From: an uncultured virus (IMG/VR IMGVR_UViG_3300050035_000427)
Lineage: Duplodnaviria; Heunggongvirae; Uroviricota; Caudoviricetes
Virus record (IMG/VR): IMGVR_UViG_3300050035_000427
Reading direction: 5' to 3' (one strand)
DNA length: 64,000 nucleotides
Shown here: one piece after another, positions 1 to 64,000 of the stretch
How positions within the stretch are numbered: the stretch's first letter is position 1
Layout: each line of letters opens with the position of its first letter
Made by a program: the position numbers and the translations under genes
The notes under the pieces: generated by a model
The model's database searches: none
What the model saw: the letters and a program-made list of their open reading frames with translations, nothing else
What the model was told of the DNA's origin: nothing

Positions 1-126
1 TCCTGAGATGGCGAAGCAGTGGTCAAGCGTGCAACCTTCGGGGCACCTGTCCGTCACGGTCGCGTGCATGTCGGCGGCGTCTTCATTGCTGAGGAGCCAT
101 GAATATGCGGTTTTAAACGATGCCAT
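1..126 (-). CDS. N-terminus of a probable lysozyme (GH108-like endolysin), runs off the window
   Basis: ATG at 126 after AAGGAGAG; MASFKTAYSWLLSNEDAADMHATVTDRCPEGCTLDHCFAISG resembles GH108 N-termini as recalled, not searched. Confidence 0.4.
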   Translation of the reverse strand, partial: MASFKTAYSWLLSNEDAADMHATVTDRCPEGCTLDHCFAISG

Positions 127-153
127 TCTCTCTCCTTAAGGCCGTACAGCGCC

Positions 154-657
154 TTACTCGCAAAGCCCATACTTTGATTCGCAAGAAGGGCGTTCTGTGT
201 TACCACGAAAAATATTGAATTGCCTTCCGCCTCGATCTGTCTTTGCCCACTCGATTACTTCATCAATGAAGTTGTACCCTGTTGACTTGATCGGGTCTAT
301 CGGGGGAAAGAACGTCACACCGCTTTCAACTTCATAGCGGCGAACTTTTTCTATCATCTCAGGATAGCGTTCAATCCAGAGGAGAATGTCTTCCTTCCCG
401 CTATTCACACACGGAGCGCAACCGACACGGCCAAATCCAAGTTTGTAAAGATGATTGTATTCCTGCCCATGACCCTCAATGAAATCGAAGCACATCTTTT
501 TAGTCCAGTCAGCTAAAGGCGCATGACACATACAATCGAAGTAGGAATCAAACCAAGAGAACGGCGTATCTTTCCGGCGCTCCGACTCATCCCTTCGCAC
601 TCCAGTGTACCTCTCATAATCCAATCCTGCGTATTCTCCCATCGGGCCGAAATGCAA
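154..657 (-). pseudogene. C-terminal half of a PAPS-reductase-family protein (5' truncated)
   Basis: TGVRRDES, PLADWT, LYKLGFGRVGCAPC motifs; in-frame TGA at ~706-708; N-terminal SGGKDS motif absent. Confidence 0.7.
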
Positions 658-685
658 CTCAGGCTCCGCGTGGAACCTAGAAAAA

Positions 686-862
686 TCAGTATGTGATCGC
701 GACCTTCATCTTGCGGAAGCGGTCGACTGCCTGCTTTGAGTGGTCAACTGCTTGCGCGGTCTGCTTCTTGGTTTGTTCCCAGAAAGAAACCATCGCCTTC
801 CAGCAGGATTCACCGTTCAAAACCACTTTGCCGTTGACTTCAACATTCATTTTCATCACCAT
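686..862 (-). CDS. small hypothetical protein (~58 aa)
   Basis: manual translation MVMKMNVEVNGKVVLNGESCWKAMVSFWEQ...KVAITY*; no clear RBS. Confidence 0.4.
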   Translation of the reverse strand: MVMKMNVEVNGKVVLNGESCWKAMVSFWEQTKKQTAQAVDHSKQAVDRFRKMKVAITY

Positions 863-1309
863 TCAAGTGGGAATCAGGCTGCGGGCCATCTGGGCGTCGT
901 CCCACCCGATCCGCTCCCAGACAGTTCTGTCTTGCGACAGGCCGCAGCCCTCACCCTCGTTAGGAGATAGACATCTCCTGAAATTTGGGTGGAGTCAGTC
1001 GCCCTTCTCCAACTCTCAAGATTCTGGCATCCGTCAATGTCCATGAGAGACCACTCCACTTCGTGGTTTTAAGTATTTCCTGTGGGTGATAGGCGTGGTG
1101 CAACGCCTTGTTTTGCTTCTAGGGTCGGGGAGGGATTGCTCCCTCCCGGATCACCCTCTCCTGCTGCTGCATACAAATACCTCCGCAGCGAGTTCTCGCT
1201 CCACTGATTAGCTGCTCGTTAGGCAGCTAGAAATCGTCACCAAAGAAATAGCCATCGCGCATGGGAAGTCTCCTGTACAGATCTCACCTTGACGAGTGAA
1301 TGATACTAC

Positions 1310-1337
1310 TCTACCGAAGAAAACGGGAAATCAGTTA
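1310..1337 (-). promoter_or_regulatory. phage promoter motif copy 1
   Basis: TAACTGATTT-N13-GTAGA. Confidence 0.55.
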
Positions 1338-1571
1338 TTTTGCCCCAAGAGTGGGCTGGGTGCCGGTCACAAATTCTACATGCCTGATTTCCTTGGCCGT
1401 CTGTTCCGGAGTGGCTTCGACGGTTTCCAGGTGCCTATCCATGTTGGGCTCTACCATCCGTTCACCCAGTGAAGGACTTTCGGCGCTGATGAAGGCGACT
1501 GGACTCAGCTTGATCATGAGTTCTCCCTTGAATCGGAAGAGACTCTTGATTGGGATTTCTGCGAATGTCAT
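1335..1571 (-). CDS. hypothetical protein
   Basis: 78-aa ORF with GAGG RBS. Confidence 0.6.
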   Translation of the reverse strand: MTFAEIPIKSLFRFKGELMIKLSPVAFISAESPSLGERMVEPNMDRHLETVEATPEQTAKEIRHVEFVTGTQPTLGAK

Positions 1572-1580
1572 GTTATGCCT

Positions 1581-2126
1581 CTAGACTGGATACGCTACTT
1601 CAGCGAGTTTCCTTCTCTTGCCGGCGGAAATAGCCGCGCACTCTTCCGGAGAGCGTTTCTTGCCCAGTCTTCCTCTAGCAAAGGACTGAAGAGTTGCCAA
1701 CGCAAGCGGGTGTGGTACTCTTCCTTTCTTCAACGCAGATTGACTATCACAGAATTCCTTAGTCCTTTTCTTTCCTATATTTGCTCTGCGGATTCTTTCA
1801 ACCACTTCTCTAGGCATCTTCCAACCAGACTTACCTTCTCCACCAAGGGTCTCGTTGTAGCCACTACCCAAAGAGGCAAGCGTACCTTGTGATTTGATGA
1901 ACTGCTTCTCGAGATCATTCAACAAACTGACTTCGCAGCAAGCAAGTTCCTGAATGGAAAAGTTGGAAGCACCATACTTTCGGATGGCCCGATACAGAGC
2001 AAAGTCAAGTCCGCTTTTTGCGTTGGCGACATGGTCCTTCCATCTCCCAGCCACCGATTTCGAGGTTTGTCCAACATACTTCTTCTGATTCACCAAGTTG
2101 ACAATAAGATAGATGAATCCATTCAT
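1581..2126 (-). CDS. GIY-YIG homing endonuclease
   Basis: FIYLIVNLVNQKKYVGQT...GYNETLGG, basic NUMOD3-like tail; start reassigned to MNGFIY. Confidence 0.9.
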   Translation of the reverse strand: MNGFIYLIVNLVNQKKYVGQTSKSVAGRWKDHVANAKSGLDFALYRAIRKYGASNFSIQELACCEVSLLNDLEKQFIKSQGTLASLGSGYNETLGGEGKSGWKMPREVVERIRRANIGKKRTKEFCDSQSALKKGRVPHPLALATLQSFARGRLGKKRSPEECAAISAGKRRKLAEVAYPV

Positions 2127-2290
2127 ACCTGATAGGTTCCTTCGAAACAGTCTTTGACATCCTGAAGTCCACAAGTACACTTTGGAGGAGGCTTCGTTCC
2201 GCCTTCTGCCACCTTCTTGTTCCACTCGCTCACTTTGCACTCAGGTGTGTGCTCAGCTTGCTCGAGGTACTCTTGTGCCTTGCTTAGCAT
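2123..2290 (-). CDS. small hypothetical protein with Cys/His motif
   Basis: MLSKAQEYLEQAEHTPECK...KCTCGL. Confidence 0.45.
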   Translation of the reverse strand: MLSKAQEYLEQAEHTPECKVSEWNKKVAEGGTKPPPKCTCGLQDVKDCFEGTYQV

Positions 2291-3339
2291 TTTCGGTTGC
2301 CCACTTGGTGATGATTCCATCCCAGGGTGTCTTCTGAGAGTTTGCTCTCTTCCAGGATGCAACGCGGCGGTCCCAGGATGACGATTTGTACTTGTTCACA
2401 GCCTCTACGAAATCCTTGGGAAGTTCAATCTCGATCTTGTAGTAGGACTCAGTCTGCTTGGCATTGAACGGAGCAACCAATGCTCTGGCTTTCTTCAGAT
2501 AATCACGGAGCCAGCGAAGCTCAGTGTCAATCTTGGGATCGTCCTCATCCTTCTTGAGAGCATCGTTCATCAAGCGAAGCAAGCTGGTGCAGTAGTTGGT
2601 ACGAGGAGTGCTGTACTTCAGATCTCTGAATTTGTCTTCCTTTTCACTACCTGCCAGAGCCGCTTCCATCTCCGCACGATACTTTTGGAGCTTTCCGTAC
2701 TCAACCGCTGTGAGATCAGCACCTTCAAGTTTCTGACCACACAGCTTCTCATACTTCTTTATGATCTCTGGCATGCGATTATTCTTATCATCTGCCAGAA
2801 GTGAAAGTAGCAGTTGCTCGAGCTCAGGCCACCGCTTGGGAGCAATGTGAGGAGGAGACGTCCATCTCTCTTTGGAACCATAGGAATTTGTGTTATTGAA
2901 CGCGAACTCGCCTGAAGTTCCGCCGTAGTAATACATCATGTCGTAGTCATCTTTGACTGCAATCATGGCTGCTTCAAGACTAGCATCACGCTCCTTGTAA
3001 TTCTTGAAAGCGTTGAATGTCAGCACATCTCCGAATCTCGTAGAACAGCAAGCCAGAACGAGGTCATGAAGATCCTGGCGCCAAGGCGACGAGCATCTGT
3101 AGTAGTATTGCTTGAGGAAGGCCTCCAGCTTGTTTCCGACCTTTTCGATGCCGGTAGTCTCAGTGTCGTATGAATCCTTGGTAGTCGGAGGCGGAGTTGC
3201 CACTCCCTGCTTCAGCAAGGCAATTGCTGCTTCTTCGAACTCTGGCCAAGGCTTCTCAGCATTGACTCTGAGATAGGTGTTGCTAACGAAGTTCTGTTTG
3301 TAATAGGTGAGGACTGCCTGCAGGTCGTTCATGGTCATC
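2253..3339 (-). CDS. hypothetical protein, possibly 5' truncated
   Basis: long ORF with internal PW/RWPE(F/L)E repeats; the 5' extension in the ORF track overlaps Y-RNA-like elements; no RBS. Confidence 0.7.
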
Positions 3340-3352
3340 TTCTGCAGCAGGG

Positions 3353-3389
3353 GTCGAACCAAAGATAACCCAAATCTAACGGCTCGTAC
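3353..3389 (-). ncRNA. truncated 5' end of a Y-RNA-like element
   Basis: GTACGAGCCGTTAGATTTGGGTTATC matches the 5' motif of the adjacent copy; complementary 3' strand missing. Confidence 0.5.
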
Positions 3390-3398
3390 AAAACTTTC

Positions 3399-3547
3399 TG
3401 CACATGAACGAAGAGCGAACTGGAAAATTGTTGGACACTGTAAAAGTACTCTTGAGCTAGCATCCCGAAAGATGGAAATACTCAGGAGAACGACAGTCAA
3501 TGACCGCCACAGTTAGGTAGATAATCCAATCCAACGGCTCGTGTGCA
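3399..3547 (-). ncRNA. Y RNA (YrlA)-like RNA
   Basis: terminal stem TGCACACGAGC/GTTCATGTGCA, GCCG...TTATC motif, internal hairpins. Confidence 0.6.
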
Positions 3548-3648
3548 AACTGTGGGCAACCCACCGGGCTGCCTCTGGACTATCGATACGCTGAATATTC
3601 AGAAAAGTAAACACTTTTAATTGAACATCTGACTTTTTGCTCCATTGT

Positions 3649-4455
3649 ATGGAATGTTCATACTGCCACACCAATCCTTGTAGACCAGGCTTCGACACCT
3701 GCAGTCGTAGTTGTGCTTCCTCTAGAGCCAACAGTAATCGAAAACTATCTGAGGAGACTAAAGAGAAAATTAGAAGAACTCTTCAATCCAAGTATCCTGT
3801 CAGAAAATGCCCTATATGTGAAAAATTGTTCCGTCGTAAACAAGAGTACTGCAGCAGGTCTTGTGACATGAAATCTAGAATGAGAGATCCTGTCCAGAGG
3901 AAAGCAGTGTCTGATTTTATGAAATCTGCTCCTCATAAGGGCTGGAAATCGAGATCGATGTCCTCCTATGCAGAGCTGTTTTGGATTGACATTCTCGCTA
4001 GAGAACAAGTCAGCTTTATCCGTGAAAAAGTCATGTCAAAGAAGAGCTTAGGAATTGAATCCTCCGGAAGCTATTTCCTCGACTTTTTCTTTCCTCAATT
4101 GAACCTAGATTTAGAAATAGATGGTAGCCAACATCTCAATCCTGTGGCAAAAACCAAAGATGACGAACGTGATTTAATCCTAGAAAGAAATGGGATTCAT
4201 GTTGTGAGAATGCCTTGGAAGGGATTGACCAGACATCTAAAATTCACATTTTCACAAGTGGAAGAAGTTCTTATAATGGTCGGGGTGAGGCATTTCGAAA
4301 GCCCAACCTCATGTTCCCAAAACATGTGCTCTACCCTTGAGCTACACCCCGACATGTTAAACCTTTTCTGCGTGCCGGATTTGACCGGCGTTTCCGTCCT
4401 CAATGGACGGCGTGCTGTCCGCTTACGGAATCCTGCCCAGGCGATGCGTCTATAG
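3649..4455 (+). CDS. DUF559/Vsr-like PD-(D/E)XK homing endonuclease, antisense within tRNA operon 1
   Basis: CSRSC zinc motifs, YFLDFFF..LDLEIDGSQH...DDERD..L..NGIHVVR; 3' end reads antisense through tRNA-Pro. Confidence 0.85.
   Translation: MECSYCHTNPCRPGFDTCSRSCASSRANSNRKLSEETKEKIRRTLQSKYPVRKCPICEKLFRRKQEYCSRSCDMKSRMRDPVQRKAVSDFMKSAPHKGWKSRSMSSYAELFWIDILAREQVSFIREKVMSKKSLGIESSGSYFLDFFFPQLNLDLEIDGSQHLNPVAKTKDDERDLILERNGIHVVRMPWKGLTRHLKFTFSQVEEVLIMVGVRHFESPTSCSQNMCSTLELHPDMLNLFCVPDLTGVSVLNGRRAVRLRNPAQAMRL
4277..4351 (-). tRNA. tRNA-Pro(TGG)
   Basis: cloverleaf; anticodon arm CATGT-TT TGG GA-ACATG; CCA encoded; imperfect T stem. Confidence 0.9.
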
Positions 4456-4534
4456 CCACAAAGTCCAGACATTCTACCTGCTGCCCTTTGTTCTCACCCG
4501 TCGGCAAGATCTCAGGCTCTATTGCACTATCGCA
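4368..4534 (-). ncRNA. tRNA-like element with ~100-nt insertion in the D loop
   Basis: TGCG/CGCA end stem, GTGC/GCAC D stem, CCGTCC/GGACGG arm, GCCGG-TCAAAT-CCGGC T-like arm. Confidence 0.5.
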
Positions 4535-4539
4535 AACTT

Positions 4540-4616
4540 TGGTCGGGATAACTGGATTCGAACCAGCGACCTCACCCACCCCAAGGGTGCGCTCTACCAG
4601 GCTGAGCCATATCCCG
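4540..4616 (-). tRNA. tRNA-Pro(GGG)
   Basis: cloverleaf; CACCC-TT GGG GT-GGGTG; GGTTCGAATCC; CCA. Confidence 0.95.
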
Positions 4617-4713
4617 ACAAACTGTGCCGCGTCCGATGTTGTCTCTTGTCAACTTGAGGCTGGTTGGCTCTTCAAGTCACATCCTAGTGCGGCTTACTAC
4701 GCTCTTCAAACTT

Positions 4714-4788
4714 TGGTGGACTCGAACGGGATTGAACCGCCGACGCCAACCTCTTCAGGGTTGCGCTCTACCACTGAGCTACGAGTCC
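4714..4788 (-). tRNA. tRNA-Phe(GAA)
   Basis: cloverleaf; CAACC-CT GAA GA-GGTTG; CCA. Confidence 0.95.
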
Positions 4789-4803
4789 ACATACAGCAAA
4801 AAT

Positions 4804-4880
4804 TGGTCGGCGTGGTCAGATTTGAACTGACGGCCCCTTGTTCCCGAAACAAGTGCGCTACCAGGCTGCGCTACACACCG
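4804..4880 (-). tRNA. tRNA-Pro(CGG)
   Basis: cloverleaf; CTTGT-TT CGG GA-ACAAG; CCA. Confidence 0.95.
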
Positions 4881-4991
4881 ATGTTACATAGCACAGTTGT
4901 CTAGGATTGGAGAACGGAATTGTGTGAGGAATTTCTTCTCACCCTCCTGCTAGAGCAACTGGCGTCGCCCGAGGAGAGGAGTCTTTAGGAC

Positions 4992-5051
4992 TTAACCCTC
5001 CGCGAGCCTTGCAGGTTGCGGTCGAAATCGAAATGTTGGTCGCATTCTCAT
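4992..5051 (-). CDS. putative leader peptide of tRNA operon 1 (MRMRPTFRFRPQPARLAEG)
   Basis: ATG 8 nt after promoter GTAGA (leaderless); contains CCA, CCG, CCT and 2x TTT matching the downstream tRNAs; hairpin over stop codon. Confidence 0.6.
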   Translation of the reverse strand: MRMRPTFRFRPQPARLAEG

Positions 5052-5059
5052 GATCTCAC

Positions 5060-5087
5060 TCTACTGACCTGGTTCGAAAACCGGGTA
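5060..5087 (-). promoter_or_regulatory. phage promoter motif copy 2 (tRNA operon 1)
   Basis: TACCCGGTTT-N13-GTAGA. Confidence 0.6.
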
Positions 5088-5135
5088 CAAATCGATGATA
5101 CCTCAGTTTTTGGAAATACGGGAAGAAAAATTTGC

Positions 5136-5297
5136 CTAGGACATCCAACCACGAAAACGGAGCTTGGTGGGAGCATCCTCTAGAAGCTGTTTGCCCATAC
5201 GACGCATGGCCTTGGCCGCGAACTTCTTGCGGAATTGACGAGCCTTGCTGGGACGCTTGCAGCTGACGTCGATCTGCTCAATGGAGACGAATTTCAT
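5136..5297 (-). CDS. small basic hypothetical protein (53 aa)
   Basis: AAAGGTG RBS; MKFVSIEQIDVSCKRPSKARQFRKKFAAKAMRRMGKQLLEDAPTKLRFRGWMS; below the ORF-track cutoff. Confidence 0.7.
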   Translation of the reverse strand: MKFVSIEQIDVSCKRPSKARQFRKKFAAKAMRRMGKQLLEDAPTKLRFRGWMS

Positions 5298-5369
5298 GTC
5301 TTCACCTTTTCTGAGCTATACTGAACTCAAGTTCACTGAATAAGTGAAACAGTCGTTGAAAAGTGTATC

Positions 5370-5663
5370 TTAATCGTTGAAAAGTGTAACCTTGATGCCG
5401 CGAGCCTCAGGAACGGTGCGAAGACTTTCGCGAGTGGGAATCAGTTCGTATGCCAGCAGGTCGCCTTCTTCATCGCGAACCACGTTGTCGACTACGAAAG
5501 TCACTTCTTTGCGTCCAACAATCACCAGGCCCTCATCGCAGGCATCAGGATAAACCCGCTGGAAAATGCTGCCGCCACCTTGAAGATCGCTCAGTTCGGC
5601 GCAAAGGACCGTTTGTCCGTCTTCCGTGGTCTTGGTGAATTTCTGGATGCTAAAAGTTGCCAT
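5370..5663 (-). CDS. hypothetical protein
   Basis: GAGGAGG RBS, promoter motif upstream. Confidence 0.8.
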   Translation of the reverse strand: MATFSIQKFTKTTEDGQTVLCAELSDLQGGGSIFQRVYPDACDEGLVIVGRKEVTFVVDNVVRDEEGDLLAYELIPTRESLRTVPEARGIKVTLFND

Positions 5664-5684
5664 TTGTCATTCCCTCCCTCATTC

Positions 5685-5712
5685 TCTACTGACAGAGAAC
5701 TCGGATCGGGTA
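5685..5712 (-). promoter_or_regulatory. phage promoter motif copy 3
   Basis: TACCCGATCC-N13-GTAGA. Confidence 0.65.
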
Positions 5713-5720
5713 ACAGACCG

Positions 5721-6263
5721 CTAGTCCTTCCACTTTCTGTTCTTGCGACCGATCTGCTTCATCCTCTTCATCCACTTGTCCATCAGCATCGAACGATCCA
5801 GCTTCTTCAGGTAGTCCACGATCAGGACTCCGTTCAGATGATCGATCTCATGCTGAATGCGGCGAGCCTCTTCACCAGTGAAGGTGCGGCTGAATGGAAT
5901 GAGCTTCACTTCCGGATCGTCATCCTCACCAATTGCGGTGATCGTGATTTCCCGATAGCGAGGGACTGAAACCCTGATCTGCGGAAGGCTGAGACATCCT
6001 TCCAGCTTGGCATCCTTCTCTTCAGAGTGAGCAGTGATGACTGGATTGACCAGTCCTAGTAGCATTCCACTGTTGGACTGATAGACAATGATGCGCCGGG
6101 TATCTCCTGCCTGATTGGCAGCTAAACCAGCCGCCTTATGACTATCCACCACGATCTTCATGTAGTGCAGGATGTCGAGCGTGCCTTCGATATCAGCCGG
6201 GAAGTCCACCGGAATACACGGATGCAACAGGATTGAATCTGGGTACTGCTTTACTGGCATCAT
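5721..6263 (-). CDS. def: peptide deformylase
   Basis: GLAANQ, EGCLS and QHEIDHLNG signature motifs. Confidence 0.95.
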   Translation of the reverse strand: MMPVKQYPDSILLHPCIPVDFPADIEGTLDILHYMKIVVDSHKAAGLAANQAGDTRRIIVYQSNSGMLLGLVNPVITAHSEEKDAKLEGCLSLPQIRVSVPRYREITITAIGEDDDPEVKLIPFSRTFTGEEARRIQHEIDHLNGVLIVDYLKKLDRSMLMDKWMKRMKQIGRKNRKWKD

Positions 6264-6387
6264 CTCTTTCCTTCTCTTCCTCGACATCCGGAGGGTTGCA
6301 ATCCGGGCAGGGAATGGTCCCCTTGCTGTTGCTGATAAACCCAACATCCTTACAATGCTTGCATTCGATACTCGGCTGCGGCTTCAA
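6193..6387 (-). CDS. small zinc-finger protein
   Basis: CKHC...CPDC. Confidence 0.5.
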   Translation of the reverse strand: MKPQPSIECKHCKDVGFISNSKGTIPCPDCNPPDVEEEKERDDASKAVPRFNPVASVYSGGLPG

Positions 6388-6485
6388 ACCCGATCCTCCC
6401 CATCATATTACTCTACTGACGACTAGGAAGACCAAACTTTCCTAGAGTACTCTTCTACGGAATGTCCAACAAAAGTAGCTACTGT

Positions 6486-6878
6486 CTAGAACTCCAGGCT
6501 CAGGATATGGTTTCGAATACTGGCCAAATTGGCTTTTGAGAGGATCTTCACTCTTGTTGGAAGGCTGCCACGCAGTTCACTCTCAGAAATTCCAGAGATC
6601 ATCATCACGTGTTTTGGTTTTGTGGATTCATCCCAGGTCAGGATCTCGTTCAGAAACTCCACTCCTGATACATAGGGCATCTGATAATCGCTCATCACGA
6701 GATCAAACGGAACTCCATCTATTGATGCGCGGCGGCAAGCTGATATTGCAGCACCGCCATTCCAGGTTGTCTTGATGTTTTCAGCAGAGTAACCCAGGTC
6801 TATGATCATAGTACATAGAGCATCCTGGATTTCCTTGTCATCGTCTACAACAAGGACTTTCACGTCTTTCACTTCCAT
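6486..6878 (-). CDS. single-domain response regulator (receiver/CheY-like)
   Basis: VLVVDDD, DLVMSDYQMP..SG.EF, MISG, LSK. Confidence 0.9.
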   Translation of the reverse strand: MEVKDVKVLVVDDDKEIQDALCTMIIDLGYSAENIKTTWNGGAAISACRRASIDGVPFDLVMSDYQMPYVSGVEFLNEILTWDESTKPKHVMMISGISESELRGSLPTRVKILSKANLASIRNHILSLEF

Positions 6879-7357
6879 TGGAGTTTCACCCGTTCTATCA
6901 AGAATTTCTGAGCAGCTTCATGATCGTCAAGATTCACACCCTTGATAATTCCAGATTCTACAATTCCGCTCAGGCAGGAAGGCCGTCCGGTCAGGAAATC
7001 GAATGAACCGACCGGAGACTTCTGCACAGTGTTGCTTATCCAATCAGCCTCGCCGCCTTGGTACTCGTTGGCGTCATCAATGGCTTGTTGAGCAGAAACA
7101 GCGTTCTCAACTTTCTCGGCATCGTAGCAAGTTTGGTAGATGGACACACCCTCTAATCGAACGATTTCGTAGTTGTACACTGCTCCATTCCAACCGTAGA
7201 CCATCCAAATGGGATTGGAAATTCCCACTTGCTCCGGAGTCTCCAAGTCTACTTCTGCACATACAGCCATGCCGCCCAAGTAACCACAGTCAGGTTCCTG
7301 TTCGGTAGAAGTAAACGTGGACCAGTTTTTAGAACTGGGGATCAGGATTGATGACAC
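6869..7357 (-). CDS. hypothetical protein
   Basis: 162-aa ORF with RBS. Confidence 0.7.
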   Translation of the reverse strand: MSSILIPSSKNWSTFTSTEQEPDCGYLGGMAVCAEVDLETPEQVGISNPIWMVYGWNGAVYNYEIVRLEGVSIYQTCYDAEKVENAVSAQQAIDDANEYQGGEADWISNTVQKSPVGSFDFLTGRPSCLSGIVESGIIKGVNLDDHEAAQKFLIERVKLQWK

Positions 7358-7404
7358 TTTGAGGCTCTCCTATGAATCGTCTACGCGATCGCTATGAAGA
7401 AGAG

Positions 7405-8337
7405 CTAATTCTGTGGTCGTTCATCACAGGAGAACACAAGGAAAGGGCAGTTGGTGAATCTCGAGGTCAGATTGTGGAACTCGTCATTCGTGTTGAAGAA
7501 GTCGGTGACGATCTGAACAGATTTCATTCTGGGAATCAGAACCTTGACATTTGCAGTCCGGACCGCCCCATAGACATGACTGGTGACCCAGCGCGAGAAC
7601 AAGACTTCGTTCAGAATTTCGCCACCACTCTTGCTGATGAACGAGTAGTCGATCCCAGGAGTCTTGAAGCTGCCATCCTCCTGAGGAATGATGATGCCTG
7701 GCGTTGCCGGCCACGAGATGAAGTAGACGCGGGTGCCAGGGATGGTCACGAGATACTTGTCGCCACCGGCTCCGATCATGCTCACATTGAGAGAGTCCGC
7801 AAAGGCCGGTGTGCTTCCAGTAGGAGACACTCTCCAACTGTTCGCCATGCCGAACTTCTCAATCATCCGGAGAGCCTTGAGTGCAGACAAATCGTTGTTG
7901 TAACGCAGATCATCGAACCGGGTGGCATTCTTGACCATGGTGGCTTTGGACACGAAAGGCGACTTTTCCTTGTCCTTGTAGAAGGCCTCGAGACTATCAA
8001 GTTGCTTCTTCGCTTCGGCTGTGTTGTAAGCAAATCCCAAGTATTTCTGCAGGTTCATCAAGACTTGAGTGAACAGACTGTAGTCCAGCAGACCATAGAG
8101 ATGGTCAAGGATCTGCTCCTGATCGTAGGGAGTCTGCACAGAACGAACCTCTGGTCCCTTCTCAAACCAGACGTCAGTCAATTTTCTTCCTAGAATACCA
8201 CTCCAATGATCCGTACGACTGAATGGGAGCATGGTGAAAACTCGATGAAATTCCCTTTCTAGGGATTCTTCAGAGGAGAACATACTGATAATTTCCTCTG
8301 CGAATTTCTTTGCCACACGTTGATATACTTCCTGCAT
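7405..8337 (-). CDS. hypothetical protein
   Basis: 310-aa ORF, phage-like codon use, GGAG RBS. Confidence 0.8.
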   Translation of the reverse strand: MQEVYQRVAKKFAEEIISMFSSEESLEREFHRVFTMLPFSRTDHWSGILGRKLTDVWFEKGPEVRSVQTPYDQEQILDHLYGLLDYSLFTQVLMNLQKYLGFAYNTAEAKKQLDSLEAFYKDKEKSPFVSKATMVKNATRFDDLRYNNDLSALKALRMIEKFGMANSWRVSPTGSTPAFADSLNVSMIGAGGDKYLVTIPGTRVYFISWPATPGIIIPQEDGSFKTPGIDYSFISKSGGEILNEVLFSRWVTSHVYGAVRTANVKVLIPRMKSVQIVTDFFNTNDEFHNLTSRFTNCPFLVFSCDERPQN

Positions 8338-9095
8338 AGGTTTCTCCCATCACTTGGTAATACTGTGTTGTTAGCTATCATGTGACACATACTAATAAAG
8401 ACGTCTGTGGGAATTGCGTTTTTCATCAAGTTCACTGTTTTGTGTACCCATTGAACATTTCCCAGTTTGTATCCTAAACTTGTATCTATCCTATCCAACG
8501 AAGCTGTAAACTCGTTGAAGTCTGAAGGAGCACTAGGAAGAGTAATCTCTACCCCGGACAGCGCACAACACCTATCCTGGTCAAGTAGTAGAGCATAGGC
8601 TTCTTCCTTGCTGATTTCAAATTCGATATTCCTGTACTGAGCACAGTCTTTAATCTTTTTCCAGACTGGCCCAGGAATTGCCCATTTTGGATATATTTCT
8701 TTGGGTCTAATCCAACGAGTTTCCTTAATCTGACAGCCACAACTAACCGTTAGTTTATGTCTCAAGTTGTGGATTGAAACCTCCTTAGTAACTCCACAAT
8801 CACAAGAAACTCTAACTCTTCCTCCAGGACCGGGAACAATGTCGGAAACGACTAGCCTTCCAAATCTCCGACCTATTTCCTTCTTTGTCCTTTCATTAGC
8901 GGCTTTCCAGCTATTTTCTTTGAGACTTGCAAATCGGCATTCAGGACTGCAGAACATAGTGTTCACAAAGGAAGGAGATACTTGAAATTCTTTTGAACAA
9001 AATTGACAGTTTAGAGTGAATCGATGAAAGAATTTCTTGCTGCACTTTTCTCGAATTGCAGGATCAACATCCAATCCACATTTGGTACAAATCAT
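8259..9095 (-). CDS. HNH-type homing endonuclease
   Basis: GRRFGRLVV, CDCG, SCGC, ASLDRID..GY..GNVQWVH..VN.MK; AT-rich. Confidence 0.85.
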   Translation of the reverse strand: MICTKCGLDVDPAIREKCSKKFFHRFTLNCQFCSKEFQVSPSFVNTMFCSPECRFASLKENSWKAANERTKKEIGRRFGRLVVSDIVPGPGGRVRVSCDCGVTKEVSIHNLRHKLTVSCGCQIKETRWIRPKEIYPKWAIPGPVWKKIKDCAQYRNIEFEISKEEAYALLLDQDRCCALSGVEITLPSAPSDFNEFTASLDRIDTSLGYKLGNVQWVHKTVNLMKNAIPTDVFISMCHMIANNTVLPSDGRNLCRKYINVWQRNSQRKLSVCSPLKNP

Positions 9096-9158
9096 CAGTA
9101 ACTCCTTTGTAAGAGGAGCATGAAGTCAATATACGAATAGAAAGTCAGTTCTCACTTT

Positions 9159-9677
9159 CTAGTCATATGTGTCCTCAACTTTGGCAAAGAATTGTTTGAG
9201 AGATTCTACTTCTGGACGTTCGTAGAGCCGATTCTTGTGACCACAAGCCGGGCAGGTGAACTGACCTTCCCCAGAGTTCCAATAGTCCCCTTCAGTGCAT
9301 CCGGAAGGCGGAGTGTACCAATGTGTCTGAATGTATGTCAGTTGGTTGACAGGAAACTGGGCTCCACATCCGCTCCACTCTCCGCTGCCTCCAGTGATCG
9401 ACCACCCCAAACAAGTGATCAGTGTGGTCTTGGTGGCTTCACGCTCTCCAGCCCGGAGGATGCGGAGCTTCTCGTTCAGCTTTGCAATCTTGGCCCTGAT
9501 AGACAGCATCTCTTCAGAAGGAACGATCCCCTGGCGAGAGATTTCTGCATAGGGACTGTGTTCGCCCTTGTGGCCCTTGAGCAGATTACAGGTGAATCCC
9601 CACCGGAACTTCGCAATGTGTTTGTAGGGTTCGTCTGGTTCACGAACACTCTCCCGGCAAATTGTTGACCAGTCCAT
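9159..9677 (-). CDS. hypothetical zinc-binding protein
   Basis: CPACG and other Cys motifs; likely start MDWST. Confidence 0.65.
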   Translation of the reverse strand: MDWSTICRESVREPDEPYKHIAKFRWGFTCNLLKGHKGEHSPYAEISRQGIVPSEEMLSIRAKIAKLNEKLRILRAGEREATKTTLITCLGWSITGGSGEWSGCGAQFPVNQLTYIQTHWYTPPSGCTEGDYWNSGEGQFTCPACGHKNRLYERPEVESLKQFFAKVEDTYD

Positions 9678-9882
9678 CAGTCGCACCTTCTTGCACAAAA
9701 TAGACATCGAAGTCCATGTTCTTGGCCTGCGTGACGTTAGAGGCATCCACGTCCAACTCGCATTCTTTGGCAATAGCGAGAGCCTGAGTGACATTGTCGG
9801 CCACGACTGTTGCGATCTTCTCGTGCAGGCCAGAGTAGTATCTCAATTGCCACAACTTGCTTTTTCCAATTTTCATCAGCAC
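9640..9882 (-). CDS. hypothetical protein
   Basis: ORF with GAGG RBS. Confidence 0.6.
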   Translation of the reverse strand: MLMKIGKSKLWQLRYYSGLHEKIATVVADNVTQALAIAKECELDVDASNVTQAKNMDFDVYFVQEGATDGLVNNLPGECS

Positions 9883-9886
9883 CTCG

Positions 9887-10540
9887 TTACTTTTGACATT
9901 TCTTACAGTAGTTGCGAAATCCGGATGGTCGGCAGTTACAGCGGTAGAATTCGTCTGTGGGCAAGTATTCTTGATGCCCGCTGCACCAAGCAGTTCCTTG
10001 TGGAGCTAAATGATGTCTACCTAGTCTAAGTTTGAGAAGACCTTGGCTTATTTTGGATCTAGTATCGCCAGATCGTTCCTTACCCAACATAGGGTGACTT
10101 TTTGCATCCAGTTCTCTAACAGCTTTAGATACCGCACTACGTTGCAGTTGACCATTTGTTTTGCCATAACGATGATTCTTTGCTCCCATCTGAGCTTCAC
10201 TTACTTTCTTGCGAGCACTTTCAGTTAGACCACAACCACCATCTCCTCCCGGAGTCATGTTGTAGCCATACCCAGCTATGTTGGCTCTATACTGAGCGAT
10301 ATACATCTTTTCTTGATCGGCAAGATCTTGCTTTGAACCTATTCCTGAGGACAAAACGCTAATTTCAAACGTCTGCGCTCCGTATTTCCTCATAGCTCGG
10401 TAAAGGTAGCAATCTCCTCTTACAGCATCTCTCAGATGTCTTTGCCAACGATCTTTGACATGTTCTCCCACGAATTTTCCCACGTACACTTTGTTGTTAA
10501 CTGTATTCGTCACGAGGTAGACCAGCATGTCACAACTCAC
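9887..10540 (-). CDS. GIY-YIG homing endonuclease
   Basis: VYLVTNTVNNKVYVGK, GYNMTPGGDG, NUMOD3-like segments. Confidence 0.9.
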   Translation of the reverse strand: MSCDMLVYLVTNTVNNKVYVGKFVGEHVKDRWQRHLRDAVRGDCYLYRAMRKYGAQTFEISVLSSGIGSKQDLADQEKMYIAQYRANIAGYGYNMTPGGDGGCGLTESARKKVSEAQMGAKNHRYGKTNGQLQRSAVSKAVRELDAKSHPMLGKERSGDTRSKISQGLLKLRLGRHHLAPQGTAWCSGHQEYLPTDEFYRCNCRPSGFRNYCKKCQK

Positions 10541-11552
10541 AAATCTCTACAGCTTTGTCAAAGATTGAGTCATCGTCAGTAAGTGCTCTGAGCACTTCTA
10601 AGGCATCCGACGATTCAATACCTTCAACAGCCTCATCCATAACTGAAAAGAAGGCAGACATTTCGCCTGTTTTATTGCCTACCTTTTCCATTCCCTTGTC
10701 GGCCATCGTGAAGATAACTTCAAGTGGTTTCACAGGGATAGGAAGTTCCTTGTAAGCCATGCCCTTTTCAGAGAAGGAGAGTAGAGCCAAAGATACCGGG
10801 CGATCCACCTCATCCATATTTAGAGCCGCCCTTGCTACTGAGCCAAGATGAATATGTGTTACATTTCCCACTGTAACAGTTTCTTTTCTACTATGGTCAT
10901 GTCCCCAACATACAAAATCGTAGTCAGTTTCAGCCAAAGCAGGATAACCAATCGGGTTGTAAGGAATGCCTGTGTTACCGAAGGTCGCGTTCTCGGCATC
11001 CGGGTGACCATAGGCATGGAGTAATGCTATCCGATAGGTGACGCCCTGAGGACGAGGAGGAGCATCTAGGATAAGTGGAAGGAGCGCGGTCTCGTCACAG
11101 TAGGGATAGCCTTCCACCAGTACGGAGATGGTCTCATCACGATTGGTGAAAATGACAGAATTGTTCAAGAGATTCTGAAATGCACCGGAGGCCATGACCA
11201 CTCCAAGCGGCTGATGGGGAAGGGATTCCAGACTGTCCCAGCTTAGATCATGATTCCCTGGAATGCCCCAAAGTCCAAGAGGAAAGGTCTTCAGAATCTG
11301 AATGGTGTGACGAATCAGATTCATGGTGTTGCCTTGAGCTTTGGGCTTCTTGCTGTGGAAAAGATCTCCACCGTGCAGGCCCACGGCCCGGTACTTCACA
11401 CACATGCTTACCCAGTAACTTACCTTGCCCAAGATCGTGTCGGAATAGTCGTCCGCTCGACGGCCTGGAGGCACCGCGCAGACATGAGTGTCCGTTCCGT
11501 AGATGAAATTGATAGCATGGTGATCAATTTGGACTTTCTGGTACATATACAT
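10530..11552 (-). CDS. SbcD/Mre11-like metallophosphoesterase (gp47-like)
   Basis: TDTH, GGDLFH, PGNHD, WGHDH motifs. Confidence 0.9.
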   Translation of the reverse strand: MYMYQKVQIDHHAINFIYGTDTHVCAVPPGRRADDYSDTILGKVSYWVSMCVKYRAVGLHGGDLFHSKKPKAQGNTMNLIRHTIQILKTFPLGLWGIPGNHDLSWDSLESLPHQPLGVVMASGAFQNLLNNSVIFTNRDETISVLVEGYPYCDETALLPLILDAPPRPQGVTYRIALLHAYGHPDAENATFGNTGIPYNPIGYPALAETDYDFVCWGHDHSRKETVTVGNVTHIHLGSVARAALNMDEVDRPVSLALLSFSEKGMAYKELPIPVKPLEVIFTMADKGMEKVGNKTGEMSAFFSVMDEAVEGIESSDALEVLRALTDDDSIFDKAVEICEL

Positions 11553-12198
11553 GGTCCTATCTGGTGTGTACCGTATCGTTAACACAAGGAATGAAAACAC
11601 CTATGTTGGAAGTTCCTACAATGTGCAAGCTCGCATGCAAGTTCATCGCTACGAACTCAAGAAAGGAACTCATCCTAATCCTCACTTACAGAGATCCTGG
11701 AACAAGTATGGAGAATCTGCCTTTGTCTTTTCCATGATTGAAGAGGTACCAGTTCCTCATCTCTTGGAACGTGAAAACTACTGGATTCAATACTACCATT
11801 CCTTCGAGAGAGAACACGGATTCAACATCCTTCGCTATGCTCACAGTTGTCTTGGATATAGATGGACAGAGGACCAAAGAAGACATCTCAGTGAGAAAAG
11901 AAGAGGACATGTTTGTTCCGAGATCACCAGAAAACGAATAGCCAATTCTCACATTGGGAAGCATAGAGAAGTCAAGCCTGTAGAATTGCGACAACGCTGG
12001 TCTGAAATTAAGAAAGGAAAGACCAAAAGCGAAAGTTGGAAAGCTAAGATTGGAGAATCTCAACAAGGAGTAAAGAATCATCGTTTTGGTAAACGATGGA
12101 TGAGTCGTTATGACCATCATCCGATATCAGTTAGCCCGGATGAAATCGACAATTTGATACTCCAAGGTTGGCAGCTCGGAAGAAAGAAATTCAGTTGA
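11551..12198 (+). CDS. GIY-YIG homing endonuclease (inverted insertion)
   Basis: SGVYRIVN...TYVGSS, LQRSWNKYG, GFNI. Confidence 0.9.
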   Translation: MVLSGVYRIVNTRNENTYVGSSYNVQARMQVHRYELKKGTHPNPHLQRSWNKYGESAFVFSMIEEVPVPHLLERENYWIQYYHSFEREHGFNILRYAHSCLGYRWTEDQRRHLSEKRRGHVCSEITRKRIANSHIGKHREVKPVELRQRWSEIKKGKTKSESWKAKIGESQQGVKNHRFGKRWMSRYDHHPISVSPDEIDNLILQGWQLGRKKFS

Positions 12199-12373
12199 TA
12201 CTCAGCTTGTTGATGACTGCCTCTGCCATAGCTTTGGCAAAGGCAAGAGCTTCTTCCTCGTTGTCAAACTTCTTGGTGGTCTTCAACTGCCTGGATCCAT
12301 GTTCACCTGGCACCAGCGTTACCTCAACCTCTTCCCCATTGACAACAACCTTCATCCTCGTGTCCTTCCTCAA
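12191..12373 (-). CDS. hypothetical protein
   Basis: short ORF in operon. Confidence 0.6.
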   Translation of the reverse strand: MRKDTRMKVVVNGEEVEVTLVPGEHGSRQLKTTKKFDNEEEALAFAKAMAEAVINKLSIN

Positions 12374-12413
12374 CCTTTGTGGTCCCTCGTCGGTTCCAAG
12401 TTGAGGTGGTCAG

Positions 12414-12710
12414 TTAGACCTGTTGAGGCTTGATGTAGGGATTAGGCTCCTCGTCAGCGAACCGAAAGTAGAAACCATGGACAGGAGAGTTGGACTTGTG
12501 AGGAATCGAAGTTGATCTTTCGATCTGACGTCCATACGGATCCTGCTTGGTGTCATCTCCCGATACGAAGACAACATTGATGCAAGTGGGACTCCAAACA
12601 GCAGTCACAAGAGCATCATGAGGAGTGCCGACCGGGTCATGATAGATTACTGCATGACCAAGCTGAGGGTTAGGGTTGCTGGTTTCCATAGTGTTTGTGT
12701 CTCCTGCCAC
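12414..12710 (-). CDS. hypothetical protein
   Basis: 98-aa ORF. Confidence 0.7.
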   Translation of the reverse strand: MAGDTNTMETSNPNPQLGHAVIYHDPVGTPHDALVTAVWSPTCINVVFVSGDDTKQDPYGRQIERSTSIPHKSNSPVHGFYFRFADEEPNPYIKPQQV

Positions 12711-12752
12711 GAAAGTGTACTGCTACACTGGTACGTGGCCTACAGTGTAATG

Positions 12753-13055
12753 TCAATCAAGAGATATTCTTCTGAAATGGCGGCGGATGTTGGCATATTC
12801 AGGAACCATACCAAGAGTAATGATAATTTCAGCGGCAGCTGCTTCAATGATGGCAGCCTCCCCGAATTCAACCATTTGTCTCTCAGCTCCAACAATTCCA
12901 ATTTCATGAAGAGCATGAATCATTTTGCTAGCTGTGCGAATGCGAGCCATAACCCAGGACTCTTGATCACGGTTAGCAATAGGACGTTGACACATCATCT
13001 GTTCCCCTGATGAGGGTGGTTGTGGATCAGATGATTGCTTAGATTTCGATTTCAT
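12753..13055 (-). CDS. hypothetical protein
   Basis: GAGGT RBS. Confidence 0.6.
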   Translation of the reverse strand: MKSKSKQSSDPQPPSSGEQMMCQRPIANRDQESWVMARIRTASKMIHALHEIGIVGAERQMVEFGEAAIIEAAAAEIIITLGMVPEYANIRRHFRRISLD

Positions 13056-13093
13056 AGTTGTTACCTCGCAAATCTTGATACAGTCAAGACATT

Positions 13094-13849
13094 ATGACTT
13101 CCGGATTCACTTACATGGAAATCATTCATGGTATTTATCAGATACTCAATCTCAGAAACGGGAAGAGCTATATTGGCCAAAGTTACGGAAAACAGGGGAT
13201 CTTGGGAAGATGGGAGGGACATCGTAGTGATTTACGTCGTGGAAGTACAACCAACACCAAGTTTCTAAATGCATGGAGAAAATATGGAGAAGATAGTTTT
13301 GATTTCAGAATTGTCATGGTTATTCCTAACAAGATAGAAATTCTGGATGAAGCTGAAACATATTTCATCAAACTGTTTGATTCCATTGACAACGGATACA
13401 ATCTTCGAGAAGGAGGTAATTCAGCTAGACATAGTCCCTCTAGTACAGAGAAACTCAAGCAGTCCCTTCATACTTACTATTCAAACCAAGGCAATAGGAA
13501 CAAGGCTTCCATAGCTCAAAGGAAACGGTTTGCTGAACAAGGAGTTTCTAAGGAGACTCGTATCAAACAATCAAAAAGTCAAACCGGAAGAATTCATCCA
13601 GACGAAGTGAGAAAGAAGATACAAGTGGCTTCCTTAACATCTCAGAGAATACGGTTTGACACTCAAGGAGTAAGTGAAGAAACTCGTAAGAAGATGTCTA
13701 TTCTAAGAAGAGGAGTGAAACCTTCAGAAACTGTTCGTCAATCCAGAGCCGAAGGAGTTAGAAAATTTCATGCCACCCAAGGATTCAGCGAAGAAACCAG
13801 GCAGAGAATGTCTGCTGCCCAAAAGAAAAGGTTTGCTAAGACACCTTGA
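13094..13849 (+). CDS. GIY-YIG homing endonuclease with NUMOD3-like repeats (inverted)
   Basis: GIYQILNLRNGKSYIGQS, GYNLREGG, repeated SEETRxKMS. Confidence 0.9.
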   Translation: MTSGFTYMEIIHGIYQILNLRNGKSYIGQSYGKQGILGRWEGHRSDLRRGSTTNTKFLNAWRKYGEDSFDFRIVMVIPNKIEILDEAETYFIKLFDSIDNGYNLREGGNSARHSPSSTEKLKQSLHTYYSNQGNRNKASIAQRKRFAEQGVSKETRIKQSKSQTGRIHPDEVRKKIQVASLTSQRIRFDTQGVSEETRKKMSILRRGVKPSETVRQSRAEGVRKFHATQGFSEETRQRMSAAQKKRFAKTP

Positions 13850-14435
13850 TAAGTATAATCTTTCCACTTAGAGTCAGAGAGGAAAGGATGGGCCGGTCAT
13901 ATTCTGGTTGATCTCTCTCTTCTTTATAGATCACCGTCTTCACATTATTGATAATAATGGACTTAAAGCAATCCAAACACGGAACGGCTGTATTAAAGAG
14001 TACCAACCCCTCCTGTCTAGGAAGTATGGAGTTGACAGGATGTTCCAGACTCAACTGGGTCAAAGCAGACACTTCAGCATGAACAGTGAGCCGGCAAGTG
14101 ACCGCTGGGATGCAACCAATCTTCCGGCAGTCACCCTTCAGACCCTCCGGTTTCACGTTGGCTCCCCAGCTGAGAATTGCCAGGTTCCGGTCAGTCACAA
14201 CACAACCCATCTTTCGACGTTCACATTCAGCCGTCTCGGCAACTTCATCGATGCGATCGAAGATACCTGCGACTGACTGCTCGTCAAATTGTGGGATATT
14301 TGGGCTGATCTCATGAGGTTCAGCATCAATCCAGTCAAAGGACCGGGCATAGTAGGCTATGCGATGTCCTGGATCAAGTTCTAGCCTCACCTTGTACGAG
14401 TTGAACGGAACATACAATCTTTGAGTGAATTTCAT
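13836..14435 (-). CDS. dCMP deaminase-like protein
   Basis: C.RRKMGCVV, HAE, PCLDC. Confidence 0.9.
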   Translation of the reverse strand: MKFTQRLYVPFNSYKVRLELDPGHRIAYYARSFDWIDAEPHEISPNIPQFDEQSVAGIFDRIDEVAETAECERRKMGCVVTDRNLAILSWGANVKPEGLKGDCRKIGCIPAVTCRLTVHAEVSALTQLSLEHPVNSILPRQEGLVLFNTAVPCLDCFKSIIINNVKTVIYKEERDQPEYDRPILSSLTLSGKIILIKVS

Positions 14436-14716
14436 ACTCCCTCATACTCTCTTAGGAGAGCTTCTCCTTTGGAGATTTCCTCGGTGATTTCGACCAGCTT
14501 GGCAGCCAGCGACTGTTCGAGCTCAGTGGCCTTGGCCTGCATCTCGTCGGCACTCATGTCTTCGGGATCGGCCACGCCGTATTCGCGCAACTTGTTCAGA
14601 GCTTCGGAGAGTTTCTGCTCTTCGATTCCGGCCTCGCGAATCAGTTGATCCTTCTTGCCAAGTAGGACCTTCTGTCGGTTTTGGACATCGCGCAGGAGAG
14701 TTTGGGTATCGGGCAT
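14432..14716 (-). CDS. coiled-coil hypothetical protein
   Basis: helical ORF directly after sbcC. Confidence 0.75.
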   Translation of the reverse strand: MPDTQTLLRDVQNRQKVLLGKKDQLIREAGIEEQKLSEALNKLREYGVADPEDMSADEMQAKATELEQSLAAKLVEITEEISKGEALLREYEGV

Positions 14717-14717
14717 T

Positions 14718-15923
14718 CTAGACCTCGTGGATACAGAAACTGGCACCACACTTGGGGCAGGTGACTGAATCCTTCAACCTGCGCTCTTCCTCAATGGTTT
14801 TCCTGAGTTCAGCTTCTTCCTCTTCGTTTTCTTCAAGGACATTGATTGCTGACTGCAGGCGCTGCTGACAACTACCCACTGAGGACATAAGTGAAGCGGC
14901 TTGTCTTAGATACCCAACCAAGGCTCTGATGTCCTTGATTTCTTCCAACCCGTTATCAGTGTTGGAAATGACGCTATCTACAGCATCGGAGATATGCTCT
15001 CCAGAGGCTTTCTTGCTTCTAAGTAGGACTGCTGTACTGTCTAACTGGGCAATCATGCGATACAAGGCGAGTAACTCGCTCCACATATCCCTGACTGTCG
15101 ATAACCGGGTAATTGCCTGACCAAGCAGCGTGTCGCGCTTCTTGATGATAGCACTCTTTTCCAGCCAAGTTATCAAGGACTGTAAGTTGGCGACCTCGTC
15201 CAATGGCGGAGCAGTTATGTTGGAGATTAGTTGGCGAAGTGAATTGAACTTATCCAAACTTACAGCGGATTCTTGATACAAGAAGTTCAAGGTCTCAAAT
15301 CCCTTGGCTTCGCTCTCTAGCAGAACCAGACCTTCCATGATCGGAGTGACATTGGTCTGAATCTCGGTCAGCTTGTGCTTACGAGTCTCCGCCTCATTGA
15401 TCTCAGTAGCAATGGACTTCGCCTCTGAGCCTTTCTGTTGAATCCTGGTGTTAGTCTCGCGCTTCCCCATCTCGAGCTTCTCAGTCGACGAGAAGGCCCC
15501 AAGGATGGCGTTCATTTGAGTTGGCCCAACATCCTGAAGCATGAACTTCGAATCGTGCTGATTCGAAAAGATGGGGTCGAGCTTTGTGTCACCGATTTCG
15601 ATGATCCCCATGTTCAGAGCTTTGACTTCATCGGGGATCTCGAGTGCTCCACGCTTGAGGAGCTTGCCATCGATGAGGTACTTGTTGCTGTCGCCGACGG
15701 ATCGTTTGATAGTGATTTTGTGACCCCCAATTTCGAGGGTCACTTCGGTATCTTCTTCTCCCACCCGGATCTGATCTGCTTCGATCTCATTCCGAATTAG
15801 ACCTTGCAGAGCACGAACAGCAGCACTCTTGCCGGTGTCACTGTCGCCAACCAGGACGGTCAGTTTTCCCAGGGCCAGTGAAAACTCTTCCCATGGTTGG
15901 AAGTTCTTGGCAGACAGTTTCAT
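14718..15923 (-). CDS. SbcC/Rad50-like ATPase, N-terminal half ending at zinc hook
   Basis: NFQ, GDSDTGKS Walker A, Q-loop, coiled coil, CPKCG; no signature motif or Walker B. Confidence 0.85.
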   Translation of the reverse strand: MKLSAKNFQPWEEFSLALGKLTVLVGDSDTGKSAAVRALQGLIRNEIEADQIRVGEEDTEVTLEIGGHKITIKRSVGDSNKYLIDGKLLKRGALEIPDEVKALNMGIIEIGDTKLDPIFSNQHDSKFMLQDVGPTQMNAILGAFSSTEKLEMGKRETNTRIQQKGSEAKSIATEINEAETRKHKLTEIQTNVTPIMEGLVLLESEAKGFETLNFLYQESAVSLDKFNSLRQLISNITAPPLDEVANLQSLITWLEKSAIIKKRDTLLGQAITRLSTVRDMWSELLALYRMIAQLDSTAVLLRSKKASGEHISDAVDSVISNTDNGLEEIKDIRALVGYLRQAASLMSSVGSCQQRLQSAINVLEENEEEEAELRKTIEEERRLKDSVTCPKCGASFCIHEV

Positions 15924-17203
15924 CAGAAGGTCTCTACATCCCCATCCTTGACATCTTCAACTTCAAACTTCTTGTTGACGAAGACCTCGTCATCATCGAA
16001 GGCTGCTTCCTCACCCTTGACATAGGTAGCCAGGGCAGAATCAACCTCACACTCGAACTCGGTGGAGTCGACTGTGTTCACCAAGAGCTTGCGAAGTTCA
16101 CCCAGAATCTCCGGATTCTGATTGATGACCAGATCCTGGATCGCCGCGTCCTTGGATGCATACTTGATGATGGCCTCGTCAGGGTTCTTGCCGACGAAGT
16201 AGGTGCGACCGATGTAGTCGATGAACTTGTAGCGACGTCCCAGCTGGCGAACAGAGATGTTCTCGTCCACTCCAAGACCAGTTCTGAGCCAGAGAGTTCC
16301 CTCGCGGAAACCTCCACCGGTCACCTTGTTCTTCAATGAGCGAGCACGAATCTGAGTGACAGCAAAGGGTCCCTTATTGTCACCTGGCTCGATGATGAAC
16401 GGATCGTCAGCGAATCCACCGGCTCGGAATGCCTTCACGGTCTTCAGTTCCAGCATGTAGGACGTGTTGTAGCGATTCGCCATTCCGCCGGGAAGAGTGT
16501 AGGGGAGGTTGGTGAATGATGGGTACTTCTGTGCCCACTTGGCGTCGTTTCCGTCCTCGATGCGTGCTCTCTGCTGGTTGATCATGATGAAGATGCAATC
16601 ATGCTCAGCAGCGTGAGGCAGAAGAACGTCGTAGAAGTCTTGAATGGCCTTGGCGTGTTTACCCACGGTTGCCTTGAATGCGGCACCCGACTGAATGTCC
16701 TTTTCGTCGACCTTGGACTTCATGCGAGGAATGGAGTCAAACACGAAGAAGCGGCAGCCGGCATTCATCAGGTCGATGACATCCTTGGCACTCTGCTCGA
16801 TGCTGTCAGGCTTCTTGATGAAGACCATGCTCTCGTCAATGCCCATGACCCTGGCATACTTGCTGTTGGTGGTGCGCTCGAAGTCGAACGCTGCAGCAGG
16901 CTCGCCGGTCTGACGTTGGTAGTTGGCAATGATCCCCAGAGTGAGAGTCGACTTGCCGGCTCCTTCATTACCGTGGATGTGAATTACACGACCACCATGA
17001 CAAACCCCTCTCCAGCCCAAGACCTGGTCCATAGTCAGGAAGCCGAACGGAACGAAGGTCTCGTCGACGTTCTCTTCAAGGACACGCCAGTCTCCCTTGG
17101 ACTGGGCCTTATACTTGAGGAACTGTTCACGACGATCCTGAATGGTGAAGACGCGGGTGTTGATGCTGCTTCCTGCAGATTTCTTGACGGTTGGCGCGGC
17201 CAT
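15923..17203 (-). CDS. recA: RecA/UvsX recombinase
   Basis: GNEGAGKST, VFDSI, INQ.R, PGG, KNKV. Confidence 0.95.
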   Translation of the reverse strand: MAAPTVKKSAGSSINTRVFTIQDRREQFLKYKAQSKGDWRVLEENVDETFVPFGFLTMDQVLGWRGVCHGGRVIHIHGNEGAGKSTLTLGIIANYQRQTGEPAAAFDFERTTNSKYARVMGIDESMVFIKKPDSIEQSAKDVIDLMNAGCRFFVFDSIPRMKSKVDEKDIQSGAAFKATVGKHAKAIQDFYDVLLPHAAEHDCIFIMINQQRARIEDGNDAKWAQKYPSFTNLPYTLPGGMANRYNTSYMLELKTVKAFRAGGFADDPFIIEPGDNKGPFAVTQIRARSLKNKVTGGGFREGTLWLRTGLGVDENISVRQLGRRYKFIDYIGRTYFVGKNPDEAIIKYASKDAAIQDLVINQNPEILGELRKLLVNTVDSTEFECEVDSALATYVKGEEAAFDDDEVFVNKKFEVEDVKDGDVETF

Positions 17204-17215
17204 AATCTCCTCGGT

Positions 17216-17737
17216 TTACTGGTTTGTCAGAGCATAGTGTGCAAGCAGAAGCGCATCAGCCCTTCCTAGATGCCCGATAGTTCTGCCACGATACTCATGG
17301 CATAGTTCACTGGCACTGTCCGGATAAAGTTGGACTGCTCTCTGTACAGCAGCTTCTTTCTCCTTGGGCATATCCTTCATGATCTTGACCTTCCAAGTGG
17401 CCGGATGCACGAGAGAATACGGAATGTGATAAGCCGAAAGCATGCCTCTCCACAGGCCAAATCCCATGCCAAAGTTGAACATGGAAGTGACACCCTGACC
17501 AGGCATCGCCGACACCTTCTCTAATACGCAGGTGGCCTCATCTGCGGAGTCTGCAAAGGCTTTCAATGCCCTTGCCATGTCGATTTCGTTGTACTCGGAT
17601 TTGTTCTTGGTTCCGCTCTTCACCTGGAACATGGCAGGGTCATAGAATTCCACGGAGGTTACAGCACTGTCCACCACCGTGATGCAAGCTATGGCTCCAG
17701 TTTGCCCGGGATCAATTCCTAGATAGACCTTCTTCAT
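17216..17737 (-). CDS. RuvC-like Holliday junction resolvase
   Basis: LGIDPGQTGA, LEKVSAMPGQGVTSMFNFG, ADALLLA. Confidence 0.9.
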   Translation of the reverse strand: MKKVYLGIDPGQTGAIACITVVDSAVTSVEFYDPAMFQVKSGTKNKSEYNEIDMARALKAFADSADEATCVLEKVSAMPGQGVTSMFNFGMGFGLWRGMLSAYHIPYSLVHPATWKVKIMKDMPKEKEAAVQRAVQLYPDSASELCHEYRGRTIGHLGRADALLLAHYALTNQ

Positions 17738-18477
17738 TGCTGCTCCCTGTTCGGTGTGAATGGCTTGACCAGAGGAAACGGCTGGGCAGTGAATCCCAAC
17801 TTGAGTGCCTCCTGCTGCTCTTCTTCCAGTTCACACTCCTTGATGTCCTTGAGCCACTTCTTGCCTTCGCTCTTCCAGTAGAATCCGCCGGTCTTGGCCA
17901 GTTCCCGGTTTTCGTAGGACACAATGGCCTCGATCGTCAGCATCGGAGAGCGAGCCATTCTCATGACCTCATCCAACGGATAACGATCAAGGATCACGAG
18001 CATCGTCATGACATCGAACAGAGCTCTGTGTGGGAACGGATTGAGGAATCCATGTTCGGCTGCCATGTAGGTCAGCTTCTTGGCCGCCTTGCGAGGCATC
18101 TTGAGATCGGTCATGGTATCGATCCAGACCTTGTCTTCGATCTCAAGGTCGTGCTTCTTGCACCACTTGTTGAGGAAGAACTTGTCAAATCTGTTGCCGT
18201 TATGTGCACAAACTGCCTCTGCCTGATTGTACCAGCGAAGGAGTTGCTTCAGTCCATTTTCAGATGTGTATCCCTGCTGTTCACACAGTTGTGGCGTGAT
18301 GCCTGTGATGTTCTGACAGGCCTCGTCCCAGACAGGGTTGATAGGATTGACCAGATACCCTATGGATTTGAGAGGAGCATGTAGTTCAGTACTCCAAAGA
18401 ACTGCGCCAACTTCAGTGATGGAGTGAAGTTCAGGCTCCATTCCTGAGGTTTCGAAATCTAATCCGAGAATGATCAA
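17734..18477 (-). CDS. DnaQ-like DEDDh 3'-5' exonuclease
   Basis: LDFETSG, AHNG.RFD, HRALFD. Confidence 0.9.
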   Translation of the reverse strand: MIILGLDFETSGMEPELHSITEVGAVLWSTELHAPLKSIGYLVNPINPVWDEACQNITGITPQLCEQQGYTSENGLKQLLRWYNQAEAVCAHNGNRFDKFFLNKWCKKHDLEIEDKVWIDTMTDLKMPRKAAKKLTYMAAEHGFLNPFPHRALFDVMTMLVILDRYPLDEVMRMARSPMLTIEAIVSYENRELAKTGGFYWKSEGKKWLKDIKECELEEEQQEALKLGFTAQPFPLVKPFTPNREQQ

Positions 18478-18495
18478 TCACTTGCCTCAGTGAAT

Positions 18496-18527
18496 CAAAG
18501 AGAATAGGAGGGGTTGCCCCCTCCCTT
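18496..18527 (-). terminator. intrinsic terminator-like hairpin after SSB gene
   Basis: GGAGGGG-GCAA-CCCCTCC followed by a pyrimidine-rich tract. Confidence 0.6.
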
Positions 18528-18539
18528 TTCTCCTCTTGG

Positions 18540-19412
18540 TTAGAGCTCTTCCACGTCATCCAGGGACTGGTCTTCGGCACCGGCCACCAGAGACTGAAGA
18601 ACGATCTTCATCTCTGCCAGTGATACCTTCTTGCCCAGCTTGGAATTCAACTTCTTGCGGTCCATGAACTTGGCACAAGCCTCCTTGACTTCGGCGACGA
18701 GTGCTTCGTTCTGGCGCCAGCGAGCGTTGTCGGTGGCCATGACGAACTTGTATCCGATACCGCTGTCCTTGTGGGTCATCACGATATCGAGGTCAGTCAC
18801 AACCTTACCTTCGGGAGCCAGTTCGCTGATGTCGCGGTAGTTGGTCTGTCCCAGCTGAACGTATTCAATTGCCCATTCAATGGGAGGAACTCTACCGTGT
18901 TCATCCTTGCGATACTTGCCATCCTTGGAAGGAGCATTGGTGTAGTGAAGTACCAGAGCAGCAATCGTCAACTGACCGTCTTCTGCCAACTTCTTGCAGC
19001 AGAGGCCAGGTTCATCTTCAGTCGCCAGGCAACGGAACGTGCCCTTCTTGTCGATGAAATGAGTGAGTGCTCTCAGAGGCTTGAGCCAGGGGATGATGGC
19101 GAAGCGGACAGCCTTGCCCTTCTCAGGACGGAGGCGATCCAGGCCACCAGAACGGGACATGGTCTTTTCATCTCCCCATTCCAGTTCATCAGCGATGCTG
19201 TCATCAGTCGCGGCGGCGGCGGACTTCTTGCCCTTGATTACAGGCTCGTCGTCATCACCTTCGTCTGCTCCTGAGGCAGCAGTCGTCTTCTTCTCAGGCT
19301 CTGCGGTCTTCTTGGTTTCAGGCTCTTCAGCCTTCTTGACTTCCGGTTCAGTCGTCTTCTTTGCGGTTACAGCAGCGTCGAGTTCGTCGTCAATTTCAGT
19401 GAATTTTGCCAC
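18540..19412 (-). CDS. single-stranded DNA-binding protein (gp32-like)
   Basis: VRFAII, HF...CL...CC zinc motif, acidic C-terminus, recombination-cluster context. Confidence 0.7.
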   Translation of the reverse strand: MAKFTEIDDELDAAVTAKKTTEPEVKKAEEPETKKTAEPEKKTTAASGADEGDDDEPVIKGKKSAAAATDDSIADELEWGDEKTMSRSGGLDRLRPEKGKAVRFAIIPWLKPLRALTHFIDKKGTFRCLATEDEPGLCCKKLAEDGQLTIAALVLHYTNAPSKDGKYRKDEHGRVPPIEWAIEYVQLGQTNYRDISELAPEGKVVTDLDIVMTHKDSGIGYKFVMATDNARWRQNEALVAEVKEACAKFMDRKKLNSKLGKKVSLAEMKIVLQSLVAGAEDQSLDDVEEL

Positions 19413-19494
19413 GTTGTTATCTCCAGTGTTAGTTTGGATTGCGTCGTAGACGCTGGGTATTTAATACTGTTACTAGGCTCTAGCCGGCAGATAA

Positions 19495-19824
19495 CTACTT
19501 GACTACTTCCAGCTTACGCAGGTCACCCAGCGTGGTGAACTTCACCTTGCGCTTGGTGCTGGTCTGAGTAAGTTCACCGTTGCGGAATGGGTTCTTGCGG
19601 AGCTTGCCCAAGTTGTGCTTCACGATCAGCTTTCCGAGACTCGGAACGCGAAGGGTGTAGCCATCTTGGTCAATATGTGAACTCACGATCTGGTAGACGC
19701 TGTCGAAGACTGCCTTGGTAATCTTCTCAGCTTCCTTCTTCTCGGTAAGTCCCAGCGCAGTTTGCACGGCAGCGACGATCTGCTCCGGCCCTTCCATCGG
19801 AAGTTTTGCCATTGGTTGAATCAC
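19495..19824 (-). CDS. HU/IHF-like DNA-binding protein
   Basis: LRVPSLGKL, RKNPFRNGE, RKVKF. Confidence 0.8.
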   Translation of the reverse strand: MIQPMAKLPMEGPEQIVAAVQTALGLTEKKEAEKITKAVFDSVYQIVSSHIDQDGYTLRVPSLGKLIVKHNLGKLRKNPFRNGELTQTSTKRKVKFTTLGDLRKLEVVK

Positions 19825-19890
19825 CTTTCTCTGTCAGAGAGTAATCCCTGAAGATTGATGATTCTGAATACTGGGAAATGGTGGATTTTG

Positions 19891-20658
19891 CTAGTTCCAT
19901 ATCTTAGAAATTTGAAGGGCACACACGAAAGCACTGGATTTTCGAACACGCCATTTTGATAAACATCTAATCGATTGGTCCACTCTCCCCAGGTCAAGCG
20001 ATATCTGGCGTAATCTATTGAATCTCGTTTGACTGATGCCGAACTTACGAGCAGCCGGGAAATCGTTCTCATGGGCAAAGACGTAGCCAACCAAGTCACG
20101 ATACAATACATTCAATCGATAGGATGGTTCTACTTCCGCTGGAATCCAGTGATTACTTTCCCAGGGTGCTGGCCATAGGGGAGCACTCTTCAGAGGTACA
20201 TCACCAGTTAGCTGCCACACAGCCTCCCACAGTGCTCCGCGTATGTCTACAATTTCCGATTCACGGCATACCTCACGACTAACTGCTTCTAACTTCTCTT
20301 TTACTGGCTTTTCTTCACCAAGGATCTCAGATGCCACCCTCACGAGAGCATTCATTCCTGCTGATCCACTCTCTAAGGGTTGAATGGACCAGATGCCAGT
20401 TTTCTTCTTGACATCAGGACTCAGATCAATGCAGTTCGAAGATGTGACTCGCAGGAGGAGATTCTCATCCTTCCCCAGTAAGTCATCATCCTTGACAGTT
20501 TCTCTATCCTGGCACACCAAATCCAAGAGTTGTTCAGCGAACCGGATCTGCGCTCTGTCGAACCCAACCAAGATGTTGTTCTTGGACCTCGACTTCTTGC
20601 TGATCAGGAGAGGAACCTGAGGGAACTCAGTGGCGGTGTTGTTCTTTACTTTGACCAT
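19891..20658 (-). CDS. hypothetical protein
   Basis: 255-aa ORF in operon. Confidence 0.7.
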   Translation of the reverse strand: MVKVKNNTATEFPQVPLLISKKSRSKNNILVGFDRAQIRFAEQLLDLVCQDRETVKDDDLLGKDENLLLRVTSSNCIDLSPDVKKKTGIWSIQPLESGSAGMNALVRVASEILGEEKPVKEKLEAVSREVCRESEIVDIRGALWEAVWQLTGDVPLKSAPLWPAPWESNHWIPAEVEPSYRLNVLYRDLVGYVFAHENDFPAARKFGISQTRFNRLRQISLDLGRVDQSIRCLSKWRVRKSSAFVCALQISKIWN

Positions 20659-21572
20659 GGATGCAAATACTCAGGAGCATGAGTACGGACCTCTGCGATC
20701 CGCTTGTCTTCGATCTCAACTTCTTCAGTCGCGATGCGAGCCTTGATTGCCAGCACCTTGTTGATAATCCAGCTTCCAACAGTGGCTTCCTCTCGATAGT
20801 CAGCCATTCCCAAGATGTCCAGGAACCCATCCTTCCGGATGATCTCCATCTGCTTGAAACCCTTGGCGTTGGCATACACTCCGACCGCGAACCCGCCATA
20901 CTTGCGGACCTGTTCGAAGGCATAGACGTCGCTGACTCCATCACCAACATAGATCATGTTCTTGTATGGAATGAGGTACTGCTCCGGAGGCAAAGGGACA
21001 CAGGCGTCGTAGAAGAATTCAGCACAGCCCTTGGCGATCTCTTCGAGCACTCTGACCTTGTCAGAGGGGAGCAAGGTCTTGGCTACAGAAACGATGTGAC
21101 CCTGTGGAACTCGCTGAGGCTTGCCGTCGAGACCTGTCTCCCAAACGTAGTCAAGGAACTCCGCTCCTTGGATGTTCTTGTCCTGCACGATAGGCTTGAT
21201 GGACGGGTGCTCAAGGAGCATGGCCCGGATGCCAGAGGTCACAATGTGGACTTCGGCGCCAAGTTCATCGAGTTTCTTGATGATCGTGTCAAGGCCAGGG
21301 AAGGTGGGTATCTTGCAGCCAATCTCTGTCAAACGAGGATTGTCGAGATCCTTCATCGTCCCATTACAGGCACATTCCACAAGATAGTTGAGATACTCAT
21401 GCTCGACGAAGACGCGGGTGTTCAGGTACTTGGTGTCTTCGTGAGCGCGGCGGTGTACTTCTTCCCAGAAGGTTCGTTCGGGGATGCCATAATGAGTAAA
21501 GATGGGACCCTCCATGTACATTGGAGAACATGTATGGTCCCAATCTAAGACGACGGCAATTCTCTGTTTCAT
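20646..21572 (-). CDS. HAD-superfamily hydrolase
   Basis: DWDHT, VTSG, YVGDGVSD. Confidence 0.9.
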   Translation of the reverse strand: MKQRIAVVLDWDHTCSPMYMEGPIFTHYGIPERTFWEEVHRRAHEDTKYLNTRVFVEHEYLNYLVECACNGTMKDLDNPRLTEIGCKIPTFPGLDTIIKKLDELGAEVHIVTSGIRAMLLEHPSIKPIVQDKNIQGAEFLDYVWETGLDGKPQRVPQGHIVSVAKTLLPSDKVRVLEEIAKGCAEFFYDACVPLPPEQYLIPYKNMIYVGDGVSDVYAFEQVRKYGGFAVGVYANAKGFKQMEIIRKDGFLDILGMADYREEATVGSWIINKVLAIKARIATEEVEIEDKRIAEVRTHAPEYLHPWSK

Positions 21573-21592
21573 TCGTCTCTATTACTGGGTGA

Positions 21593-22633
21593 TTAGTAAT
21601 CCTTGTCTAACTCCTCAGAAGAAACCTTCTTCAAGTGAACCGTTGCTTTGATAGCCTTCTGAGTCTCCTCCCAGTACTTGTCCACTGAATGAGGGTCAAG
21701 TCCGTTGGCCTCGGCATACTTCTCCCAGAACTCCTCAGTTCTCGTCGCCTTGAAAGCATCGATAGCTTCCTGCTGTCCGGAAGTGTACTTTGGCTCCGGA
21801 GCTAGGATATCGTTCCAGCGATCGATGGTAAGAAGGAAATCAGGTGAATTCTTGCCACATCGTCCAGCAAGGCAGTAACCTGTGATGACTGGCCAATCCT
21901 GATGAGGATCGTATGGCCCTTCAAGATGCCACATCACGTCAAAGCGAGGAATCATACTCTCCCCGGAAGTATTTGAATCAGGAACAGCATACCTGGTATC
22001 TCCAAGATTCCAACCAGACCAAGACTGAGGAGGATTGTTTTCCAGTGAAGAATTGGGACAATTATCAATGAAGTCGCTGCCGATAACGACAGGTTTGTCG
22101 GATTTCAACTGAGTGACGACGTACTTCAATACATAGATGTTTAGTGAGCCTTCAACATACCGCTGATACAACCAGCCAGTCTTACGCTCGTACCAGTGAT
22201 CCCAGTAGTCGTTCTGCATAGTGTGAGACAAAAACTTATCGCCTTGTCCACAGAAAGAAAGAGCCTGATGAGGCCATTCAATCTTCTCCTCAGTCTTTCC
22301 GTAGATCTTCACATTCACTAAAACAGTCCCAATGGAGGTATCTCCGTTTGAAGACTGAGATCCATCTATTATATAGATGAGAGGTACATTTCCTAGAGGA
22401 GTTCCGGCACTATGCCGAGAATCAACGATATGATCCATCATGTAACTTACGTGTTGGGCATGTTCCTTTTCTGGATTGGCCAACCACACCATACCCCAGA
22501 TAGTGAAAATAACCACGCCCATTGCCAGCAAACTGAAGACCTTCAGCACATAGAAAGCTAGTTTGAATGGTGCCAGTAAGAACGCTGCTGCTTCTCCAAG
22601 CCAACTAAACTGTCCCATGATGTATCCCTCCAA
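21593..22633 (-). CDS. membrane-anchored hypothetical protein
   Basis: N-terminal hydrophobic segments; promoter motif upstream. Confidence 0.75.
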   Translation of the reverse strand: MEGYIMGQFSWLGEAAAFLLAPFKLAFYVLKVFSLLAMGVVIFTIWGMVWLANPEKEHAQHVSYMMDHIVDSRHSAGTPLGNVPLIYIIDGSQSSNGDTSIGTVLVNVKIYGKTEEKIEWPHQALSFCGQGDKFLSHTMQNDYWDHWYERKTGWLYQRYVEGSLNIYVLKYVVTQLKSDKPVVIGSDFIDNCPNSSLENNPPQSWSGWNLGDTRYAVPDSNTSGESMIPRFDVMWHLEGPYDPHQDWPVITGYCLAGRCGKNSPDFLLTIDRWNDILAPEPKYTSGQQEAIDAFKATRTEEFWEKYAEANGLDPHSVDKYWEETQKAIKATVHLKKVSSEELDKDY

Positions 22634-22638
22634 GAGTA

Positions 22639-22666
22639 TCTACCACTCTGGAAGGCGGATCGGTTA
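22639..22666 (-). promoter_or_regulatory. phage promoter motif copy 4
   Basis: TAACCGATCC-N13-GTAGA. Confidence 0.65.
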
Positions 22667-23389
22667 CACAAGAGCCAGTTTCGGCCTCTCCTTTTGAAAT
22701 GCACGATGTGAGTCTGACAGAATTTCAATAAACTTCTGAATGTCGACCATGTGCCAGTACACGCGAGCACCACAGGGAGTCGTCTTGAATTCGAAACCTT
22801 CGTTTTCGAACAAGCCAAAGGCACATCCGACTGCAAGGAAAGTGTCCACCATCTGACCCATCATCTTTCTGACAATATCCTCGGTCTCTGCCCTGTTGAC
22901 TTTCCTGCCTTGCTTGTCAGCCGTCACTGTGAACTTGATCTTGGCGAGTACCTGATCCAAAGCACCTCGATTGGTGTCCTCCTTCTCAAGATGATTCAAC
23001 ATGACCATGAGGATCTTCCGGAGAAGAGGCTTCAGTCTTTTCTGCTGGTTGTATACTTGCTCGAGCACTATATCCTGCACAAGCACGGCCACTCCGAATG
23101 TTCCACCCCATTTGCCATCCTCACTTACCTGGGAAACGGCCTGATTGAACTCGGTCAGAGTAGGCATCAATGACCACTTTTCTAGAAGTTCCTTCTCCTG
23201 TCTGATGTATTCGAAAAGGCGATTCTCGTTTGGTTTGTTGAGATCAAGGTTGCTGCTGTCAATGGAGGCAAATTCCTTCTTGGCCTTAGCAGCGATCATC
23301 TTCTGAGTGTGCAGAACTCGAGAAAGGTCATCCAAACTCCGGATGACCACCAGAACTTTCGGCGGCGGAACCAATTCCTTCTTCTTCAT
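22664..23389 (-). CDS. hypothetical protein
   Basis: 241-aa ORF. Confidence 0.75.
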   Translation of the reverse strand: MKKKELVPPPKVLVVIRSLDDLSRVLHTQKMIAAKAKKEFASIDSSNLDLNKPNENRLFEYIRQEKELLEKWSLMPTLTEFNQAVSQVSEDGKWGGTFGVAVLVQDIVLEQVYNQQKRLKPLLRKILMVMLNHLEKEDTNRGALDQVLAKIKFTVTADKQGRKVNRAETEDIVRKMMGQMVDTFLAVGCAFGLFENEGFEFKTTPCGARVYWHMVDIQKFIEILSDSHRAFQKERPKLALV

Positions 23390-23693
23390 GGTCTCTTTTC
23401 CTAGGTGGAACCCTCAGCATACGACAAACCAAATTCACCATCGGTCGGATCTGTTCACATACATCGGCAGGAAGATTTCCCACCTTGACGCAGAAGTAGA
23501 ATCCGTTGTAAACGTCGACTGTCCAAGTCACTTCGCGAGTCGAACCTGTGATTCTGTAGTTTGGTGCACCGGCATCCGAAAACCTCCACTCTCCCCTGAG
23601 AGGTTCGTCAAGAGGGATGGCCACTTGGAGAATTCGCCAAATGGTTGTCAGTTCGGAGCCGGTTGGCCAAATGATGTTCTTGACTCTTCTCAT
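23328..23693 (-). CDS. hypothetical protein
   Basis: ATGA overlap with helicase stop. Confidence 0.65.
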   Translation of the reverse strand: MRRVKNIIWPTGSELTTIWRILQVAIPLDEPLRGEWRFSDAGAPNYRITGSTREVTWTVDVYNGFYFCVKVGNLPADVCEQIRPMVNLVCRMLRVPPRKRDHEEEGIGSAAESSGGHPEFG

Positions 23694-25180
23694 AACAGAT
23701 AAGGGTCGATCACTTCATTGAGAGTCTTGTCCAGCATGTCAGTGGACATTACAACTCCACCATTCACAAGACCGGAATCTGAAGAAACCCCAATCATGAA
23801 TGGAGGGACGTTGCTCCGCCGCCGATTCTTGCAGGTGCCCAGCTTGATCTTCTGTTGGGCTTCTAAGTCTGAATCCGAAAACGTAAACATACAACCATCA
23901 AGCGACTTGTCGAATTCGGAATACTCGTAGACTCCCTCCATCTCCCATTTTCCTTCGTGCTTTTGAGCATCAGTGTATCCATCTCTATTGCCCTGAACTG
24001 GAGTCAGCAGACAGATCTTGCGCTTGTTTCCGAAGTTGAGGCACCACGATTTGGCATTCTTGATGAGACCGTTCATGACCTGGCGGTCTTGGCCCTTGGA
24101 GTACGAAGTATCGAGGAGAGTGAAGTAGTCGATGAGCAGTAGATCCACCGGTGCAATCTGTTGCTGAAGCTCCACCTGAGCCTGAACTCCTTCCAGGGTA
24201 CACTCGGAAGGTTGGCGAACGATGATATCCCCAGGAAGATTGTCAAGATCAGGTGCGACCACATTGAAGAGAAAGTCTTCCTGATCCGGAGTGAGATTGC
24301 CATCCTCAAGGTCATTGATGGAGATCTTGATATTGAAGTCCTTGAACTTCTCGTGATGACTGTGAATCACCGCATAGATGTTGTTTTCTTCCTCACAAGA
24401 TTGCTCCAAAGGGATGTGCATCACCTGGAATCCCTGGTTCGCGACGTTGTAGGCAATGGTGCGGCACAGGGAAGATTTACGCTGACCAGCGTATCCTAGA
24501 ACTCCCCAGAAGTTGCCACGCTTGAATCCTCCAATGATCTGGTCAATCGCCGCAATACCCGTCTTCATGGTTAGAGAACCTTTCAAGTTCTCCCTCTTGG
24601 CCAGGTTGTAGTTGTCACGAAGTTCGCTGGAAATTGCCTTGATGCTTCCGCCCACACTCTTCTGCTGAGAGGTCAGAATACCATTCTGAATCTGACCCAG
24701 CAGGTATACGAGGGCATCCTTGTTTCCAGCCAGCTTCTTCTTGGTCTTGGGATCCTCAACTGCACCATTGGCAATCTTCTTGGTGGCCTCTATAACCGCA
24801 TTGAGTTTCCAGTTCTCAAACTCGTCAGTCTTGTCACGCAGGACTTGATAGAGATCCTGAGCATCGAATCTCCTCAGTTCAGAGGCGGACTTCAGATCCT
24901 GGTAATTGGACAGAGCTTCTTGCAAACCCTCGCTCTTGTCCTGCTTGAGGACGATGTCCTCAATCATCTTGTAGGAGGGAGCTTCCCGGTGGGCTGTCCA
25001 GAAATTCCAGATCAGTTGCATCAGGGGAAGTTCGTAATCGGGCATACAAATGGCCCGAATCTGAACCATGTTGTCGGATACCCAGCGAAGGTTCGCTTTC
25101 ACGCGCTCGGATTCCTCTGGGGAGGAGTCCTTACGCAGTAGAGAGTGGAATAAATTCCAAAAATTGACCGTATCTGCCAT
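23690..25180 (-). CDS. DnaB-like replicative helicase
   Basis: TGIAAID..IGG, GYAGQRKS, LEQ, LIDYF, PVQGNR, KNRR. Confidence 0.9.
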   Translation of the reverse strand: MADTVNFWNLFHSLLRKDSSPEESERVKANLRWVSDNMVQIRAICMPDYELPLMQLIWNFWTAHREAPSYKMIEDIVLKQDKSEGLQEALSNYQDLKSASELRRFDAQDLYQVLRDKTDEFENWKLNAVIEATKKIANGAVEDPKTKKKLAGNKDALVYLLGQIQNGILTSQQKSVGGSIKAISSELRDNYNLAKRENLKGSLTMKTGIAAIDQIIGGFKRGNFWGVLGYAGQRKSSLCRTIAYNVANQGFQVMHIPLEQSCEEENNIYAVIHSHHEKFKDFNIKISINDLEDGNLTPDQEDFLFNVVAPDLDNLPGDIIVRQPSECTLEGVQAQVELQQQIAPVDLLLIDYFTLLDTSYSKGQDRQVMNGLIKNAKSWCLNFGNKRKICLLTPVQGNRDGYTDAQKHEGKWEMEGVYEYSEFDKSLDGCMFTFSDSDLEAQQKIKLGTCKNRRRSNVPPFMIGVSSDSGLVNGGVVMSTDMLDKTLNEVIDPYLL

Positions 25181-25233
25181 AGAAGGCGAGCACCTTTGGC
25201 TCGCCTTCTCCAATACTTGGCAGGTGAGTTTTG

Positions 25234-25674
25234 CTAGTAGTAACGGTCACCTTCATGGCGAAGGCTGTCGGACTTGGTGCCGAACATTCCCATCTTGTCC
25301 AGTGCTTTGTAGATATTGCTCCTGCTTTTTTCGTAGGCAGCAAGGATGTCACCACCCACTGCCTTGCGGACGGTGGGAACGACCCTTCCAAGACGGTCCC
25401 AGGCTACATCAGGCCCATTGGTGGTCAGAACTTCGTACACAATCTTCTTCTCCAGCTGGAGCCGGGGATTCCTCTGTCTCTGCAGGTCACTGTAGGAGCC
25501 GTAATCTCCTGGATCCGATGACTTGGCTAGACCGATGCTCCTGGGATACCTCTGTGCGATTTCCTCGAGAGACTCGACAGCGGCCTTCCTCTTCAACAGA
25601 GGATGCTTCGCGCTAGATTCCTTTTCGCCAGAATAGAAATCTTCGTCCTCGATACTTCGTAGGAGGCAGACCAT
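25234..25674 (-). CDS. hypothetical protein (start uncertain)
   Basis: ORF; KHPLLKRKAA motif resembles KLLQKSAA of a neighbour. Confidence 0.55.
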   Translation of the reverse strand: MVCLLRSIEDEDFYSGEKESSAKHPLLKRKAAVESLEEIAQRYPRSIGLAKSSDPGDYGSYSDLQRQRNPRLQLEKKIVYEVLTTNGPDVAWDRLGRVVPTVRKAVGGDILAAYEKSRSNIYKALDKMGMFGTKSDSLRHEGDRYY

Positions 25675-26563
25675 CTTCTTCTCTTTTGCGCTCTTGATCG
25701 AAGAACTCCTGCAGGGGAACTTTTCTGATCTCAGGCTTGCCCTTCTCAGAAAACTCAGGTGGAACTGCACCCTTGGGACTTTCCCCAATAGCCTCCGTCT
25801 CCTTGCGATCGAACTCGCGATCCATGTCCTCGCGCCAGCCGGCAATCAAAACGAACTTCTTGGAGGAGGATTTCCTCATCTTGTTCATTGAGCGGAGATA
25901 CTCAATCAGCTGCTTCTCTTCCTCTTTTGTTGTGTTTTCTGGGATCATCATCGAAGACCGGCCTTCGTGAAGAACTCGATACTTCGAAGGCTGACCCGTT
26001 TCTTCTCTCCTCCGTTCGTGTTCAAAGAACTCCTGCATAGGAACCTTACGGATCTCTGGTTCTGGAGGAAGGTCTTTCTCCTTTTGGTCGTATTCACGTT
26101 CCATTTCGTCACGCCAGCCAGCTACCAGGACGAACTTCTTCTTGGCATAGACGCTCTGTCGGGGAGTAGGAGTTCCTCCTCCCATGATGGCCATTATCGG
26201 AAGTGAACTCCAAATGCTGATTGATGGGCAGACAAAGGTGAAGTTGCTTGCACCTCTAGTGGCTTTCCACGTCTTTCCATCGGAATCACGAAAATCGATC
26301 TGATCATCCATGGCCAATCCACGGAGAGCATTGACCGTCGACGGATTCATCTTGGGGATGACACTGTCATCACGCTTGGGCCTGGAAGGTCCAAAAATCC
26401 CAGCGGTCTTCTTCAACTCATCGAAGCCACGATTGCATCCATGGCAGTAATACTTATGTGGAGCCTCAGCTTCCGGATTCTCGATGTAGACCGGCTTGTG
26501 GCCGCATAGAGGACAAGGTTCCTCAATCAGTGAACCCTCAGGAAAGATTGGCTTCAACGGCAT
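25613..26563 (-). CDS. hypothetical protein with zinc ribbon and internal duplication
   Basis: CPLCG..CHGC; KKFVL(V/I)AGWR..M.RE.D...PEIRKVP.QEFF present twice. Confidence 0.75.
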   Translation of the reverse strand: MPLKPIFPEGSLIEEPCPLCGHKPVYIENPEAEAPHKYYCHGCNRGFDELKKTAGIFGPSRPKRDDSVIPKMNPSTVNALRGLAMDDQIDFRDSDGKTWKATRGASNFTFVCPSISIWSSLPIMAIMGGGTPTPRQSVYAKKKFVLVAGWRDEMEREYDQKEKDLPPEPEIRKVPMQEFFEHERRREETGQPSKYRVLHEGRSSMMIPENTTKEEEKQLIEYLRSMNKMRKSSSKKFVLIAGWREDMDREFDRKETEAIGESPKGAVPPEFSEKGKPEIRKVPLQEFFDQERKREEDGLPPTKYRGRRFLFWRKGI

Positions 26564-26574
26564 AGTGACTCCGA

Positions 26575-27210
26575 TCACATGAACATGACTCCACGAGGAT
26601 GCCACACAACCTTACCGATGGTCACTCCTGGCATGTAGTCTTCTTTGATGGCTGCATTTGCAATGGCTCTGGCGTGCTTCTCGTTCTTGGCTACAACGTC
26701 GATCTCTTCACTCATGTCCTCATCATCTTCTCCCGTATCTGGATCCTTGAAGGTAGTGAAGATGGTGTAGGTGTCCATGTCATTGGGATACGGGTACTTC
26801 TTGTCGAAGTATCCGCGATAATCACCTTTGACTGCTTCTTCACTTCTTCCCAACTCGATCTGTGGAAGATTATCAGGACGGAAAGGATCTTTCTTGACCC
26901 GAAGGACGTTCTTCACCTTGGAGATGAGGTCGCGAGGACGAGTCCCATCGTCACCCATGCGAGACTTCTCATTGGTATAATCCCAGGTGCCAAGATCCAG
27001 GTTGAGGACTACCACATGTTGATCTTTGCGAAACTCTGAGATGTTGCCCTGCCACTTCTTTCCTCCACCAAAGGTTGCTCGGAAAGCTGGATCTTTGGGA
27101 TCCTGCCTCTTCTCGGTGAAGCCTTGAGACAACAGCCACTTCTTGGCTTCCTCGGGAGGGATAGGAGGAAACTGAGGTGCGGCGGATTTCTGTAAGAGTT
27201 TGCTTTTCAA
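26575..27210 (-). CDS. hypothetical protein
   Basis: 211-aa ORF with GAGG RBS. Confidence 0.75.
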   Translation of the reverse strand: MKSKLLQKSAAPQFPPIPPEEAKKWLLSQGFTEKRQDPKDPAFRATFGGGKKWQGNISEFRKDQHVVVLNLDLGTWDYTNEKSRMGDDGTRPRDLISKVKNVLRVKKDPFRPDNLPQIELGRSEEAVKGDYRGYFDKKYPYPNDMDTYTIFTTFKDPDTGEDDEDMSEEIDVVAKNEKHARAIANAAIKEDYMPGVTIGKVVWHPRGVMFM

Positions 27211-27248
27211 AGGTTTTCCCTCTACATTCTGAGTTCGTAATTCACTTC

Positions 27249-28988
27249 TTATCTAGGAATCAATGCGTTGACCCACCAGCGAGGCAACATGCGACCCGAC
27301 CGGCGGAGGAGGTTCTCGAAATCAGCATCGAGCAGCCATCCGTGAGCCTTATCTTCCCGGGAACGAACCACACGACCGAACTCCTGAACGATCGCCAGCA
27401 GGGTCATGTAGTCATACCAGTCCTTGTCGCGCTTCATGCGCGCTTCGACATAGGGATCGATGTAGAGGAAGGGAACCTTGATGACGATACAGAAGCGACC
27501 CAGATCTTCATTCAGATCCAGACCCTCAGTCATGGACGGAGAGATCAGCACCGTGTCATCTTCACGCTCAGCATGCTCAAGGACAGCGGCCTCGCGGCTG
27601 CCAGTATCGCTCGTATGAGTCACGACCCGGTATCCGTGGCGAGTGGAGCGCAGATGGATGATCACCTGTTTGGCAAATTCGTAACTGTTGGTGTGGATGA
27701 TTCCCTTCTTGCCGGAGTACTTGTCTAGTAGCTTCTCCACGAAGAGTACCATCTTGGGCATGGTGAGTTCCCGCATCCGCATGCCAGTTTCCTTGTCAAC
27801 TCGAGCCGCCATGCTACCAATCTTCTGGAAATACACCGGACGATTCTCGACAGGAAAGTCACTGTCGATTCGAACACAGATTGCGTCAGCTGGGTTGATG
27901 CCCAGGTTGCGCATGAAGAAGTTGAAATCGAGGATGGTCGCGCTCATGATGACCACCATCTCTGCCTTGTCGAACAGAATCTCATCGGCGAACATCGTGG
28001 CAGTCAGAGGCTTGATGAGCAATTCTTCCTTGGTTCCACTCCTCTTGTTCTCTTCGGTTGTGAAACAAAGCCAGTTCAGCATGTCGTCGGAAGCCATGAA
28101 CCGATTCAGCCGGCAAATGAACTTGTCCCAGCTATCGAGCTTCTTGATCAGCTTCATCAGGTCTTCACGATTCTTGCCACCTTCGAGATAGGAGATGTCT
28201 GAATCGATGCGAGCCATCTCAATCTGATTGGTGAGATCAGTCATGTGCTGTTGAGCAGTGGGAATGAAAGTTTCCGACAACCACTTCTTGCACTTGAGAT
28301 TCTCACCAGGCTTGAAGGTCGGGATGCGACCCAGGCCCAACTCTTCAGTCTTGTAACGAGAGATGACCGTGTCAGCGAAACCTAGAACCTGAGACTCGGT
28401 GTTATGACCTTCGTCAAGGATCAGCATCTTGCGATTCTTGAGCTGACCAGCATACTGGGTTTCGTTCAGATAGAAAGCGAAATTCGTTACACCAATGGGG
28501 TTGTCGATGAAACGCTTCTTGGCGATCTTGTAGGGGCAGTCCATGCAGCAGGATCGATTGTCACCCTCTTTGCTGGCGTTGTTGATGATCGCCGCAGAGT
28601 CACAATCAGTATCGTGTGTTGTGCACCAGTAATTCGCTTTGCCTTTGAGTTCCAGCAGACCATTGATCTCGAAATCCTTCATGTACTGAGCGGTCAAGGT
28701 CTTTTGTGGAGAAAGGATGTAGGCACCTGGCTGAGTCAGCGGGTGATCGACTTGGAGAGTCTTAGCCCAGGACGCGGCGGCCATTGCAATGCCAGATTTA
28801 CCAGAGCCGGTCGGAGCCTCGATGATGACGAACTTCTTGTGTTCAGCATAGGCACGAGTGATTTCATCGAGTGCCACATCCTGAGCAGGTCGAATCCCTG
28901 GAAACGGAAAGTGATCCCTGATGACTGGCGAATTGAGCCAGGCAAGGTTCTTCACTGTAGGATTCAGTTGCACCAGGTCAGTTGCCAT
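27249..28988 (-). CDS. DinG/XPD-family SF2 helicase
   Basis: APTGSGKS, Fe-S Cys cluster, DEGH, MSAT, EGLDL, QEFGRVVRS. Confidence 0.95.
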   Translation of the reverse strand: MATDLVQLNPTVKNLAWLNSPVIRDHFPFPGIRPAQDVALDEITRAYAEHKKFVIIEAPTGSGKSGIAMAAASWAKTLQVDHPLTQPGAYILSPQKTLTAQYMKDFEINGLLELKGKANYWCTTHDTDCDSAAIINNASKEGDNRSCCMDCPYKIAKKRFIDNPIGVTNFAFYLNETQYAGQLKNRKMLILDEGHNTESQVLGFADTVISRYKTEELGLGRIPTFKPGENLKCKKWLSETFIPTAQQHMTDLTNQIEMARIDSDISYLEGGKNREDLMKLIKKLDSWDKFICRLNRFMASDDMLNWLCFTTEENKRSGTKEELLIKPLTATMFADEILFDKAEMVVIMSATILDFNFFMRNLGINPADAICVRIDSDFPVENRPVYFQKIGSMAARVDKETGMRMRELTMPKMVLFVEKLLDKYSGKKGIIHTNSYEFAKQVIIHLRSTRHGYRVVTHTSDTGSREAAVLEHAEREDDTVLISPSMTEGLDLNEDLGRFCIVIKVPFLYIDPYVEARMKRDKDWYDYMTLLAIVQEFGRVVRSREDKAHGWLLDADFENLLRRSGRMLPRWWVNALIPR

Positions 28989-29005
28989 CTTCCCTCCACG
29001 TTCAT

Positions 29006-29033
29006 TCTACTGTACGAGAACTCGGATCGGTTA
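29006..29033 (-). promoter_or_regulatory. phage promoter motif copy 5
   Basis: TAACCGATCC-N13-GTAGA. Confidence 0.65.
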
Positions 29034-29669
29034 TCAGATTACTCGAAAACAGTCACTCGTACAGGAGAAATCCGAGATCAGATGTTTTTCAATCATCTTG
29101 CTATCTGACTCTGCAAACGAGAGGGTTAGATCATCAGCAAGTTTGTTGAGTTGGAATCGAAAGGCCACCAGGTTCTCAGGACTGGATGCCATAATCTTGA
29201 TACGCTGGATGTAGTTGTTAGAGACAGTCTCTGGGAGAGTTGTAAGACCGATTAGTTCTTGCACCTCAGTCAATCTCGGGAGCGGAAAGTCCACATGATT
29301 TATCAGACAGGTGAGCTTGGCCCAAGAGCGAACCCTGTACGAGAGATCCTCCCATCTGGGAGCATCCCGCATAGCAAGATGGTACCTGATGTCTTCCTCC
29401 ATCTGGTGAATATGGAGGTAGTCCAGGCAATTCTCTAGAGACTTGGCATCCAAGCTCAGAAATCTAGCTCTCCGGCGTCGCTTCTCTTCCCGGACCTTCT
29501 GTAGAGAACAGACCGTAGAGTCTGCAATCCCCAAGGCACAGTTCACCAGTTGATCGTACTGAACCAGAGCTAGACTTTTCTCGTCGAATTTCTTGCCTTG
29601 TTCGAGCAGTGAATCGCGAACCTCGTAGAAGTTCTGAACTCCAAGGCTTTCAACGGTCACATTGGACAT
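29034..29669 (-). CDS. hypothetical protein
   Basis: 211-aa ORF. Confidence 0.7.
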   Translation of the reverse strand: MSNVTVESLGVQNFYEVRDSLLEQGKKFDEKSLALVQYDQLVNCALGIADSTVCSLQKVREEKRRRRARFLSLDAKSLENCLDYLHIHQMEEDIRYHLAMRDAPRWEDLSYRVRSWAKLTCLINHVDFPLPRLTEVQELIGLTTLPETVSNNYIQRIKIMASSPENLVAFRFQLNKLADDLTLSFAESDSKMIEKHLISDFSCTSDCFRVI

Positions 29670-29691
29670 GGTATCTATTACTTTTCATCAC

Positions 29692-30054
29692 TCAGAAGAG
29701 ATTGCGGGTTGGCAATCTATTTGGTCGATTTTTAAGCTCAGGGAACTCCGCCAAAGCCTCGCCATCCACTGCGATGTTGGCCGGATTCGGAGAGTCTTCA
29801 ACCTTCTCGCGCTGCTTGTTAGTGTCGCGCTGATTGGTCTGATTCTCCTCTTGAACAATTCCCGTCGTGTCGTACCCATATGCCTTCTTGAGCAATTTTG
29901 AACGGAATCTGAAACCGGCTGTGACGACAGTGAAAGTCTCTCCAGGTTTCGACTGTTTGGAAGCAGACACTTGGGCATTGCTGTCGCTTGTCGATATGAA
30001 CTCCCAAGTTCCAGCAAATTCACCATCCAAGTAATATGTGGCGATGTATTTCAT
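29692..30054 (-). CDS. hypothetical protein
   Basis: GAGGA RBS. Confidence 0.7.
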   Translation of the reverse strand: MKYIATYYLDGEFAGTWEFISTSDSNAQVSASKQSKPGETFTVVTAGFRFRSKLLKKAYGYDTTGIVQEENQTNQRDTNKQREKVEDSPNPANIAVDGEALAEFPELKNRPNRLPTRNLF

Positions 30055-30235
30055 GTCTGTCCTCTAAGAAGAGTACTGTAGTCTCTGTATATGGCCGAAA
30101 TCATCATACTCGACGACATGGCTCGATACAATGCACACCTTGCCAAGTGTGATCAGTGTTGGTATGCTAGATTTTGCTGGGATATGTGTGATAAGGGAAG
30201 GGAATTACAGGAGAAATCGTTTGCGATAAGAGTTT

Positions 30236-30312
30236 TGGCGACCCTGATGGGATTTGAACCCACGTTCCCGGCTTGAGAGGCCAGTCTCCTAGGCCATCTA
30301 GAGGACAGGGTC
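30236..30312 (-). tRNA. tRNA-Glu(CTC)
   Basis: CTGGC-CT CTC AA-GCCGG; CCA. Confidence 0.95.
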
Positions 30313-30325
30313 GTATGTGGAAAGT

Positions 30326-30402
30326 TGGTAGCGTGTATGGGATTTGAACCCATGATTCCCTGCGTGAAAGGCAGATGTCCTTGACCACTAGACGAACACG
30401 CC
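30326..30402 (-). tRNA. tRNA-Glu(TTC)
   Basis: CTGC-CT TTC AC-GCAG; CCA. Confidence 0.95.
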
Positions 30403-30416
30403 ACAGTCAAATTCTA

Positions 30417-30485
30417 TCCCGGATGATTGAGTCGTCCAGCGGTGTTTTCCTGGCATGGATAACGCTGAACAGTTCGACCCGGGAA
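30417..30485 (-). ncRNA. minimal Y-RNA-like RNA
   Basis: TCCCGG/CCGGGA terminal stem, GTCGAA...TTATC motif. Confidence 0.5.
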
Positions 30486-30489
30486 TTTC

Positions 30490-30565
30490 TGGTGGAGATA
30501 ACTGGAGTCGAACCAGTGGCCTCCGCAGTGCGAGTGCGGCGCTCTCCCAACTGAGCTATACCCCC
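30490..30565 (-). tRNA. tRNA-Ala(CGC)
   Basis: CCGCA-CT CGC AC-TGCGG; G3:U70; CCA. Confidence 0.95.
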
Positions 30566-30585
30566 GAAAAACTGCTACAAAACTT

Positions 30586-30661
30586 TGGTGGAGACAGAGG
30601 GGTTCGAACCCCCGACCTCTTGCTTGCAAAGCAGGCGCTCTCCCAACTGAGCTATGCCCCC
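30586..30661 (-). tRNA. tRNA-Ala(TGC)
   Basis: CCTGC-TT TGC AA-GCAAG; CCA. Confidence 0.95.
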
Positions 30662-30767
30662 ACGATGTCAGACAACAGCGCCTGACGGATAAATTCATCA
30701 GCATGAGAGGCGTCGAGTCGAGCCAAGCTCTGATCTCGTCCCTCTGGTTCATACTGCCTTGAAGTCT

Positions 30768-30843
30768 TGGTGGAGATGACAGGGTTCGAACCTGCGACCT
30801 CAACGCTGCCAGCGTCGCGCTCTCCCAACTGAGCTACACCCCC
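30768..30843 (-). tRNA. tRNA-Ala(GGC)
   Basis: CGACG-CT GGC AG-CGTTG; CCA. Confidence 0.95.
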
Positions 30844-30859
30844 ACTATCACGAAGATAC

Positions 30860-31030
30860 CACTGTGCCGCAAGCCTCTTGTGTACGCTATTCAAATCGGC
30901 ATCCAAATGTTCCTTCATGGTTCTCTCCATACTCAATCTTGGAGCGGGTTTCCAGGTTTCCCTGTTTCATGAACTGGCTCCATCCTGCAGGAACAGATAA
31001 CCAGACATGCTTCCTTGCGGAAGCCCGCAT
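30860..31030 (-). ncRNA. orphan structured RNA
   Basis: GCTTCC-GCAA-GGAAGC and CAGG-GAAA-CCTG GNRA hairpins; TGTTCCT/AGGAACA stem. Confidence 0.45.
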
Positions 31031-31040
31031 ATCAAAAAGT

Positions 31041-31117
31041 TGGCGGGGCCGACGAGACTTGAACTCGCGACTTCTTGCGTGACAGGCAAGCACTCTGACC
31101 AGCTGAGCTACGACCCC
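31041..31117 (-). tRNA. tRNA-Asp(GTC)
   Basis: CTTGC-CT GTC AC-GCAAG; CCA. Confidence 0.95.
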
Positions 31118-31911
31118 GCATTGTGCTTGTCATATATCTGAAACAGATCAGAGATAGCCAAGCCAGAAAACTTTTCAGCAAATGCAAATACTTCGGATAG
31201 ATCACTTTCAAAAAGGAAAGTCACATTTGGATGAGCCTTTTGTTTTGCCTCAGTTTGAGCAGAAGGCCATCCCTTGATTTCTATGAGTTTCCCATCCACT
31301 TCAAAGTCAGGAAAGAATTTCTTAAAAGATCCTTGGAATTCGTACTTCAACCCCAGCCTATTTCTCTGGATTGATTTCCCATTTTCTAGACACCAAATCA
31401 AGAAAGCACATTCCCAAGTTGATTGAACTAGAAATCCTCTGAATCTTCCTTGTTTTCCTCTTCCTCCCTTTTCTCGAAAACCACCTATCCTATTTGAGTT
31501 GTGAATACCCAACATCCGAATCATTCGTACACAATCATCCGAGCAAGTTATCCTCCCCTTTAAGGAAGGTTTCCCACAATATTTGCAAGGAACAGGAACT
31601 CGATTTCTGTCCCTTTCCTGCCGCTCTTTGCTTCGTATCTCTAGGATTCTCTTGTGACTTTCAGGACTCCAAGGATTCCTTGAAGCAAAACTACGAGCAC
31701 AGGATATCTTGCAAAACCGTTCTTTCTCTCCCTCCTTAATCTCTTTTTGGAAGGTAGTGTTACAATTCTCGCAAACAAACTGGCAAGTGATCCGATTATT
31801 ACAACAAGGTTTCTTAATTCTAGGTCGCAGAGAACAGTTCCGGATATGCGCTCCCCAAACTTGACCCCTTTCGTTCCCCCTCATCAATCTGCACCACTGG
31901 CACTGACTCAT
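31108..31911 (-). CDS. PD-(D/E)XK-type homing endonuclease inside tRNA operon 2
   Basis: zinc motifs, STWE, FFPDFEVDGKLIEIKGW. Confidence 0.85.
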   Translation of the reverse strand: MSQCQWCRLMRGNERGQVWGAHIRNCSLRPRIKKPCCNNRITCQFVCENCNTTFQKEIKEGEKERFCKISCARSFASRNPWSPESHKRILEIRSKERQERDRNRVPVPCKYCGKPSLKGRITCSDDCVRMIRMLGIHNSNRIGGFREKGGRGKQGRFRGFLVQSTWECAFLIWCLENGKSIQRNRLGLKYEFQGSFKKFFPDFEVDGKLIEIKGWPSAQTEAKQKAHPNVTFLFESDLSEVFAFAEKFSGLAISDLFQIYDKHNAGS

Positions 31912-31913
31912 GA

Positions 31914-31947
31914 TTCCGACCTCCTATAATCAAATAGGAAGTCGGAA
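31914..31947 (-). promoter_or_regulatory. 14-bp hairpin sequestering the endonuclease Shine-Dalgarno
   Basis: UUCCGACUUCCUAU-UUGAUU-AUAGGAGGUCGGAA immediately before ATG. Confidence 0.75.
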
Positions 31948-31954
31948 TTCAAAG

Positions 31955-32026
31955 AGCGGGTAGTCAGATTTGAACTGACGCATGATAGAGTGGAAGTCTA
32001 TTGCCTTACCACTTGGCGATACCCGC
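31955..32026 (-). tRNA. tRNA-Gly(TCC), CCA not encoded
   Basis: ATAGA-CT TCC AC-TCTAT. Confidence 0.9.
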
Positions 32027-32043
32027 AACTTGTACAACAAAAT

Positions 32044-32118
32044 TGGAGCGGCGGATGGGATTTGAACCCACGACCTCTTGCTTGGCAAGCAAATGTTCTA
32101 CCACTGAACTACCACCGC
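32044..32118 (-). tRNA. tRNA-Gly(GCC)
   Basis: TTGC-TT GCC AA-GCAA; CCA. Confidence 0.95.
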
Positions 32119-32123
32119 TCATC

Positions 32124-32234
32124 TGACGTGAATGAGTTTCGATTCATGTCTGGAATGCGCCCCCATAAACCCACCGCGATTGCCCCAATGGGCTTATGGT
32201 GGAGCAGATAACCCAAACACATCGACTCACGTCA
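32124..32234 (-). ncRNA. Y-RNA-like RNA
   Basis: TGACGTGA/TCACGTCA terminal stem, GTCGA...GGGTTATC motif. Confidence 0.6.
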
Positions 32235-32242
32235 TAAATCTC

Positions 32243-32380
32243 TGCACGAACGAAAAGTGAACTTCGTTTTTTAAGGCGTCCTAACCCCTAGACGACAGCC
32301 CCATGATTTGGCGGGGCCACCAGGATTCGAACCTGGGTATCCTCCTTGACAGGGAGAACAAAATTCTGACGGCTCGTGCA
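32243..32380 (-). ncRNA. YrlA-type Y RNA with circularly permuted tRNA-Asp-like domain
   Basis: TGCACGAGC/GTTCGTGCA stem enclosing anticodon arm (CU GUC AA), T arm GGTTCGAATCC, CCCCGCCA, linker, then GGGGCTG and D arm. Confidence 0.75.
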
Positions 32381-32387
32381 AAACCTT

Positions 32388-32465
32388 TGGTGCGCCGTCA
32401 GGGATTCGAACCCCGGACCTACTGCTTGTAAGGCAGCCGCTCTAACCGGACTGAGCTAACAGCGC
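32388..32465 (-). tRNA. tRNA-Val(TAC)
   Basis: CTGC-CT TAC AA-GCAG; CCA. Confidence 0.95.
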
Positions 32466-32478
32466 ACATCTTAGTACC

Positions 32479-32511
32479 AAAACGAAAAGGACAGCCGCTT
32501 GGGCTGTCCTT
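32479..32511 (-). terminator. attenuator intrinsic terminator upstream of tRNA operon 2
   Basis: GGACAGCC-CAAGC-GGCTGTCC followed by TTTTCGTTTT. Confidence 0.85.
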
Positions 32512-32530
32512 GGTTGAATCTCGCTGAAGT

Positions 32531-32635
32531 TTAGCTGATTCGCACCAAGGACAGATGCCCGGTATCCACGCCCTCCGCTGCTTCAGCGGCGACGACCGTT
32601 GCAACTGCTCCGACGAATTCAACCATGCTCTTCAT
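32531..32635 (-). CDS. leader peptide of tRNA operon 2 (MKSMVEFVGAVATVVAAEAAEGVDTGHLSLVRIS)
   Basis: GGAG RBS; 19 of codons 5-26 are GNN; contains antiterminator strand CTGTCCTTGGT. Confidence 0.8.
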   Translation of the reverse strand: MKSMVEFVGAVATVVAAEAAEGVDTGHLSLVRIS

Positions 32636-32915
32636 GACAATCTCCATAATACTACGGATTTGCTCTCCGTAAACTACTATTTTTGCCACCAGGCAAAAGA
32701 TTTCGCGTGTAGGAGGATGATAGCCCAGACACTGGTGACCAGATGTGACTATCACCACTACACGCATCTCAAACTTTGCGACGGAGTTTAGCACCCTCTA
32801 AAGTGTCGCTCACTCCATCGTTCAGGAAGGTTTCGCACTTTCGCGTACACCTACAACCCTGTCATCTAGGACATCGCTGTTATGCTAGTTCATCGAAGCT
32901 CAATTTGTCGGCGAC

Positions 32916-33008
32916 CCGCTCTGGTCGTCCTGCGCTTCTGTTCGATCTTCCGACATGTTTCCATGCCTACCGTCTTCGAATTTCAGACCGCTCTGGTCGT
33001 CCTGCGCT
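32916..33008 (-). repeat. two identical 21-nt direct repeats (AGCGCAGGACGACCAGAGCGG)
   Basis: ccgctctggtcgtcctgcgct at ~32916 and ~32988. Confidence 0.85.
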
Positions 33009-33022
33009 ATCGCCTGATTACC

Positions 33023-33050
33023 TCTACGGAGCAACTTGGGAAAACGGGTA
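33023..33050 (-). promoter_or_regulatory. phage promoter motif copy 6 (tRNA operon 2)
   Basis: TACCCGTTTT-N13-GTAGA. Confidence 0.6.
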
Positions 33051-33407
33051 ATCCTTGTCATCTTTGATGATTTTCACTTCAATGAGAGAGTCTTTAAGCT
33101 GATCGTAAACCTCAGGCGAGATATTGACACAACCCTCAGTCACGTTCCTTCTCTGTAAAGGATCAGCGGAATCCAATCGTTCCTCACGATGCTGAGAAGG
33201 AATTAGAAGCCACGTTCGATGGATAGCATACACTCTGTCTGGTAGCTCATCAAACACAAGAATGTCTCCGCCGTAGCCAGGAGCCTTAGTGCTTTTATGA
33301 ACCACGGAGAAATCACCAGTCGGAGTTAATCTGCCGACCAAGGCCGGGTAGCAGTGGCCTTGGAAACAGATCAACGCCGAGTTGAGAAGAATAAAAGCGA
33401 CGATCAT
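33024..33407 (-). CDS. L,D-transpeptidase-like protein
   Basis: YPALVG..TP.G.F, YAIHRTW, VTEGCVN (His/Cys catalytic pattern). Confidence 0.75.
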   Translation of the reverse strand: MIVAFILLNSALICFQGHCYPALVGRLTPTGDFSVVHKSTKAPGYGGDILVFDELPDRVYAIHRTWLLIPSQHREERLDSADPLQRRNVTEGCVNISPEVYDQLKDSLIEVKIIKDDKDYPFSQVAP

Positions 33408-34402
33408 TACTGGCTAATCTTCTTGGTTTCTTGTGGAAACACGGTGTAAGCAGGAACAGGAACAGGAGTTGGAGACGTAGCTGTCGCCGGCACTGGTGAT
33501 GCTGGAGGCATCGCAACTGTGGGAGTTGTCACAACCTGAGGAGGAATAATGGATTGTGGCTGTTGTGTAACTGGCGCTGCTGGAGATGATGCGACGACTG
33601 GATTCGTCATCTCGGCCACCTGAGCATCGGAGATTTGGACAGCCATAACGATCAGACCTTCTTTGTAAACAGGTCCTGCTGTCGCATGGTTGAGACCAGT
33701 TCCGGCACTGTATGCCTGAGATCCCGTAGCAGCGGAGCCGGTCAAAGCTGCACCGACCGCGCCCATGCCAACTCCCCATCCCGTGGTTGTGGTGCTTGTC
33801 GTTGTCACCTTCTTAACCAAGAAGATACCGTTCGCATGCATGTGCAGCGTCTCGATCACCGCCTTGGCAATCACGTCGATAGTGTTGGATTTCTTTCCAC
33901 CTTGAAGGAAGATGTACCCAACGCGAGAAAACTTGGAGTCATCGAAAACCAGGATCGGTTTTCCATTTTCCTCAACGATTCTCCCATCCTTACCGATGAG
34001 TGCCTTCGTCGGCAGAGACTTGAGAATTTTGCAGGTGCTGAACTGATAACTGCCGTCAGCCATCCTGTTGACTCGTGCCGACACCCCTCCGTTGTACATC
34101 TGCTTGGCCTCGCCGAGAGTGATTTCTTCGGGCAAAGAGACCAGGTTATCCATGATATTGGCGCCTGTGCTCCACGGCCCCAGATACACTTCCACTGGCG
34201 CTTGATAGGGTGCTACTGGTGATGCAAACCACCGACCCGTACTCGGATCAGAAGCTGCATAGTTTTGGTTGACCACCGACGATGACCCTGCTGTTGCTCC
34301 CGATGTTGCTCCGGATGTCGTCATAGTCTGTGCGAATGTCGTAGCCACCGCGAATGCCATTAATGCGATTGTGGTAGCAGCAAGTAACCTCTTCACGTTC
34401 AT
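33407..34402 (-). CDS. secreted/periplasmic protein with signal peptide
   Basis: MNVKRLLAATT...TTFA-Q signal; Gly-rich segment; Pro/Thr-rich tail. Confidence 0.8.
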   Translation of the reverse strand: MNVKRLLAATTIALMAFAVATTFAQTMTTSGATSGATAGSSSVVNQNYAASDPSTGRWFASPVAPYQAPVEVYLGPWSTGANIMDNLVSLPEEITLGEAKQMYNGGVSARVNRMADGSYQFSTCKILKSLPTKALIGKDGRIVEENGKPILVFDDSKFSRVGYIFLQGGKKSNTIDVIAKAVIETLHMHANGIFLVKKVTTTSTTTTGWGVGMGAVGAALTGSAATGSQAYSAGTGLNHATAGPVYKEGLIVMAVQISDAQVAEMTNPVVASSPAAPVTQQPQSIIPPQVVTTPTVAMPPASPVPATATSPTPVPVPAYTVFPQETKKISQ

Positions 34403-34470
34403 AAATCTCCTTTATGTAGGTGGGAGGTTATCCTCCCACCCATCATTGTTGAGGTCAAAACGCAGTAGAA

Positions 34471-35112
34471 CTACGGCTTGAAAGTGGGAGTAATGGACGA
34501 TGTCGACACTGTGGAAGCAACGCTGGTAACAGAGTAGCCTCCGTTCACCCCAGCGATGAGCGTATTGCCCTTGCCAGTGGTGGAACCGGAACCAGTAACC
34601 ACATTTCCAACGGTCGGAGAAGGGCCATTGCCGGCGTACAAGAATGCACCAGAGGTAGCGGTGCTGCCCTGTGCTCCGTTGCTGATGTCACCATTCGAAA
34701 CTCCGGCCACGGTCTGCATGGAACCGCTGCCACTGACAGCCGCAGTGTATCCGTTATTGGCATACACAGCTACGCCAGCGGTGTTCTGGGTGTTTCCAAA
34801 TGTGGTCGCGCTATGGTCGGTGAGAGATCCATTGACCGTCGAACTGCCGGTGACCCGTGCTGTTCCGTTCGCGCCGTCGTTGTACTGCCATGAACTGGTG
34901 GGAACTGCAACATTCGTGCCGGTGAACGAAGCCGCACTGATCTGACCGCCACCTGCACCATAATAACCAGCCGAATTGGTCTGGTTAACGACAGCGTTGT
35001 TGATCTGGGTCGTACTTCCGGATACGACGACGGGATTCTGAGCAATTGCCATCGTTCCGGCGGCAATGAGCGCAGCAATGGTCAACGTGCTAAATGCAAA
35101 CATCTTTTTCAT
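34471..35112 (-). CDS. secreted Gly/Ser/Thr/Asn-rich protein
   Basis: MKKMFAF...AIA-Q signal peptide; AGGAG RBS. Confidence 0.8.
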   Translation of the reverse strand: MKKMFAFSTLTIAALIAAGTMAIAQNPVVVSGSTTQINNAVVNQTNSAGYYGAGGGQISAASFTGTNVAVPTSSWQYNDGANGTARVTGSSTVNGSLTDHSATTFGNTQNTAGVAVYANNGYTAAVSGSGSMQTVAGVSNGDISNGAQGSTATSGAFLYAGNGPSPTVGNVVTGSGSTTGKGNTLIAGVNGGYSVTSVASTVSTSSITPTFKP

Positions 35113-35219
35113 AAACTCTCCTAAAGCGAGACGCTGGTTGTGAGATTACCTCGATGGGCAATCTAGTGAACTACTTCGCGATTCCGCGATAGGATCTTAC
35201 GGCATCGCACTACGGAACT

Positions 35220-35247
35220 TCTACGAGTATCAATTTCAAAACGGGTA
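35220..35247 (-). promoter_or_regulatory. phage promoter motif copy 7
   Basis: TACCCGTTTT-N13-GTAGA. Confidence 0.6.
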
Positions 35248-35431
35248 CATCCTGCAGAATGTTTTTCATAATTTTCATCATGTAGGATTATCTCTTCCAA
35301 CGCTTTCGTTGGCGACCGCTCAGGTCTTCCCGCGCATCAGGTTTAGTCCTTGTGAGATTGCACCCTGATCGCACTTGGTAGACCGGCGCTGGTCGCCCAA
35401 CGAGACTCTACGCAATAAGTTATGGAAACGG

Positions 35432-35683
35432 TTACAGAGCAGTATCCTTCGGAGGCTGAGGCTGCTCTTTGGGAGGCAAGCTAGCAGTCTTGAAGACCGG
35501 AGGAGGCAAGTTGGCAGTGAAGCTCTTGAAGTCTGCAATCAGCAAATTCAAGAACTTGTAGATGAAGACGTACCAACCGCTCGATGCCGTAGTTGGAACT
35601 GGCAGAGACTGAATCAAAGCTGAGGCAACCTGATTTACCACGTAGAAAATCAGAAGCCATTGGACAGGAATTGTTGTCGACAT
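35432..35683 (-). CDS. small membrane protein
   Basis: hydrophobic segments; start MSTTIP. Confidence 0.6.
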   Translation of the reverse strand: MSTTIPVQWLLIFYVVNQVASALIQSLPVPTTASSGWYVFIYKFLNLLIADFKSFTANLPPPVFKTASLPPKEQPQPPKDTAL

Positions 35684-35785
35684 AAGAACCCCCACTGGAG
35701 AGGGGTTGGAAATCAAAAAGAGGGTGTAAGAATCCTCCTCCACAGAGAATCCCTACACCCTAACCCGCAAAATACTTCAAGTTTC

Positions 35786-36715
35786 TTAGACCCGCTTCTC
35801 ACCATGAGGCAGTTGCTTCAACGTCCACTTGGCGATCAGTTCGTCCATCATCTCAATACTGGATTCGACCTGTCTCTGCTCGTAAGTGCACCTGGAAATT
35901 GCGCTGGTCCGGATGTGTTCGTACCGGGTTGTGCCACGAGCGTATTTGCGAAATTCGTTGTTGCCATTCACGCGAACGATTTCGGTCTGTTCGTCAGCAA
36001 CCTGATTGTGAAGGTCCAGGATGCTCTGAATGAGCTCATCGCGCTTCCTGTTCAGAGTGATCTTGTAGGCTTCGCATCCTTCTGTACCCAGTTCGTACGG
36101 CAGGAATCCAACGCCAGGGCAGCTACCAACGCGGCAACCGTAGTAGTGGCCGGTGCCACCGGAGATCTCGAAACCGTGGTGAACCATCTTGCGGCTGGCG
36201 TTTGTCTTGTAAAGACCACCGCATACCGGGCAGGTGCCGGTGTTCGTGAGATCGATCACGGTCGGATTGATTGCCGGCTTGCGACCCTTTTCGATGAAGG
36301 ACTTGGTGGACTTCACCAGTTCGGCGAGCATCGCGGCTTCGGTCAGTGTGGCGATGTACTCAGCCAGTTCCGGAGCATTCTTGACAACCTTCATCCGTTT
36401 CAGGAATCCAGGTGTATTTGAGAAAGCCGCGATTCCCAGGTTGTGGCGGGGATCGGTATCTGACCAGGTGCAGAAGAGCTCGCTGCCACCGCAGGGATAG
36501 TAGAAATCGCGGAGAGGGTCAGAAAGAACCTCTTCAACCTTGTCCCAGACGTTGGAGATGGTGGACTTGGCGTTCTCGTAATCAACATTCCAGATGTGCT
36601 TGTCAGCCAGCCCTGCCTCAAAGATCGCCTTTGCTTCAGCAAACTTCTGCACGCTGAGATAGGTGGGAACCTTGCTGTTGAGGAGGATGTCCGTAATTTT
36701 TGGGGTGCTGATCAT
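35786..36715 (-). CDS. hypothetical protein with Cys/His motif
   Basis: GTCPVCG..VHHG..CPG; promoter upstream. Confidence 0.8.
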   Translation of the reverse strand: MISTPKITDILLNSKVPTYLSVQKFAEAKAIFEAGLADKHIWNVDYENAKSTISNVWDKVEEVLSDPLRDFYYPCGGSELFCTWSDTDPRHNLGIAAFSNTPGFLKRMKVVKNAPELAEYIATLTEAAMLAELVKSTKSFIEKGRKPAINPTVIDLTNTGTCPVCGGLYKTNASRKMVHHGFEISGGTGHYYGCRVGSCPGVGFLPYELGTEGCEAYKITLNRKRDELIQSILDLHNQVADEQTEIVRVNGNNEFRKYARGTTRYEHIRTSAISRCTYEQRQVESSIEMMDELIAKWTLKQLPHGEKRV

Positions 36716-36722
36716 ACCTCTC

Positions 36723-36750
36723 TCTACGGATATGAAAGGCGGATCGGTTA
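36723..36750 (-). promoter_or_regulatory. phage promoter motif copy 8
   Basis: TAACCGATCC-N13-GTAGA. Confidence 0.65.
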
Positions 36751-37143
36751 GTGAGACGTGGCTCTTTTACTGTGCTGATGACGATTGGCAAAGAACAGTC
36801 CCAAAGCCTGGATCAACAAGCCCAAACCAGTAAAGTAGTTTCCAATTGTAGCTTGGTCCAGATGCTGAGTAATTTTTCCCGGAATAGGATCTGGAACCTC
36901 TTTCTTGACCTCTGGAGGAGCAACAGACTTCTCCTCCTCAAAGGGAGCAAGAGACTTGTTGTGTGACTTGAAAACTGGATGGGGTGCTTGGGCTGCAGGG
37001 GCAACGATCTTCGCCTTCGCCTTCTGCTCTTCCTGCTTCAAAGCAGTGACAGCCTTGTGCTCCACGACTGACTTGTAGATACCGAATCCGCAGATTCCAA
37101 AAGCCAAGACCGTGCAGGCAATTGCAAGAGTGAGTTTAGACAT
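36748..37143 (-). CDS. membrane protein with two hydrophobic segments
   Basis: N- and C-terminal hydrophobic helices; AAGGAG RBS. Confidence 0.75.
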   Translation of the reverse strand: MSKLTLAIACTVLAFGICGFGIYKSVVEHKAVTALKQEEQKAKAKIVAPAAQAPHPVFKSHNKSLAPFEEEKSVAPPEVKKEVPDPIPGKITQHLDQATIGNYFTGLGLLIQALGLFFANRHQHSKRATSH

Positions 37144-37167
37144 CGTATCTCTCCTTGTACTAGAGAT

Positions 37168-37458
37168 TCAAAGTCTGGGTTGGTGGTGAAGATACTGCTT
37201 GACCTTCTCACTCTTCTCCAACACTCGTCTATCCACGTCATCATGAGAGATGTCTTCAGCCTGATACAACAGTGTCACATCCCCGATTTCTCGAACTAGC
37301 TGCTCTCGATTCGTACCTCGCACCTGACCTGTTGGATCCCAGCTTTCATAGCCATGGCGAATGATCTTTCCGATTACTTGCTGAGCCTCTCCCATCTCTT
37401 CAGACAGGAGAGCTAGACGTTCAAGTTCAGCCGGTTCGAGTTCGTTGGAAAATTCCAT
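37168..37458 (-). CDS. MazG-like pyrophosphatase
   Basis: LSEEMGEAQQVIGK..RHG...REIGDV. Confidence 0.8.
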   Translation of the reverse strand: MEFSNELEPAELERLALLSEEMGEAQQVIGKIIRHGYESWDPTGQVRGTNREQLVREIGDVTLLYQAEDISHDDVDRRVLEKSEKVKQYLHHQPRL

Positions 37459-37466
37459 AGTGACCT

Positions 37467-40400
37467 CTAACTGCATCCAGTTGTTTGTCCACAATCGTTG
37501 CACTTTTCACAGGTTCCGGATCTCACCATGTGCATAGATCCGCAAGCACCACAGGAGTTCCCAGTGAAACCACTGCGCTTGGCTTCACTGGCCTCTGATA
37601 CGGTTGGCAAACGTGTTTCTTTGTCTACTAACAGCCCCAATGATTTCACCTTTTCCTTGTCCTCAGGTTTGATGTGGGCAAGGTCATAGCGATCCAGATA
37701 GGTGATTGCCAACTCACGGAAGACATAATCCATCAGAGAAGTGGCATTCTTGACATAGCTGGAACCCTGAACAAATCCAGAAGGTTCAAACTTGGTGAAA
37801 GTGAACGCATCCACAAACTCCTCGAGCGGAACGCCGTACTGCAATCCCAGACTGATGGCGATAGCAAAGCAGTTGAGGAGAGAACGCAAGGTTGCTCCCT
37901 CGCGACTGACATCGATGAAGACCTCTCCCAACCTGCCATCCTCGTACTCCCCGGTGTGCAGATAGAGGGAATGATCGCCAATTTTGGCCTTCTGTACAAA
38001 TCCATGGCGACGGTATGGTAGACGCTTGCGAAATCCTCGAGCTAATGCTTCTGCCAAGACAGCAGCTTTTGTGTCGTTGTTGGCACCGCTGGTGAGCACT
38101 TCAACTTCCTTCTCATCCAGGCCCTCCAGCAGCTGCATGTTTGTGGCTAGAGCCTGTGACATCTTGGATCCGTCACGATACAGAGCCACTGCTTTGATGC
38201 CAAGTTCCCACGCCAACAGATGAATGTCATTGAAGTCTTGTTGAGTAGAGTTGGCCGGGAGATTTACAGTCTTGCTGATAGCTCCTGAAATGAAGGGTTG
38301 AACAGCTGCCATCATCTCCACATGAGCACGTGGAGAGATGAAACGAGTACCATTTTCACCACACTTGTTGGCACAATCGAACACGGCCAAGTGAGCATTC
38401 TTCAAGGCCGGTGCCCCTTCGATGGTCTTCTCGTTCTCGATGTGCTTGAGGATCTCAACCACTTGTTCGTCCGTGTACCCCAAGTTCTTCAAGGCCGGAG
38501 GGACAGACTGATTGACTATCTTGAAGTATCCTCCACCGGCCAACTTCTTGAACTTCACCAGAGCATAGTCAGGTTCCGCTCCCGTCGTGTCGCAATCCAT
38601 CACCAACCCGATGGTCCCTGTCGGAGCCAAGCAGGTGCTCTGGGCATTCCTCAACCCGAATTCCTCAACCTGAGACACTACCTTGTCCCAGATGTCACGA
38701 GCCTGAGTGACCAGCTTTCTTGGTCCACGATAGAGAAGTTTCAGACCCACAGGAGTAGTTGAAAGCCCATCGTATCCAAGCTCTCCATTGTAAGCAGCCG
38801 AACGATGGTTCCGCATCACTTTCAAGACAACCTCTCGATTTTCATCATAGCCAGGAAACACTCCCAACTTCTGAGCCAAATCTGAGGATGTCAGGTACGA
38901 TTCACCTGTCATGATGGCAGTGATGGCCGCAGCCCAGTTTCGGCCGGTCTCACTGTCATAAGGAAAGCCCAGCTGCATGAGCATGGCGCCAAGGTTCGCG
39001 TATCCCAAGCCCAGGGTGCGGAACTTGTATGACAACTCAGCAATCGAGGGTCCTGGGAACTGAGCCATCGTTACAGAAATCTCTAGAGCGATGGTTGTCA
39101 AACGGCAGCAATGGCGGAAGGCCTCGACGTTGAACTCTCCGTCTTCCAGGAACTTCACGAGATTTGAGGAAGCCAGATTGCAGGCAGTGTCATCCAGGAA
39201 CATGTACTCGCTGTTGTGTATAAACACACCAGAAAAGTTGTCGTGACCATTCACACAAGACGGTTTTGACGAAGTGAAAACAGCAAAGTTGTGGGTATTG
39301 TCTACCGTACCATCGTAGACGTCTTCATTACCACAGAACTCTACCGAAACAACCGTATGGTTGAAGTTGACCACGGCCTCTTGTAGTAACTCATCAGTGG
39401 GGTACCAACGAACAATAGTGTCTTTTGTGGGAAATTTCTTCACTCCAAGTTGCTTTGCTACATCTCGTAGTTCTTCCCAATTTTCTAGAGAAAAAGAAAC
39501 TCCATTATCTTGAAAAGTTCGAGCAACCTCAGCAATCATACCCTCGATTAAACGCTTCGAGTGACGTTCTCCAAACATTTGTTTACCAAGTGGAGATCTC
39601 TGACATTCAGTACCACAGCAAATCTGATCCTCCAAAATGGTGATGAAATTACCACGGCATATAGGGCAGCAACGCTCAAATCGTTCAGCAGTTACTGTAC
39701 GACCAATATGCCTACCCTCTGATCGCATTTTTGTTTGTGTTTCTCTTATAGATCTACTCAACTGTTCGTGTTGTTGGTGGTCTTCCCATCTAGAAACTGC
39801 AGAATTACTCATATTCTGTTTGGAAACTTCACTGTGCTGTTTTCCAAACATAGGGTTAAGTTCACCAGTGATTGATTTTGAAATGTTGGCACGCCATTCA
39901 TCATTCATTAAACGACGGGCTGGATTATTGTCACCAAGCATTGATTCCCGATGCAAAGCTGCATGATCCTTCGCAGACAATAGCTTGAAATTTTGTGGGT
40001 TATCATTCAGAGCATCAAAATCAGAGTGATGAATGTGATAACCTTCCGGTGCTTGACCAAAAAAGAAATCGTTAATTAAACGATACTGCTGAGCCCAACG
40101 AGTACCTCCCCACACATTTCTACGACGCGTGGCTCCTTTTCCATTTTGGATTATGGAAGAGTGAAAAGGCATAAGAGAATCACCAGGTTGTAGGTCTATA
40201 ACCTTTCGGTATGAACCATCCCGCAGCATCATAAGTTCGTCGTCAGTAACACGTAGGCTACTTCCATCGTCAAACGTAACGCAGAAAATGGGAGCATTAG
40301 TTCTTTTAACTCCAATATTCCACATCAATTCTATTGAAGTCTTTTGCGTCCTGTGATTCCTGGTAAACACAGGCACTTCTGTTCCTACCAAATCTCTAAT

Positions 40401-41861
40401 AGGAACCGCTGTACGACCATCTGCTACAGCCACCAAAGTCTCCCCAGTAACACAGCACGGATTGCTGGCATTGATTCTTCCGGAATTCAGACAAGTGTGC
40501 CAGTCATTGATGGTCGTGTCGAACTGGATCCCAGGATCTGCACAAAGGAAAGAAGCCCGGTTGATCTGATCAAACAACTTCTTGGCCTTAAGAGTCTTGG
40601 CCACTTCCCCGGTGGTGCGGAAGGTCAGATTCCAGTCCCTGTCCTTTTTGACGGCATGCATGAATTCATCTGTGACACGAATTGTGTTGTTGGCATTCAT
40701 GCCTGAGACTGTCTGGTATGCCTCTCCCTCCCAGTTCAGATCGTACAGAGGAAGATCGTCAGTGAAGTCAGATTCAGACAAACGAGTCAGACACTGCCCT
40801 AGAAATGCTCCAGGCACTCCCATTTTTCTGGCATGGCTGATGACTTTGGCAAGCTCCTTGTTCTCTTTCGGATTTGCCTTCAAAGCCAAATCTTTGGAAG
40901 TGAAGGTGTTGTAAGCCTCCAGCATCTCTCCCCAGATGGTGCGAAGGAGTTGACTGCCAGCAGCCATTGCAACAACCTTGCGCTCTTCATTCACCTTCCA
41001 GTTGATGAAGGCCTCTACATCGGGATGGTCCACATTGAGAACAACCATCTTGGCTGCTCTGCGGGTGGTTCCTCCAGACTTCACTCCTCCGGCTCCGACG
41101 TCTCCCACCTTCAACCAAGACATGAGACCTGAGCTCTTTCCGCCGCCGCTCAAAGGTTCTCCATATCCACGCAGGGCAGAGAAGTTGGATCCTGTTCCGG
41201 AGCCATACTTGAACAAGCGAGCCTCGCGATGGAACAGGTCGAAGATTCCTCCAGGATTGACGAGGTCGTCTTTCACTCCCTGAATGAAGCAGGCATGAGG
41301 CTGAGGACGCTTGTACGCAGAATCGCTCACGGTCAACTCTTTGGTGCCGTCGTCGACATAGTAGTGACCCTGTGGATCTCCCTCAATTCCGTATGCCCAG
41401 TACAAGCCGGTATTGAACCACTGAGGGGAATTGGGAGCAACGTACTGCATCACCACCATGTAGAGCATCTCGTCGTAGTAGGCTTGGGCGTCTTTCTCTG
41501 AAGAGAAGTATCCGTATTCCTCTCCCCACCCAGTCCAGCAACCTACGATTCTATGAGCAGTCTGTCTCACATCAGTTTCGTAAGTGATCCCATCCGGATG
41601 GTCCAGCTTGGAGGCCCACTCGGTGGAGTACTTGCTGTTGTAAAGGGAGTTGGGGTGGTTGTGATTCACTCCTTGCCGGCGGAAATACTTCTGGGCAAGG
41701 ATATCCAAGGCAGTCTGAGACCAGGATTCTGGCACGATGACATTGTCGTTCTCAAAAACCACAGAATTGTCTGGTCTAACGATGTTGGAGCATCTCCGTA
41801 TGAAGCTGATGCCCTCTAAAGGCGACTGTCCGGCCTTGGTGAAAATTCGCTTTACCTTCAT
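37467..41861 (-). CDS. nrdJ: B12-dependent (class II) ribonucleotide reductase, intein-containing
   Basis: PNSPQWFN, PHACFI, GGTTRRAAKM, NPC|SEY, APTGTIG, GAISKT, YRDGSK, C-terminal zinc ribbon. Confidence 0.95.
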   Translation of the reverse strand: MKVKRIFTKAGQSPLEGISFIRRCSNIVRPDNSVVFENDNVIVPESWSQTALDILAQKYFRRQGVNHNHPNSLYNSKYSTEWASKLDHPDGITYETDVRQTAHRIVGCWTGWGEEYGYFSSEKDAQAYYDEMLYMVVMQYVAPNSPQWFNTGLYWAYGIEGDPQGHYYVDDGTKELTVSDSAYKRPQPHACFIQGVKDDLVNPGGIFDLFHREARLFKYGSGTGSNFSALRGYGEPLSGGGKSSGLMSWLKVGDVGAGGVKSGGTTRRAAKMVVLNVDHPDVEAFINWKVNEERKVVAMAAGSQLLRTIWGEMLEAYNTFTSKDLALKANPKENKELAKVISHARKMGVPGAFLGQCLTRLSESDFTDDLPLYDLNWEGEAYQTVSGMNANNTIRVTDEFMHAVKKDRDWNLTFRTTGEVAKTLKAKKLFDQINRASFLCADPGIQFDTTINDWHTCLNSGRINASNPCCVTGETLVAVADGRTAVPIRDLVGTEVPVFTRNHRTQKTSIELMWNIGVKRTNAPIFCVTFDDGSSLRVTDDELMMLRDGSYRKVIDLQPGDSLMPFHSSIIQNGKGATRRRNVWGGTRWAQQYRLINDFFFGQAPEGYHIHHSDFDALNDNPQNFKLLSAKDHAALHRESMLGDNNPARRLMNDEWRANISKSITGELNPMFGKQHSEVSKQNMSNSAVSRWEDHQQHEQLSRSIRETQTKMRSEGRHIGRTVTAERFERCCPICRGNFITILEDQICCGTECQRSPLGKQMFGERHSKRLIEGMIAEVARTFQDNGVSFSLENWEELRDVAKQLGVKKFPTKDTIVRWYPTDELLQEAVVNFNHTVVSVEFCGNEDVYDGTVDNTHNFAVFTSSKPSCVNGHDNFSGVFIHNSEYMFLDDTACNLASSNLVKFLEDGEFNVEAFRHCCRLTTIALEISVTMAQFPGPSIAELSYKFRTLGLGYANLGAMLMQLGFPYDSETGRNWAAAITAIMTGESYLTSSDLAQKLGVFPGYDENREVVLKVMRNHRSAAYNGELGYDGLSTTPVGLKLLYRGPRKLVTQARDIWDKVVSQVEEFGLRNAQSTCLAPTGTIGLVMDCDTTGAEPDYALVKFKKLAGGGYFKIVNQSVPPALKNLGYTDEQVVEILKHIENEKTIEGAPALKNAHLAVFDCANKCGENGTRFISPRAHVEMMAAVQPFISGAISKTVNLPANSTQQDFNDIHLLAWELGIKAVALYRDGSKMSQALATNMQLLEGLDEKEVEVLTSGANNDTKAAVLAEALARGFRKRLPYRRHGFVQKAKIGDHSLYLHTGEYEDGRLGEVFIDVSREGATLRSLLNCFAIAISLGLQYGVPLEEFVDAFTFTKFEPSGFVQGSSYVKNATSLMDYVFRELAITYLDRYDLAHIKPEDKEKVKSLGLLVDKETRLPTVSEASEAKRSGFTGNSCGACGSMHMVRSGTCEKCNDCGQTTGCS
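39213..40454 (-). mobile_element. intein (~414 aa) with HNH endonuclease
   Basis: CVTGET start; VYDGTVDNTHNF...FIHN|S end; IHHSDFDALNDNPQN HNH motif. Confidence 0.9.
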
Positions 41862-42046
41862 GCTATTGTGTCCTTGGGTATGGGGGATTTCGAGGGTCAG
41901 AAATCGTACGTGATGATTCAATACTCAGCCTATGAAAGATTGGTTACAAGTTACCGATTACCAAGGTGGTTACTCACTCGGGTGCGTATTTCTTCATGCG
42001 GCGAAAGCATCGCCAAACGCTGGTCTCACTGGTAGGATGGATAAGT

Positions 42047-43258
42047 ATGTCAACTCCACGAAAGCAGTACATTGCTATCAAGAACTGGGATAGGTACCAG
42101 TGTGACAGCAAAGGACAAGTCAGAAATACTCCCAGCCCTTGGATTAAGGATTGGTGTAATAAGGAAGACGACTATGAATACACACAATTGAATAGTTCTA
42201 GAAGGTACACATACGATGCTCTACGGAGATTGCGCGGAAGGTATGGGAAAAATCCAACTCACGATCTTGAGTACCTTCGCAATCAGTTGTCACTGAAGAA
42301 GGGAGATCGTGAAAATCTAGGTCCAACCATCAAGAAACTATGGGAACTCCGACTTGTGGTAATTGTGTTTTCTGAAATCGGAGATGACTTGCTTGCTGAT
42401 GATATCGTGCCGGAAGAAGATATCGATTTTGAACAGAAGAGCCCATCGTTAGCCCACGGTGCGCCCATCGTTAGCCCATCGTTAGCCCACGGTGCGCCCA
42501 TCGTTAGCCCATCGTTAGCCCACGGTGCGCCCATCGTTAGCCCATCGTTAGCCCACGGTGCGCCCACAACCCTCGATGTAACTTCCATAGAACTGCTACC
42601 CATTTCCGAGAAGAGAGAAGAGAAAGAAGAAGAAGAAGAGGAAGAGGAAGAGGAAGAGTCTCCACCTCCTCCAGATGATGATTTGATACCTGGTGAAAGC
42701 AGGGAGAACCCTGCACCCCTCTTGTCGTCTTCGTCGAGTTCTTCTCCGGTTGCGTTTGGCGTCGGGCCTTGTCCTCCGGACTTCGATTTTGGCGCGTACA
42801 AGATCCCTATGGATTCCCGCAATTTGCCTCATCCTAGTTTCTGGAATCCTCTTCCGGCTGATTGGAAAGACGGATACCGCGTTTGGAAGAAGGGGAAGGA
42901 TGACGAAGCCGAGAAAGCCAGATTCAAGTCAAGGCCTCCAGCTAAGGCTGAAGGCAAGAAAACTTCCGAGTATCAAGCAACTCAGGGAGTTTTTGATCCT
43001 GCTACATACGCCAAGAAGATCGGCAAGTACTCTGCGGAGTTTGTTCACGACCTCTGCAAATGGGAGTGGGATCTTAACGAGGACCATGATCACTACTGGT
43101 GCTGGATTGTAACTGAAGAGGATCTCATCAAGCAGTTTGACAAGATCATCAAGCACAAGCAGGAGCAAGAGAAGAAGTCTCAATACCAGAAGAAGGATCC
43201 CAAGAAGAAATTCCACCAAACTCTGAAAGGAAACATCAATGACTATAACATCCACTGA
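42047..43258 (+). CDS. putative replication initiator protein
   Basis: IKNWDRYQ motif, internal iterons, purine-rich tract, followed by DnaC-like gene. Confidence 0.65.
   Translation: MSTPRKQYIAIKNWDRYQCDSKGQVRNTPSPWIKDWCNKEDDYEYTQLNSSRRYTYDALRRLRGRYGKNPTHDLEYLRNQLSLKKGDRENLGPTIKKLWELRLVVIVFSEIGDDLLADDIVPEEDIDFEQKSPSLAHGAPIVSPSLAHGAPIVSPSLAHGAPIVSPSLAHGAPTTLDVTSIELLPISEKREEKEEEEEEEEEEESPPPPDDDLIPGESRENPAPLLSSSSSSSPVAFGVGPCPPDFDFGAYKIPMDSRNLPHPSFWNPLPADWKDGYRVWKKGKDDEAEKARFKSRPPAKAEGKKTSEYQATQGVFDPATYAKKIGKYSAEFVHDLCKWEWDLNEDHDHYWCWIVTEEDLIKQFDKIIKHKQEQEKKSQYQKKDPKKKFHQTLKGNINDYNIH
42440..42566 (+). repeat. tandem 33-bp repeat built from 11-bp units (putative iterons)
   Basis: AGCCCATCGTT/AGCCCACGGTG/CGCCCATCGTT; 11 full units plus a partial. 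Confidence 0.95.
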
Positions 43259-43895
43259 GCAACTCGAGCTTAGAAAAGTCGAGAAACGTCGCATAGTGAC
43301 GGATATTCTGACGAAGATTCCTGAACGACATCGGGGTGTATCGTTCAATTCCATCATACCCAAACATCCGAAGATCAAGGTCTCTGATGAACGGTGGTCA
43401 GAAGTTGTCAAATTGGTCAATGACTGGACCAGTGGTCCCACAATTGACAAGGGAGTGATCCTATTTGGGCCTCCAGCAACAGGTAAGACTACTCTACTGG
43501 CTGCTATCTTCCTGAGAATTGCTGTCAAACAGGCTTTGTTCAGAGTCGATCACACGGGTCACGGATACAGTCCGTACTGGGTTGATATCGGCCATTGGTC
43601 TGAACAGATGGCAAATTGGAGTAATCCTCCTGCTCTCAATCTTGACTACATGAACACTCTATCGCTCCCGGTTCATCTCTTTCTTGATGAGTTCGACAAG
43701 GTAACCGACAATCCTCCTCGTAGACAAGAGTGCCTGAACACTTTTGTCCGGATTGCCTATGCCAAGACTTGTCCCATGTTTATTGCCACCAACCTGACGG
43801 TCGCAGAATATCTAGGCATGGATCTGTATGTAGGTCGCAGAATCACCGAAGATGGCGACAATCTGATGATTGACTTGTACAACACAGGACTGTGA
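43239..43895 (+). CDS. DnaC/IstB-like AAA+ helicase loader
   Basis: IPERHR, GPPATGKT, LFLDEF, IATNL, RRI. Confidence 0.85.
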   Translation: MTITSTEQLELRKVEKRRIVTDILTKIPERHRGVSFNSIIPKHPKIKVSDERWSEVVKLVNDWTSGPTIDKGVILFGPPATGKTTLLAAIFLRIAVKQALFRVDHTGHGYSPYWVDIGHWSEQMANWSNPPALNLDYMNTLSLPVHLFLDEFDKVTDNPPRRQECLNTFVRIAYAKTCPMFIATNLTVAEYLGMDLYVGRRITEDGDNLMIDLYNTGL

Positions 43896-43934
43896 TAGTG
43901 AGTCCGAATTGACGGATATCTCCCCACGAGGTAT

Positions 43935-44381
43935 ATGAACACAGTTGAAGTCAAGCTGCTCAAGTACAAATTCACATTCCGGCAACTTGCTTGGCGAGAG
44001 GAGCATGCCATCAAGTTCGAAGGCAAGGATGCTCGAAGAGTACTCCTGTCTTCGGCACTCCACGAGATCTCTGGTCTAGCAGTGACTTCCTACGAAGAAG
44101 CCTATCGAGTCATCGAGGCTCTCCCAGTTCCTATCCTGAATCGCGTCTTCGTGATGTACAAGGGTGGACTCCCCAATAACCGGGAATTCACCACGCTGAA
44201 TCTCTACCAGGCTCCCTCGCCGCGCTCCTATCAAGAGCAACAGGCCCGGGAGGAGGCTGCCAAAACTCTCAAAGTGGAGTCCAAGTTAGACGAGGTCGAG
44301 GCTAACATCCTCAAAGAAGCTCGTGATGGCAAGGGAGGATTCAAGGGTGCTGTCAAGCTAGAGGAGAAGACCCTTGCCTAA
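43935..44381 (+). CDS. hypothetical protein (tail assembly region)
   Basis: GAGG RBS; position upstream of tape measure. Confidence 0.7.
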   Translation: MNTVEVKLLKYKFTFRQLAWREEHAIKFEGKDARRVLLSSALHEISGLAVTSYEEAYRVIEALPVPILNRVFVMYKGGLPNNREFTTLNLYQAPSPRSYQEQQAREEAAKTLKVESKLDEVEANILKEARDGKGGFKGAVKLEEKTLA

Positions 44382-45444
44382 TAAGAGAATCACTTCTGGC
44401 GTCGAAGCGATGAAGCTCCTGAATGCAGGAGTCTTCCAGCAGGTTCCTCTTGAAATCGTGGACAAGGTCAAGACTCAGGTGAGTCGAGCTTGCGAGGAGA
44501 TTCTAGAATGTGGCGCTCGAATTCGTCCTCTTCGAGTGAACGACAAGCAGATTGGATGGGTTCGTGGAGTTCATCTAAGTGAGAGGCGAATTCTACATCG
44601 CTGGCTCTCTGATCCATTGGAATTTCTCACGGAAGTCCTACTGCTTGGAACCTCATTCACACGAGCTCAGATCGAGGAGATGACGTCCATTGAGATTCGT
44701 TCGTTAGCTCGCTTGCTCGCCAGGATGCAAGAGTACGAACTCTCAGTCTATCCCTACATGAGTGCCTACTCTACCACTCTCTCCAGCGAGAAACTGTGGC
44801 ATTCTAGAGGCACAACACTGTCCTCCTACTCGGATAAGATGATTCAACTTCCCAATGGAGGCGTCATGAAGATCCTGGCTCCTCCTGATCATGCCAACAT
44901 TTGGGCAACCCTTTGCACCTATCGGGAGGAGAACAAGGTCAAGATCGAAAGCAATCTCAATGCTTTGATGATCACTCGAGCTTTTGTGGGTAGCAGAGCT
45001 ACAACTCATCTTTCGGAAGAGCTCAGACGGGCGTCTCAGAGCCTTCGTCCAGACTTACAAGAGCCTTGGCAGAAGATTGTGAAGCCGGTGCGTGAGTACA
45101 AAGAGGATGGCTGGGCTCACGGCGGTGGCGATTCCATTGAAGAACTCATGAAAGAGATGCATGGCATCGACAGCTTTGACAAACACGAACAACTCATGGC
45201 GGCCTTCGAGAAACAGCAACGTGAAGCGGCAGAGAAGGAGAAGGATCGCATCGAGGATTTGGTGCGTAAGTATCACAAGGACGAGCCGGTTTGGGAAGAC
45301 TCAATGCCAGTCATCTTGTCTGATGCTGAGGTTCGGCACCAGGAGCAGGAACTCAAGAAGAATCGCAAGGTCCTCAACCCGATCGTGCCCTATGAATCTC
45401 AAACTCCTCAGGAGAGGATCCGCCGGTTCGATCAGAATCGTTAA
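44374..45444 (+). CDS. hypothetical protein (tail assembly region)
   Basis: GAGGAG RBS, 356 aa. Confidence 0.75.
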   Translation: MPNKRITSGVEAMKLLNAGVFQQVPLEIVDKVKTQVSRACEEILECGARIRPLRVNDKQIGWVRGVHLSERRILHRWLSDPLEFLTEVLLLGTSFTRAQIEEMTSIEIRSLARLLARMQEYELSVYPYMSAYSTTLSSEKLWHSRGTTLSSYSDKMIQLPNGGVMKILAPPDHANIWATLCTYREENKVKIESNLNALMITRAFVGSRATTHLSEELRRASQSLRPDLQEPWQKIVKPVREYKEDGWAHGGGDSIEELMKEMHGIDSFDKHEQLMAAFEKQQREAAEKEKDRIEDLVRKYHKDEPVWEDSMPVILSDAEVRHQEQELKKNRKVLNPIVPYESQTPQERIRRFDQNR

Positions 45445-45484
45445 CGAATTCCGATTTATCAACTCTGACATGGTTTAGTGAGGG

Positions 45485-46150
45485 ATGTCCTTCATGCTTA
45501 TTTACAAAATCACAAATCGAGTGAACGGTAAGGTCTACATCGGAAAGTGGCAAGGTAGACGTGTGGAAGACCGTTGGAAGGTTCACTTGGCTTGTGCAGC
45601 AGAAGGCAGCCGATTTCATTTTCATAGAGCTATCCGAAAGTTTGGTCCTGATGCTTTTCAAGTGGAAGTTTTGAGAGAAACTGATGATGGGATAGAACTT
45701 TGTCTACTTGAGAAAGAGTTAATAGCTTTCTTTCAGAGCAGTAATCCAGAATTCGGATACAACATGACTCTAGGAGGAGATGGAATCCCTGGATTTTCTC
45801 ACACGGAAGAAACTAAGCGGAAGATTGGGAATGCTAATAGAGGAAAGGTAATATCAGATGTTGGGAGAGATCGGATGTCAGCATCTCATATGGGAATACC
45901 TCTCACTTCTAAGTGTAGACAAAATATGAGTTTGACTCAAAAGAGGATTGGTAACAAACCACCTCCAGGATCTCACGTCGTTCCTCACAGTGAGGAGTCT
46001 AAAAATCTCATAAGTGAAAAAACCAAGCAAGGAATGGCTTTTGTGGACAAACAAAAACTGCGCGAAAGTAGTATTCGTGCAAGTCACAAAAGATGGCACA
46101 CTAAACGAGGGATTGCTAACCCCAAATGTTCTTTGTGTTTGGAGAATTGA
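45485..46150 (+). CDS. GIY-YIG homing endonuclease
   Basis: LIYKITNRVNGKVYIGK, GYNMTLGGDG, HTEETKRKI. Confidence 0.92.
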   Translation: MSFMLIYKITNRVNGKVYIGKWQGRRVEDRWKVHLACAAEGSRFHFHRAIRKFGPDAFQVEVLRETDDGIELCLLEKELIAFFQSSNPEFGYNMTLGGDGIPGFSHTEETKRKIGNANRGKVISDVGRDRMSASHMGIPLTSKCRQNMSLTQKRIGNKPPPGSHVVPHSEESKNLISEKTKQGMAFVDKQKLRESSIRASHKRWHTKRGIANPKCSLCLEN

Positions 46151-46151
46151 A

Positions 46152-46793
46152 ATGGAAGTTGAAACTGTGATGGTTGAAGAGTCTTCGCCTAAGTCCATTG
46201 ACGAGATAGTTGCTAGTTTGAAAGGCTTCGGAATCACAGATTTTGAAGAGATCCTCACTGTCAAGGTCGGTCCCAAAGAACTCCGTCTCAGGATCGCCAA
46301 TCTTCCAACTGAAGAAGAGATGAACTCGCTTTTCGCAGTGGAGGAGTACAAGGGATACGCCTGGGTTCAGCACATCAAGTGCGAGATCTTGTCTCGGTCC
46401 ATCTCTTGGATCAATGGCATCGACATTCGCAATCTGACTTCCACACAGCGGATGGTTGTGGATCCCACGGATAAGGAAGGAGTTCAGAAGGACATCCAAG
46501 TTGTCCTCCGGAACCTCTTGATGGGTTGGGGTCAGGAATTGGTGGGTGTTCTGTGGAAAGTGCTCATGGTCCATGCTCAGCGCATTACCGACCGGCTGTA
46601 TGAGCAATTCCCCGACAGCGCCATCATGACGGAATACGAGAAGAGATTCATGGAGCATGCACAGGAAGAAATCGAGCAGGCGACCGCCGACAATATCCGG
46701 CAGCAGATTTCTGAAATGTACGATCCTGAAGTAGATGTGCCCAAGGATTCGGAGCCTGAACCTCAAACTCCTCCTAAGACAAAGGAAAAGTAG
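46152..46793 (+). CDS. putative tail assembly chaperone-like protein
   Basis: directly upstream of tape measure; GGAG RBS. Confidence 0.5.
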   Translation: MEVETVMVEESSPKSIDEIVASLKGFGITDFEEILTVKVGPKELRLRIANLPTEEEMNSLFAVEEYKGYAWVQHIKCEILSRSISWINGIDIRNLTSTQRMVVDPTDKEGVQKDIQVVLRNLLMGWGQELVGVLWKVLMVHAQRITDRLYEQFPDSAIMTEYEKRFMEHAQEEIEQATADNIRQQISEMYDPEVDVPKDSEPEPQTPPKTKEK

Positions 46794-46796
46794 ACT

Positions 46797-49700
46797 ATGG
46801 CATCTCCTCCAGTTGGCGGCGGCAATATTGGTGATCCTGGTCCAGCAACAGCTGCGTCTGCTAGTGCTTCTGGAACTGGAGATCCTCGTGGCTCAATAAA
46901 CACAGGAGCTCCGGATCTATCCAGCATTCTGAAGGGGATGAACAACATCACAGATGCCCAGATCTTGATGGTTGAGTTGTCTGGGAAAATGAAAGTGGCT
47001 TTGGAAGAGATCCCAAAGACTTTGAGAGAGGTTGTTGACCAGTATAAGAAGGTCCAGACTGGATTGAAGGACGGTGTTGATGACATCGAGGAGACCGTAG
47101 ATCACTACGATGTCTTGGTGAAGAAAACCAAGGAATTCAACAAGAATCTCAACGACACCAATCGCGGTGGACACAAGAGGCTTCAAGATCTAAAGCAGCT
47201 GATAACAGCCCACGAAACGCTCGTTAGAAGTGGGAAGATGCATGGCAGAGAACTCGAGAATGTCACTCGTCAGCTTGCTCATCTGAAGAAAGGGTTTCAA
47301 GATGCCAGCGCTGGAGCCATAGATCTGACAAATCCAAGTCATCTGAAGCCATTTCAGGTTGGTTTGGACAACATGCTCCGCACCATAAAGACCATTGGAA
47401 TACAGTATAAAAGCATCAACAGCACTGGCCTGAATGCCAGAAGAGACAACATGCGCGCTGCCTTTTCTCAGGCTGGCTTCTACATGAAGCCCGGTTACAG
47501 AGACCGCGCTGTAAGAATGGGACAACTTGCTGCCAATTTGAAGGCCAATACAGCCCATCACACAGCCTTGAGCAAGGAGGCTTTTGAAGAAAAGATGGGA
47601 AAGGTACGAGGATTCGGTGGATTCATCAACAGAAAACCAGGCGGAGAGGTCGACTGGAAAGCATTTTCCAAGAAGGGAAGGACTCCTGAATTTTGGGAAA
47701 AACTAGACACCAAAGCGACAGCCAGGCAGATGGGAGGAGGAGGAATTGAATCCTATGCTCTGGGAAGACTGGCCAATGCTAAGGCTGGAAAGGGAACCTT
47801 GGGATTTGGAACCAAAGCTATCCTGGGAATGATGGAGAAGGGAGAAGGATCCGCACTTCGAGGAGTCGGTGCTTGGGGAATGGGTCTAGCAGAAAAGGGG
47901 ATGGGAATGGGAGCCGGAGCGATGGCTATTCCCGGTGTTGGAGAAGGTCTTGCTCTTCTTAGCCTAGTGAGAGCAGCCTTCGACAAGCAAATTGAGATCA
48001 ATCAGGGAATTGAGAAGAACCTTGGTACTGCCGGAATATTTGCCCCCGGCGCCAAATCTCCTGGAGTGTTTCAAAATTTGTCAAGAGTGCAAGCCAATCT
48101 GATGCCTGCAACTGGTGGAGGATTTTACAACACTATGGGCATCACTTACAAAAAGAACATGGAAGTCGCTCAAGCGATGGCTGCCAGTGGTATGGGATTA
48201 TCAGAGCTTCAGCAGGGTGAAGGTATGTATGCGGGCAAGTATGCTCAGCCTGGTTCGGATACTAAACAGTGGGGGCCAGGAACTTACGGAGCTATTCAGC
48301 ACACAGCTTACACCACCGCTCGTCTTGCTGGTTACGATACAGCGGCTGGTACTGCTCAGGCTGTGAAGTTGATACAGACCTATGGTCAGTCTTTGACTGC
48401 TACCAATGACTTTTTCCTCACATTGAACAAAGACGCCAAAGCTGCTGGCATGACCACAATCAAGTATGTGAGCATCATCGATGATGTGACCAGTGGCCTT
48501 GGCCGTATGAACAAATCGTTCACGGAGTCCGTGAACATCATTCGCACTTTGGGCAGAACGGGCGGAACAACGGCACAGGATATCAAGGACTACTTTGAAG
48601 CAATAACGGGCGGTGGAGCGAAGAAGGAGCTCCCGGTATCTTCATTCCTATTTGGTACAGCAACTCAAGGAGAAAAGGCAGATTATAGAGAGATCACTCA
48701 AAACAGACAAAACGAACTGGCTGGTGGTATAGCTCAGTCCATTCAAGACGCTCACCTAACTGGAACAATGGGAGGGTACACCAAAGAGAAGTTAGCTGGT
48801 ATGTCAGCAGAAGACCTTCGTGCATTGTTACCCGAACTGGCGAGAGCCGGTGGTGATGAAGGAGCCAAGACTGGAATTGGTGGCCAGATTAGAGAGGCTA
48901 TCACTAACAAGTACCGATCCGATGCTGCTAGAGAGTTCGCTGCTGGAAAAATAAATGCTGTTCAAATGGCCTCCGTAAACAACATGCTGGGTTCGGACAT
49001 AGGCACACAAGTGTGGCAACAGAATCAAGCACTGGAAAAGACTTTGAAGCCATTTGGTGGCAATATCAAAAAGGCAATCCAAAGTCCGTTATCTGGTGGA
49101 TTGTTTGAAGCCTTTGGAGGAGGTAAGAGCGAGAACTTTGAAGCAATGATAGAAGCCCGTCAGATAGCAGCGGGTGGCGTGGTGGATAAGCTCCGGAACA
49201 AGACCACTACTCCAGCAGAGAAGGCGGAACTTATTGCGAGGTATGCGAATGTGGTACCTGGTGGTGCTAAGGCAATGTCAAGGATGGCCGAAACTCAACC
49301 AGGTAAACTAGAGGATCTTCTCACAAAAAGTGCCGAAATTGGTACTGAGGTTCTGAAATCTCAGCAGCAGTCCATAACCCTACAGGAGAAAATAGACGCA
49401 GACAACGCGGCGCGAGATTTGAATGTAGCAACCAAGAGTTCAGCAGACATCTTCGCTGATGCTTTCGAGCACTTGTTCATGCTGATTGTGAAGCCGGTGA
49501 ATGACATTCTGGACGCCTTGCCCTGGCATGGCGCAAAAGCTGGTGAAGGCGAGAGAACAGCATACGATGCTGCCTATCATAATGTGTCAAAGGATATGCA
49601 AAACTTGCAGAATGCCATCGATGACACGACTGGAAAATACACTCCTCAACAGAAAGAAACTTTCCATCAAATGATATCTAGCATCAGAACTGAGCTAGCA

Positions 49701-50408
49701 GCTAATGCCACCGGAAGACAAACAAGAGAGGCAACAGCCCAGCTTAACCAAGCTGAGAACATGGGAAGTAACTATCAATCTGCAAATACTCCTTCTCACT
49801 TTGGCTATGTGTATGGAGAAGGAGTTGACAACGTATACGGAAAAGGCGATCTTGATCCTCTGCATAACAAGAAAGGACAGGACAAAAAGTACAGTGAGAT
49901 GGCTGATGCTTATCTCAACAATGTAGTCAAGGGTGGCATCAACCCGCAAACTGGAAAGCCCTATGCAGGAAAGTTAGAAGAAGACGAATCCGAAATGTTG
50001 CCAGTCATGAATCTCTCTAGCGGACTAGCAATGGGCACCGACAAACATGCTGGTCAGATAGCAATTCCTACTGAAGATTTGGTGACAAAAGAGGGAGAGT
50101 CAAAGCTGGCTCTGTATCTTGACAGAGCAGCTGGAAAGAAGGGAGGACTTTTTGGTGCTGATGCTTGGGGTGGTGATCAAGGCAAGTATAACTATGGAAC
50201 TGATGCAAGCGGCAAATCAGTTGTCTATGTAACTCTCATCAACAACAACGCTGCAAACTGGAATCAGTTCCTTGGTAGTCACCCTGCTCTAGTGACTGGA
50301 AAGAGCGAGGTTGTTTCCGCTCCAAAGCCAGCTGTTCCTGCAGTTCCAGGCAAAGATCCAAAGAGCACCTCTTGGCATGCAGGTCCTAACGGTGTGTGGA
50401 GTCAATAG
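46797..50408 (+). CDS. tape measure protein (probable)
   Basis: 1203 aa, Ala/Gly-rich helical, tail-module position. Confidence 0.7.
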   Translation: MASPPVGGGNIGDPGPATAASASASGTGDPRGSINTGAPDLSSILKGMNNITDAQILMVELSGKMKVALEEIPKTLREVVDQYKKVQTGLKDGVDDIEETVDHYDVLVKKTKEFNKNLNDTNRGGHKRLQDLKQLITAHETLVRSGKMHGRELENVTRQLAHLKKGFQDASAGAIDLTNPSHLKPFQVGLDNMLRTIKTIGIQYKSINSTGLNARRDNMRAAFSQAGFYMKPGYRDRAVRMGQLAANLKANTAHHTALSKEAFEEKMGKVRGFGGFINRKPGGEVDWKAFSKKGRTPEFWEKLDTKATARQMGGGGIESYALGRLANAKAGKGTLGFGTKAILGMMEKGEGSALRGVGAWGMGLAEKGMGMGAGAMAIPGVGEGLALLSLVRAAFDKQIEINQGIEKNLGTAGIFAPGAKSPGVFQNLSRVQANLMPATGGGFYNTMGITYKKNMEVAQAMAASGMGLSELQQGEGMYAGKYAQPGSDTKQWGPGTYGAIQHTAYTTARLAGYDTAAGTAQAVKLIQTYGQSLTATNDFFLTLNKDAKAAGMTTIKYVSIIDDVTSGLGRMNKSFTESVNIIRTLGRTGGTTAQDIKDYFEAITGGGAKKELPVSSFLFGTATQGEKADYREITQNRQNELAGGIAQSIQDAHLTGTMGGYTKEKLAGMSAEDLRALLPELARAGGDEGAKTGIGGQIREAITNKYRSDAAREFAAGKINAVQMASVNNMLGSDIGTQVWQQNQALEKTLKPFGGNIKKAIQSPLSGGLFEAFGGGKSENFEAMIEARQIAAGGVVDKLRNKTTTPAEKAELIARYANVVPGGAKAMSRMAETQPGKLEDLLTKSAEIGTEVLKSQQQSITLQEKIDADNAARDLNVATKSSADIFADAFEHLFMLIVKPVNDILDALPWHGAKAGEGERTAYDAAYHNVSKDMQNLQNAIDDTTGKYTPQQKETFHQMISSIRTELAANATGRQTREATAQLNQAENMGSNYQSANTPSHFGYVYGEGVDNVYGKGDLDPLHNKKGQDKKYSEMADAYLNNVVKGGINPQTGKPYAGKLEEDESEMLPVMNLSSGLAMGTDKHAGQIAIPTEDLVTKEGESKLALYLDRAAGKKGGLFGADAWGGDQGKYNYGTDASGKSVVYVTLINNNAANWNQFLGSHPALVTGKSEVVSAPKPAVPAVPGKDPKSTSWHAGPNGVWSQ

Positions 50409-50416
50409 GAGTTTGA

Positions 50417-51892
50417 ATGAGCACCAATCCAACGCAGGCACAAATCGCAGCAGAGGCGGCAGCCCTGAGTGCTCAGTATGGAATTCCTGCAAGTGTGATC
50501 ATGTCTGTGATTCAGAGTGAATCCAGTTACAAGCAGTTTGATTCATCTGGAAATCCTCTTCTCAATGTCCCAGTTGCACCAGCAACCTCGACTTCTGGCG
50601 CTGTGGGACTGATGCAGGTAATGCAAAACAGTGTTTCTCCTCCACTGACATACGATCAAGTTTCCAATGACTGGCAAGCCAACATGCAGGCTGGTGCTTC
50701 CATTCTCAGCAAGGATATTCAAAATGCCAATCCAGGCCAGACACCAGGTCAGGATGGATGGAGCGCAGCACAAACAGCAGCAGGTCTTCCGGCTTATGGA
50801 GGATTTGTCAAGAACGATCCTTCAGCCTATGTCAACAAGATCATGACCAACGCTGGGATGTCTGGGTATCCACAAGTGGGACCGCCCTCCTCTTCGGCTA
50901 ATGGTCCTCTCCTTCCAGGAGTTTCAGGCGCGGCGGTTGAAGCTCTTCCGGTTACTGGGCAACCCATCACTGACACTGCTGATCTCTACCCTCCATATGT
51001 CATAACAGAGGGACTGGATGCAAATCCTTGGTGGCTGATGAAGGGATATACAGAAAATCCCTGGCTCAAGCAAGTTCCAGCCCCGGTCACCTTTGAGGTC
51101 ATGCTCCCCAACCAAAAGATGCTTTCAAACACCAAGGCTGGAAACACCTCTGGTACAATCTCGATTCAACTAAATGCTTCGGTCGCCAGCTTTGAAGTTC
51201 AGGCCGGTCACGTTGTTAACAAAGGTCTGTCCCGCACAGGAATGCATATCACGATGTGGGGACAGGAAGCTGACTTGATCTCGGGAGAAGCTAACACCGG
51301 CGCATTCATGAATGCTCTGGGCATCACGAGTTTTCTTAGCGTTTCAAACATCAGTTCTCAACTTCAGCGTCAGATCATCAGTGCTTTCTCAAATTCCAGT
51401 AAACAAGAGAGCAACGTAGATTTCAGCATGACCAGCAACGACCTGAGAATTGCTGCCAGAGATGCCTTCATGGAGCTTCTAGCACTGTTCAAGGCCAATG
51501 GAGTTGTGTGGTTCAGAAATTCCACTACTGGTTCTGGTACTGGAGCAACCAATCCGGTTGGAGTGGACGCCTTTTCTCCTCAAACTGGATTGTCAAACTA
51601 CCAGATGAACGCTCGTACCAATGATGTCATGGCTCGAGGCCAAGTCATCATGAAGTTCCGCAATTCAATGTACTTGGGATACTTCAAGTCGCTGGAATAC
51701 GAAATGGAAGCAGAACGTCCGTTCTACTGGAAGTTCAGATTCGTGTTCCAGGTTGAGAAGACTCTGACTTTGAACTATATCCCGATGTACACCACAGCAA
51801 ACCTTCAACCTGTATCCACTCCTGTCACAACAACAATTTCCTATGTTCCTTTGCAGACTCTCTCGCTTCCAGGATCGGTGAGCAAATCATGA
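50417..51892 (+). CDS. virion protein with N-terminal lytic transglycosylase (SLT) domain
   Basis: QSESS, GAVGLMQVM, NMQAGA..L, AYGG. Confidence 0.8.
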   Translation: MSTNPTQAQIAAEAAALSAQYGIPASVIMSVIQSESSYKQFDSSGNPLLNVPVAPATSTSGAVGLMQVMQNSVSPPLTYDQVSNDWQANMQAGASILSKDIQNANPGQTPGQDGWSAAQTAAGLPAYGGFVKNDPSAYVNKIMTNAGMSGYPQVGPPSSSANGPLLPGVSGAAVEALPVTGQPITDTADLYPPYVITEGLDANPWWLMKGYTENPWLKQVPAPVTFEVMLPNQKMLSNTKAGNTSGTISIQLNASVASFEVQAGHVVNKGLSRTGMHITMWGQEADLISGEANTGAFMNALGITSFLSVSNISSQLQRQIISAFSNSSKQESNVDFSMTSNDLRIAARDAFMELLALFKANGVVWFRNSTTGSGTGATNPVGVDAFSPQTGLSNYQMNARTNDVMARGQVIMKFRNSMYLGYFKSLEYEMEAERPFYWKFRFVFQVEKTLTLNYIPMYTTANLQPVSTPVTTTISYVPLQTLSLPGSVSKS

Positions 51893-53058
51893 CACTCTCA
51901 GCAGCCCTTTCTCTACCAATCCGTTCCGAGAGACAGATCGTTCCTGCATATAATGCTCAGGTGATCAATCCTGCTCAGGGGAATCCTGTTGCGTCAACTC
52001 CAAGCGATTACCAAATCATCGCTGCCCTAAAACCGTACACGGACTACATCGTGTTCAGAATTCCTCATCGTGGAGTCACTTCAAGTGGCAGTCCGGACCC
52101 CACCAATCCAGCCTACTTCCGATTCTTGATCAATCCTCACACAGTGAGGGTTTCTCACCAGACTCAAGACACTCAGTTGATGACTCGCGATGGTTGGAAG
52201 TTCGGAGTTTGGGGAGAGGGATTTGTAGAGGTGAGCTTCTCAGGTAAGACTGCTGGGCAGTACTTCACATTGGGAACCACTGACATGTTCAAGGAGTTCA
52301 CTGAATCTTACCAGAATTTGCTGGAACTTCAGTCTCTCTTTGACAACAACGGATACTGGTTCGAAGGAGAGACTCCGGCAGTCGGAGGAACATCGACAGG
52401 ACAGGCGATTCCCACGGCTCTTACCAAGCGCAGAATCAAGATGCACGAGGATGTGGAGATCTTCTGTGGAGAAACCATCTGGTCTGGAATGTTTGACAAA
52501 CTGAATGTTTCTCAGAATGTAGACAGCCCTTTCTTGGCTGACTTCAACATCTCGTTCACGGCTTGGAAGGAAAGGTATCGCTTAGATTCGCCATATAGAA
52601 ACGCAGGAGCATGCAACATCCAGCGCGGTCATTCCTACAGTGCCTTTGCCTCTGTAGCGAATCCTTCTGGGCAAAACACGACGCTGGCAGATGCTGATGT
52701 GGATTCCGGCGCTGCTACTTCTCTGTTGACGAACTTTTATTCTAATGGAAAACTAGCTGTTTCTGGCATGTCAAGCACGCCAAAGGCAGCTCAGGTATCA
52801 AATTCTCCTGCTTTGGTTGTAGCAGCGCAGCAGCAAACTGCTCCAGTAGTGACTCCCAGTCTGACCGCCGCATCTACTGATTGTAGCGATCTGTTGAATC
52901 CAGATCCCACTTTTTGGAATGGAGGAGGAGGTGGAGGAAGTTTGGGGCCGGCAGTGTCGTATTCTGGTGTCACTCCAGTTGTTTCATCCGCGTTTTCGTA
53001 TCTACCAATCGTTTCAACTGCATTTCCTATCCAGGAAGGAGGGATAAATGTCAAGTAA
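51889..53058 (+). CDS. baseplate/tail-tube-initiator-like protein
   Basis: FLINP...TRDGW...WGE..FSGKT pattern, paralogous to the preceding C-terminal domain. Confidence 0.55.
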   Translation: MTLSAALSLPIRSERQIVPAYNAQVINPAQGNPVASTPSDYQIIAALKPYTDYIVFRIPHRGVTSSGSPDPTNPAYFRFLINPHTVRVSHQTQDTQLMTRDGWKFGVWGEGFVEVSFSGKTAGQYFTLGTTDMFKEFTESYQNLLELQSLFDNNGYWFEGETPAVGGTSTGQAIPTALTKRRIKMHEDVEIFCGETIWSGMFDKLNVSQNVDSPFLADFNISFTAWKERYRLDSPYRNAGACNIQRGHSYSAFASVANPSGQNTTLADADVDSGAATSLLTNFYSNGKLAVSGMSSTPKAAQVSNSPALVVAAQQQTAPVVTPSLTAASTDCSDLLNPDPTFWNGGGGGGSLGPAVSYSGVTPVVSSAFSYLPIVSTAFPIQEGGINVK

Positions 53059-55714
53059 TCCTGTTCTTCCACATCCAGTTGAGACCGTTGAAGTGAGTGC
53101 TACCGGACCAGGGACGATCCGCAACATAATCCAGACTGTCCAAGAGCGTGAAATAGTCAAGACCGCTCCAGATCTGGTGGTGATGATTGACGGAGCTTCC
53201 TATCTTGAGAACGGATATGTTCATCCTCAGGATGGAAGTACGGCTCCCTATGCTCTTGTACATTTCAACGATCACGTCGTTGGGTTCAGTGCAGGATATG
53301 ACACTGATCAGCTAGTGCCTCAGTGTTCAATCAATCTCAGTGTACCAAATGCTCAGAAGTACCTCTACCAGACTATCGGAGGCAACAATCTTCTGAAGAC
53401 CATGGACGAGCTCGTTGTGTTTGCCAAAGGGTACTGGCTTTCTCCCAATGGCAACTCACTCTATCACAGAGTCTTCAAAGGATTGATCAAGTCGGTTTCC
53501 CACACTGACAACGGCAAGACTCTCGACATCACGATTCAGGGAATTGGAATTTTGTACTTCTTGCAACTGATGCACATAGAGTTGGCTGCCCCGGTGCAGT
53601 CTACCGTTGCTTCAGGTGCTGAAGTGATGAACACAAAATATGCTAACCTGAGTCCTTACGAGATGATTGGAGCCACCTTCCGGGATATCGATCTTCAGCA
53701 AGGATTTCAATCTCCCACTGCAAACTATAACTTTTCTCAGAGTACCAATGCGAATGGTCAGACAGGAGTCACCAACCCTGATGTGTCTCCTTGGGCAGAT
53801 GCCATCAACGCTGGATACATATCGAAATGGCAAGCGATACTCACTAATCTTGATCGAGATGTCCATGTGTTCGGACTTCAACCACCCAACCCGAAGTCTC
53901 CAACCTTGATTCGTATTCCTCCGAGCACTGAACTCACAGAGCAGGCACTGGGTCACACAATGTTTTCAACAGTGGCGGAGAAAACTCAAGTTGACAACAA
54001 CATCTACTTGGACAAAATTCGTGAGCATCTTCCAGAGATGGCAATAGGACACATTGAGATGTCCAATGGAAGAATCACGTCACGACTAGACAGACTCCGT
54101 TATCTCATCAACATGATCGGTTTTGAGGGATACCAGGACGTCAATGGAGCCGTGATCATCAAGCCTCCTATGTACAACCTGGATTGTACTCAACTCTACC
54201 TTCCTAACGAGGCTAAGATCGCTCCTCCAGCGGGATCTTCGACGTTCATTTCCAGTCTGACCAACTCTAACAATCCGTTCGTGATCTACCTCTCAGAGAT
54301 CACCAACGAATCTGAAATTGAAGATGAGGCTGGAGTGGTTGCAACTCGCATGATAGTCCAGGGGAGTCTTGAACCTTCTCAGGCTTTTGTCGATATTGCG
54401 GGCGGTATCAAGCCTGCAGGTGAGTTTGTTGACCTGGCAAAACTGTCGAGATTTGGACTTCGTGAGCAACCTCCCCGGCTCTGTGGATGGGCTCATTACG
54501 ATGATACGACACTGCTCTTCGCAATCGCTTGCTGGGAACTTCAGAAGGCCAACAAGGCATGGAGGAACTACACTTGCACTATTCCTCTTCGTCCTGAATT
54601 GAAACTGGGATTCCCTGTATTTTTGCCTCACAAGGACATGTATGGCTACGTGAAGAGCATTCAGCACAGCTATCAATACGGAGGAACTGCCACCACCACA
54701 ATCACTTTGGATGCGATCAGGAAGAGACCGATGTATCCAGCTTCAACTGTACAGAATTCACAGAACGGAGATGGAGCGACCGGACCCACAACATACTACT
54801 CAGCACAGCCAAACCTGGTTCACAAGATGACGACCATCGCGGCAAATTCGAATCAGGCCCCGGCTCAGCAGTTGGTAGATGCAGCCAGTAAAGTGAGTCA
54901 GGATCACGAAGTATTTCTTTCCGGAAATCCATCGTCAATCAATACAGCGGCTCTAGACAACAATCATGTCGTGAATCTTTCTGATGATCAAGCCAGATTG
55001 CAAGCCTACAAAGCGACTCAACTCAGGAATTGGATGGGGTTGCCTTATGACACTCCTGGCAAGAACTATCGTGTTCAGATGGACAACTCGTTCGATAAGA
55101 AAATGCCTGCAGATGGAGCATACATCACTCTCCTAACAGGGGTGATAGGCACGCCGTCCACTGCTGCAAATTCTGGTGGAACAGCAGGTGGAACTCCCTC
55201 TATAATCCCGTACACAGACAGCACTGGATACGAAGTCATTGCTCCGTTTCCTTGGGGAAGATACACGGGTCTGTGCACTGCTCTGTATGAGTGTTGCCAG
55301 GGATTCAATGTATCGCCGGAACCTGCTTCAGACGGAACTGGTACTCTAAACGCAGTTCAGTCCTTCTTGTTCTCAGGAATTGGAACTCCTCCCAACTCGA
55401 GCGCAGGAGATAACATGCAATCCGCTGTCTCCACACTAGCTGCATTGGTGAATGATGACTCCATTTTTGAACTCACTTACACCGATGCCACCACGGCGGC
55501 TGATCAATCCACAAAACAGCAACAGAGTCTAGTATCAGACCTGGAGACATCCATTAATGCCAAGGCTCAACTGATGGTCAGTGGATTACCCACCAATTCC
55601 AACTTGGTCAAGGTTCTGTCACAAATTGGGAATTCAACTACACAGGTTACTGGATCCTCGATATCTGCTGATTTGAAACAACTGAACGCGGGATTCAAGA
55701 GCTTCACCTCATAG
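53048..55714 (+). CDS. baseplate hub protein (probable)
   Basis: large structural ORF; RFGLR, IPLRPELKLGFPV, YV.SI.H.Y. Confidence 0.6.
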   Translation: MSSNPVLPHPVETVEVSATGPGTIRNIIQTVQEREIVKTAPDLVVMIDGASYLENGYVHPQDGSTAPYALVHFNDHVVGFSAGYDTDQLVPQCSINLSVPNAQKYLYQTIGGNNLLKTMDELVVFAKGYWLSPNGNSLYHRVFKGLIKSVSHTDNGKTLDITIQGIGILYFLQLMHIELAAPVQSTVASGAEVMNTKYANLSPYEMIGATFRDIDLQQGFQSPTANYNFSQSTNANGQTGVTNPDVSPWADAINAGYISKWQAILTNLDRDVHVFGLQPPNPKSPTLIRIPPSTELTEQALGHTMFSTVAEKTQVDNNIYLDKIREHLPEMAIGHIEMSNGRITSRLDRLRYLINMIGFEGYQDVNGAVIIKPPMYNLDCTQLYLPNEAKIAPPAGSSTFISSLTNSNNPFVIYLSEITNESEIEDEAGVVATRMIVQGSLEPSQAFVDIAGGIKPAGEFVDLAKLSRFGLREQPPRLCGWAHYDDTTLLFAIACWELQKANKAWRNYTCTIPLRPELKLGFPVFLPHKDMYGYVKSIQHSYQYGGTATTTITLDAIRKRPMYPASTVQNSQNGDGATGPTTYYSAQPNLVHKMTTIAANSNQAPAQQLVDAASKVSQDHEVFLSGNPSSINTAALDNNHVVNLSDDQARLQAYKATQLRNWMGLPYDTPGKNYRVQMDNSFDKKMPADGAYITLLTGVIGTPSTAANSGGTAGGTPSIIPYTDSTGYEVIAPFPWGRYTGLCTALYECCQGFNVSPEPASDGTGTLNAVQSFLFSGIGTPPNSSAGDNMQSAVSTLAALVNDDSIFELTYTDATTAADQSTKQQQSLVSDLETSINAKAQLMVSGLPTNSNLVKVLSQIGNSTTQVTGSSISADLKQLNAGFKSFTS

Positions 55715-55721
55715 GAGATCG

Positions 55722-58019
55722 ATGCCTGAATTCTTCACAACCTATCCTGTCGGTTCACTTGAGACAACTCAGGCGCAGGACGAATTTCAGCTATTTACAG
55801 CAAGAGTCATGTCAGTTGACCACGAGAGGATCACGTGTTCTCTCAAGGATGAACGCAACGGAGCAGTCTACCAGGAAGTGAACATCTTTCCGGCGAACTC
55901 ATCCTCGACGACATCAACAGACGTGAATCTCCCTGAAATTGGAACCAAGTGCATGTGTGCAAACATCACATACACCAAGGGAGTGGTCAGAATTGCTATC
56001 ATCGCCTATGTGGTTTCTGACACCCTGCAGGGAGTGAATGCTGTTGCTACGAGAGGTCCTCAAGAGGTCCCTGGATACTCCACCAGGACTCGTTCTCTCT
56101 ATCGCAAAGCCTATCCTGGCCAGAAGACGGTCAACACGAGTGGCGGATATACCGAGAAAACTGATGGAGGCTGGGACAAAACCACTGCAGATCTGAGCAG
56201 GGACAAGTTAGACCCACACAGTCGAACTTGGTCACAATCGACGTCAGCCCTTGTGAGATACACTGACAGTGGCCTTCACGTGGCTGGTCCGGTGAGTCGC
56301 CCAGGCGCGGCAACGGTGTCTCCTCGCATTCTCCCAGATGGATCGTCGGAGAACATCGTCTATCTCCAACCAAACAGCAAACTCGCCAGCCGATACACGA
56401 GTGGATCTCAGGATATCACTCCCTTGGTGGAAGCTCGTGAGATGGTTCAGGAGTTCGCTCTAGACTATCCGGTTCCCATCGAGGTTCTCAACACGAGCCT
56501 CATGGACCAGATTCTGGGGACTACTGCCAATCTCTGGGAAAGAACCAAGATTGTTCAGAAGGGCAATGTATCCAATGATGACCAGGCAATCGCAATCAGT
56601 CAGACATGGGATCATCCAACTGATGTGAATGCTAAACCTGTCGGCCCAACTACGAGTGATGGTCCAACTCCTCGTCGTCGTGGATACATTATGGAGAGGG
56701 TGGCAGGTACACTGGTTGGTTACAACCAGTTCGACAAAGCCAACTATGGACAGGTTCTCAAACCATATCTCTTCAAGGATAGATTCTCGAATGATGTAGC
56801 CTCCGGATACAACGTGGTTGCAGCCAGCAACGATCACTCCGAGACCCGGCTCGCGGCCTCAGCCCTTGCTGTTCGCTTTCCTCATGAGTACAACACTACT
56901 CGTTGGGATGTAACCAAAGAAGGATCGATGAGTTTCGAGATCGGATCTACCATCCCCAAGGAGAATATCCTCTACGACGGTGGATCCTACGAGAATCCTC
57001 TTGGTGCAGGTCGTTCAGTCGAAGGTCACCTAGTTGGAAGTTTGAAGATGGTCGTGGGGAAGAACCGTGATCAGGAAGACTCCATCGATCTGACAGCCCT
57101 GGGCCAGACAGTCTTTCGGTTTGGTGCTGATGACACTTCACTTCCCAATGTTCGTCGGACAGTCTTCACTCAGAATCGCGGTCAGAACGACGCTTCTCTT
57201 GCTCGTACACTTCAGTACTGGACTCATCCGAAGACAGGACTTGGAGACGCTGGGAGTCTGACCAACAAGACTGCGATGGAGAATGTCTCGCTTCGGGCGG
57301 CCATGGATGGCGGCACCATCATCAGATTTGGAGCCAGAAATCCTGGAGTTTTGCGCAAGCATTTGATGAACGGATACAGTGATGGTCCTGGAATTCACGA
57401 AGTGGCTCCTGGGGATCCATCACGCCAGGATAGCAAGACGAGCGGTCGTCCTACCTATGGATCCGGAGACACAAAGTACTCCTTCCATGATCTAACTCAG
57501 GCCGGTGCTCCCATCGTCAAGATGCTCCCCTACAACTGGAGTGGTTCTCCTATTTCCACGAGCATGGATCGTCATGGCCTTTCAATCGACTTTCACACCG
57601 TTCGTGATGTTCTATTGAGAATAGGAGCCAACCCCGACACCAATCAATCTCTGCTGATGGATCTTGCTGGAGGACTGGCAGGCTGGTTTGGCAAGGATAA
57701 TCAAGGTCGTTCAGTGACAGCCACCTTGGATGGTGGGGCTGAATTGGTAATCGGACCTAACAATCAGCAGAAGGGTCTCCGGATGGAGATAACTGGTGAC
57801 GTGGATTGGACGATAAAGGGGAACTTCCACATGCTGGTGACTGGCGATACAGTATGGGAATCCACTACACATCGCCATAATGTCAAGACTGATTATATCA
57901 TCGCTGCCCAGAACATTACGGAGAAGGCTATGGTGAGGCATACTACTGAATCTGTGGATGTTATCCACAACCAGGGTCTTTATCAGAGTGATGAAAACTC
58001 TCTGAATCTGATTCCATGA
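55722..58019 (+). CDS. baseplate spike/gp5-like protein (probable)
   Basis: N-terminal OB-like ARVMSVD..LPEIG; C-terminal beta-repeat ITGDVDWTIKGNF. Confidence 0.6.
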   Translation: MPEFFTTYPVGSLETTQAQDEFQLFTARVMSVDHERITCSLKDERNGAVYQEVNIFPANSSSTTSTDVNLPEIGTKCMCANITYTKGVVRIAIIAYVVSDTLQGVNAVATRGPQEVPGYSTRTRSLYRKAYPGQKTVNTSGGYTEKTDGGWDKTTADLSRDKLDPHSRTWSQSTSALVRYTDSGLHVAGPVSRPGAATVSPRILPDGSSENIVYLQPNSKLASRYTSGSQDITPLVEAREMVQEFALDYPVPIEVLNTSLMDQILGTTANLWERTKIVQKGNVSNDDQAIAISQTWDHPTDVNAKPVGPTTSDGPTPRRRGYIMERVAGTLVGYNQFDKANYGQVLKPYLFKDRFSNDVASGYNVVAASNDHSETRLAASALAVRFPHEYNTTRWDVTKEGSMSFEIGSTIPKENILYDGGSYENPLGAGRSVEGHLVGSLKMVVGKNRDQEDSIDLTALGQTVFRFGADDTSLPNVRRTVFTQNRGQNDASLARTLQYWTHPKTGLGDAGSLTNKTAMENVSLRAAMDGGTIIRFGARNPGVLRKHLMNGYSDGPGIHEVAPGDPSRQDSKTSGRPTYGSGDTKYSFHDLTQAGAPIVKMLPYNWSGSPISTSMDRHGLSIDFHTVRDVLLRIGANPDTNQSLLMDLAGGLAGWFGKDNQGRSVTATLDGGAELVIGPNNQQKGLRMEITGDVDWTIKGNFHMLVTGDTVWESTTHRHNVKTDYIIAAQNITEKAMVRHTTESVDVIHNQGLYQSDENSLNLIP

Positions 58020-58060
58020 AGAAGTTTCAGGGCAAGCAATTTACCTAGAGGTACTTTAAT

Positions 58061-61000
58061 ATGGGAAGCATCACAAATCCGATTGTTCAAGCCATCACCA
58101 CTGCGACAGGGAGACTCTCCAGCCTCGTCAACGCAGGTGCGGCTCTTATCAATTCAGGGCCAGCCGGTAGCATCAATGCAGCAGGCAATCCTGGTCAAGA
58201 GAACTGGTACATCCAAGCCAAGGGAGGAATCAACCGGCTCAATGTTCTCAACAGTCACAAAGTCAACGAATACTACACCAAATCCTTGGAACAAGGTCGC
58301 CTCCTGGAAAACAGCATTGGGGATTCCATGGTTTGGATTCAGGAGAAGAAGAAACAGCTTGATGCCAGGATACTTCATCTGATGCACATGACCACTCTCG
58401 GAACGGATGGTCAACTCCCTACTGCTGCTCGGAAACCAAAGTATATCGTCGACTGTATCAAGTTCATGAAGGAAGTTCAGAAAGTGATGGGAGAAATATC
58501 TGGTCTCGTCACTGCTCTAGAGAAGGATCTCACTACTTTGGTGATGATTGAGAAGAACGTCTTGGGAATGATCCAGGCTTGCCTCAATATGTTGTCGTCT
58601 CTGCTGGCAAACATCTGTAACTGGGGTCTTCCTAAACTCCCTTCGATTCCCTTCATCGTCGGAGACACAATGTGGCGCTTCAATGGATTTGGAACTGCTT
58701 TGAACCAGTTGATGGCCAAACCTAACCTCTCCTTCAACTTCTCGTTCTCTCAGTGCAATATTACTCCTGCAAATTTGAACATTTTCAGCAACATTCCGAC
58801 CAGCATTGCCACGGCCATTCCAAGCTCAGCTATTGGAGCCACTCCGGTCTATATTCCTCCTCTAGACGGTTTGGTTCTCCTGCCCACAGTTCCAGCCTCT
58901 GATCCGGTTTTGTCAACTGTCACGGATACTCCCATATTCAACTCAACATTCGATCCGTTCAATCAGATGCTGGGGAGCGTACCAGATCCTGTCACTATTG
59001 TCAGCAATTACTTGATGCCACCAGATGTTTATCAGAAAAACATCGTGAGTATTGCCCCGGCTCTCAGATCCTTGGTTCTTCCAGTGGGAGTTGCTCCCAC
59101 ATTGGCAGACATGAACGCTTTGAAGATGGCTCTTAGGCTCAATGTCAATCTGGATTCTTTGGTAGACAGTAACTTTGATCCCTACCTGACATCAGCATGG
59201 CTCTATGAGCTCAATCTCAATCGACAGGTGATGACTCAAGGACGCGGTGGTCAGTGGATTGCCAACTACCAGGCTATCTACGATCAGTATATCCAGCCTT
59301 CAGTTGACATTCTGACAAGCACGCCAATTCCTTGGAACAATTTGAACGCACTTGGAATCAACGATCTTCCCACGATTCCTTTGATTCCAATTTTGAAGGC
59401 TGATTCAACTCGTAACCTAGCTTGGAAATTGTCGTATGTCGAGGCAGCCATCCTTGGCTATCCCAGGACTACCACGTTTGAACAGGGTCAGGATTCCACA
59501 TACGTGTCTTCGTTCACCGGCTCAGACCTCGATTACAAGTCAACTCCAGTCGATATGACAGTGGTTTCTACCTACACTCTTGGTGTTGGGACAGCGGACT
59601 ATCCAGTCGTAATCTCATATCCGACCAGCATGAACAACGCGCTGATGGATGTGGTGTCGACAGCTGCTACTAGCATCGCAAACAGTCCGTCATGGCAGTC
59701 TTCACATCCCCAGTTCCGATACATCTATAACCAGTTCGCCCAGGCGGCACTGGTAGACAGGTATTCTCAGTTCTGGAGGGAATTCCGTTCAAACTTGTCT
59801 ATGTTCTTAACTCAGAATATCGGTCTTATTCAGGAGGTCGTGAGTTATCCGGCGGCTCTCGATTCAGCCATTGATCCTTTGGGATCCAACACGATTTACA
59901 ACACGATGGAAGCCGACTTTCTGTCGAAGAATCAGAACTGGGTGCCAGGTTCCATTCTACTTCCGATTCCAAACGAATTATTTCTTCCTCAACTTGACAA
60001 CACTCCTCCTAGTGACACACCTGGATGGAGTGGTGGACTCTTTGATGCTGCAACGTTCTTGGCACGTCCGGATATTCAATCGCAATCGATTCCTGTTCAA
60101 ATGGCAATGCTCCGCACCAACCAGAGCTATGCAAGTCTGATGACCTTCCAGAACAATTTCCAGTCGGCGATTTCAGCAGCAGTGACAGCAGCAACCGCTA
60201 TGATCAGCACTGTTCAGAATTCCGGAGCTCACGTTCTGACAACAATCGACGAACTGGTTCCTACTTCAGCAGGACTGGGAGGAGTTCCAGTTATTTTTCA
60301 GACAGTGGATTACGACAACGGTGGCTTCCTTGAAAATCCAGACACAATAGTCATCAATCAGGGCGGAAGTTATCTCGTCAGCGGAGATCTGGATTGGGGA
60401 TCAACCTCTGCTTTGGCCAATCTTGGCTATATGCTCATGCTCAATGGGTCTACAGTCTTGGGCACTGAGACGTTATCGACTGATTCAACCGATCCTCAAA
60501 CTGAAGTCTTTTCCTTGACCTACAACTTCAACACTGGAGATACTATTCAACTGCTTGCATTTTCAAGTGAAGATGTAGAACTTCAATCAGGAACAGACTT
60601 AACGATTACGGTCAATACCAGTCCAGATACAACTAACTCCTTGCCAGTTTCGGTTCCTCCCACGGGTACCATGATGCTCACAGCCGAAGTCAACCTTGTG
60701 GCAGGACAAGCGGTTTCGGTAGACTCAAGTGGTAAAGTTACACCAGTACTTCCCACTCTTGTGGCATTACCTCAAGTTGCCGGAGAATTTTGTATTCCTT
60801 ATGTAGACGGTATTGCTCTAGAGTCAGCCACAGCAGGTTCCACAGCTACAGTTGCGAATGCGTATGGTACTACATTTACAGTTTCTGGAGCATCCTTTAC
60901 TGTGGGGGGAATCATCTATGTGGCTCACGATGGATCTATGACTCAAGACTATGCAGGAGAAGTTTTAACTAACTGTGATTGGACTGTTGTACTTGGGAAA

Positions 61001-61090
61001 GCTCTCACTTCAGACACTTTGCTGTTTCAGCCACATCTACCCTATTCACGGTGGGATGCTGGAACATATTCAAATCCAGTATCGGAATAG
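58061..61090 (+). CDS. large virion structural protein
   Basis: 1009 aa; C1q-like GSYLV segment; tail-module context. Confidence 0.65.
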   Translation: MGSITNPIVQAITTATGRLSSLVNAGAALINSGPAGSINAAGNPGQENWYIQAKGGINRLNVLNSHKVNEYYTKSLEQGRLLENSIGDSMVWIQEKKKQLDARILHLMHMTTLGTDGQLPTAARKPKYIVDCIKFMKEVQKVMGEISGLVTALEKDLTTLVMIEKNVLGMIQACLNMLSSLLANICNWGLPKLPSIPFIVGDTMWRFNGFGTALNQLMAKPNLSFNFSFSQCNITPANLNIFSNIPTSIATAIPSSAIGATPVYIPPLDGLVLLPTVPASDPVLSTVTDTPIFNSTFDPFNQMLGSVPDPVTIVSNYLMPPDVYQKNIVSIAPALRSLVLPVGVAPTLADMNALKMALRLNVNLDSLVDSNFDPYLTSAWLYELNLNRQVMTQGRGGQWIANYQAIYDQYIQPSVDILTSTPIPWNNLNALGINDLPTIPLIPILKADSTRNLAWKLSYVEAAILGYPRTTTFEQGQDSTYVSSFTGSDLDYKSTPVDMTVVSTYTLGVGTADYPVVISYPTSMNNALMDVVSTAATSIANSPSWQSSHPQFRYIYNQFAQAALVDRYSQFWREFRSNLSMFLTQNIGLIQEVVSYPAALDSAIDPLGSNTIYNTMEADFLSKNQNWVPGSILLPIPNELFLPQLDNTPPSDTPGWSGGLFDAATFLARPDIQSQSIPVQMAMLRTNQSYASLMTFQNNFQSAISAAVTAATAMISTVQNSGAHVLTTIDELVPTSAGLGGVPVIFQTVDYDNGGFLENPDTIVINQGGSYLVSGDLDWGSTSALANLGYMLMLNGSTVLGTETLSTDSTDPQTEVFSLTYNFNTGDTIQLLAFSSEDVELQSGTDLTITVNTSPDTTNSLPVSVPPTGTMMLTAEVNLVAGQAVSVDSSGKVTPVLPTLVALPQVAGEFCIPYVDGIALESATAGSTATVANAYGTTFTVSGASFTVGGIIYVAHDGSMTQDYAGEVLTNCDWTVVLGKALTSDTLLFQPHLPYSRWDAGTYSNPVSE

Positions 61091-61096
61091 GAAGAT

Positions 61097-61501
61097 ATGA
61101 GATACGAATTCCAATGTGTTGAATGCAGCACGATTCAAGAAGTTGTCTGTCCGATGTCCAAGGCCAACTTTGACGATCGCGTGTGTCCGAAATGCGGAGG
61201 GGTTGCCAAACACAAACTTGGAGCACCAGCTGTGCTGACTGCCAATATGACACATCAGACTATTGATGTCGCAGTTGGTAGAGATGCCAATGCCAGGTGG
61301 GACGATATTCATAGAAGACAAGAACTTCGAGAGAAGGTCCGTACGGAATCCAAGACCCAGGGTGTCTCTCTTACTGGACGAAACGAGTTCCAACCCCTGT
61401 CTGACTTAAAAAAGACGATCCGTACTGATACCAACAAGCAACTACAGACTAAAGGATACGAGAGCCTCTCTGAAGGGGATGCTCGTCTCATAAAGCGATA
61501 G
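61097..61501 (+). CDS. FmdB-like zinc-ribbon protein
   Basis: MRYEFQCVEC...CPKCGG. Confidence 0.8.
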   Translation: MRYEFQCVECSTIQEVVCPMSKANFDDRVCPKCGGVAKHKLGAPAVLTANMTHQTIDVAVGRDANARWDDIHRRQELREKVRTESKTQGVSLTGRNEFQPLSDLKKTIRTDTNKQLQTKGYESLSEGDARLIKR

Positions 61502-61608
61502 TGAACTTCTCTTTTTGATTGTTGAGAAAGGATATCAAAACCAAAAAGAGAATTCCTTTGTTCTTTATAGAGACGCTAAGCAACCCGAGTCTTCAGGGAG
61601 AAATCAAA

Positions 61609-64000
61609 ATGGCTCTTTTCGACCAGTACACAAAGCCCGGTGTTTATACAGACGTGAAGATTGTGAATGCGGGCACTCCGCTTTTCGGCACGGCTCGTGT
61701 CCCGGTGCTCATCGGAGAAGGTGTTCAGTCCTTCACGTACTCCGATGTCGAAATTCCTCGCGGGTCTGTGGCGGGTGGCAATGAGTCGGTGGTTGGCGAG
61801 GACATTTCATCTCAAGCCAATGGAATCACCACTGTATTCCAGCTTTCCTACTACCCGGTTGTGACTGGCGACGGAACCGACACAGTTTCCACCAATCCTG
61901 CTGATATCACGGTCTCGGCCAACGGAATCCAGTGTGCAGTTGCTGCTTTGAACGGCGCTCTTGGCCAGTTCACCTGCTACGAGATCCCTGCCGGCTCAGA
62001 TGTGGTGGTCAACTATTCCTTCGATCGCACCGATACACTGATCACCAACGAGAATCTGACCAACCAGATTCCCACCTTCGCTTCCCTGACTCTCCAGACT
62101 CTCGCCCTGTCTCTTTCGGTTCCTGGGGCGACAGGCAATGAAGTGACTTTGGCCTTCACCCTGGCTTCTTCAATGAATGGAGTTGCTGACGTTGCAGCGG
62201 TCACGGTCAATGGCAATGCAGTGAGTGTGGAACTTCGGAACAACGACATTGGCAACACCATTCGCACCGTGGGCAAAGTGGCTTCTCTGCTCAACAATGT
62301 TCTGACTCTGTCGGCAGGGTATATCCTGGTCGCTTCTGCTTCTACCACACCGGCAACTGCTGTCTCAGCCACTCCTTTTGTTGGTGGAACTGGTCAGAGC
62401 ACCAACACGACTTTCTCCGTATCTCACCTTCCCATCACCGACGGATCGAACGCTGGAGCCGCAACCACTACTCCTTCCGATGTGACGGTTTTGGTGAACG
62501 GCACAGCAGCTTCAGTCACGGCAGTCAATGGAGCAGCAGGACAGTTCACTCTGGCAACAGGCGTCACCACTGGCCAGACTCTGGAAGTCTCCTACTACAC
62601 CAACACCTACCAGAGAACCTTCGACGTCATTCCTTCTCCGAATGTCAGTTCGATCATTGAAGTGGGCCTTGGTCCCGACAGATCTGACTATATTCAGGGA
62701 ATTGACTACGTCCTCAGTGGCAACACCATCTCCTGGGGAGCAGCGGTCACCACAGAACAGGGAGCAGTGATCGGCACAACCGCTCCTTTCAACGGTCTCT
62801 ACATCATCACGACCTTGAAGGACGATCATGCGTATCTTCGTAAGGTAACTGGTGGAATCAGCAACAGCGTCAACCTGAGCTTCACTCTGGCTGACGTGCC
62901 GGTTGATGGATCTGGTCTGGGCAATCCGACCAATGACCCTTCTCTGATCAAGGTGTACGTGGGAACGGATCCGATCGCGGCTTTCACTTCAGGAGTTGTG
63001 ACGGTTTCGAGCCTTCGTGGAGATTCGGCGACGGTGGTTCTCAAGAATCCTCCGGCAATCGGATCTTTCGTGTATGCTTCTTACTATCGCTCTGTGCTGA
63101 ACGATCACACCCTTTCACTGACGGCCACGAATCCGGCTGCTAGTGGATACATCATCACTGACGAAAACGGCATCGTTGTTCCGACAGCCCAGATCACTAC
63201 GATCATGACTGGCGGCGGTATAACCCCGGCTTCTGAAAGCACCACGATGGTCTGGCCTTACAGCTTCTCCGATCTCAAGGCAGCGATCGAAGGACCGAAC
63301 GAAGTTGTGACTCTCACCTTCCAGAATGACAGCCTGTACCAGAACACGGTTCCTGGAACTCAGGCTGGCGCCACTATCCAGCACCTGGTCCTGCAGGCCA
63401 CAACAATTGGCGTCAATGTTACCACCAATGTCTCTTTCGTGGCAGGAGCACCAGTGGCGGACAGTCTTGCCGTGACTGTAACTGGAGAAGCGATTTCGGT
63501 GAACATCACCACTTCTATCTCCGGTGTTCGCACCATGGGAGACATTCTCACCATTTTCGACACCTATCCAGTTTCCACTACTCTGGCTGGTGTCGTTCTT
63601 GCTACTCTTTCCAGCACGTACACCGCAACCCCGGCAACGGCAGCTGGTCCGATCAGTTTCAGTGGAGGCACCGCCACCACTGGAACCAATCCATACGCGG
63701 ATCGCTTCATCGTGACTTCTACTCTATCCAGTGGTTCTGCTGGCACTGGCTACGTGGGACAGACCTATGTCGATGCCAGAACAGGACTGAAGTTCACTCT
63801 GGTTCCGATGTTTCCATCCACTGCTGCTCTCAGCTATGGATACACTTCTGCTCCATCTGGATACATCTGGGAGCCTGCTGACACAATTGCCATCACGGTG
63901 TCTAACGCAACAACTCGCCATGCTTCACAGATTCCCACCATCGACGTTCCGGGAGTCTGGACTGAAGTCGAGCAGTTCTTCAATGTGGGCACCGGCAACA
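61609..64000 (+). CDS. tail sheath protein, N-terminal part (runs off the window)
   Basis: GGGAG RBS; MALFDQYTKPGVYT...VPVLIGEG typical of sheath N-termini; absent from the ORF track, presumably because no stop falls in the window. Confidence 0.75.
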   Translation, partial: MALFDQYTKPGVYTDVKIVNAGTPLFGTARVPVLIGEGVQSFTYSDVEIPRGSVAGGNESVVGEDISSQANGITTVFQLSYYPVVTGDGTDTVSTNPADITVSANGIQCAVAALNGALGQFTCYEIPAGSDVVVNYSFDRTDTLITNENLTNQIPTFASLTLQTLALSLSVPGATGNEVTLAFTLASSMNGVADVAAVTVNGNAVSVELRNNDIGNTIRTVGKVASLLNNVLTLSAGYILVASASTTPATAVSATPFVGGTGQSTNTTFSVSHLPITDGSNAGAATTTPSDVTVLVNGTAASVTAVNGAAGQFTLATGVTTGQTLEVSYYTNTYQRTFDVIPSPNVSSIIEVGLGPDRSDYIQGIDYVLSGNTISWGAAVTTEQGAVIGTTAPFNGLYIITTLKDDHAYLRKVTGGISNSVNLSFTLADVPVDGSGLGNPTNDPSLIKVYVGTDPIAAFTSGVVTVSSLRGDSATVVLKNPPAIGSFVYASYYRSVLNDHTLSLTATNPAASGYIITDENGIVVPTAQITTIMTGGGITPASESTTMVWPYSFSDLKAAIEGPNEVVTLTFQNDSLYQNTVPGTQAGATIQHLVLQATTIGVNVTTNVSFVAGAPVADSLAVTVTGEAISVNITTSISGVRTMGDILTIFDTYPVSTTLAGVVLATLSSTYTATPATAAGPISFSGGTATTGTNPYADRFIVTSTLSSGSAGTGYVGQTYVDARTGLKFTLVPMFPSTAALSYGYTSAPSGYIWEPADTIAITVSNATTRHASQIPTIDVPGVWTEVEQFFNVGTGN

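Follow-up and report, generated by a model that had tools for sequence, protein, structure and literature searches.

It is an open question why phages encode tRNAs and how they time the expression of these genes. The locus described here gives this question a specific form: does a short open reading frame (ORF) in front of a phage tRNA operon serve as a switch that couples the tRNA genes behind it to the progress of the ribosome? We tentatively read the interval as the leader at the 5' end of a tRNA operon in a jumbo phage (Pro-CGG, Phe-GAA, Pro-GGG, Pro-UGG), which may carry a working, terminator-less switch of the mgtP/mgtL type, and we give this reading somewhat less than an even chance. 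That the leader is either such a switch or the relic of one appears fairly probable when both are taken jointly.

The window, meaning the whole stretch of 64,000 nt that was analysed, belongs to an IMG/VR contig that is 111,691 nt long and has a CheckV completeness of 36%. It derives from an uncultured jumbo phage occurring in peat metagenomes, and the contig carries many homing-endonuclease genes, a peptide deformylase gene, a gene for an SbcD-like nuclease and at least 17 tRNA genes. The nearest cultured relative in the phage collection is the Tunturiibacter phage Tunturi_5 (PP885688.1), which infects Tunturiibacter psychrotolerans X4BP1, whose SbcD shows an identity of 46% and whose genome of 308,711 bp contains about 40 tRNA genes. 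According to the available text of the Tunturi paper, the host of Tunturi_5 is an acidobacterium (PMC11924767).

All four tRNA genes behind the leader lie on the minus strand and were detected by both ARAGORN and Rfam. The array starts with tRNA-Pro (CGG) at 4804..4880 (62.7 bits in Rfam), located 111 nt from the end of the ORF, and continues with tRNA-Phe (GAA) at 4714..4788, tRNA-Pro (GGG) at 4540..4616 and, as the final gene, tRNA-Pro (UGG) at 4277..4351. The first and the final gene are represented by other alleles in a second haplotype of the locus (haplotype B). A DUF559-type homing-endonuclease ORF is located on the plus strand at 3637..4455 (Pfam DUF559, E 6.8e-07; PHROG HNH/homing endonuclease), and its frame stays open antisense across tRNA-Pro (UGG). 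The final protein gene upstream of the leader is an ORF of 53 amino acids at 5136..5297 on the minus strand, which has no family match and no assigned function and differs by one synonymous change in haplotype B. Scanning the window at the Rfam gathering thresholds returned tRNAs and no other family. In a permissive Rfam scan of positions 3300-5400 the leader again had no match, and a YrlA hit of 19.9 bits falls on the tRNAs.

The ORF is exactly as the first-pass annotation had described it. It extends from 5051 to 4992 on the minus strand (4992..5051), begins with the first ATG, 8 nt past position 5060, and comprises 19 codons plus a stop codon (MRMRPTFRFRPQPARLAEG; ATG AGA ATG CGA CCA ACA TTT CGA TTT CGA CCG CAA CCT GCA AGG CTC GCG GAG GGT TAA). 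All four leader copies that were found have the same ORF sequence. Pro is encoded at positions 5, 11 and 13, Phe at 7 and 9, and Arg at 2, 4, 8, 10 and 15. The Pro and Phe codons are enriched yet dispersed (5, 7, 9, 11, 13) and form no tandem run; their shares in the phage's long genes are 4.8% for Pro and 3.7% for Phe, that of Arg codons being 5.1%. Judged by the anticodons assigned by ARAGORN, the proposed correspondence between ORF and array is genuine, since CCA, CCG and CCT each have a Pro isoacceptor of their own and both TTT codons are decoded by Phe-GAA. In total, 5 of 18 codons (28%) are served by the array, and 12 of 287 comparable ORFs match as well. The six frames of the window contain 232 ATG ORFs with a length of 15-25 codons. 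Three or more Pro and two or more Phe codons occur in six of these, and in two of them all three Pro isoacceptor classes are represented as well; the leader ORF is one of the six and one of the two. The composition of the ORF is thus unusual at roughly the 1-4% level, and the match is real but modest and not overwhelming. The element TTTCGATTTCGA is a 6-nt tandem duplication that by itself yields the F-R-F-R of the ORF. No clear Shine-Dalgarno sequence can be read ahead of the ATG.

Immediately upstream lies a bipartite promoter-like motif, TACCCG-N17-GTAGAG (5059..5087, minus strand), which stands out by its recurrence at fixed spacing. The promoter motif named by the first-pass annotation does recur: TACCC-N18-GTAGAG is present three times in the window at the same spacing (5087-5059, 5712-5684 and 33050-33022) compared to 0.02 expected occurrences, and the 111.7-kb contig contains five matches, every one of them an exact TACCCG-N17-GTAGAG. 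A small hairpin, CCGGTT-TTCG-AACCAGG, is found inside the spacer. In haplotype B the motif shows five substitutions, all of which are located in the spacer, leaving both end blocks intact. Substitution restricted to the spacer is the pattern expected for a bipartite promoter. Promoter activity is inferred; a sigma-70 consensus scan called no promoter at the motif. The ATG of the ORF begins 7 nt past the GTAGAG block. If GTAGAGT were the -10 element, the transcription start point would be at or beside the A of the ATG, and since no Shine-Dalgarno sequence is present, translation would then be leaderless or near-leaderless.

We also assessed the predicted structure of the leader RNA. The 171-nt leader folds with -51.6 kcal/mol (z -2.15), and 6 of 200 shuffled sequences were as good. 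Hairpin 1 (leader nt 45-85; 4967..5007, minus strand) has 15 bp and is present in the minimum-energy as well as the centroid fold. Its left arm consists of the last five codons and the stop codon of the ORF, its right arm contains CUCUCC, and in the minimum-energy fold GGAGGG (5001-4996) is paired with CUCUCC (4978-4973). Hairpin 1 survives masking of nt 1-42 and is gone when nt 1-54 or nt 40-75 are masked. An alternative partner for the CCUCUCC right arm is AGGAGGG at 4942..4948 on the minus strand, as suggested by constrained folds (pairing of nt 73-109). When the left arm was masked, to imitate a ribosome at termination, CCUCUCC:AGGAGGG formed with all three masks if the leader was folded together with the first tRNA and with one of three masks if it was folded alone, all of these being predictions only. 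The mutually exclusive pairings that had been proposed, GGAGGG on the one hand and the AGGAGGG alternative on the other, are thus possible, but the exchange is not robustly predicted.

Hairpin 2 (leader nt 89-162; 4890..4963, minus strand) follows, and its 3' half, below position 4937, is specific to the haplotype of the window. In the fold, AGGAGGGUGAG pairs with CUCAC and UCUCC, and CCAGUUG pairs with CAACUG. The 3' half includes a C-rich, G-poor tract at 4902-4931 with 12 C and 1 G per 30 nt; 799 of 63,954 46-nt windows (1.2%) are equally extreme. The first-pass annotation had seen no U-tract terminator, and this is borne out by a scan of the minus strand from 4000 to 6600, which returned no terminator-like site. 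By folds and terminator scan, no leader conformation yields a terminator. As an intrinsic terminator is absent, the classical attenuator mechanism cannot apply.

Five Arg codons (AGA, three CGA and AGG) are confirmed in the ORF, and ARAGORN detects no tRNA-Arg in the window. A third array on the contig, about 105 kb away, encodes Lys-UUU, Arg-CCU and Arg-UCU and would read the one AGG and the one AGA of the ORF. No reader of CGA was seen in 111.7 kb of contig; CGA is the rarest Arg codon in the phage's long genes. Tunturi_5 does carry tRNA-Arg(ACG). The suggestion that Arg tRNAs had been lost at the break near 3352 is unsupported: the break is a true mosaic junction, at which two related loci (L002 and L094) depart from the window, and none of the four relatives spanning it (L002, L094, L096, L097) carries a tRNA-Arg in the available DNA.

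Relatives of the locus were collected by several searches. An IMG/VR search with the 97-aa neighbour gave five loci, of which only two contain the leader. A 25-nt tRNA-Phe word retrieved two contigs, the 310-aa neighbour four, and the SbcD alignment the same four. From a JGI metagenome scan based on alignment of the 97-aa protein eight loci were obtained, including L096 and L097 as identical haplotype-B copies. Distant homologues of the 97-aa gene have no tRNA in the available flank (seven scanned: L003-L005, L098-L100 and L102). Among the 80 loci of a peptide deformylase search, the best two (L006, L007) are without a related array. Altogether four leader copies in two haplotypes are available (window, L002, L096 and L097). 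There is no variable column in the ORF and one in hairpin 1, compared to about 11 in the 83 aligned columns just upstream. The constancy of ORF and hairpin 1 is a weak argument, since the copies are so close overall.

The two haplotypes separate after GGGTGAGA (position 4937), and a haplotype SNP is located at 4967. In haplotype B, represented by three of the four copies, a 564-nt DUF559 homing-endonuclease frame lies antisense between the leader and the tRNAs (L002 6668-7231). This insert replaces the leader from nt 115 onward, including the 3' half of hairpin 2 and the C-rich tract, and precedes a different tRNA-Pro(CGG) allele, so that the leader is 520 nt more distant from the tRNAs. When haplotype B was folded, hairpin 1 was retained minus one closing pair, as was the pairing GGUGAGA:UUUCACC. 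On the tRNA strand of haplotype B the scan detected no terminator-like site between leader and tRNAs. Homing-endonuclease genes flank the array on different sides in different haplotypes. We considered whether leader nt 115-171 are a scar left by deletion of a homing-endonuclease gene; this was not established, the best local alignment to the haplotype-B insert having a score of 20, which 41 of 500 shuffles equalled. In L094 the start of the deformylase gene is fused to the middle of tRNA-Pro(GGG), and the leader and two tRNAs are missing; the junction is either a natural deletion or an assembly chimera.

Parts of the stretch are present in six metatranscriptome runs, in the form of assembled contigs, from which ends and strand cannot be read. 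One RNA-library contig spans 4786-5601 with no difference; it connects the 97-aa gene with tRNA-Pro(CGG) and takes in the motif, the ORF and the hairpins between them. It fits read-through from upstream, and carry-over of DNA in the library is possible. Contigs from two RNA runs stop at 4966, and another begins at 4937. Both places fall on differences between the haplotypes, the SNP at 4967 and the junction at 4937, exactly k-1 apart, and we read them as branch points of the assembly graph and not as transcript ends. For X16 and X17 a greater per-contig depth was recorded downstream of 4966; the values cannot be localised and nothing is drawn from them.

The first-pass annotation had regarded the leader as one instance of a repeated design. 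Such a design is real in the lineage. The other array of the window (Val, Gly, Gly, Asp, three Ala and two Glu) is preceded by a 34-codon ORF at 32635-32531, in which 20 of 33 codons specify amino acids of its array. This ORF is followed by a canonical terminator (32511-32487), and CTGTCCTTGG, located within the ORF, can pair with the left arm of the terminator. In Tunturi_5, arrays 1-3 are each headed by an ORF, with 16 of 31, 25 of 36 and 37 of 48 codons matched, and a terminator-like hairpin with a U-tract lies between leader ORF and first tRNA in all three. In each genome stretch, no more than one null ORF equals the sibling leader in its match. All four siblings thus combine a match of at least half of their codons (52-77%) with a U-tract terminator, whereas the Pro/Phe leader, at 28%, has neither. 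The design as such is therefore upheld, but we do not count the Pro/Phe leader as a member of it. In the phage of the window, array C at the contig end has an Arg-rich 17-codon ORF and strong hairpins; its sequence ends 228 nt upstream, and the terminator scan found no terminator-like site in this leader. A full-text literature search found no published account of codon-matched leaders at these tRNA arrays, and the available text of the Tunturi paper (PMC11924767) does not contain the word 'leader'.

A possible further link to the siblings is found in the peptide sequence. Codons 6-9 of the Pro/Phe ORF encode TFRF, which is shared in register with the leader of Tunturi_5 array 2 (MQHVSTFRFAVPATAG...), an array that includes the Phe tRNA of that phage and a Pro tRNA. 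Within these codons there are three differences, all of them synonymous and in the third position (TTT/TTC, CGA/CGT, TTT/TTC). Among 297 ORFs of comparable length the leader is the only one with four residues in a row shared in register, and when the comparison is widened to all 800 ATG ORFs between 8 and 200 codons, two reach such a run. Without the in-register restriction, four residues are shared with one or another Tunturi_5 leader by 10 of the 297 null ORFs. Alignment of the Pro/Phe leader to the array-2 leader at the DNA level gave nothing credible. Searching IMG/VR for the pattern GTAG..ATG-N15-ACNTTYCGNTTY yielded 84 stretches; among the 80 examined none has a downstream tRNA, and no further TFRF leader was found. 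We infer that the ORF is translated and is kin by descent to the codon-matched leader ORFs of the lineage; that it is a descendant of this leader-ORF family seems on balance probable.

If the leader works, the following sequence of events can be proposed. If Pro, Phe or Arg codons near the start of the ORF (nt 4-30) slow the ribosome, hairpin 1 would be left free to form. With hairpin 1 formed, AGGAGGGUGAG would pair with the downstream CUCAC/UCUCC, the C-rich tract before the tRNA would be buried, and transcription would continue. A fast ribosome reaching the stop codon would open hairpin 1 and allow CCUCUCC:AGGAGGG to form. This pairing would leave the C-rich tract open to Rho or a nuclease, and fewer tRNA precursors would result. 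Which way the switch works and which factor acts on it are guesses, and Rho dependence is pure conjecture. Stalling at the final two Pro codons would cover some of hairpin 1's left arm, which blurs the proposed logic.

A working switch is supported by the position of the ORF, which begins with the first ATG after a recurrent motif and lies 111 nt ahead of the array, by its Pro/Phe enrichment, the strong siblings (4 of 4) and the in-register TFRF, as well as by the stop codon lying in hairpin 1, the stability of the fold, the retention of hairpin 1 and of the GGUGAGA:UUUCACC pairing in haplotype B and the near absence of variable columns in ORF and hairpin 1 compared to the stretch just upstream. 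It is weakened by the match of only 28%, the dispersed codons and the five unexplained Arg codons, three of which are CGA without a cognate tRNA. Further points against it are the missing terminator, although a canonical one follows the sibling ORF of this phage, and the missing Shine-Dalgarno sequence, which would require a leaderless start. The endonuclease frame moreover separates leader and tRNAs in three of four copies, and L094 has no leader at all. The alternative pairing is obtained with just one of three leader-alone masks, any-offset sharing occurs in 10 of 297 null ORFs, and the ORF, being identical in all relatives, shows no sign of selection. The locus may instead have decayed. 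The ORF and hairpin 1 could stem from a genuine attenuator like those of the siblings, whose terminator was removed when the array was rearranged and homing endonucleases came and went, and the operon could now be constitutive, expressed via the promoter-like motif and by read-through from upstream genes; we consider this reading as a whole somewhat unlikely. Such a history would combine the in-register TFRF, which argues for descent, with the absence of the terminator that all four siblings possess, and the codon match would have been diluted to 28%. The locus is indeed a hot spot of mosaicism, as seen from the endonucleases, the swapped tRNA alleles, the 3352 junction and the deletion-like L094. 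The haplotype-B leader, at its distance of 520 nt further from the tRNAs with no terminator-like site between them on the tRNA strand, and the RNA-library contig 4786-5601, which runs unbroken through motif and ORF, albeit with possible DNA carry-over, point the same way. Decay is however less easily reconciled with an ORF and a hairpin 1 that are nearly invariant in four copies as opposed to about 11 of 83 variable columns upstream, a weak argument given how close the copies are. In addition, array C is also without a terminator detectable by the scan, and leaders lacking a terminator may therefore be a working variant.

The codon match itself could be fortuitous. The interval would then be an unremarkable structured leader at the 5' end of a tRNA precursor, removed by RNase P, with hairpins serving processing or stability and a frame that is never translated. 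We regard this as unlikely, even though 12 of 287 ORFs match equally well, a content of three or more Pro and two or more Phe codons is reached by 6 of 232, and the TTTCGATTTCGA duplication alone creates the F-R-F-R, with any-offset sharing being seen in 10 of 297 null ORFs. The leader moreover has neither a Shine-Dalgarno sequence nor a terminator, matches no Rfam family, and the searches found no diverged relative that could show the frame to be kept. A chance ORF however needs several independent coincidences jointly: the first ATG at the start expected from the motif, Pro/Phe enrichment ahead of a Pro/Phe array with each Pro isoacceptor represented once, an in-register TFRF with synonymous differences only (1 of 297) and a stop codon inside a hairpin. 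The clear leaders at all four sibling arrays also raise the prior for a genuine leader. On present data a working switch, a relic and a chance ORF cannot be separated. It is finally conceivable that the product is the peptide itself, small, basic and Arg/Pro-rich with 19 residues, and that it lies ahead of the tRNAs by accident. All four copies encode the identical peptide, and protein genes do occur within tRNA arrays of the phage, as a Cys_rich_CPCC ORF (E 1.2e-22) is found between two tRNA-Arg genes. With 19 residues and no ribosome-binding site it is too short for a family search, however, and nothing points to a peptide function, so that we consider this highly improbable.

Should the working switch be confirmed, ribosome-sensing leaders would allow the phage to gauge decoding speed codon by codon and to top up only those tRNAs that are scarce. 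It may further be that in these jumbo phages of acidobacteria a translated test ORF, written in the codons that the array reads, gates each tRNA array, with the Pro/Phe array as a second, terminator-less design. Pro and Phe tRNAs would then be resupplied only when decoding of their codons by the host fails, e.g. under a tRNA-targeting defence. Towards this whole reading we remain rather sceptical. The Pro/Phe locus is the weakest of the set, and its interest lies mainly in being either a possible second design of this kind or an example of the decay of a switch as homing endonucleases reshuffle tRNA arrays. Cleaner test cases are provided by the other array of the window and by the cultured phage Tunturi_5 with its three arrays.

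Classical attenuators such as trpL, hisL and pheL, which precede amino-acid operons and pheST, have a short ORF just after the promoter that is rich in the codons it reports on. The end of this ORF overlaps the first of mutually exclusive hairpins, and an intrinsic terminator is the defining feature. The Pro/Phe leader resembles trpL, hisL and pheL in having its ORF directly after a promoter-like motif, in its enriched reporting codons and in an ORF end that forms part of the first hairpin. It differs from them by the absence of a terminator and of tandem codons and by its output, which is tRNA genes and not biosynthetic or synthetase genes. With its sibling leaders it shares the lineage and the position after a GTAG-containing motif and before the first tRNA. 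Membership in the classical attenuators or in the sibling class was nevertheless rejected, because both a strong clustered codon match and a terminator are missing.

The history of the locus recalls T4 SegB as described in the available part of its report (PMC2330249), where endonuclease genes likewise reside within a phage tRNA cluster; at our locus flanking tRNA alleles are replaced between haplotypes in a similar manner. SegB is a GIY-YIG enzyme, whereas the endonucleases found here are of the DUF559 type, and the comparison bears on the history of the locus and not on the function of the leader. With respect to function, the nearest parallel is mgtP, the leader of Salmonella mgtCBR, together with the related mgtL of mgtA. 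As far as the accessible text on mgtP goes (PMC3641672), both systems have a short ORF (17 codons in mgtP, 19 in the phage) with three Pro codons, the final codons of which supply the left arm of a stem-loop for which an alternative partner exists, and neither has an intrinsic terminator. For mgtP a Rho-type step is only suspected (PMC3641672), as it is for the phage leader. In the same account the Pro codons of mgtP are consecutive, a Shine-Dalgarno sequence is present and the targets are bacterial protein-coding genes (PMC3641672), whereas the Pro codons of the phage ORF are dispersed among Phe and Arg codons, its targets are tRNA genes and the sequences are unrelated. If the Pro/Phe leader works at all, it would be expected to work like mgtP.

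Directly before the Val/Gly/Gly/Asp/Ala x3/Glu x2 tRNA array of the window we found a strong sibling leader, that is, a leader ORF more clearly codon-matched than its counterpart preceding the Pro-CGG/Phe-GAA/Pro-GGG/Pro-UGG (Pro/Phe) array. In this region (32487-32673, minus strand) a sigma-70-like motif, TTTACG-N16-TATTAT, is followed by a 34-codon ORF (32635-32531, minus strand) reading MKSMVEFVGAVATVVAAEAAEGVDTGHLSLVRIS. Val, Ala, Glu, Gly and Asp codons account for 20 of 33 codons in this ORF. A canonical terminator is located after it at 32511-32487 (minus strand), and the left arm of this terminator can pair with the segment CTGTCCTTGG inside the ORF. In the relative G003 promoter-like motif, ORF and terminator are identical to those of the window. 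By eye, we also spotted two direct-repeat copies, each about 21 nt long (AGCGCAGGACGACCAGAGCGG), which lie at 32925-33010 (minus strand) between this sibling leader and another promoter-like motif (33050-33022).

A third array, comprising Lys-UUU, Arg-CCU and Arg-UCU tRNAs, is located on the minus strand at the far end of the same contig (L088, contig positions 110400-111691). Here the tRNAs are separated by protein ORFs, each ending on a stop codon that is the TAG of the following tRNA's GTAGCTCAG; among the proteins they encode is one of the Cys_rich_CPCC type (Pfam E 1.2e-22). In the leader upstream there is a GTAGAG block together with an ORF of 17 codons, rich in Arg, and a hairpin of 13 bp. 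A terminator scan of this leader detected none, the contig ending 228 nt upstream.

A motif, ACGAGCCGTYRGAWTT, occurs three times in the window compared to 0.01 expected occurrences. All copies lie on the minus strand, two just downstream of the Pro/Phe array (3372-3387 and 3527-3542) and one just after the tRNA-Val of the other array (32362-32377). Two haplotypes carry their DUF559-type homing-endonuclease genes on different sides of the Pro/Phe array, at 3637-4455 (plus strand) in the window and at 6668-7231 (minus strand) in the related contig L002. In each haplotype the tRNA adjoining the endonuclease is a diverged allele (Pro-UGG or Pro-CGG), and it looks as if tRNA genes at this array were co-converted, driven by the endonuclease.

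The relatives L190, L094 and L191 are mosaic relative to window positions 10530-11600: a 310-aa gene shows 94–95% identity to the window, whereas SbcD reaches only 65–76% on the same contigs. In L094, which has no leader, the first peptide deformylase codons are fused straight to the middle of tRNA-Pro(GGG) at 7815-7830. About 1.7 kb are absent, namely the genes for deformylase and for the 97-aa and 53-aa proteins, the leader, and two tRNAs (Pro-CGG and Phe); either a deletion that arose naturally or a chimeric assembly would account for the junction.

In the relative Tunturiibacter phage Tunturi_5 (PP885688.1), a jumbo phage, all three tRNA arrays are preceded by a leader region (1157-1307, 9223-9389 and 21574-21783), each with a codon-matched ORF (16/31, 25/36 and 37/48 matched codons) and a hairpin that resembles a terminator and carries a U-tract. 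Of these ORFs, the third is annotated as hypothetical protein gp308. Since this phage is cultured, its leaders represent a directly testable system.

Follow-up and report, generated by a model that had tools for sequence, protein, structure and literature searches.

What decides when a large phage expresses its own tRNA genes? Phage tRNA genes are usually explained by codon-usage compensation or by escape from tRNA-cleaving defences, neither of which covers expression control. The question is posed by a 64,000-nt stretch from an uncultured caudoviricete (IMG/VR record IMGVR_UViG_3300050035_000427; hereafter the window), in which the tRNA genes are sorted into GNN, Pro/Phe and Lys/Arg blocks. 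An initial annotation had proposed that a ribosome-read leader governs the GNN block and that nothing of the kind was described; we likewise found no published account of such leader control of phage tRNA genes. Our analysis suggests that this giant soil phage probably makes its GNN tRNAs only when GNN codons are decoded slowly.

A GNN-rich ORF precedes a block of GNN-reading tRNA genes

ARAGORN finds all nine of the GNN-reading tRNAs reported earlier, from 32465 to 30236 (Val-UAC, Gly-GCC, Gly-UCC, Asp-GUC, Ala-GGC/UGC/CGC and Glu-UUC/CUC). The elements of the region, all on the minus strand, are:

32646..32673, minus strand: promoter-like site TTTACG-16-TATTAT (consensus scan; the pattern occurs nowhere else in the window)
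32645-32642, minus strand: Shine–Dalgarno-like GGAG, 6 nt 5′ of the ATG at 32635
32635-32531, minus strand: leader ORF, 34 codons plus TAA (32533-32531), sequence MKSMVEFVGAVATVVAAEAAEGVDTGHLSLVRIS
32605..32625, minus strand: segment 1 (codons 4-11), paired to segment 2 in the minimum-energy structure computed with no ribosome (candidate anti-antiterminator)
32537..32554, minus strand: segment 2, CUGUCCUUGGU (codons 28-31) plus GAAUC, 5′ strand of the candidate antiterminator
32504..32520, minus strand: segment 3, GAUUC plus ACCAAGGACAG, 3′ strand of the candidate antiterminator, overlapping the 5′ arm of the terminator
32479..32511, minus strand: predicted intrinsic terminator, 10-bp stem, 5-nt loop and UUUUCGUUUU tract (terminator scan, fold and repeat search)
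32388..32465, minus strand: tRNA-Val(UAC), 13 nt past the terminator U tract
32240..32383, minus strand: tRNA-like RNA of permuted order (tRNA model and fold)
30236..32118, minus strand: the Gly, Asp, Ala and Glu tRNA genes of the block, eight in number (ARAGORN)
31911-31108, minus strand: 267-codon ORF between the Gly-UCC and Asp tRNAs (ORF call)

Both the GGAG and the 34-codon ORF are present where the initial annotation had placed them, giving a predicted short ORF with a ribosome-binding site 5′ of the genes that it may control, as in an attenuator. Its codons match those genes. Between codons 5 and 26 we count 19 GNN codons out of 22, in agreement with the earlier count, the exceptions being UUC, ACG and ACC; no 22-codon window with 19 GNN occurs across 48 long ORFs. 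Over the full length GNN accounts for 20/34 codons (binomial p=0.0017), a figure matched by 0.66% of 16,464 34-codon windows from the 48 long ORFs and equalled by 0/488 small ATG ORFs. Four further ORFs lie within the upstream 450 nt, and none has a GNN bias outside the part that overlaps the leader (three with p=0.44-0.98, and an 87-codon in-frame extension with p=0.019). The peptide has no match in a family search.

The correspondence between codons and tRNAs is looser than had been claimed. A cognate codon does exist for each of the nine tRNAs, but this is unremarkable for 20 GNN codons at phage usage (P=0.21), and under strict wobble five of the seven Val codons (GUU twice, GUC three times) are left unread by Val-UAC. 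By the same rule, 15/20 GNN codons of the leader can be read by the block's own tRNAs.

Mutually exclusive folds are predicted between the ORF and the tRNA genes

The intrinsic terminator said to follow the ORF is found at 32511-32479, 13 nt short of tRNA-Val, with its stem at 32511-32487 and the tail UUCGUUUUGG; it is thus predicted to lie between the ORF and the genes under control. An inverted-repeat search independently recovered the perfect 11-nt complement noted previously (32554-32544 with 32514-32504); GAAUC/GAUUC extends it by 5 bp. Complements of at least 11 nt arise in 8/20,000 dinucleotide shuffles. The resulting antiterminator shares the 5′ arm of the terminator, and the two are predicted to be mutually exclusive.

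The antiterminator hairpin, at -26.3 kcal/mol, exceeds the terminator (-16.7) in stability, yet the full leader folds as 1:2 plus terminator (-67.2; forcing the antiterminator gives -63.6). Among 400 shuffles of the 91 nt upstream, just 5% retain a P(terminator) of at least 0.9, which points to an anti-antiterminator (1:2) of modest significance. The terminator, antiterminator and anti-antiterminator, and the logic first proposed for them, match these fold and shuffle tests. A cmscan of 29500-34500 against the Rfam leader families (Trp, His, Leu, Thr and others) and T-box returned only tRNA and chance matches at E ≤ 1.

Folding with a ribosome mask, a check suggested by the initial annotation, reproduced the classical 1:2, 2:3, 3:4 behaviour of attenuators. 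The ribosome was modelled as a 30-nt mask under equilibrium folding, a treatment that contains no kinetics or pausing. With the ribosome absent, P(terminator)=0.97; with a ribosome at codons 1-14, P(antiterminator)=0.79-0.95; with codons 24-35 occupied, P(terminator)=0.89-0.92. Ribosome position would therefore set the fold in this model, a stall in the regulatory codons giving read-through and a ribosome at the stop codon giving termination. The variant of the L002 type, a relative considered below, switches more cleanly than the window sequence.

Promoters and the extent of the transcript

A promoter 3′ of the terminator would have argued against such control, but there is no room for one: terminator and tRNA-Val are separated by 13 nt in the window and by 0 nt in L002, so tRNA-Val needs read-through. 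Just upstream of the leader, TTTACG-16-TATTAT is the sole sigma-70-like promoter. If used, it would start at ~32640-32638, 3′ of the GGAG; to be translated, the ORF would in that case require either transcription from further upstream or a leaderless mode of initiation. The promoter/terminator consensus scan shows no enrichment (4 sites against 4.6 and 4.5 expected). The motif GAGGTAWYMW occurs at 4 sites against 1.46 expected, a number reached in 2/100 shuffles. Three of six leaders carry GTAGT 12-24 nt 5′ of the ATG, and two others carry GTAGA or ATAGT; having been picked after inspection of the data, this motif is not significant.

Whether all nine tRNAs form a single operon is uncertain, since the structured tRNA-like RNA, the 267-codon ORF (which has no match in a family search) and a promoter-like site at 30438-30411 are all located within the GNN tRNA block.

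The unit is invariant among near-identical relatives

The leader ORF is identical in L002, L006 and L010 and in RNA-library contigs of four runs. Leader ORF and stems are likewise invariant in the window, L002 and the four-run contigs, a comparison set of two sequence types plus contigs in which all leader-bearing relatives are near-identical. The flanks vary, with 7 variable sites at 32659-32703, deletions in the U tract and upstream deletions of 72 and 131 nt. A single insertion falls within the switch; it lies in an internal loop, and 11 pairs are retained via a G-U pair.

An exact 27-mer matches the window's own record and one relative in IMG/VR. Searching IMG/VR and metagenomes with the 309-aa neighbour protein recovers the same relative twice again (L006 and L010), along with a fragment that has no leader (L011) and two distant, non-syntenic matches (L007 and L012). 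The helicase adds one more from IMG/VR, L018, whose contig stops short of the leader. A 20-mer of the upstream repeat hit a single contig (L015), which is GC-rich and unrelated, and the hit was dismissed as chance. None of the searches with the 27-mer, the 20-mer, the neighbour protein or the helicase turned up a diverged copy of the leader.

RNA-library contigs from two runs (32213-32755 and 32241-32694) span leader, terminator and tRNA-Val, with DNA carry-over possible. These libraries consist of contigs, which give neither levels nor ends, and their uncovered parts carry no weight. One 151-nt contig, seen in run X6 alone, stops at 32480, where the U tract finishes. Contig breaks at 32755 and 32758 in X1 and X6 were considered as start sites and rejected; they fall inside a hairpin arm, near the boundary of the 131-nt deletion of a co-occurring variant, and are read as assembly breaks.

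Codon-matched mini-ORFs at other tRNA blocks

The nearest cultured relative is Tunturi_5, a jumbo phage cultured with Tunturiibacter psychrotolerans X4BP1 (helicase 37.5% identical; PMC11924767 covers its host and isolation). A mini-ORF and then an intrinsic terminator precede every one of its three tRNA blocks, the mini-ORFs being at record positions 231156-231254, 239222-239335 and 251573-251722. Amino acids of the mini-ORF's own block account for 16/31, 23/36 and 37/48 of the residues (p=1e-4, 3e-4 and 8e-5), and all six off-diagonal comparisons, of a mini-ORF with the other blocks, give p of at least 0.86. These predicted units appear to form an independent replicate that supports the attenuator reading. 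Clear antiterminators were not found in Tunturi_5 (complement tests p=0.07-0.9), and in the mask model its leader A never switches and leader C does so in places only.

The window holds a weaker second candidate ahead of its Pro/Phe block:

4992..5051, minus strand: 19-codon ORF MRMRPTFRFRPQPARLAEG, 5′ of the Pro/Phe tRNA block
4880-4277, minus strand: Pro/Phe tRNA block (Pro-CGG, Phe-GAA, Pro-GGG, Pro-UGG), downstream of the 19-codon ORF

Its Pro/Phe bias may be compositional, as two of five other upstream ORFs are Pro/Phe-rich too. The string 'TFRF' occurs at an equal position in this mini-ORF and in Tunturi_5 leader B (shuffle p 0.041, one of nine comparisons); homology between the two was rejected on an unconvincing DNA alignment. 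The Lys/Arg mini-ORF extends into a tRNA and has zero AGR codons, and a 26-mer search with this leader matches the window's record alone. No terminator was found before either the Pro/Phe or the Lys/Arg block.

In XacN1, a distant cultured jumbo phage, a mini-ORF matched to the amino-acid set precedes 1/8 tRNA groups: MNKPYYKRYYAKA, before Lys, Lys and Tyr (7/12, p=7e-6). It lacks a clear Shine–Dalgarno site or terminator. Most of the remaining XacN1 tRNA groups lie directly 3′ of protein genes.

A proposed mechanism and its alternatives

We think it fairly probable that the region 32673-32466 acts as a leader-peptide transcription attenuator heading the phage tRNA block. Sequence and computation establish the individual elements, the way they exclude one another and the skewed codon content; translation, stalling, read-through, the physiological trigger and the extent of the operon are inferred. 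A transcript arriving from upstream would bring in the 34-codon ORF. If this went untranslated or was quickly finished, segment 2 would be paired with segment 1 or lie under the ribosome; with segment 2 unavailable, the terminator would form and RNA polymerase would halt 13 nt short of tRNA-Val. A ribosome lingering on the GNN-rich stretch (codons 5 to ~21) would instead cover segment 1, and the freed segment 2 would pair with the 5′ arm of the terminator and block it. Read-through would then extend over tRNA-Val and the tRNA-like RNA, and probably over the remaining GNN tRNAs as well. In this negative feedback, the output of the GNN block would be set by how much charged tRNA is available for Val, Ala, Gly, Asp and Glu. 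Anticodon nucleases or starvation, the triggers put forward in the initial annotation, may be what slows the ribosome.

The same structures could form a real terminator/antiterminator switch set by something besides codon-specific stalling, be it an antitermination factor of the phage or its host, a small RNA, a leader-bound tRNA or a general sensor of translation coupling, with the GNN bias secondary. The structural evidence is independent of codon identity in the ORF; in the model, moreover, a ribosome anywhere in codons 1-14 frees the antiterminator, the start codon included, and a promoter with a short leader that ends at a terminator is also compatible with processive-antitermination units such as lambda PR′-6S-tR′. 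What makes this reading unlikely, to our mind, is a strictly 3-nt-phased GNN bias, with no equal among windows of the 48 long ORFs, that is hard to explain without decoding, along with the codon-matched mini-ORFs of Tunturi_5 before three tRNA blocks of differing amino-acid sets and the lack of any T-box or other Rfam cis-regulator match at E ≤ 1.

A plain terminator would not be expected to come with its own competitor and a third segment that restores it, which tells against an ordinary peptide-coding or small-RNA gene that carries a terminator of its own, in which the complement merely stabilises the transcript and the tRNAs are served by leaky read-through or other promoters. Small hydrophobic peptides rich in Ala, Val and Gly are common, the terminator is canonical, the site at 30438-30411 may serve the downstream tRNAs, and in L004 a reverse-strand DUF559 ORF parts the Pro/Phe mini-ORF from its tRNAs, all of which would suit such a gene; we nonetheless hold it to be quite improbable, given that tRNA-Val adjoins the terminator with no promoter space, that the peptide has no family match and that mini-ORF and tRNA block agree in amino acids in four cases, spread over two phages. 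Chance, with both the ORF and the complement beside the terminator being accidents, would fit the shuffle-like frequency of promoter/terminator consensus matches and the chance level of the cognate-codon count, but it is very unlikely in view of the rarity of the complement and of the anti-antiterminator among shuffles, a GNN bias at p=0.002-0.007 that no small ORF equals, and a unit that stays invariant while its flanks vary.

If the attenuator reading is true, the locus is a self-contained supply-and-demand controller of tRNA, in which the logic of trp/his/ilv attenuation is carried from amino-acid synthesis to the decoding machinery and which accounts for tRNA genes grouped by codon class. 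A broader idea, for which we see the case as evenly balanced, is that the tRNA genes of large phages fall into regulons, with a leader 'test gene' at the head of each that gates its block and is composed of that block's codons or amino acids. On that premise, the output of each tRNA set would track slow decoding, whether from loss of host tRNA, cleavage or late-gene demand; the sorting into GNN, Pro/Phe and Lys/Arg blocks would be explained; and the arrangement would hold in at least two distant Acidobacteriota-type giant phages. As the layout is shared with the cultured Tunturi_5, whose host is known, the idea is testable by infection transcriptomics and reporter assays.

Relation to known regulatory systems

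The ilv and thr attenuators sense several amino acids at once. The predicted GNN leader resembles enterobacterial attenuators (ilvGMEDA, ilvBN, thr; trp, his, leu, pheA) in its Shine–Dalgarno site and short ORF within a 5′ leader, its concentration of regulatory codons, its three exclusive pairings with 3:4 an intrinsic terminator, and a stop codon that lets the terminating ribosome block segment 2; with ilv and thr it shares the reading of multiple amino acids. The 1:2/2:3/3:4 pairing scheme is described for pheL in PMC3082878. Unlike these systems, the leader would control phage tRNA genes in place of biosynthetic enzymes, the read-through product would be the very molecule whose shortage is sensed, and five amino acids and nine tRNAs would be covered by one codon class (GNN); nor does it belong to them by sequence, the Rfam leader families giving no match. 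A Phe-rich leader at the E. coli tRNA-Phe genes was considered as a precedent and discarded, the upstream region of MG1655 pheV (~105 nt) containing no such ORF.

T-boxes, which work independently of translation, bind uncharged tRNA directly and regulate aminoacyl-tRNA synthetase and amino-acid genes. The two share a terminator/antiterminator choice in the 5′ leader that would report tRNA charging; the phage leader differs in its ORF with phased GNN codons and in having no T-box match at E ≤ 1. Lambda PR′-6S RNA-tR′ places a promoter, a short transcript and a strong terminator before the genes to be switched on. A short terminated transcript before controlled genes is common to both, but the lambda antitermination protein Q acts on RNA polymerase with neither an alternative RNA fold nor an ORF, whereas here a significant RNA competitor of the terminator is present, as is an ORF that looks translated.

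In Anabaena sp. PCC 7120, the trn operon, a long tRNA array, is silent and is induced by translational stress (PMC8421152, PMC10272220), under the control of the ribbon-helix-helix repressor TrcR (PMC10272220); in PMC8421152, the words attenuat-, leader, small ORF and terminator are all absent. Both arrays are supernumerary and, in the phage by prediction, off until translation is impaired. The Anabaena operon differs from the phage block in residing on a cellular megaplasmid and in using TrcR and no leader peptide.

A permuted tRNA-like RNA next to tRNA-Val

The tRNA-like RNA at 32240..32383 runs in the order anticodon-like arm, T arm, acceptor 3′ strand with CCA, 6-nt linker, acceptor 5′ strand and D arm, and is closed by a long terminal stem (fold z=-2.27). 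It scores 23.5 bits with the tRNA model, under the 29-bit cut-off. The Rfam YrlA model has no match at E ≤ 10 within 32200-32400; the fold has a YrlA-like topology of terminal stem, closed acceptor stem, and T and D arms. Very deep 31-nt RNA pieces at 32308-32336 were set aside as generic T-arm sequence.

Leader ORF and codon bias

On the minus strand, a short GNN-rich ORF and an intrinsic terminator lie in front of the first of nine tRNA genes.

Features of the leader and GNN tRNA block
32645–32642 (−), Shine-Dalgarno-like GGAG, 6 nt 5' of the ATG
32635 (ATG) to 32533–32531 (TAA) (−), leader ORF, MKSMVEFVGAVATVVAAEAAEGVDTGHLSLVRIS
32554–32544 and 32514–32504 (−), 11-nt perfect complement
32511–32487 (−), terminator stem of 10 pairs with a loop of 5, then the tract UUUUCGUUUU to 32479
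32465 (−), start of tRNA-Val(UAC), first tRNA of the block
32240–32383 (−), tRNA-like RNA in permuted order, between tRNA-Val and tRNA-Gly
down to 30236 (−), Gly-GCC, Gly-UCC, Asp-GUC, Ala-GGC/UGC/CGC and Glu-UUC/CUC

The observation made in the initial annotation (ORF, bias, terminator, complement and tRNAs) holds as a whole. GGAG and the 34-codon ORF sit upstream of tRNA-Val, the nine tRNAs are all GNN readers as listed there, the terminator is recovered by both a consensus scan and a repeat search, and the complement to its 5' side by the latter. A recount again places 19 GNN codons among codons 5–26, with 20/34 in the entire ORF (binomial p = 0.0017 against a 33.0% baseline from 18,048 codons of 48 long ORFs in the window). 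That density is attained by 0.66% of 16,464 34-codon windows in the long ORFs and by 0/488 ATG ORFs of 15–60 codons; no 22-codon window of the 48 long ORFs carries 19 GNN codons. The bias is absent from three other ORFs within 450 nt upstream (p = 0.44–0.98), and the p = 0.019 of an 87-codon in-frame extension comes from the portion it has in common with the leader. The further claim, that each tRNA has a cognate codon in the leader, fared less well: the codons are present, but such coverage is not significant (P = 0.21), and strict wobble would leave five of them (GUU/GUC) out of reach of Val-UAC. An extra Val-GAC is present in the block of the relative L002.

Mutually exclusive folds of the leader

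Complements of at least 11 nt arose in 8 of 20,000 dinucleotide shuffles of the 126 nt upstream, scored against 21 nt around the terminator 5' arm; consensus promoter and terminator matches in the region are about as numerous as in shuffles. In the antiterminator (−26.3 kcal/mol versus −16.7 kcal/mol for the terminator alone), the 11 bp are followed by an internal loop and then by GAAUC/GAUUC and three further bp; the stop codon sits in the apical part. In the best fold of the whole 168-nt leader (−67.2), codons 4–11 (segment 1) pair with the segment 2 region (codons 28–31 plus GAAUC) and the terminator is intact; a fold constrained to contain the antiterminator is 3.6 kcal/mol less stable. 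As the best fold keeps the 1:2 helix and terminator while the antiterminator can also form, the leader has three helices that exclude one another, as in a classical attenuator.

A ribosome was then modelled as a 30-nt mask around the A site, moved codon by codon; these, like the folds, are equilibrium models that exclude pausing and kinetics. P(terminator) is 0.97 without a ribosome. With the A site at codons 1–14, P(antiterminator) is 0.79–0.95; codons 15–23 give a mixed outcome; and at codons 24–35, stop included, P(terminator) is 0.89–0.92. The model thus behaves as the initial annotation proposed, early stalls yielding the antiterminator and late positions the terminator. The L002-type variant forms the antiterminator at codons 10–22 (0.91–0.98) and the terminator from codon 26 onward. 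Shuffling the 91 nt before segment 2 lowers mean P(terminator) to 0.24, with values of at least 0.9 in 5% of 400 shuffles; in the model, the anti-antiterminator is not trivial.

Possible read-through into the tRNA block

From U tract to tRNA-Val there are 13 nt in the window and 0 nt in L002, whose tRNA-Val(UAC) differs in sequence while the leader is kept. This leaves no promoter room, so tRNA-Val must depend on read-through. Beyond tRNA-Val come the tRNA-like RNA, a 150-nt spacer, two Gly tRNAs, a 267-codon ORF and the other six tRNAs, with a promoter-like site inside the block (30438–30411).

The sole sigma-70-like site nearby (TTTACG-16-TATTAT, 32673–32646) has a predicted start at ~32640–32638, 3' of GGAG. 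The module homologous to L002 begins ~390 nt farther upstream, where the preceding gene ends, and RNA-library contigs reach beyond the proximal site (to 32755 and 32694). On these two grounds it is plausible that transcripts start farther upstream and include the ribosome-binding site.

Parts of 32300–33100 are represented in 18 runs recorded as RNA. Among the four examined, X1 (542-nt contig, 32213–32755) and X2 (453-nt contig, 32241–32694) each span ORF, terminator, tRNA-Val and tRNA-like RNA, and X16 yields a 1,622-nt bridging contig of L002 type. Such contigs agree with read-through transcripts, though they carry neither strand nor level and may include DNA carry-over.

The tRNA-like RNA is built of an anticodon-like hairpin (loop CUGUCAA), T arm, acceptor 3' strand with CCA, 6-nt linker, acceptor 5' strand and D arm, closed by a terminal stem of ~22 bp (fold z = −2.27). 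The tRNA model scores it at 23.5 bits, under the cut-off. Its topology fits YrlA, but no YrlA model match was obtained. Contigs of two RNA runs end at 32240/32241, its predicted 3' end; the L002-type relative lacks it.

Conservation of the leader core

All leader-bearing sequences are near-identical: L002, L006 and L010 represent one further IMG/VR contig plus a metagenome contig with the same sequence. From −35 element to terminator, this type differs from the window by one promoter-spacer substitution and one inserted G. The G falls in the antiterminator's internal loop, between its two helices, and 11 pairs are kept via a G-U pair. Just upstream of that core there are at least 7 differences and a 131-nt deletion, and downstream tRNA-Val is replaced. 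Contigs of four RNA-library runs have 0 differences across 32531–32635 and vary elsewhere (differences at 32659–32703, 1–2-base U-tract deletions, that inserted base again, and loss of 72 nt between two 21-nt direct repeats). By sequence comparison, the leader core is conserved relative to variable flanks. The core carries no substitution that could bear on covariation or coding.

The non-coding stretch upstream (32700–33023) has 21-nt direct repeats at 32916–32936 and 32988–33008 and a long hairpin at ~32765–32706. Its natural deletions, 72 nt between the repeats (X1) and 131 nt at 32769–32899 (L002, X16), mark it as dispensable, unlike the ORF–terminator core.

Codon-matched mini-ORFs in cultured phages

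Judged by its helicase (37.5% identity), the closest cultured relative is Tunturi_5 (PP885688.1), a 309-kb phage of Tunturiibacter whose host is an acidobacterium from tundra soil (PMC11924767). It provides an independent replicate of the layout, with 38 tRNA-model matches in three blocks, each behind a mini-ORF.

Leaders and tRNA blocks of Tunturi_5
A: mini-ORF MKTLCLSSYCLSSSLSLSDGWDLRTGRDADMI, L022 1357–1455; terminator adjoining tRNA-Leu; Leu ×4, Cys, Tyr, Ser ×3
B: mini-ORF MQHVSTFRFAVPATAGNPAGQQGTNACDTGGGKVVKW, L021 2930–3043; terminator L021 3069–3086; one tRNA without assigned type, Gln ×2, Gly, Thr ×3, Pro ×4, His, Ala ×3, Phe
C: mini-ORF MKQILKQLGHDFDIRGKRGVVVDTWDITIRGERKWSDVRDMRVLRERPV, L023 1274–1423, annotated as gp308 hypothetical protein; then a terminator; Trp, Asp, Met ×2, Lys ×2, Val ×2, Arg ×4, Glu ×2, Ile, Gly

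Only gp308 is annotated. Codons 4–18 of leader A encode exclusively Leu, Cys, Ser or Tyr. Each leader was scored against each block's amino-acid set, with 6,298 long-ORF residues as background. Own-block residues number 16/31, 23/36 and 37/48 for A, B and C (p = 1.1e-4, 3.2e-4 and 8e-5), and all six off-diagonal pairs give p ≥ 0.86. This diagonal is the strongest evidence that mini-ORFs are matched to tRNA blocks by selection. The match does not fully carry over to the attenuation mechanism in our models: the longest complements to the terminator 5' arm are not significant (p = 0.07–0.9), and under the mask leader A always keeps its terminator, B loses it in two zones and C at few codons. The available text of the Tunturi_5 paper lists the tRNAs, with 'leader', 'attenuat-' and the mini-ORFs absent (PMC11924767).

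We consider it probable that a leader-peptide attenuator couples transcription of tRNA-Val, and probably of the GNN block, to GNN decoding speed, slow decoding of the leader's GNN codons giving more transcription. The trigger put forward in the initial annotation, starvation or host defence that cleaves tRNAs, is possible. The main rival explanation accepts the RNA switch and doubts codon-specific sensing; we hold it unlikely, as codon-matched mini-ORFs precede all three Tunturi_5 blocks and match no other block.

Xanthomonas phage XacN1, a cultured phage at a greater distance, has a matched mini-ORF in 1/8 tRNA groups with an amino-acid set. The 13-codon MNKPYYKRYYAKA (L027 1929–1970, AP018399.1 30428–30469) lies inside the tRNA cluster before Lys-CUU, Lys-UUU and Tyr-GUA, with Lys or Tyr at 7/12 residues (p = 7e-6) and no clear ribosome-binding site or terminator. 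Elsewhere in XacN1 (L027 7548–7706), ARAGORN predicts two adjacent tRNAs whose anticodon, CUA, would decode amber stops.

Leaders A and C of Tunturi_5 have the same start context as the GNN leader, GUCAUGAA(A/G) (Met-Lys; window 32631–32640, L022 1353–1362, L023 1270–1279). GTAGT or a one-letter variant, a motif picked post hoc, lies 12–26 nt 5' of ATG in 5/6 leaders compared.

Other tRNA blocks of the phage

The phage groups its tRNA genes according to the class of codon they read: nine GNN readers (window 30236–32465), Pro ×3 plus Phe (window 4277–4880) and Lys-UUU, Arg-CCU and Arg-UCU (L003, a contig-end stretch, 4824–5464). The relative has the same sorting, plus Val-GAC.

Pro/Phe block
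5051–4992 (−), 19-codon mini-ORF MRMRPTFRFRPQPARLAEG
4880–4277, Pro-CGG, Phe-GAA, Pro-GGG, Pro-UGG

CCA, CCG, CCU and two UUU make up 5/19 codons of this ORF (p = 0.019–0.028), one codon per Pro isoacceptor. It is unchanged in the relative, where a frameshifting indel breaks both overlapping Pro/Phe-rich ORFs just upstream. No terminator was found after it, and 2/5 other ORFs upstream of the block are likewise Pro/Phe-rich, because the region is pyrimidine-rich; it is a weak parallel to the GNN leader. In the relative, a DUF559 ORF (Vsr-like endonuclease fold; L004 2040–2603, reverse strand) lies between mini-ORF and tRNA-Pro. This ORF and the window's Cys-rich 267-codon ORF (31911–31108 (−), between Gly-UCC and Asp, without family match) appear mobile.

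At the contig end, the 15-codon mini-ORF MRKPSDEPGKRTVRS of the Lys/Arg block was dropped as a parallel leader: it overruns into the tRNA and has no AGR codon or scored terminator, with some alternative hairpins. Upstream of tRNA-Lys (L003 5465–5692 (−), cut by the contig end) are four CUGAUC/GAUCAG-type palindromic segments that could pair into alternative hairpins, CCGGAUCAG with CUGAUCCGG among them; UUUUG comes directly after the last segment.

Known systems and genomic setting

Attenuation by a translating ribosome is textbook knowledge for trp, his, leu, thr, ilv and pheA; PMC3082878 describes the pheL scheme. A full-text literature search covering few subscription journals found no publication on a leader peptide controlling tRNA genes, in agreement with the initial annotation, and Rfam gave no match to a leader family, a T-box or another cis-regulator. 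Among the systems found, the Anabaena trn array, induced by translational stress, comes closest in function; the available part of PMC10272220 assigns its control to the repressor TrcR, and PMC8421152 nowhere mentions a leader or attenuation.

The window is part of a 111,691-bp IMG/VR contig (contig coordinate = window coordinate + 841) rated 36% complete by CheckV, which implies a phage genome of roughly 300 kb. Most genes surrounding the leader are on the minus strand; neighbours encode a UvsX-like recombinase, a DnaB-like helicase, another DNA helicase and ribonucleotide reductase. The large-subunit ORF of the last (1,484 codons, 37467–41921 (−)) has an HNH-endonuclease match at residues 618–662, suggesting that an intein or homing element has inserted there.
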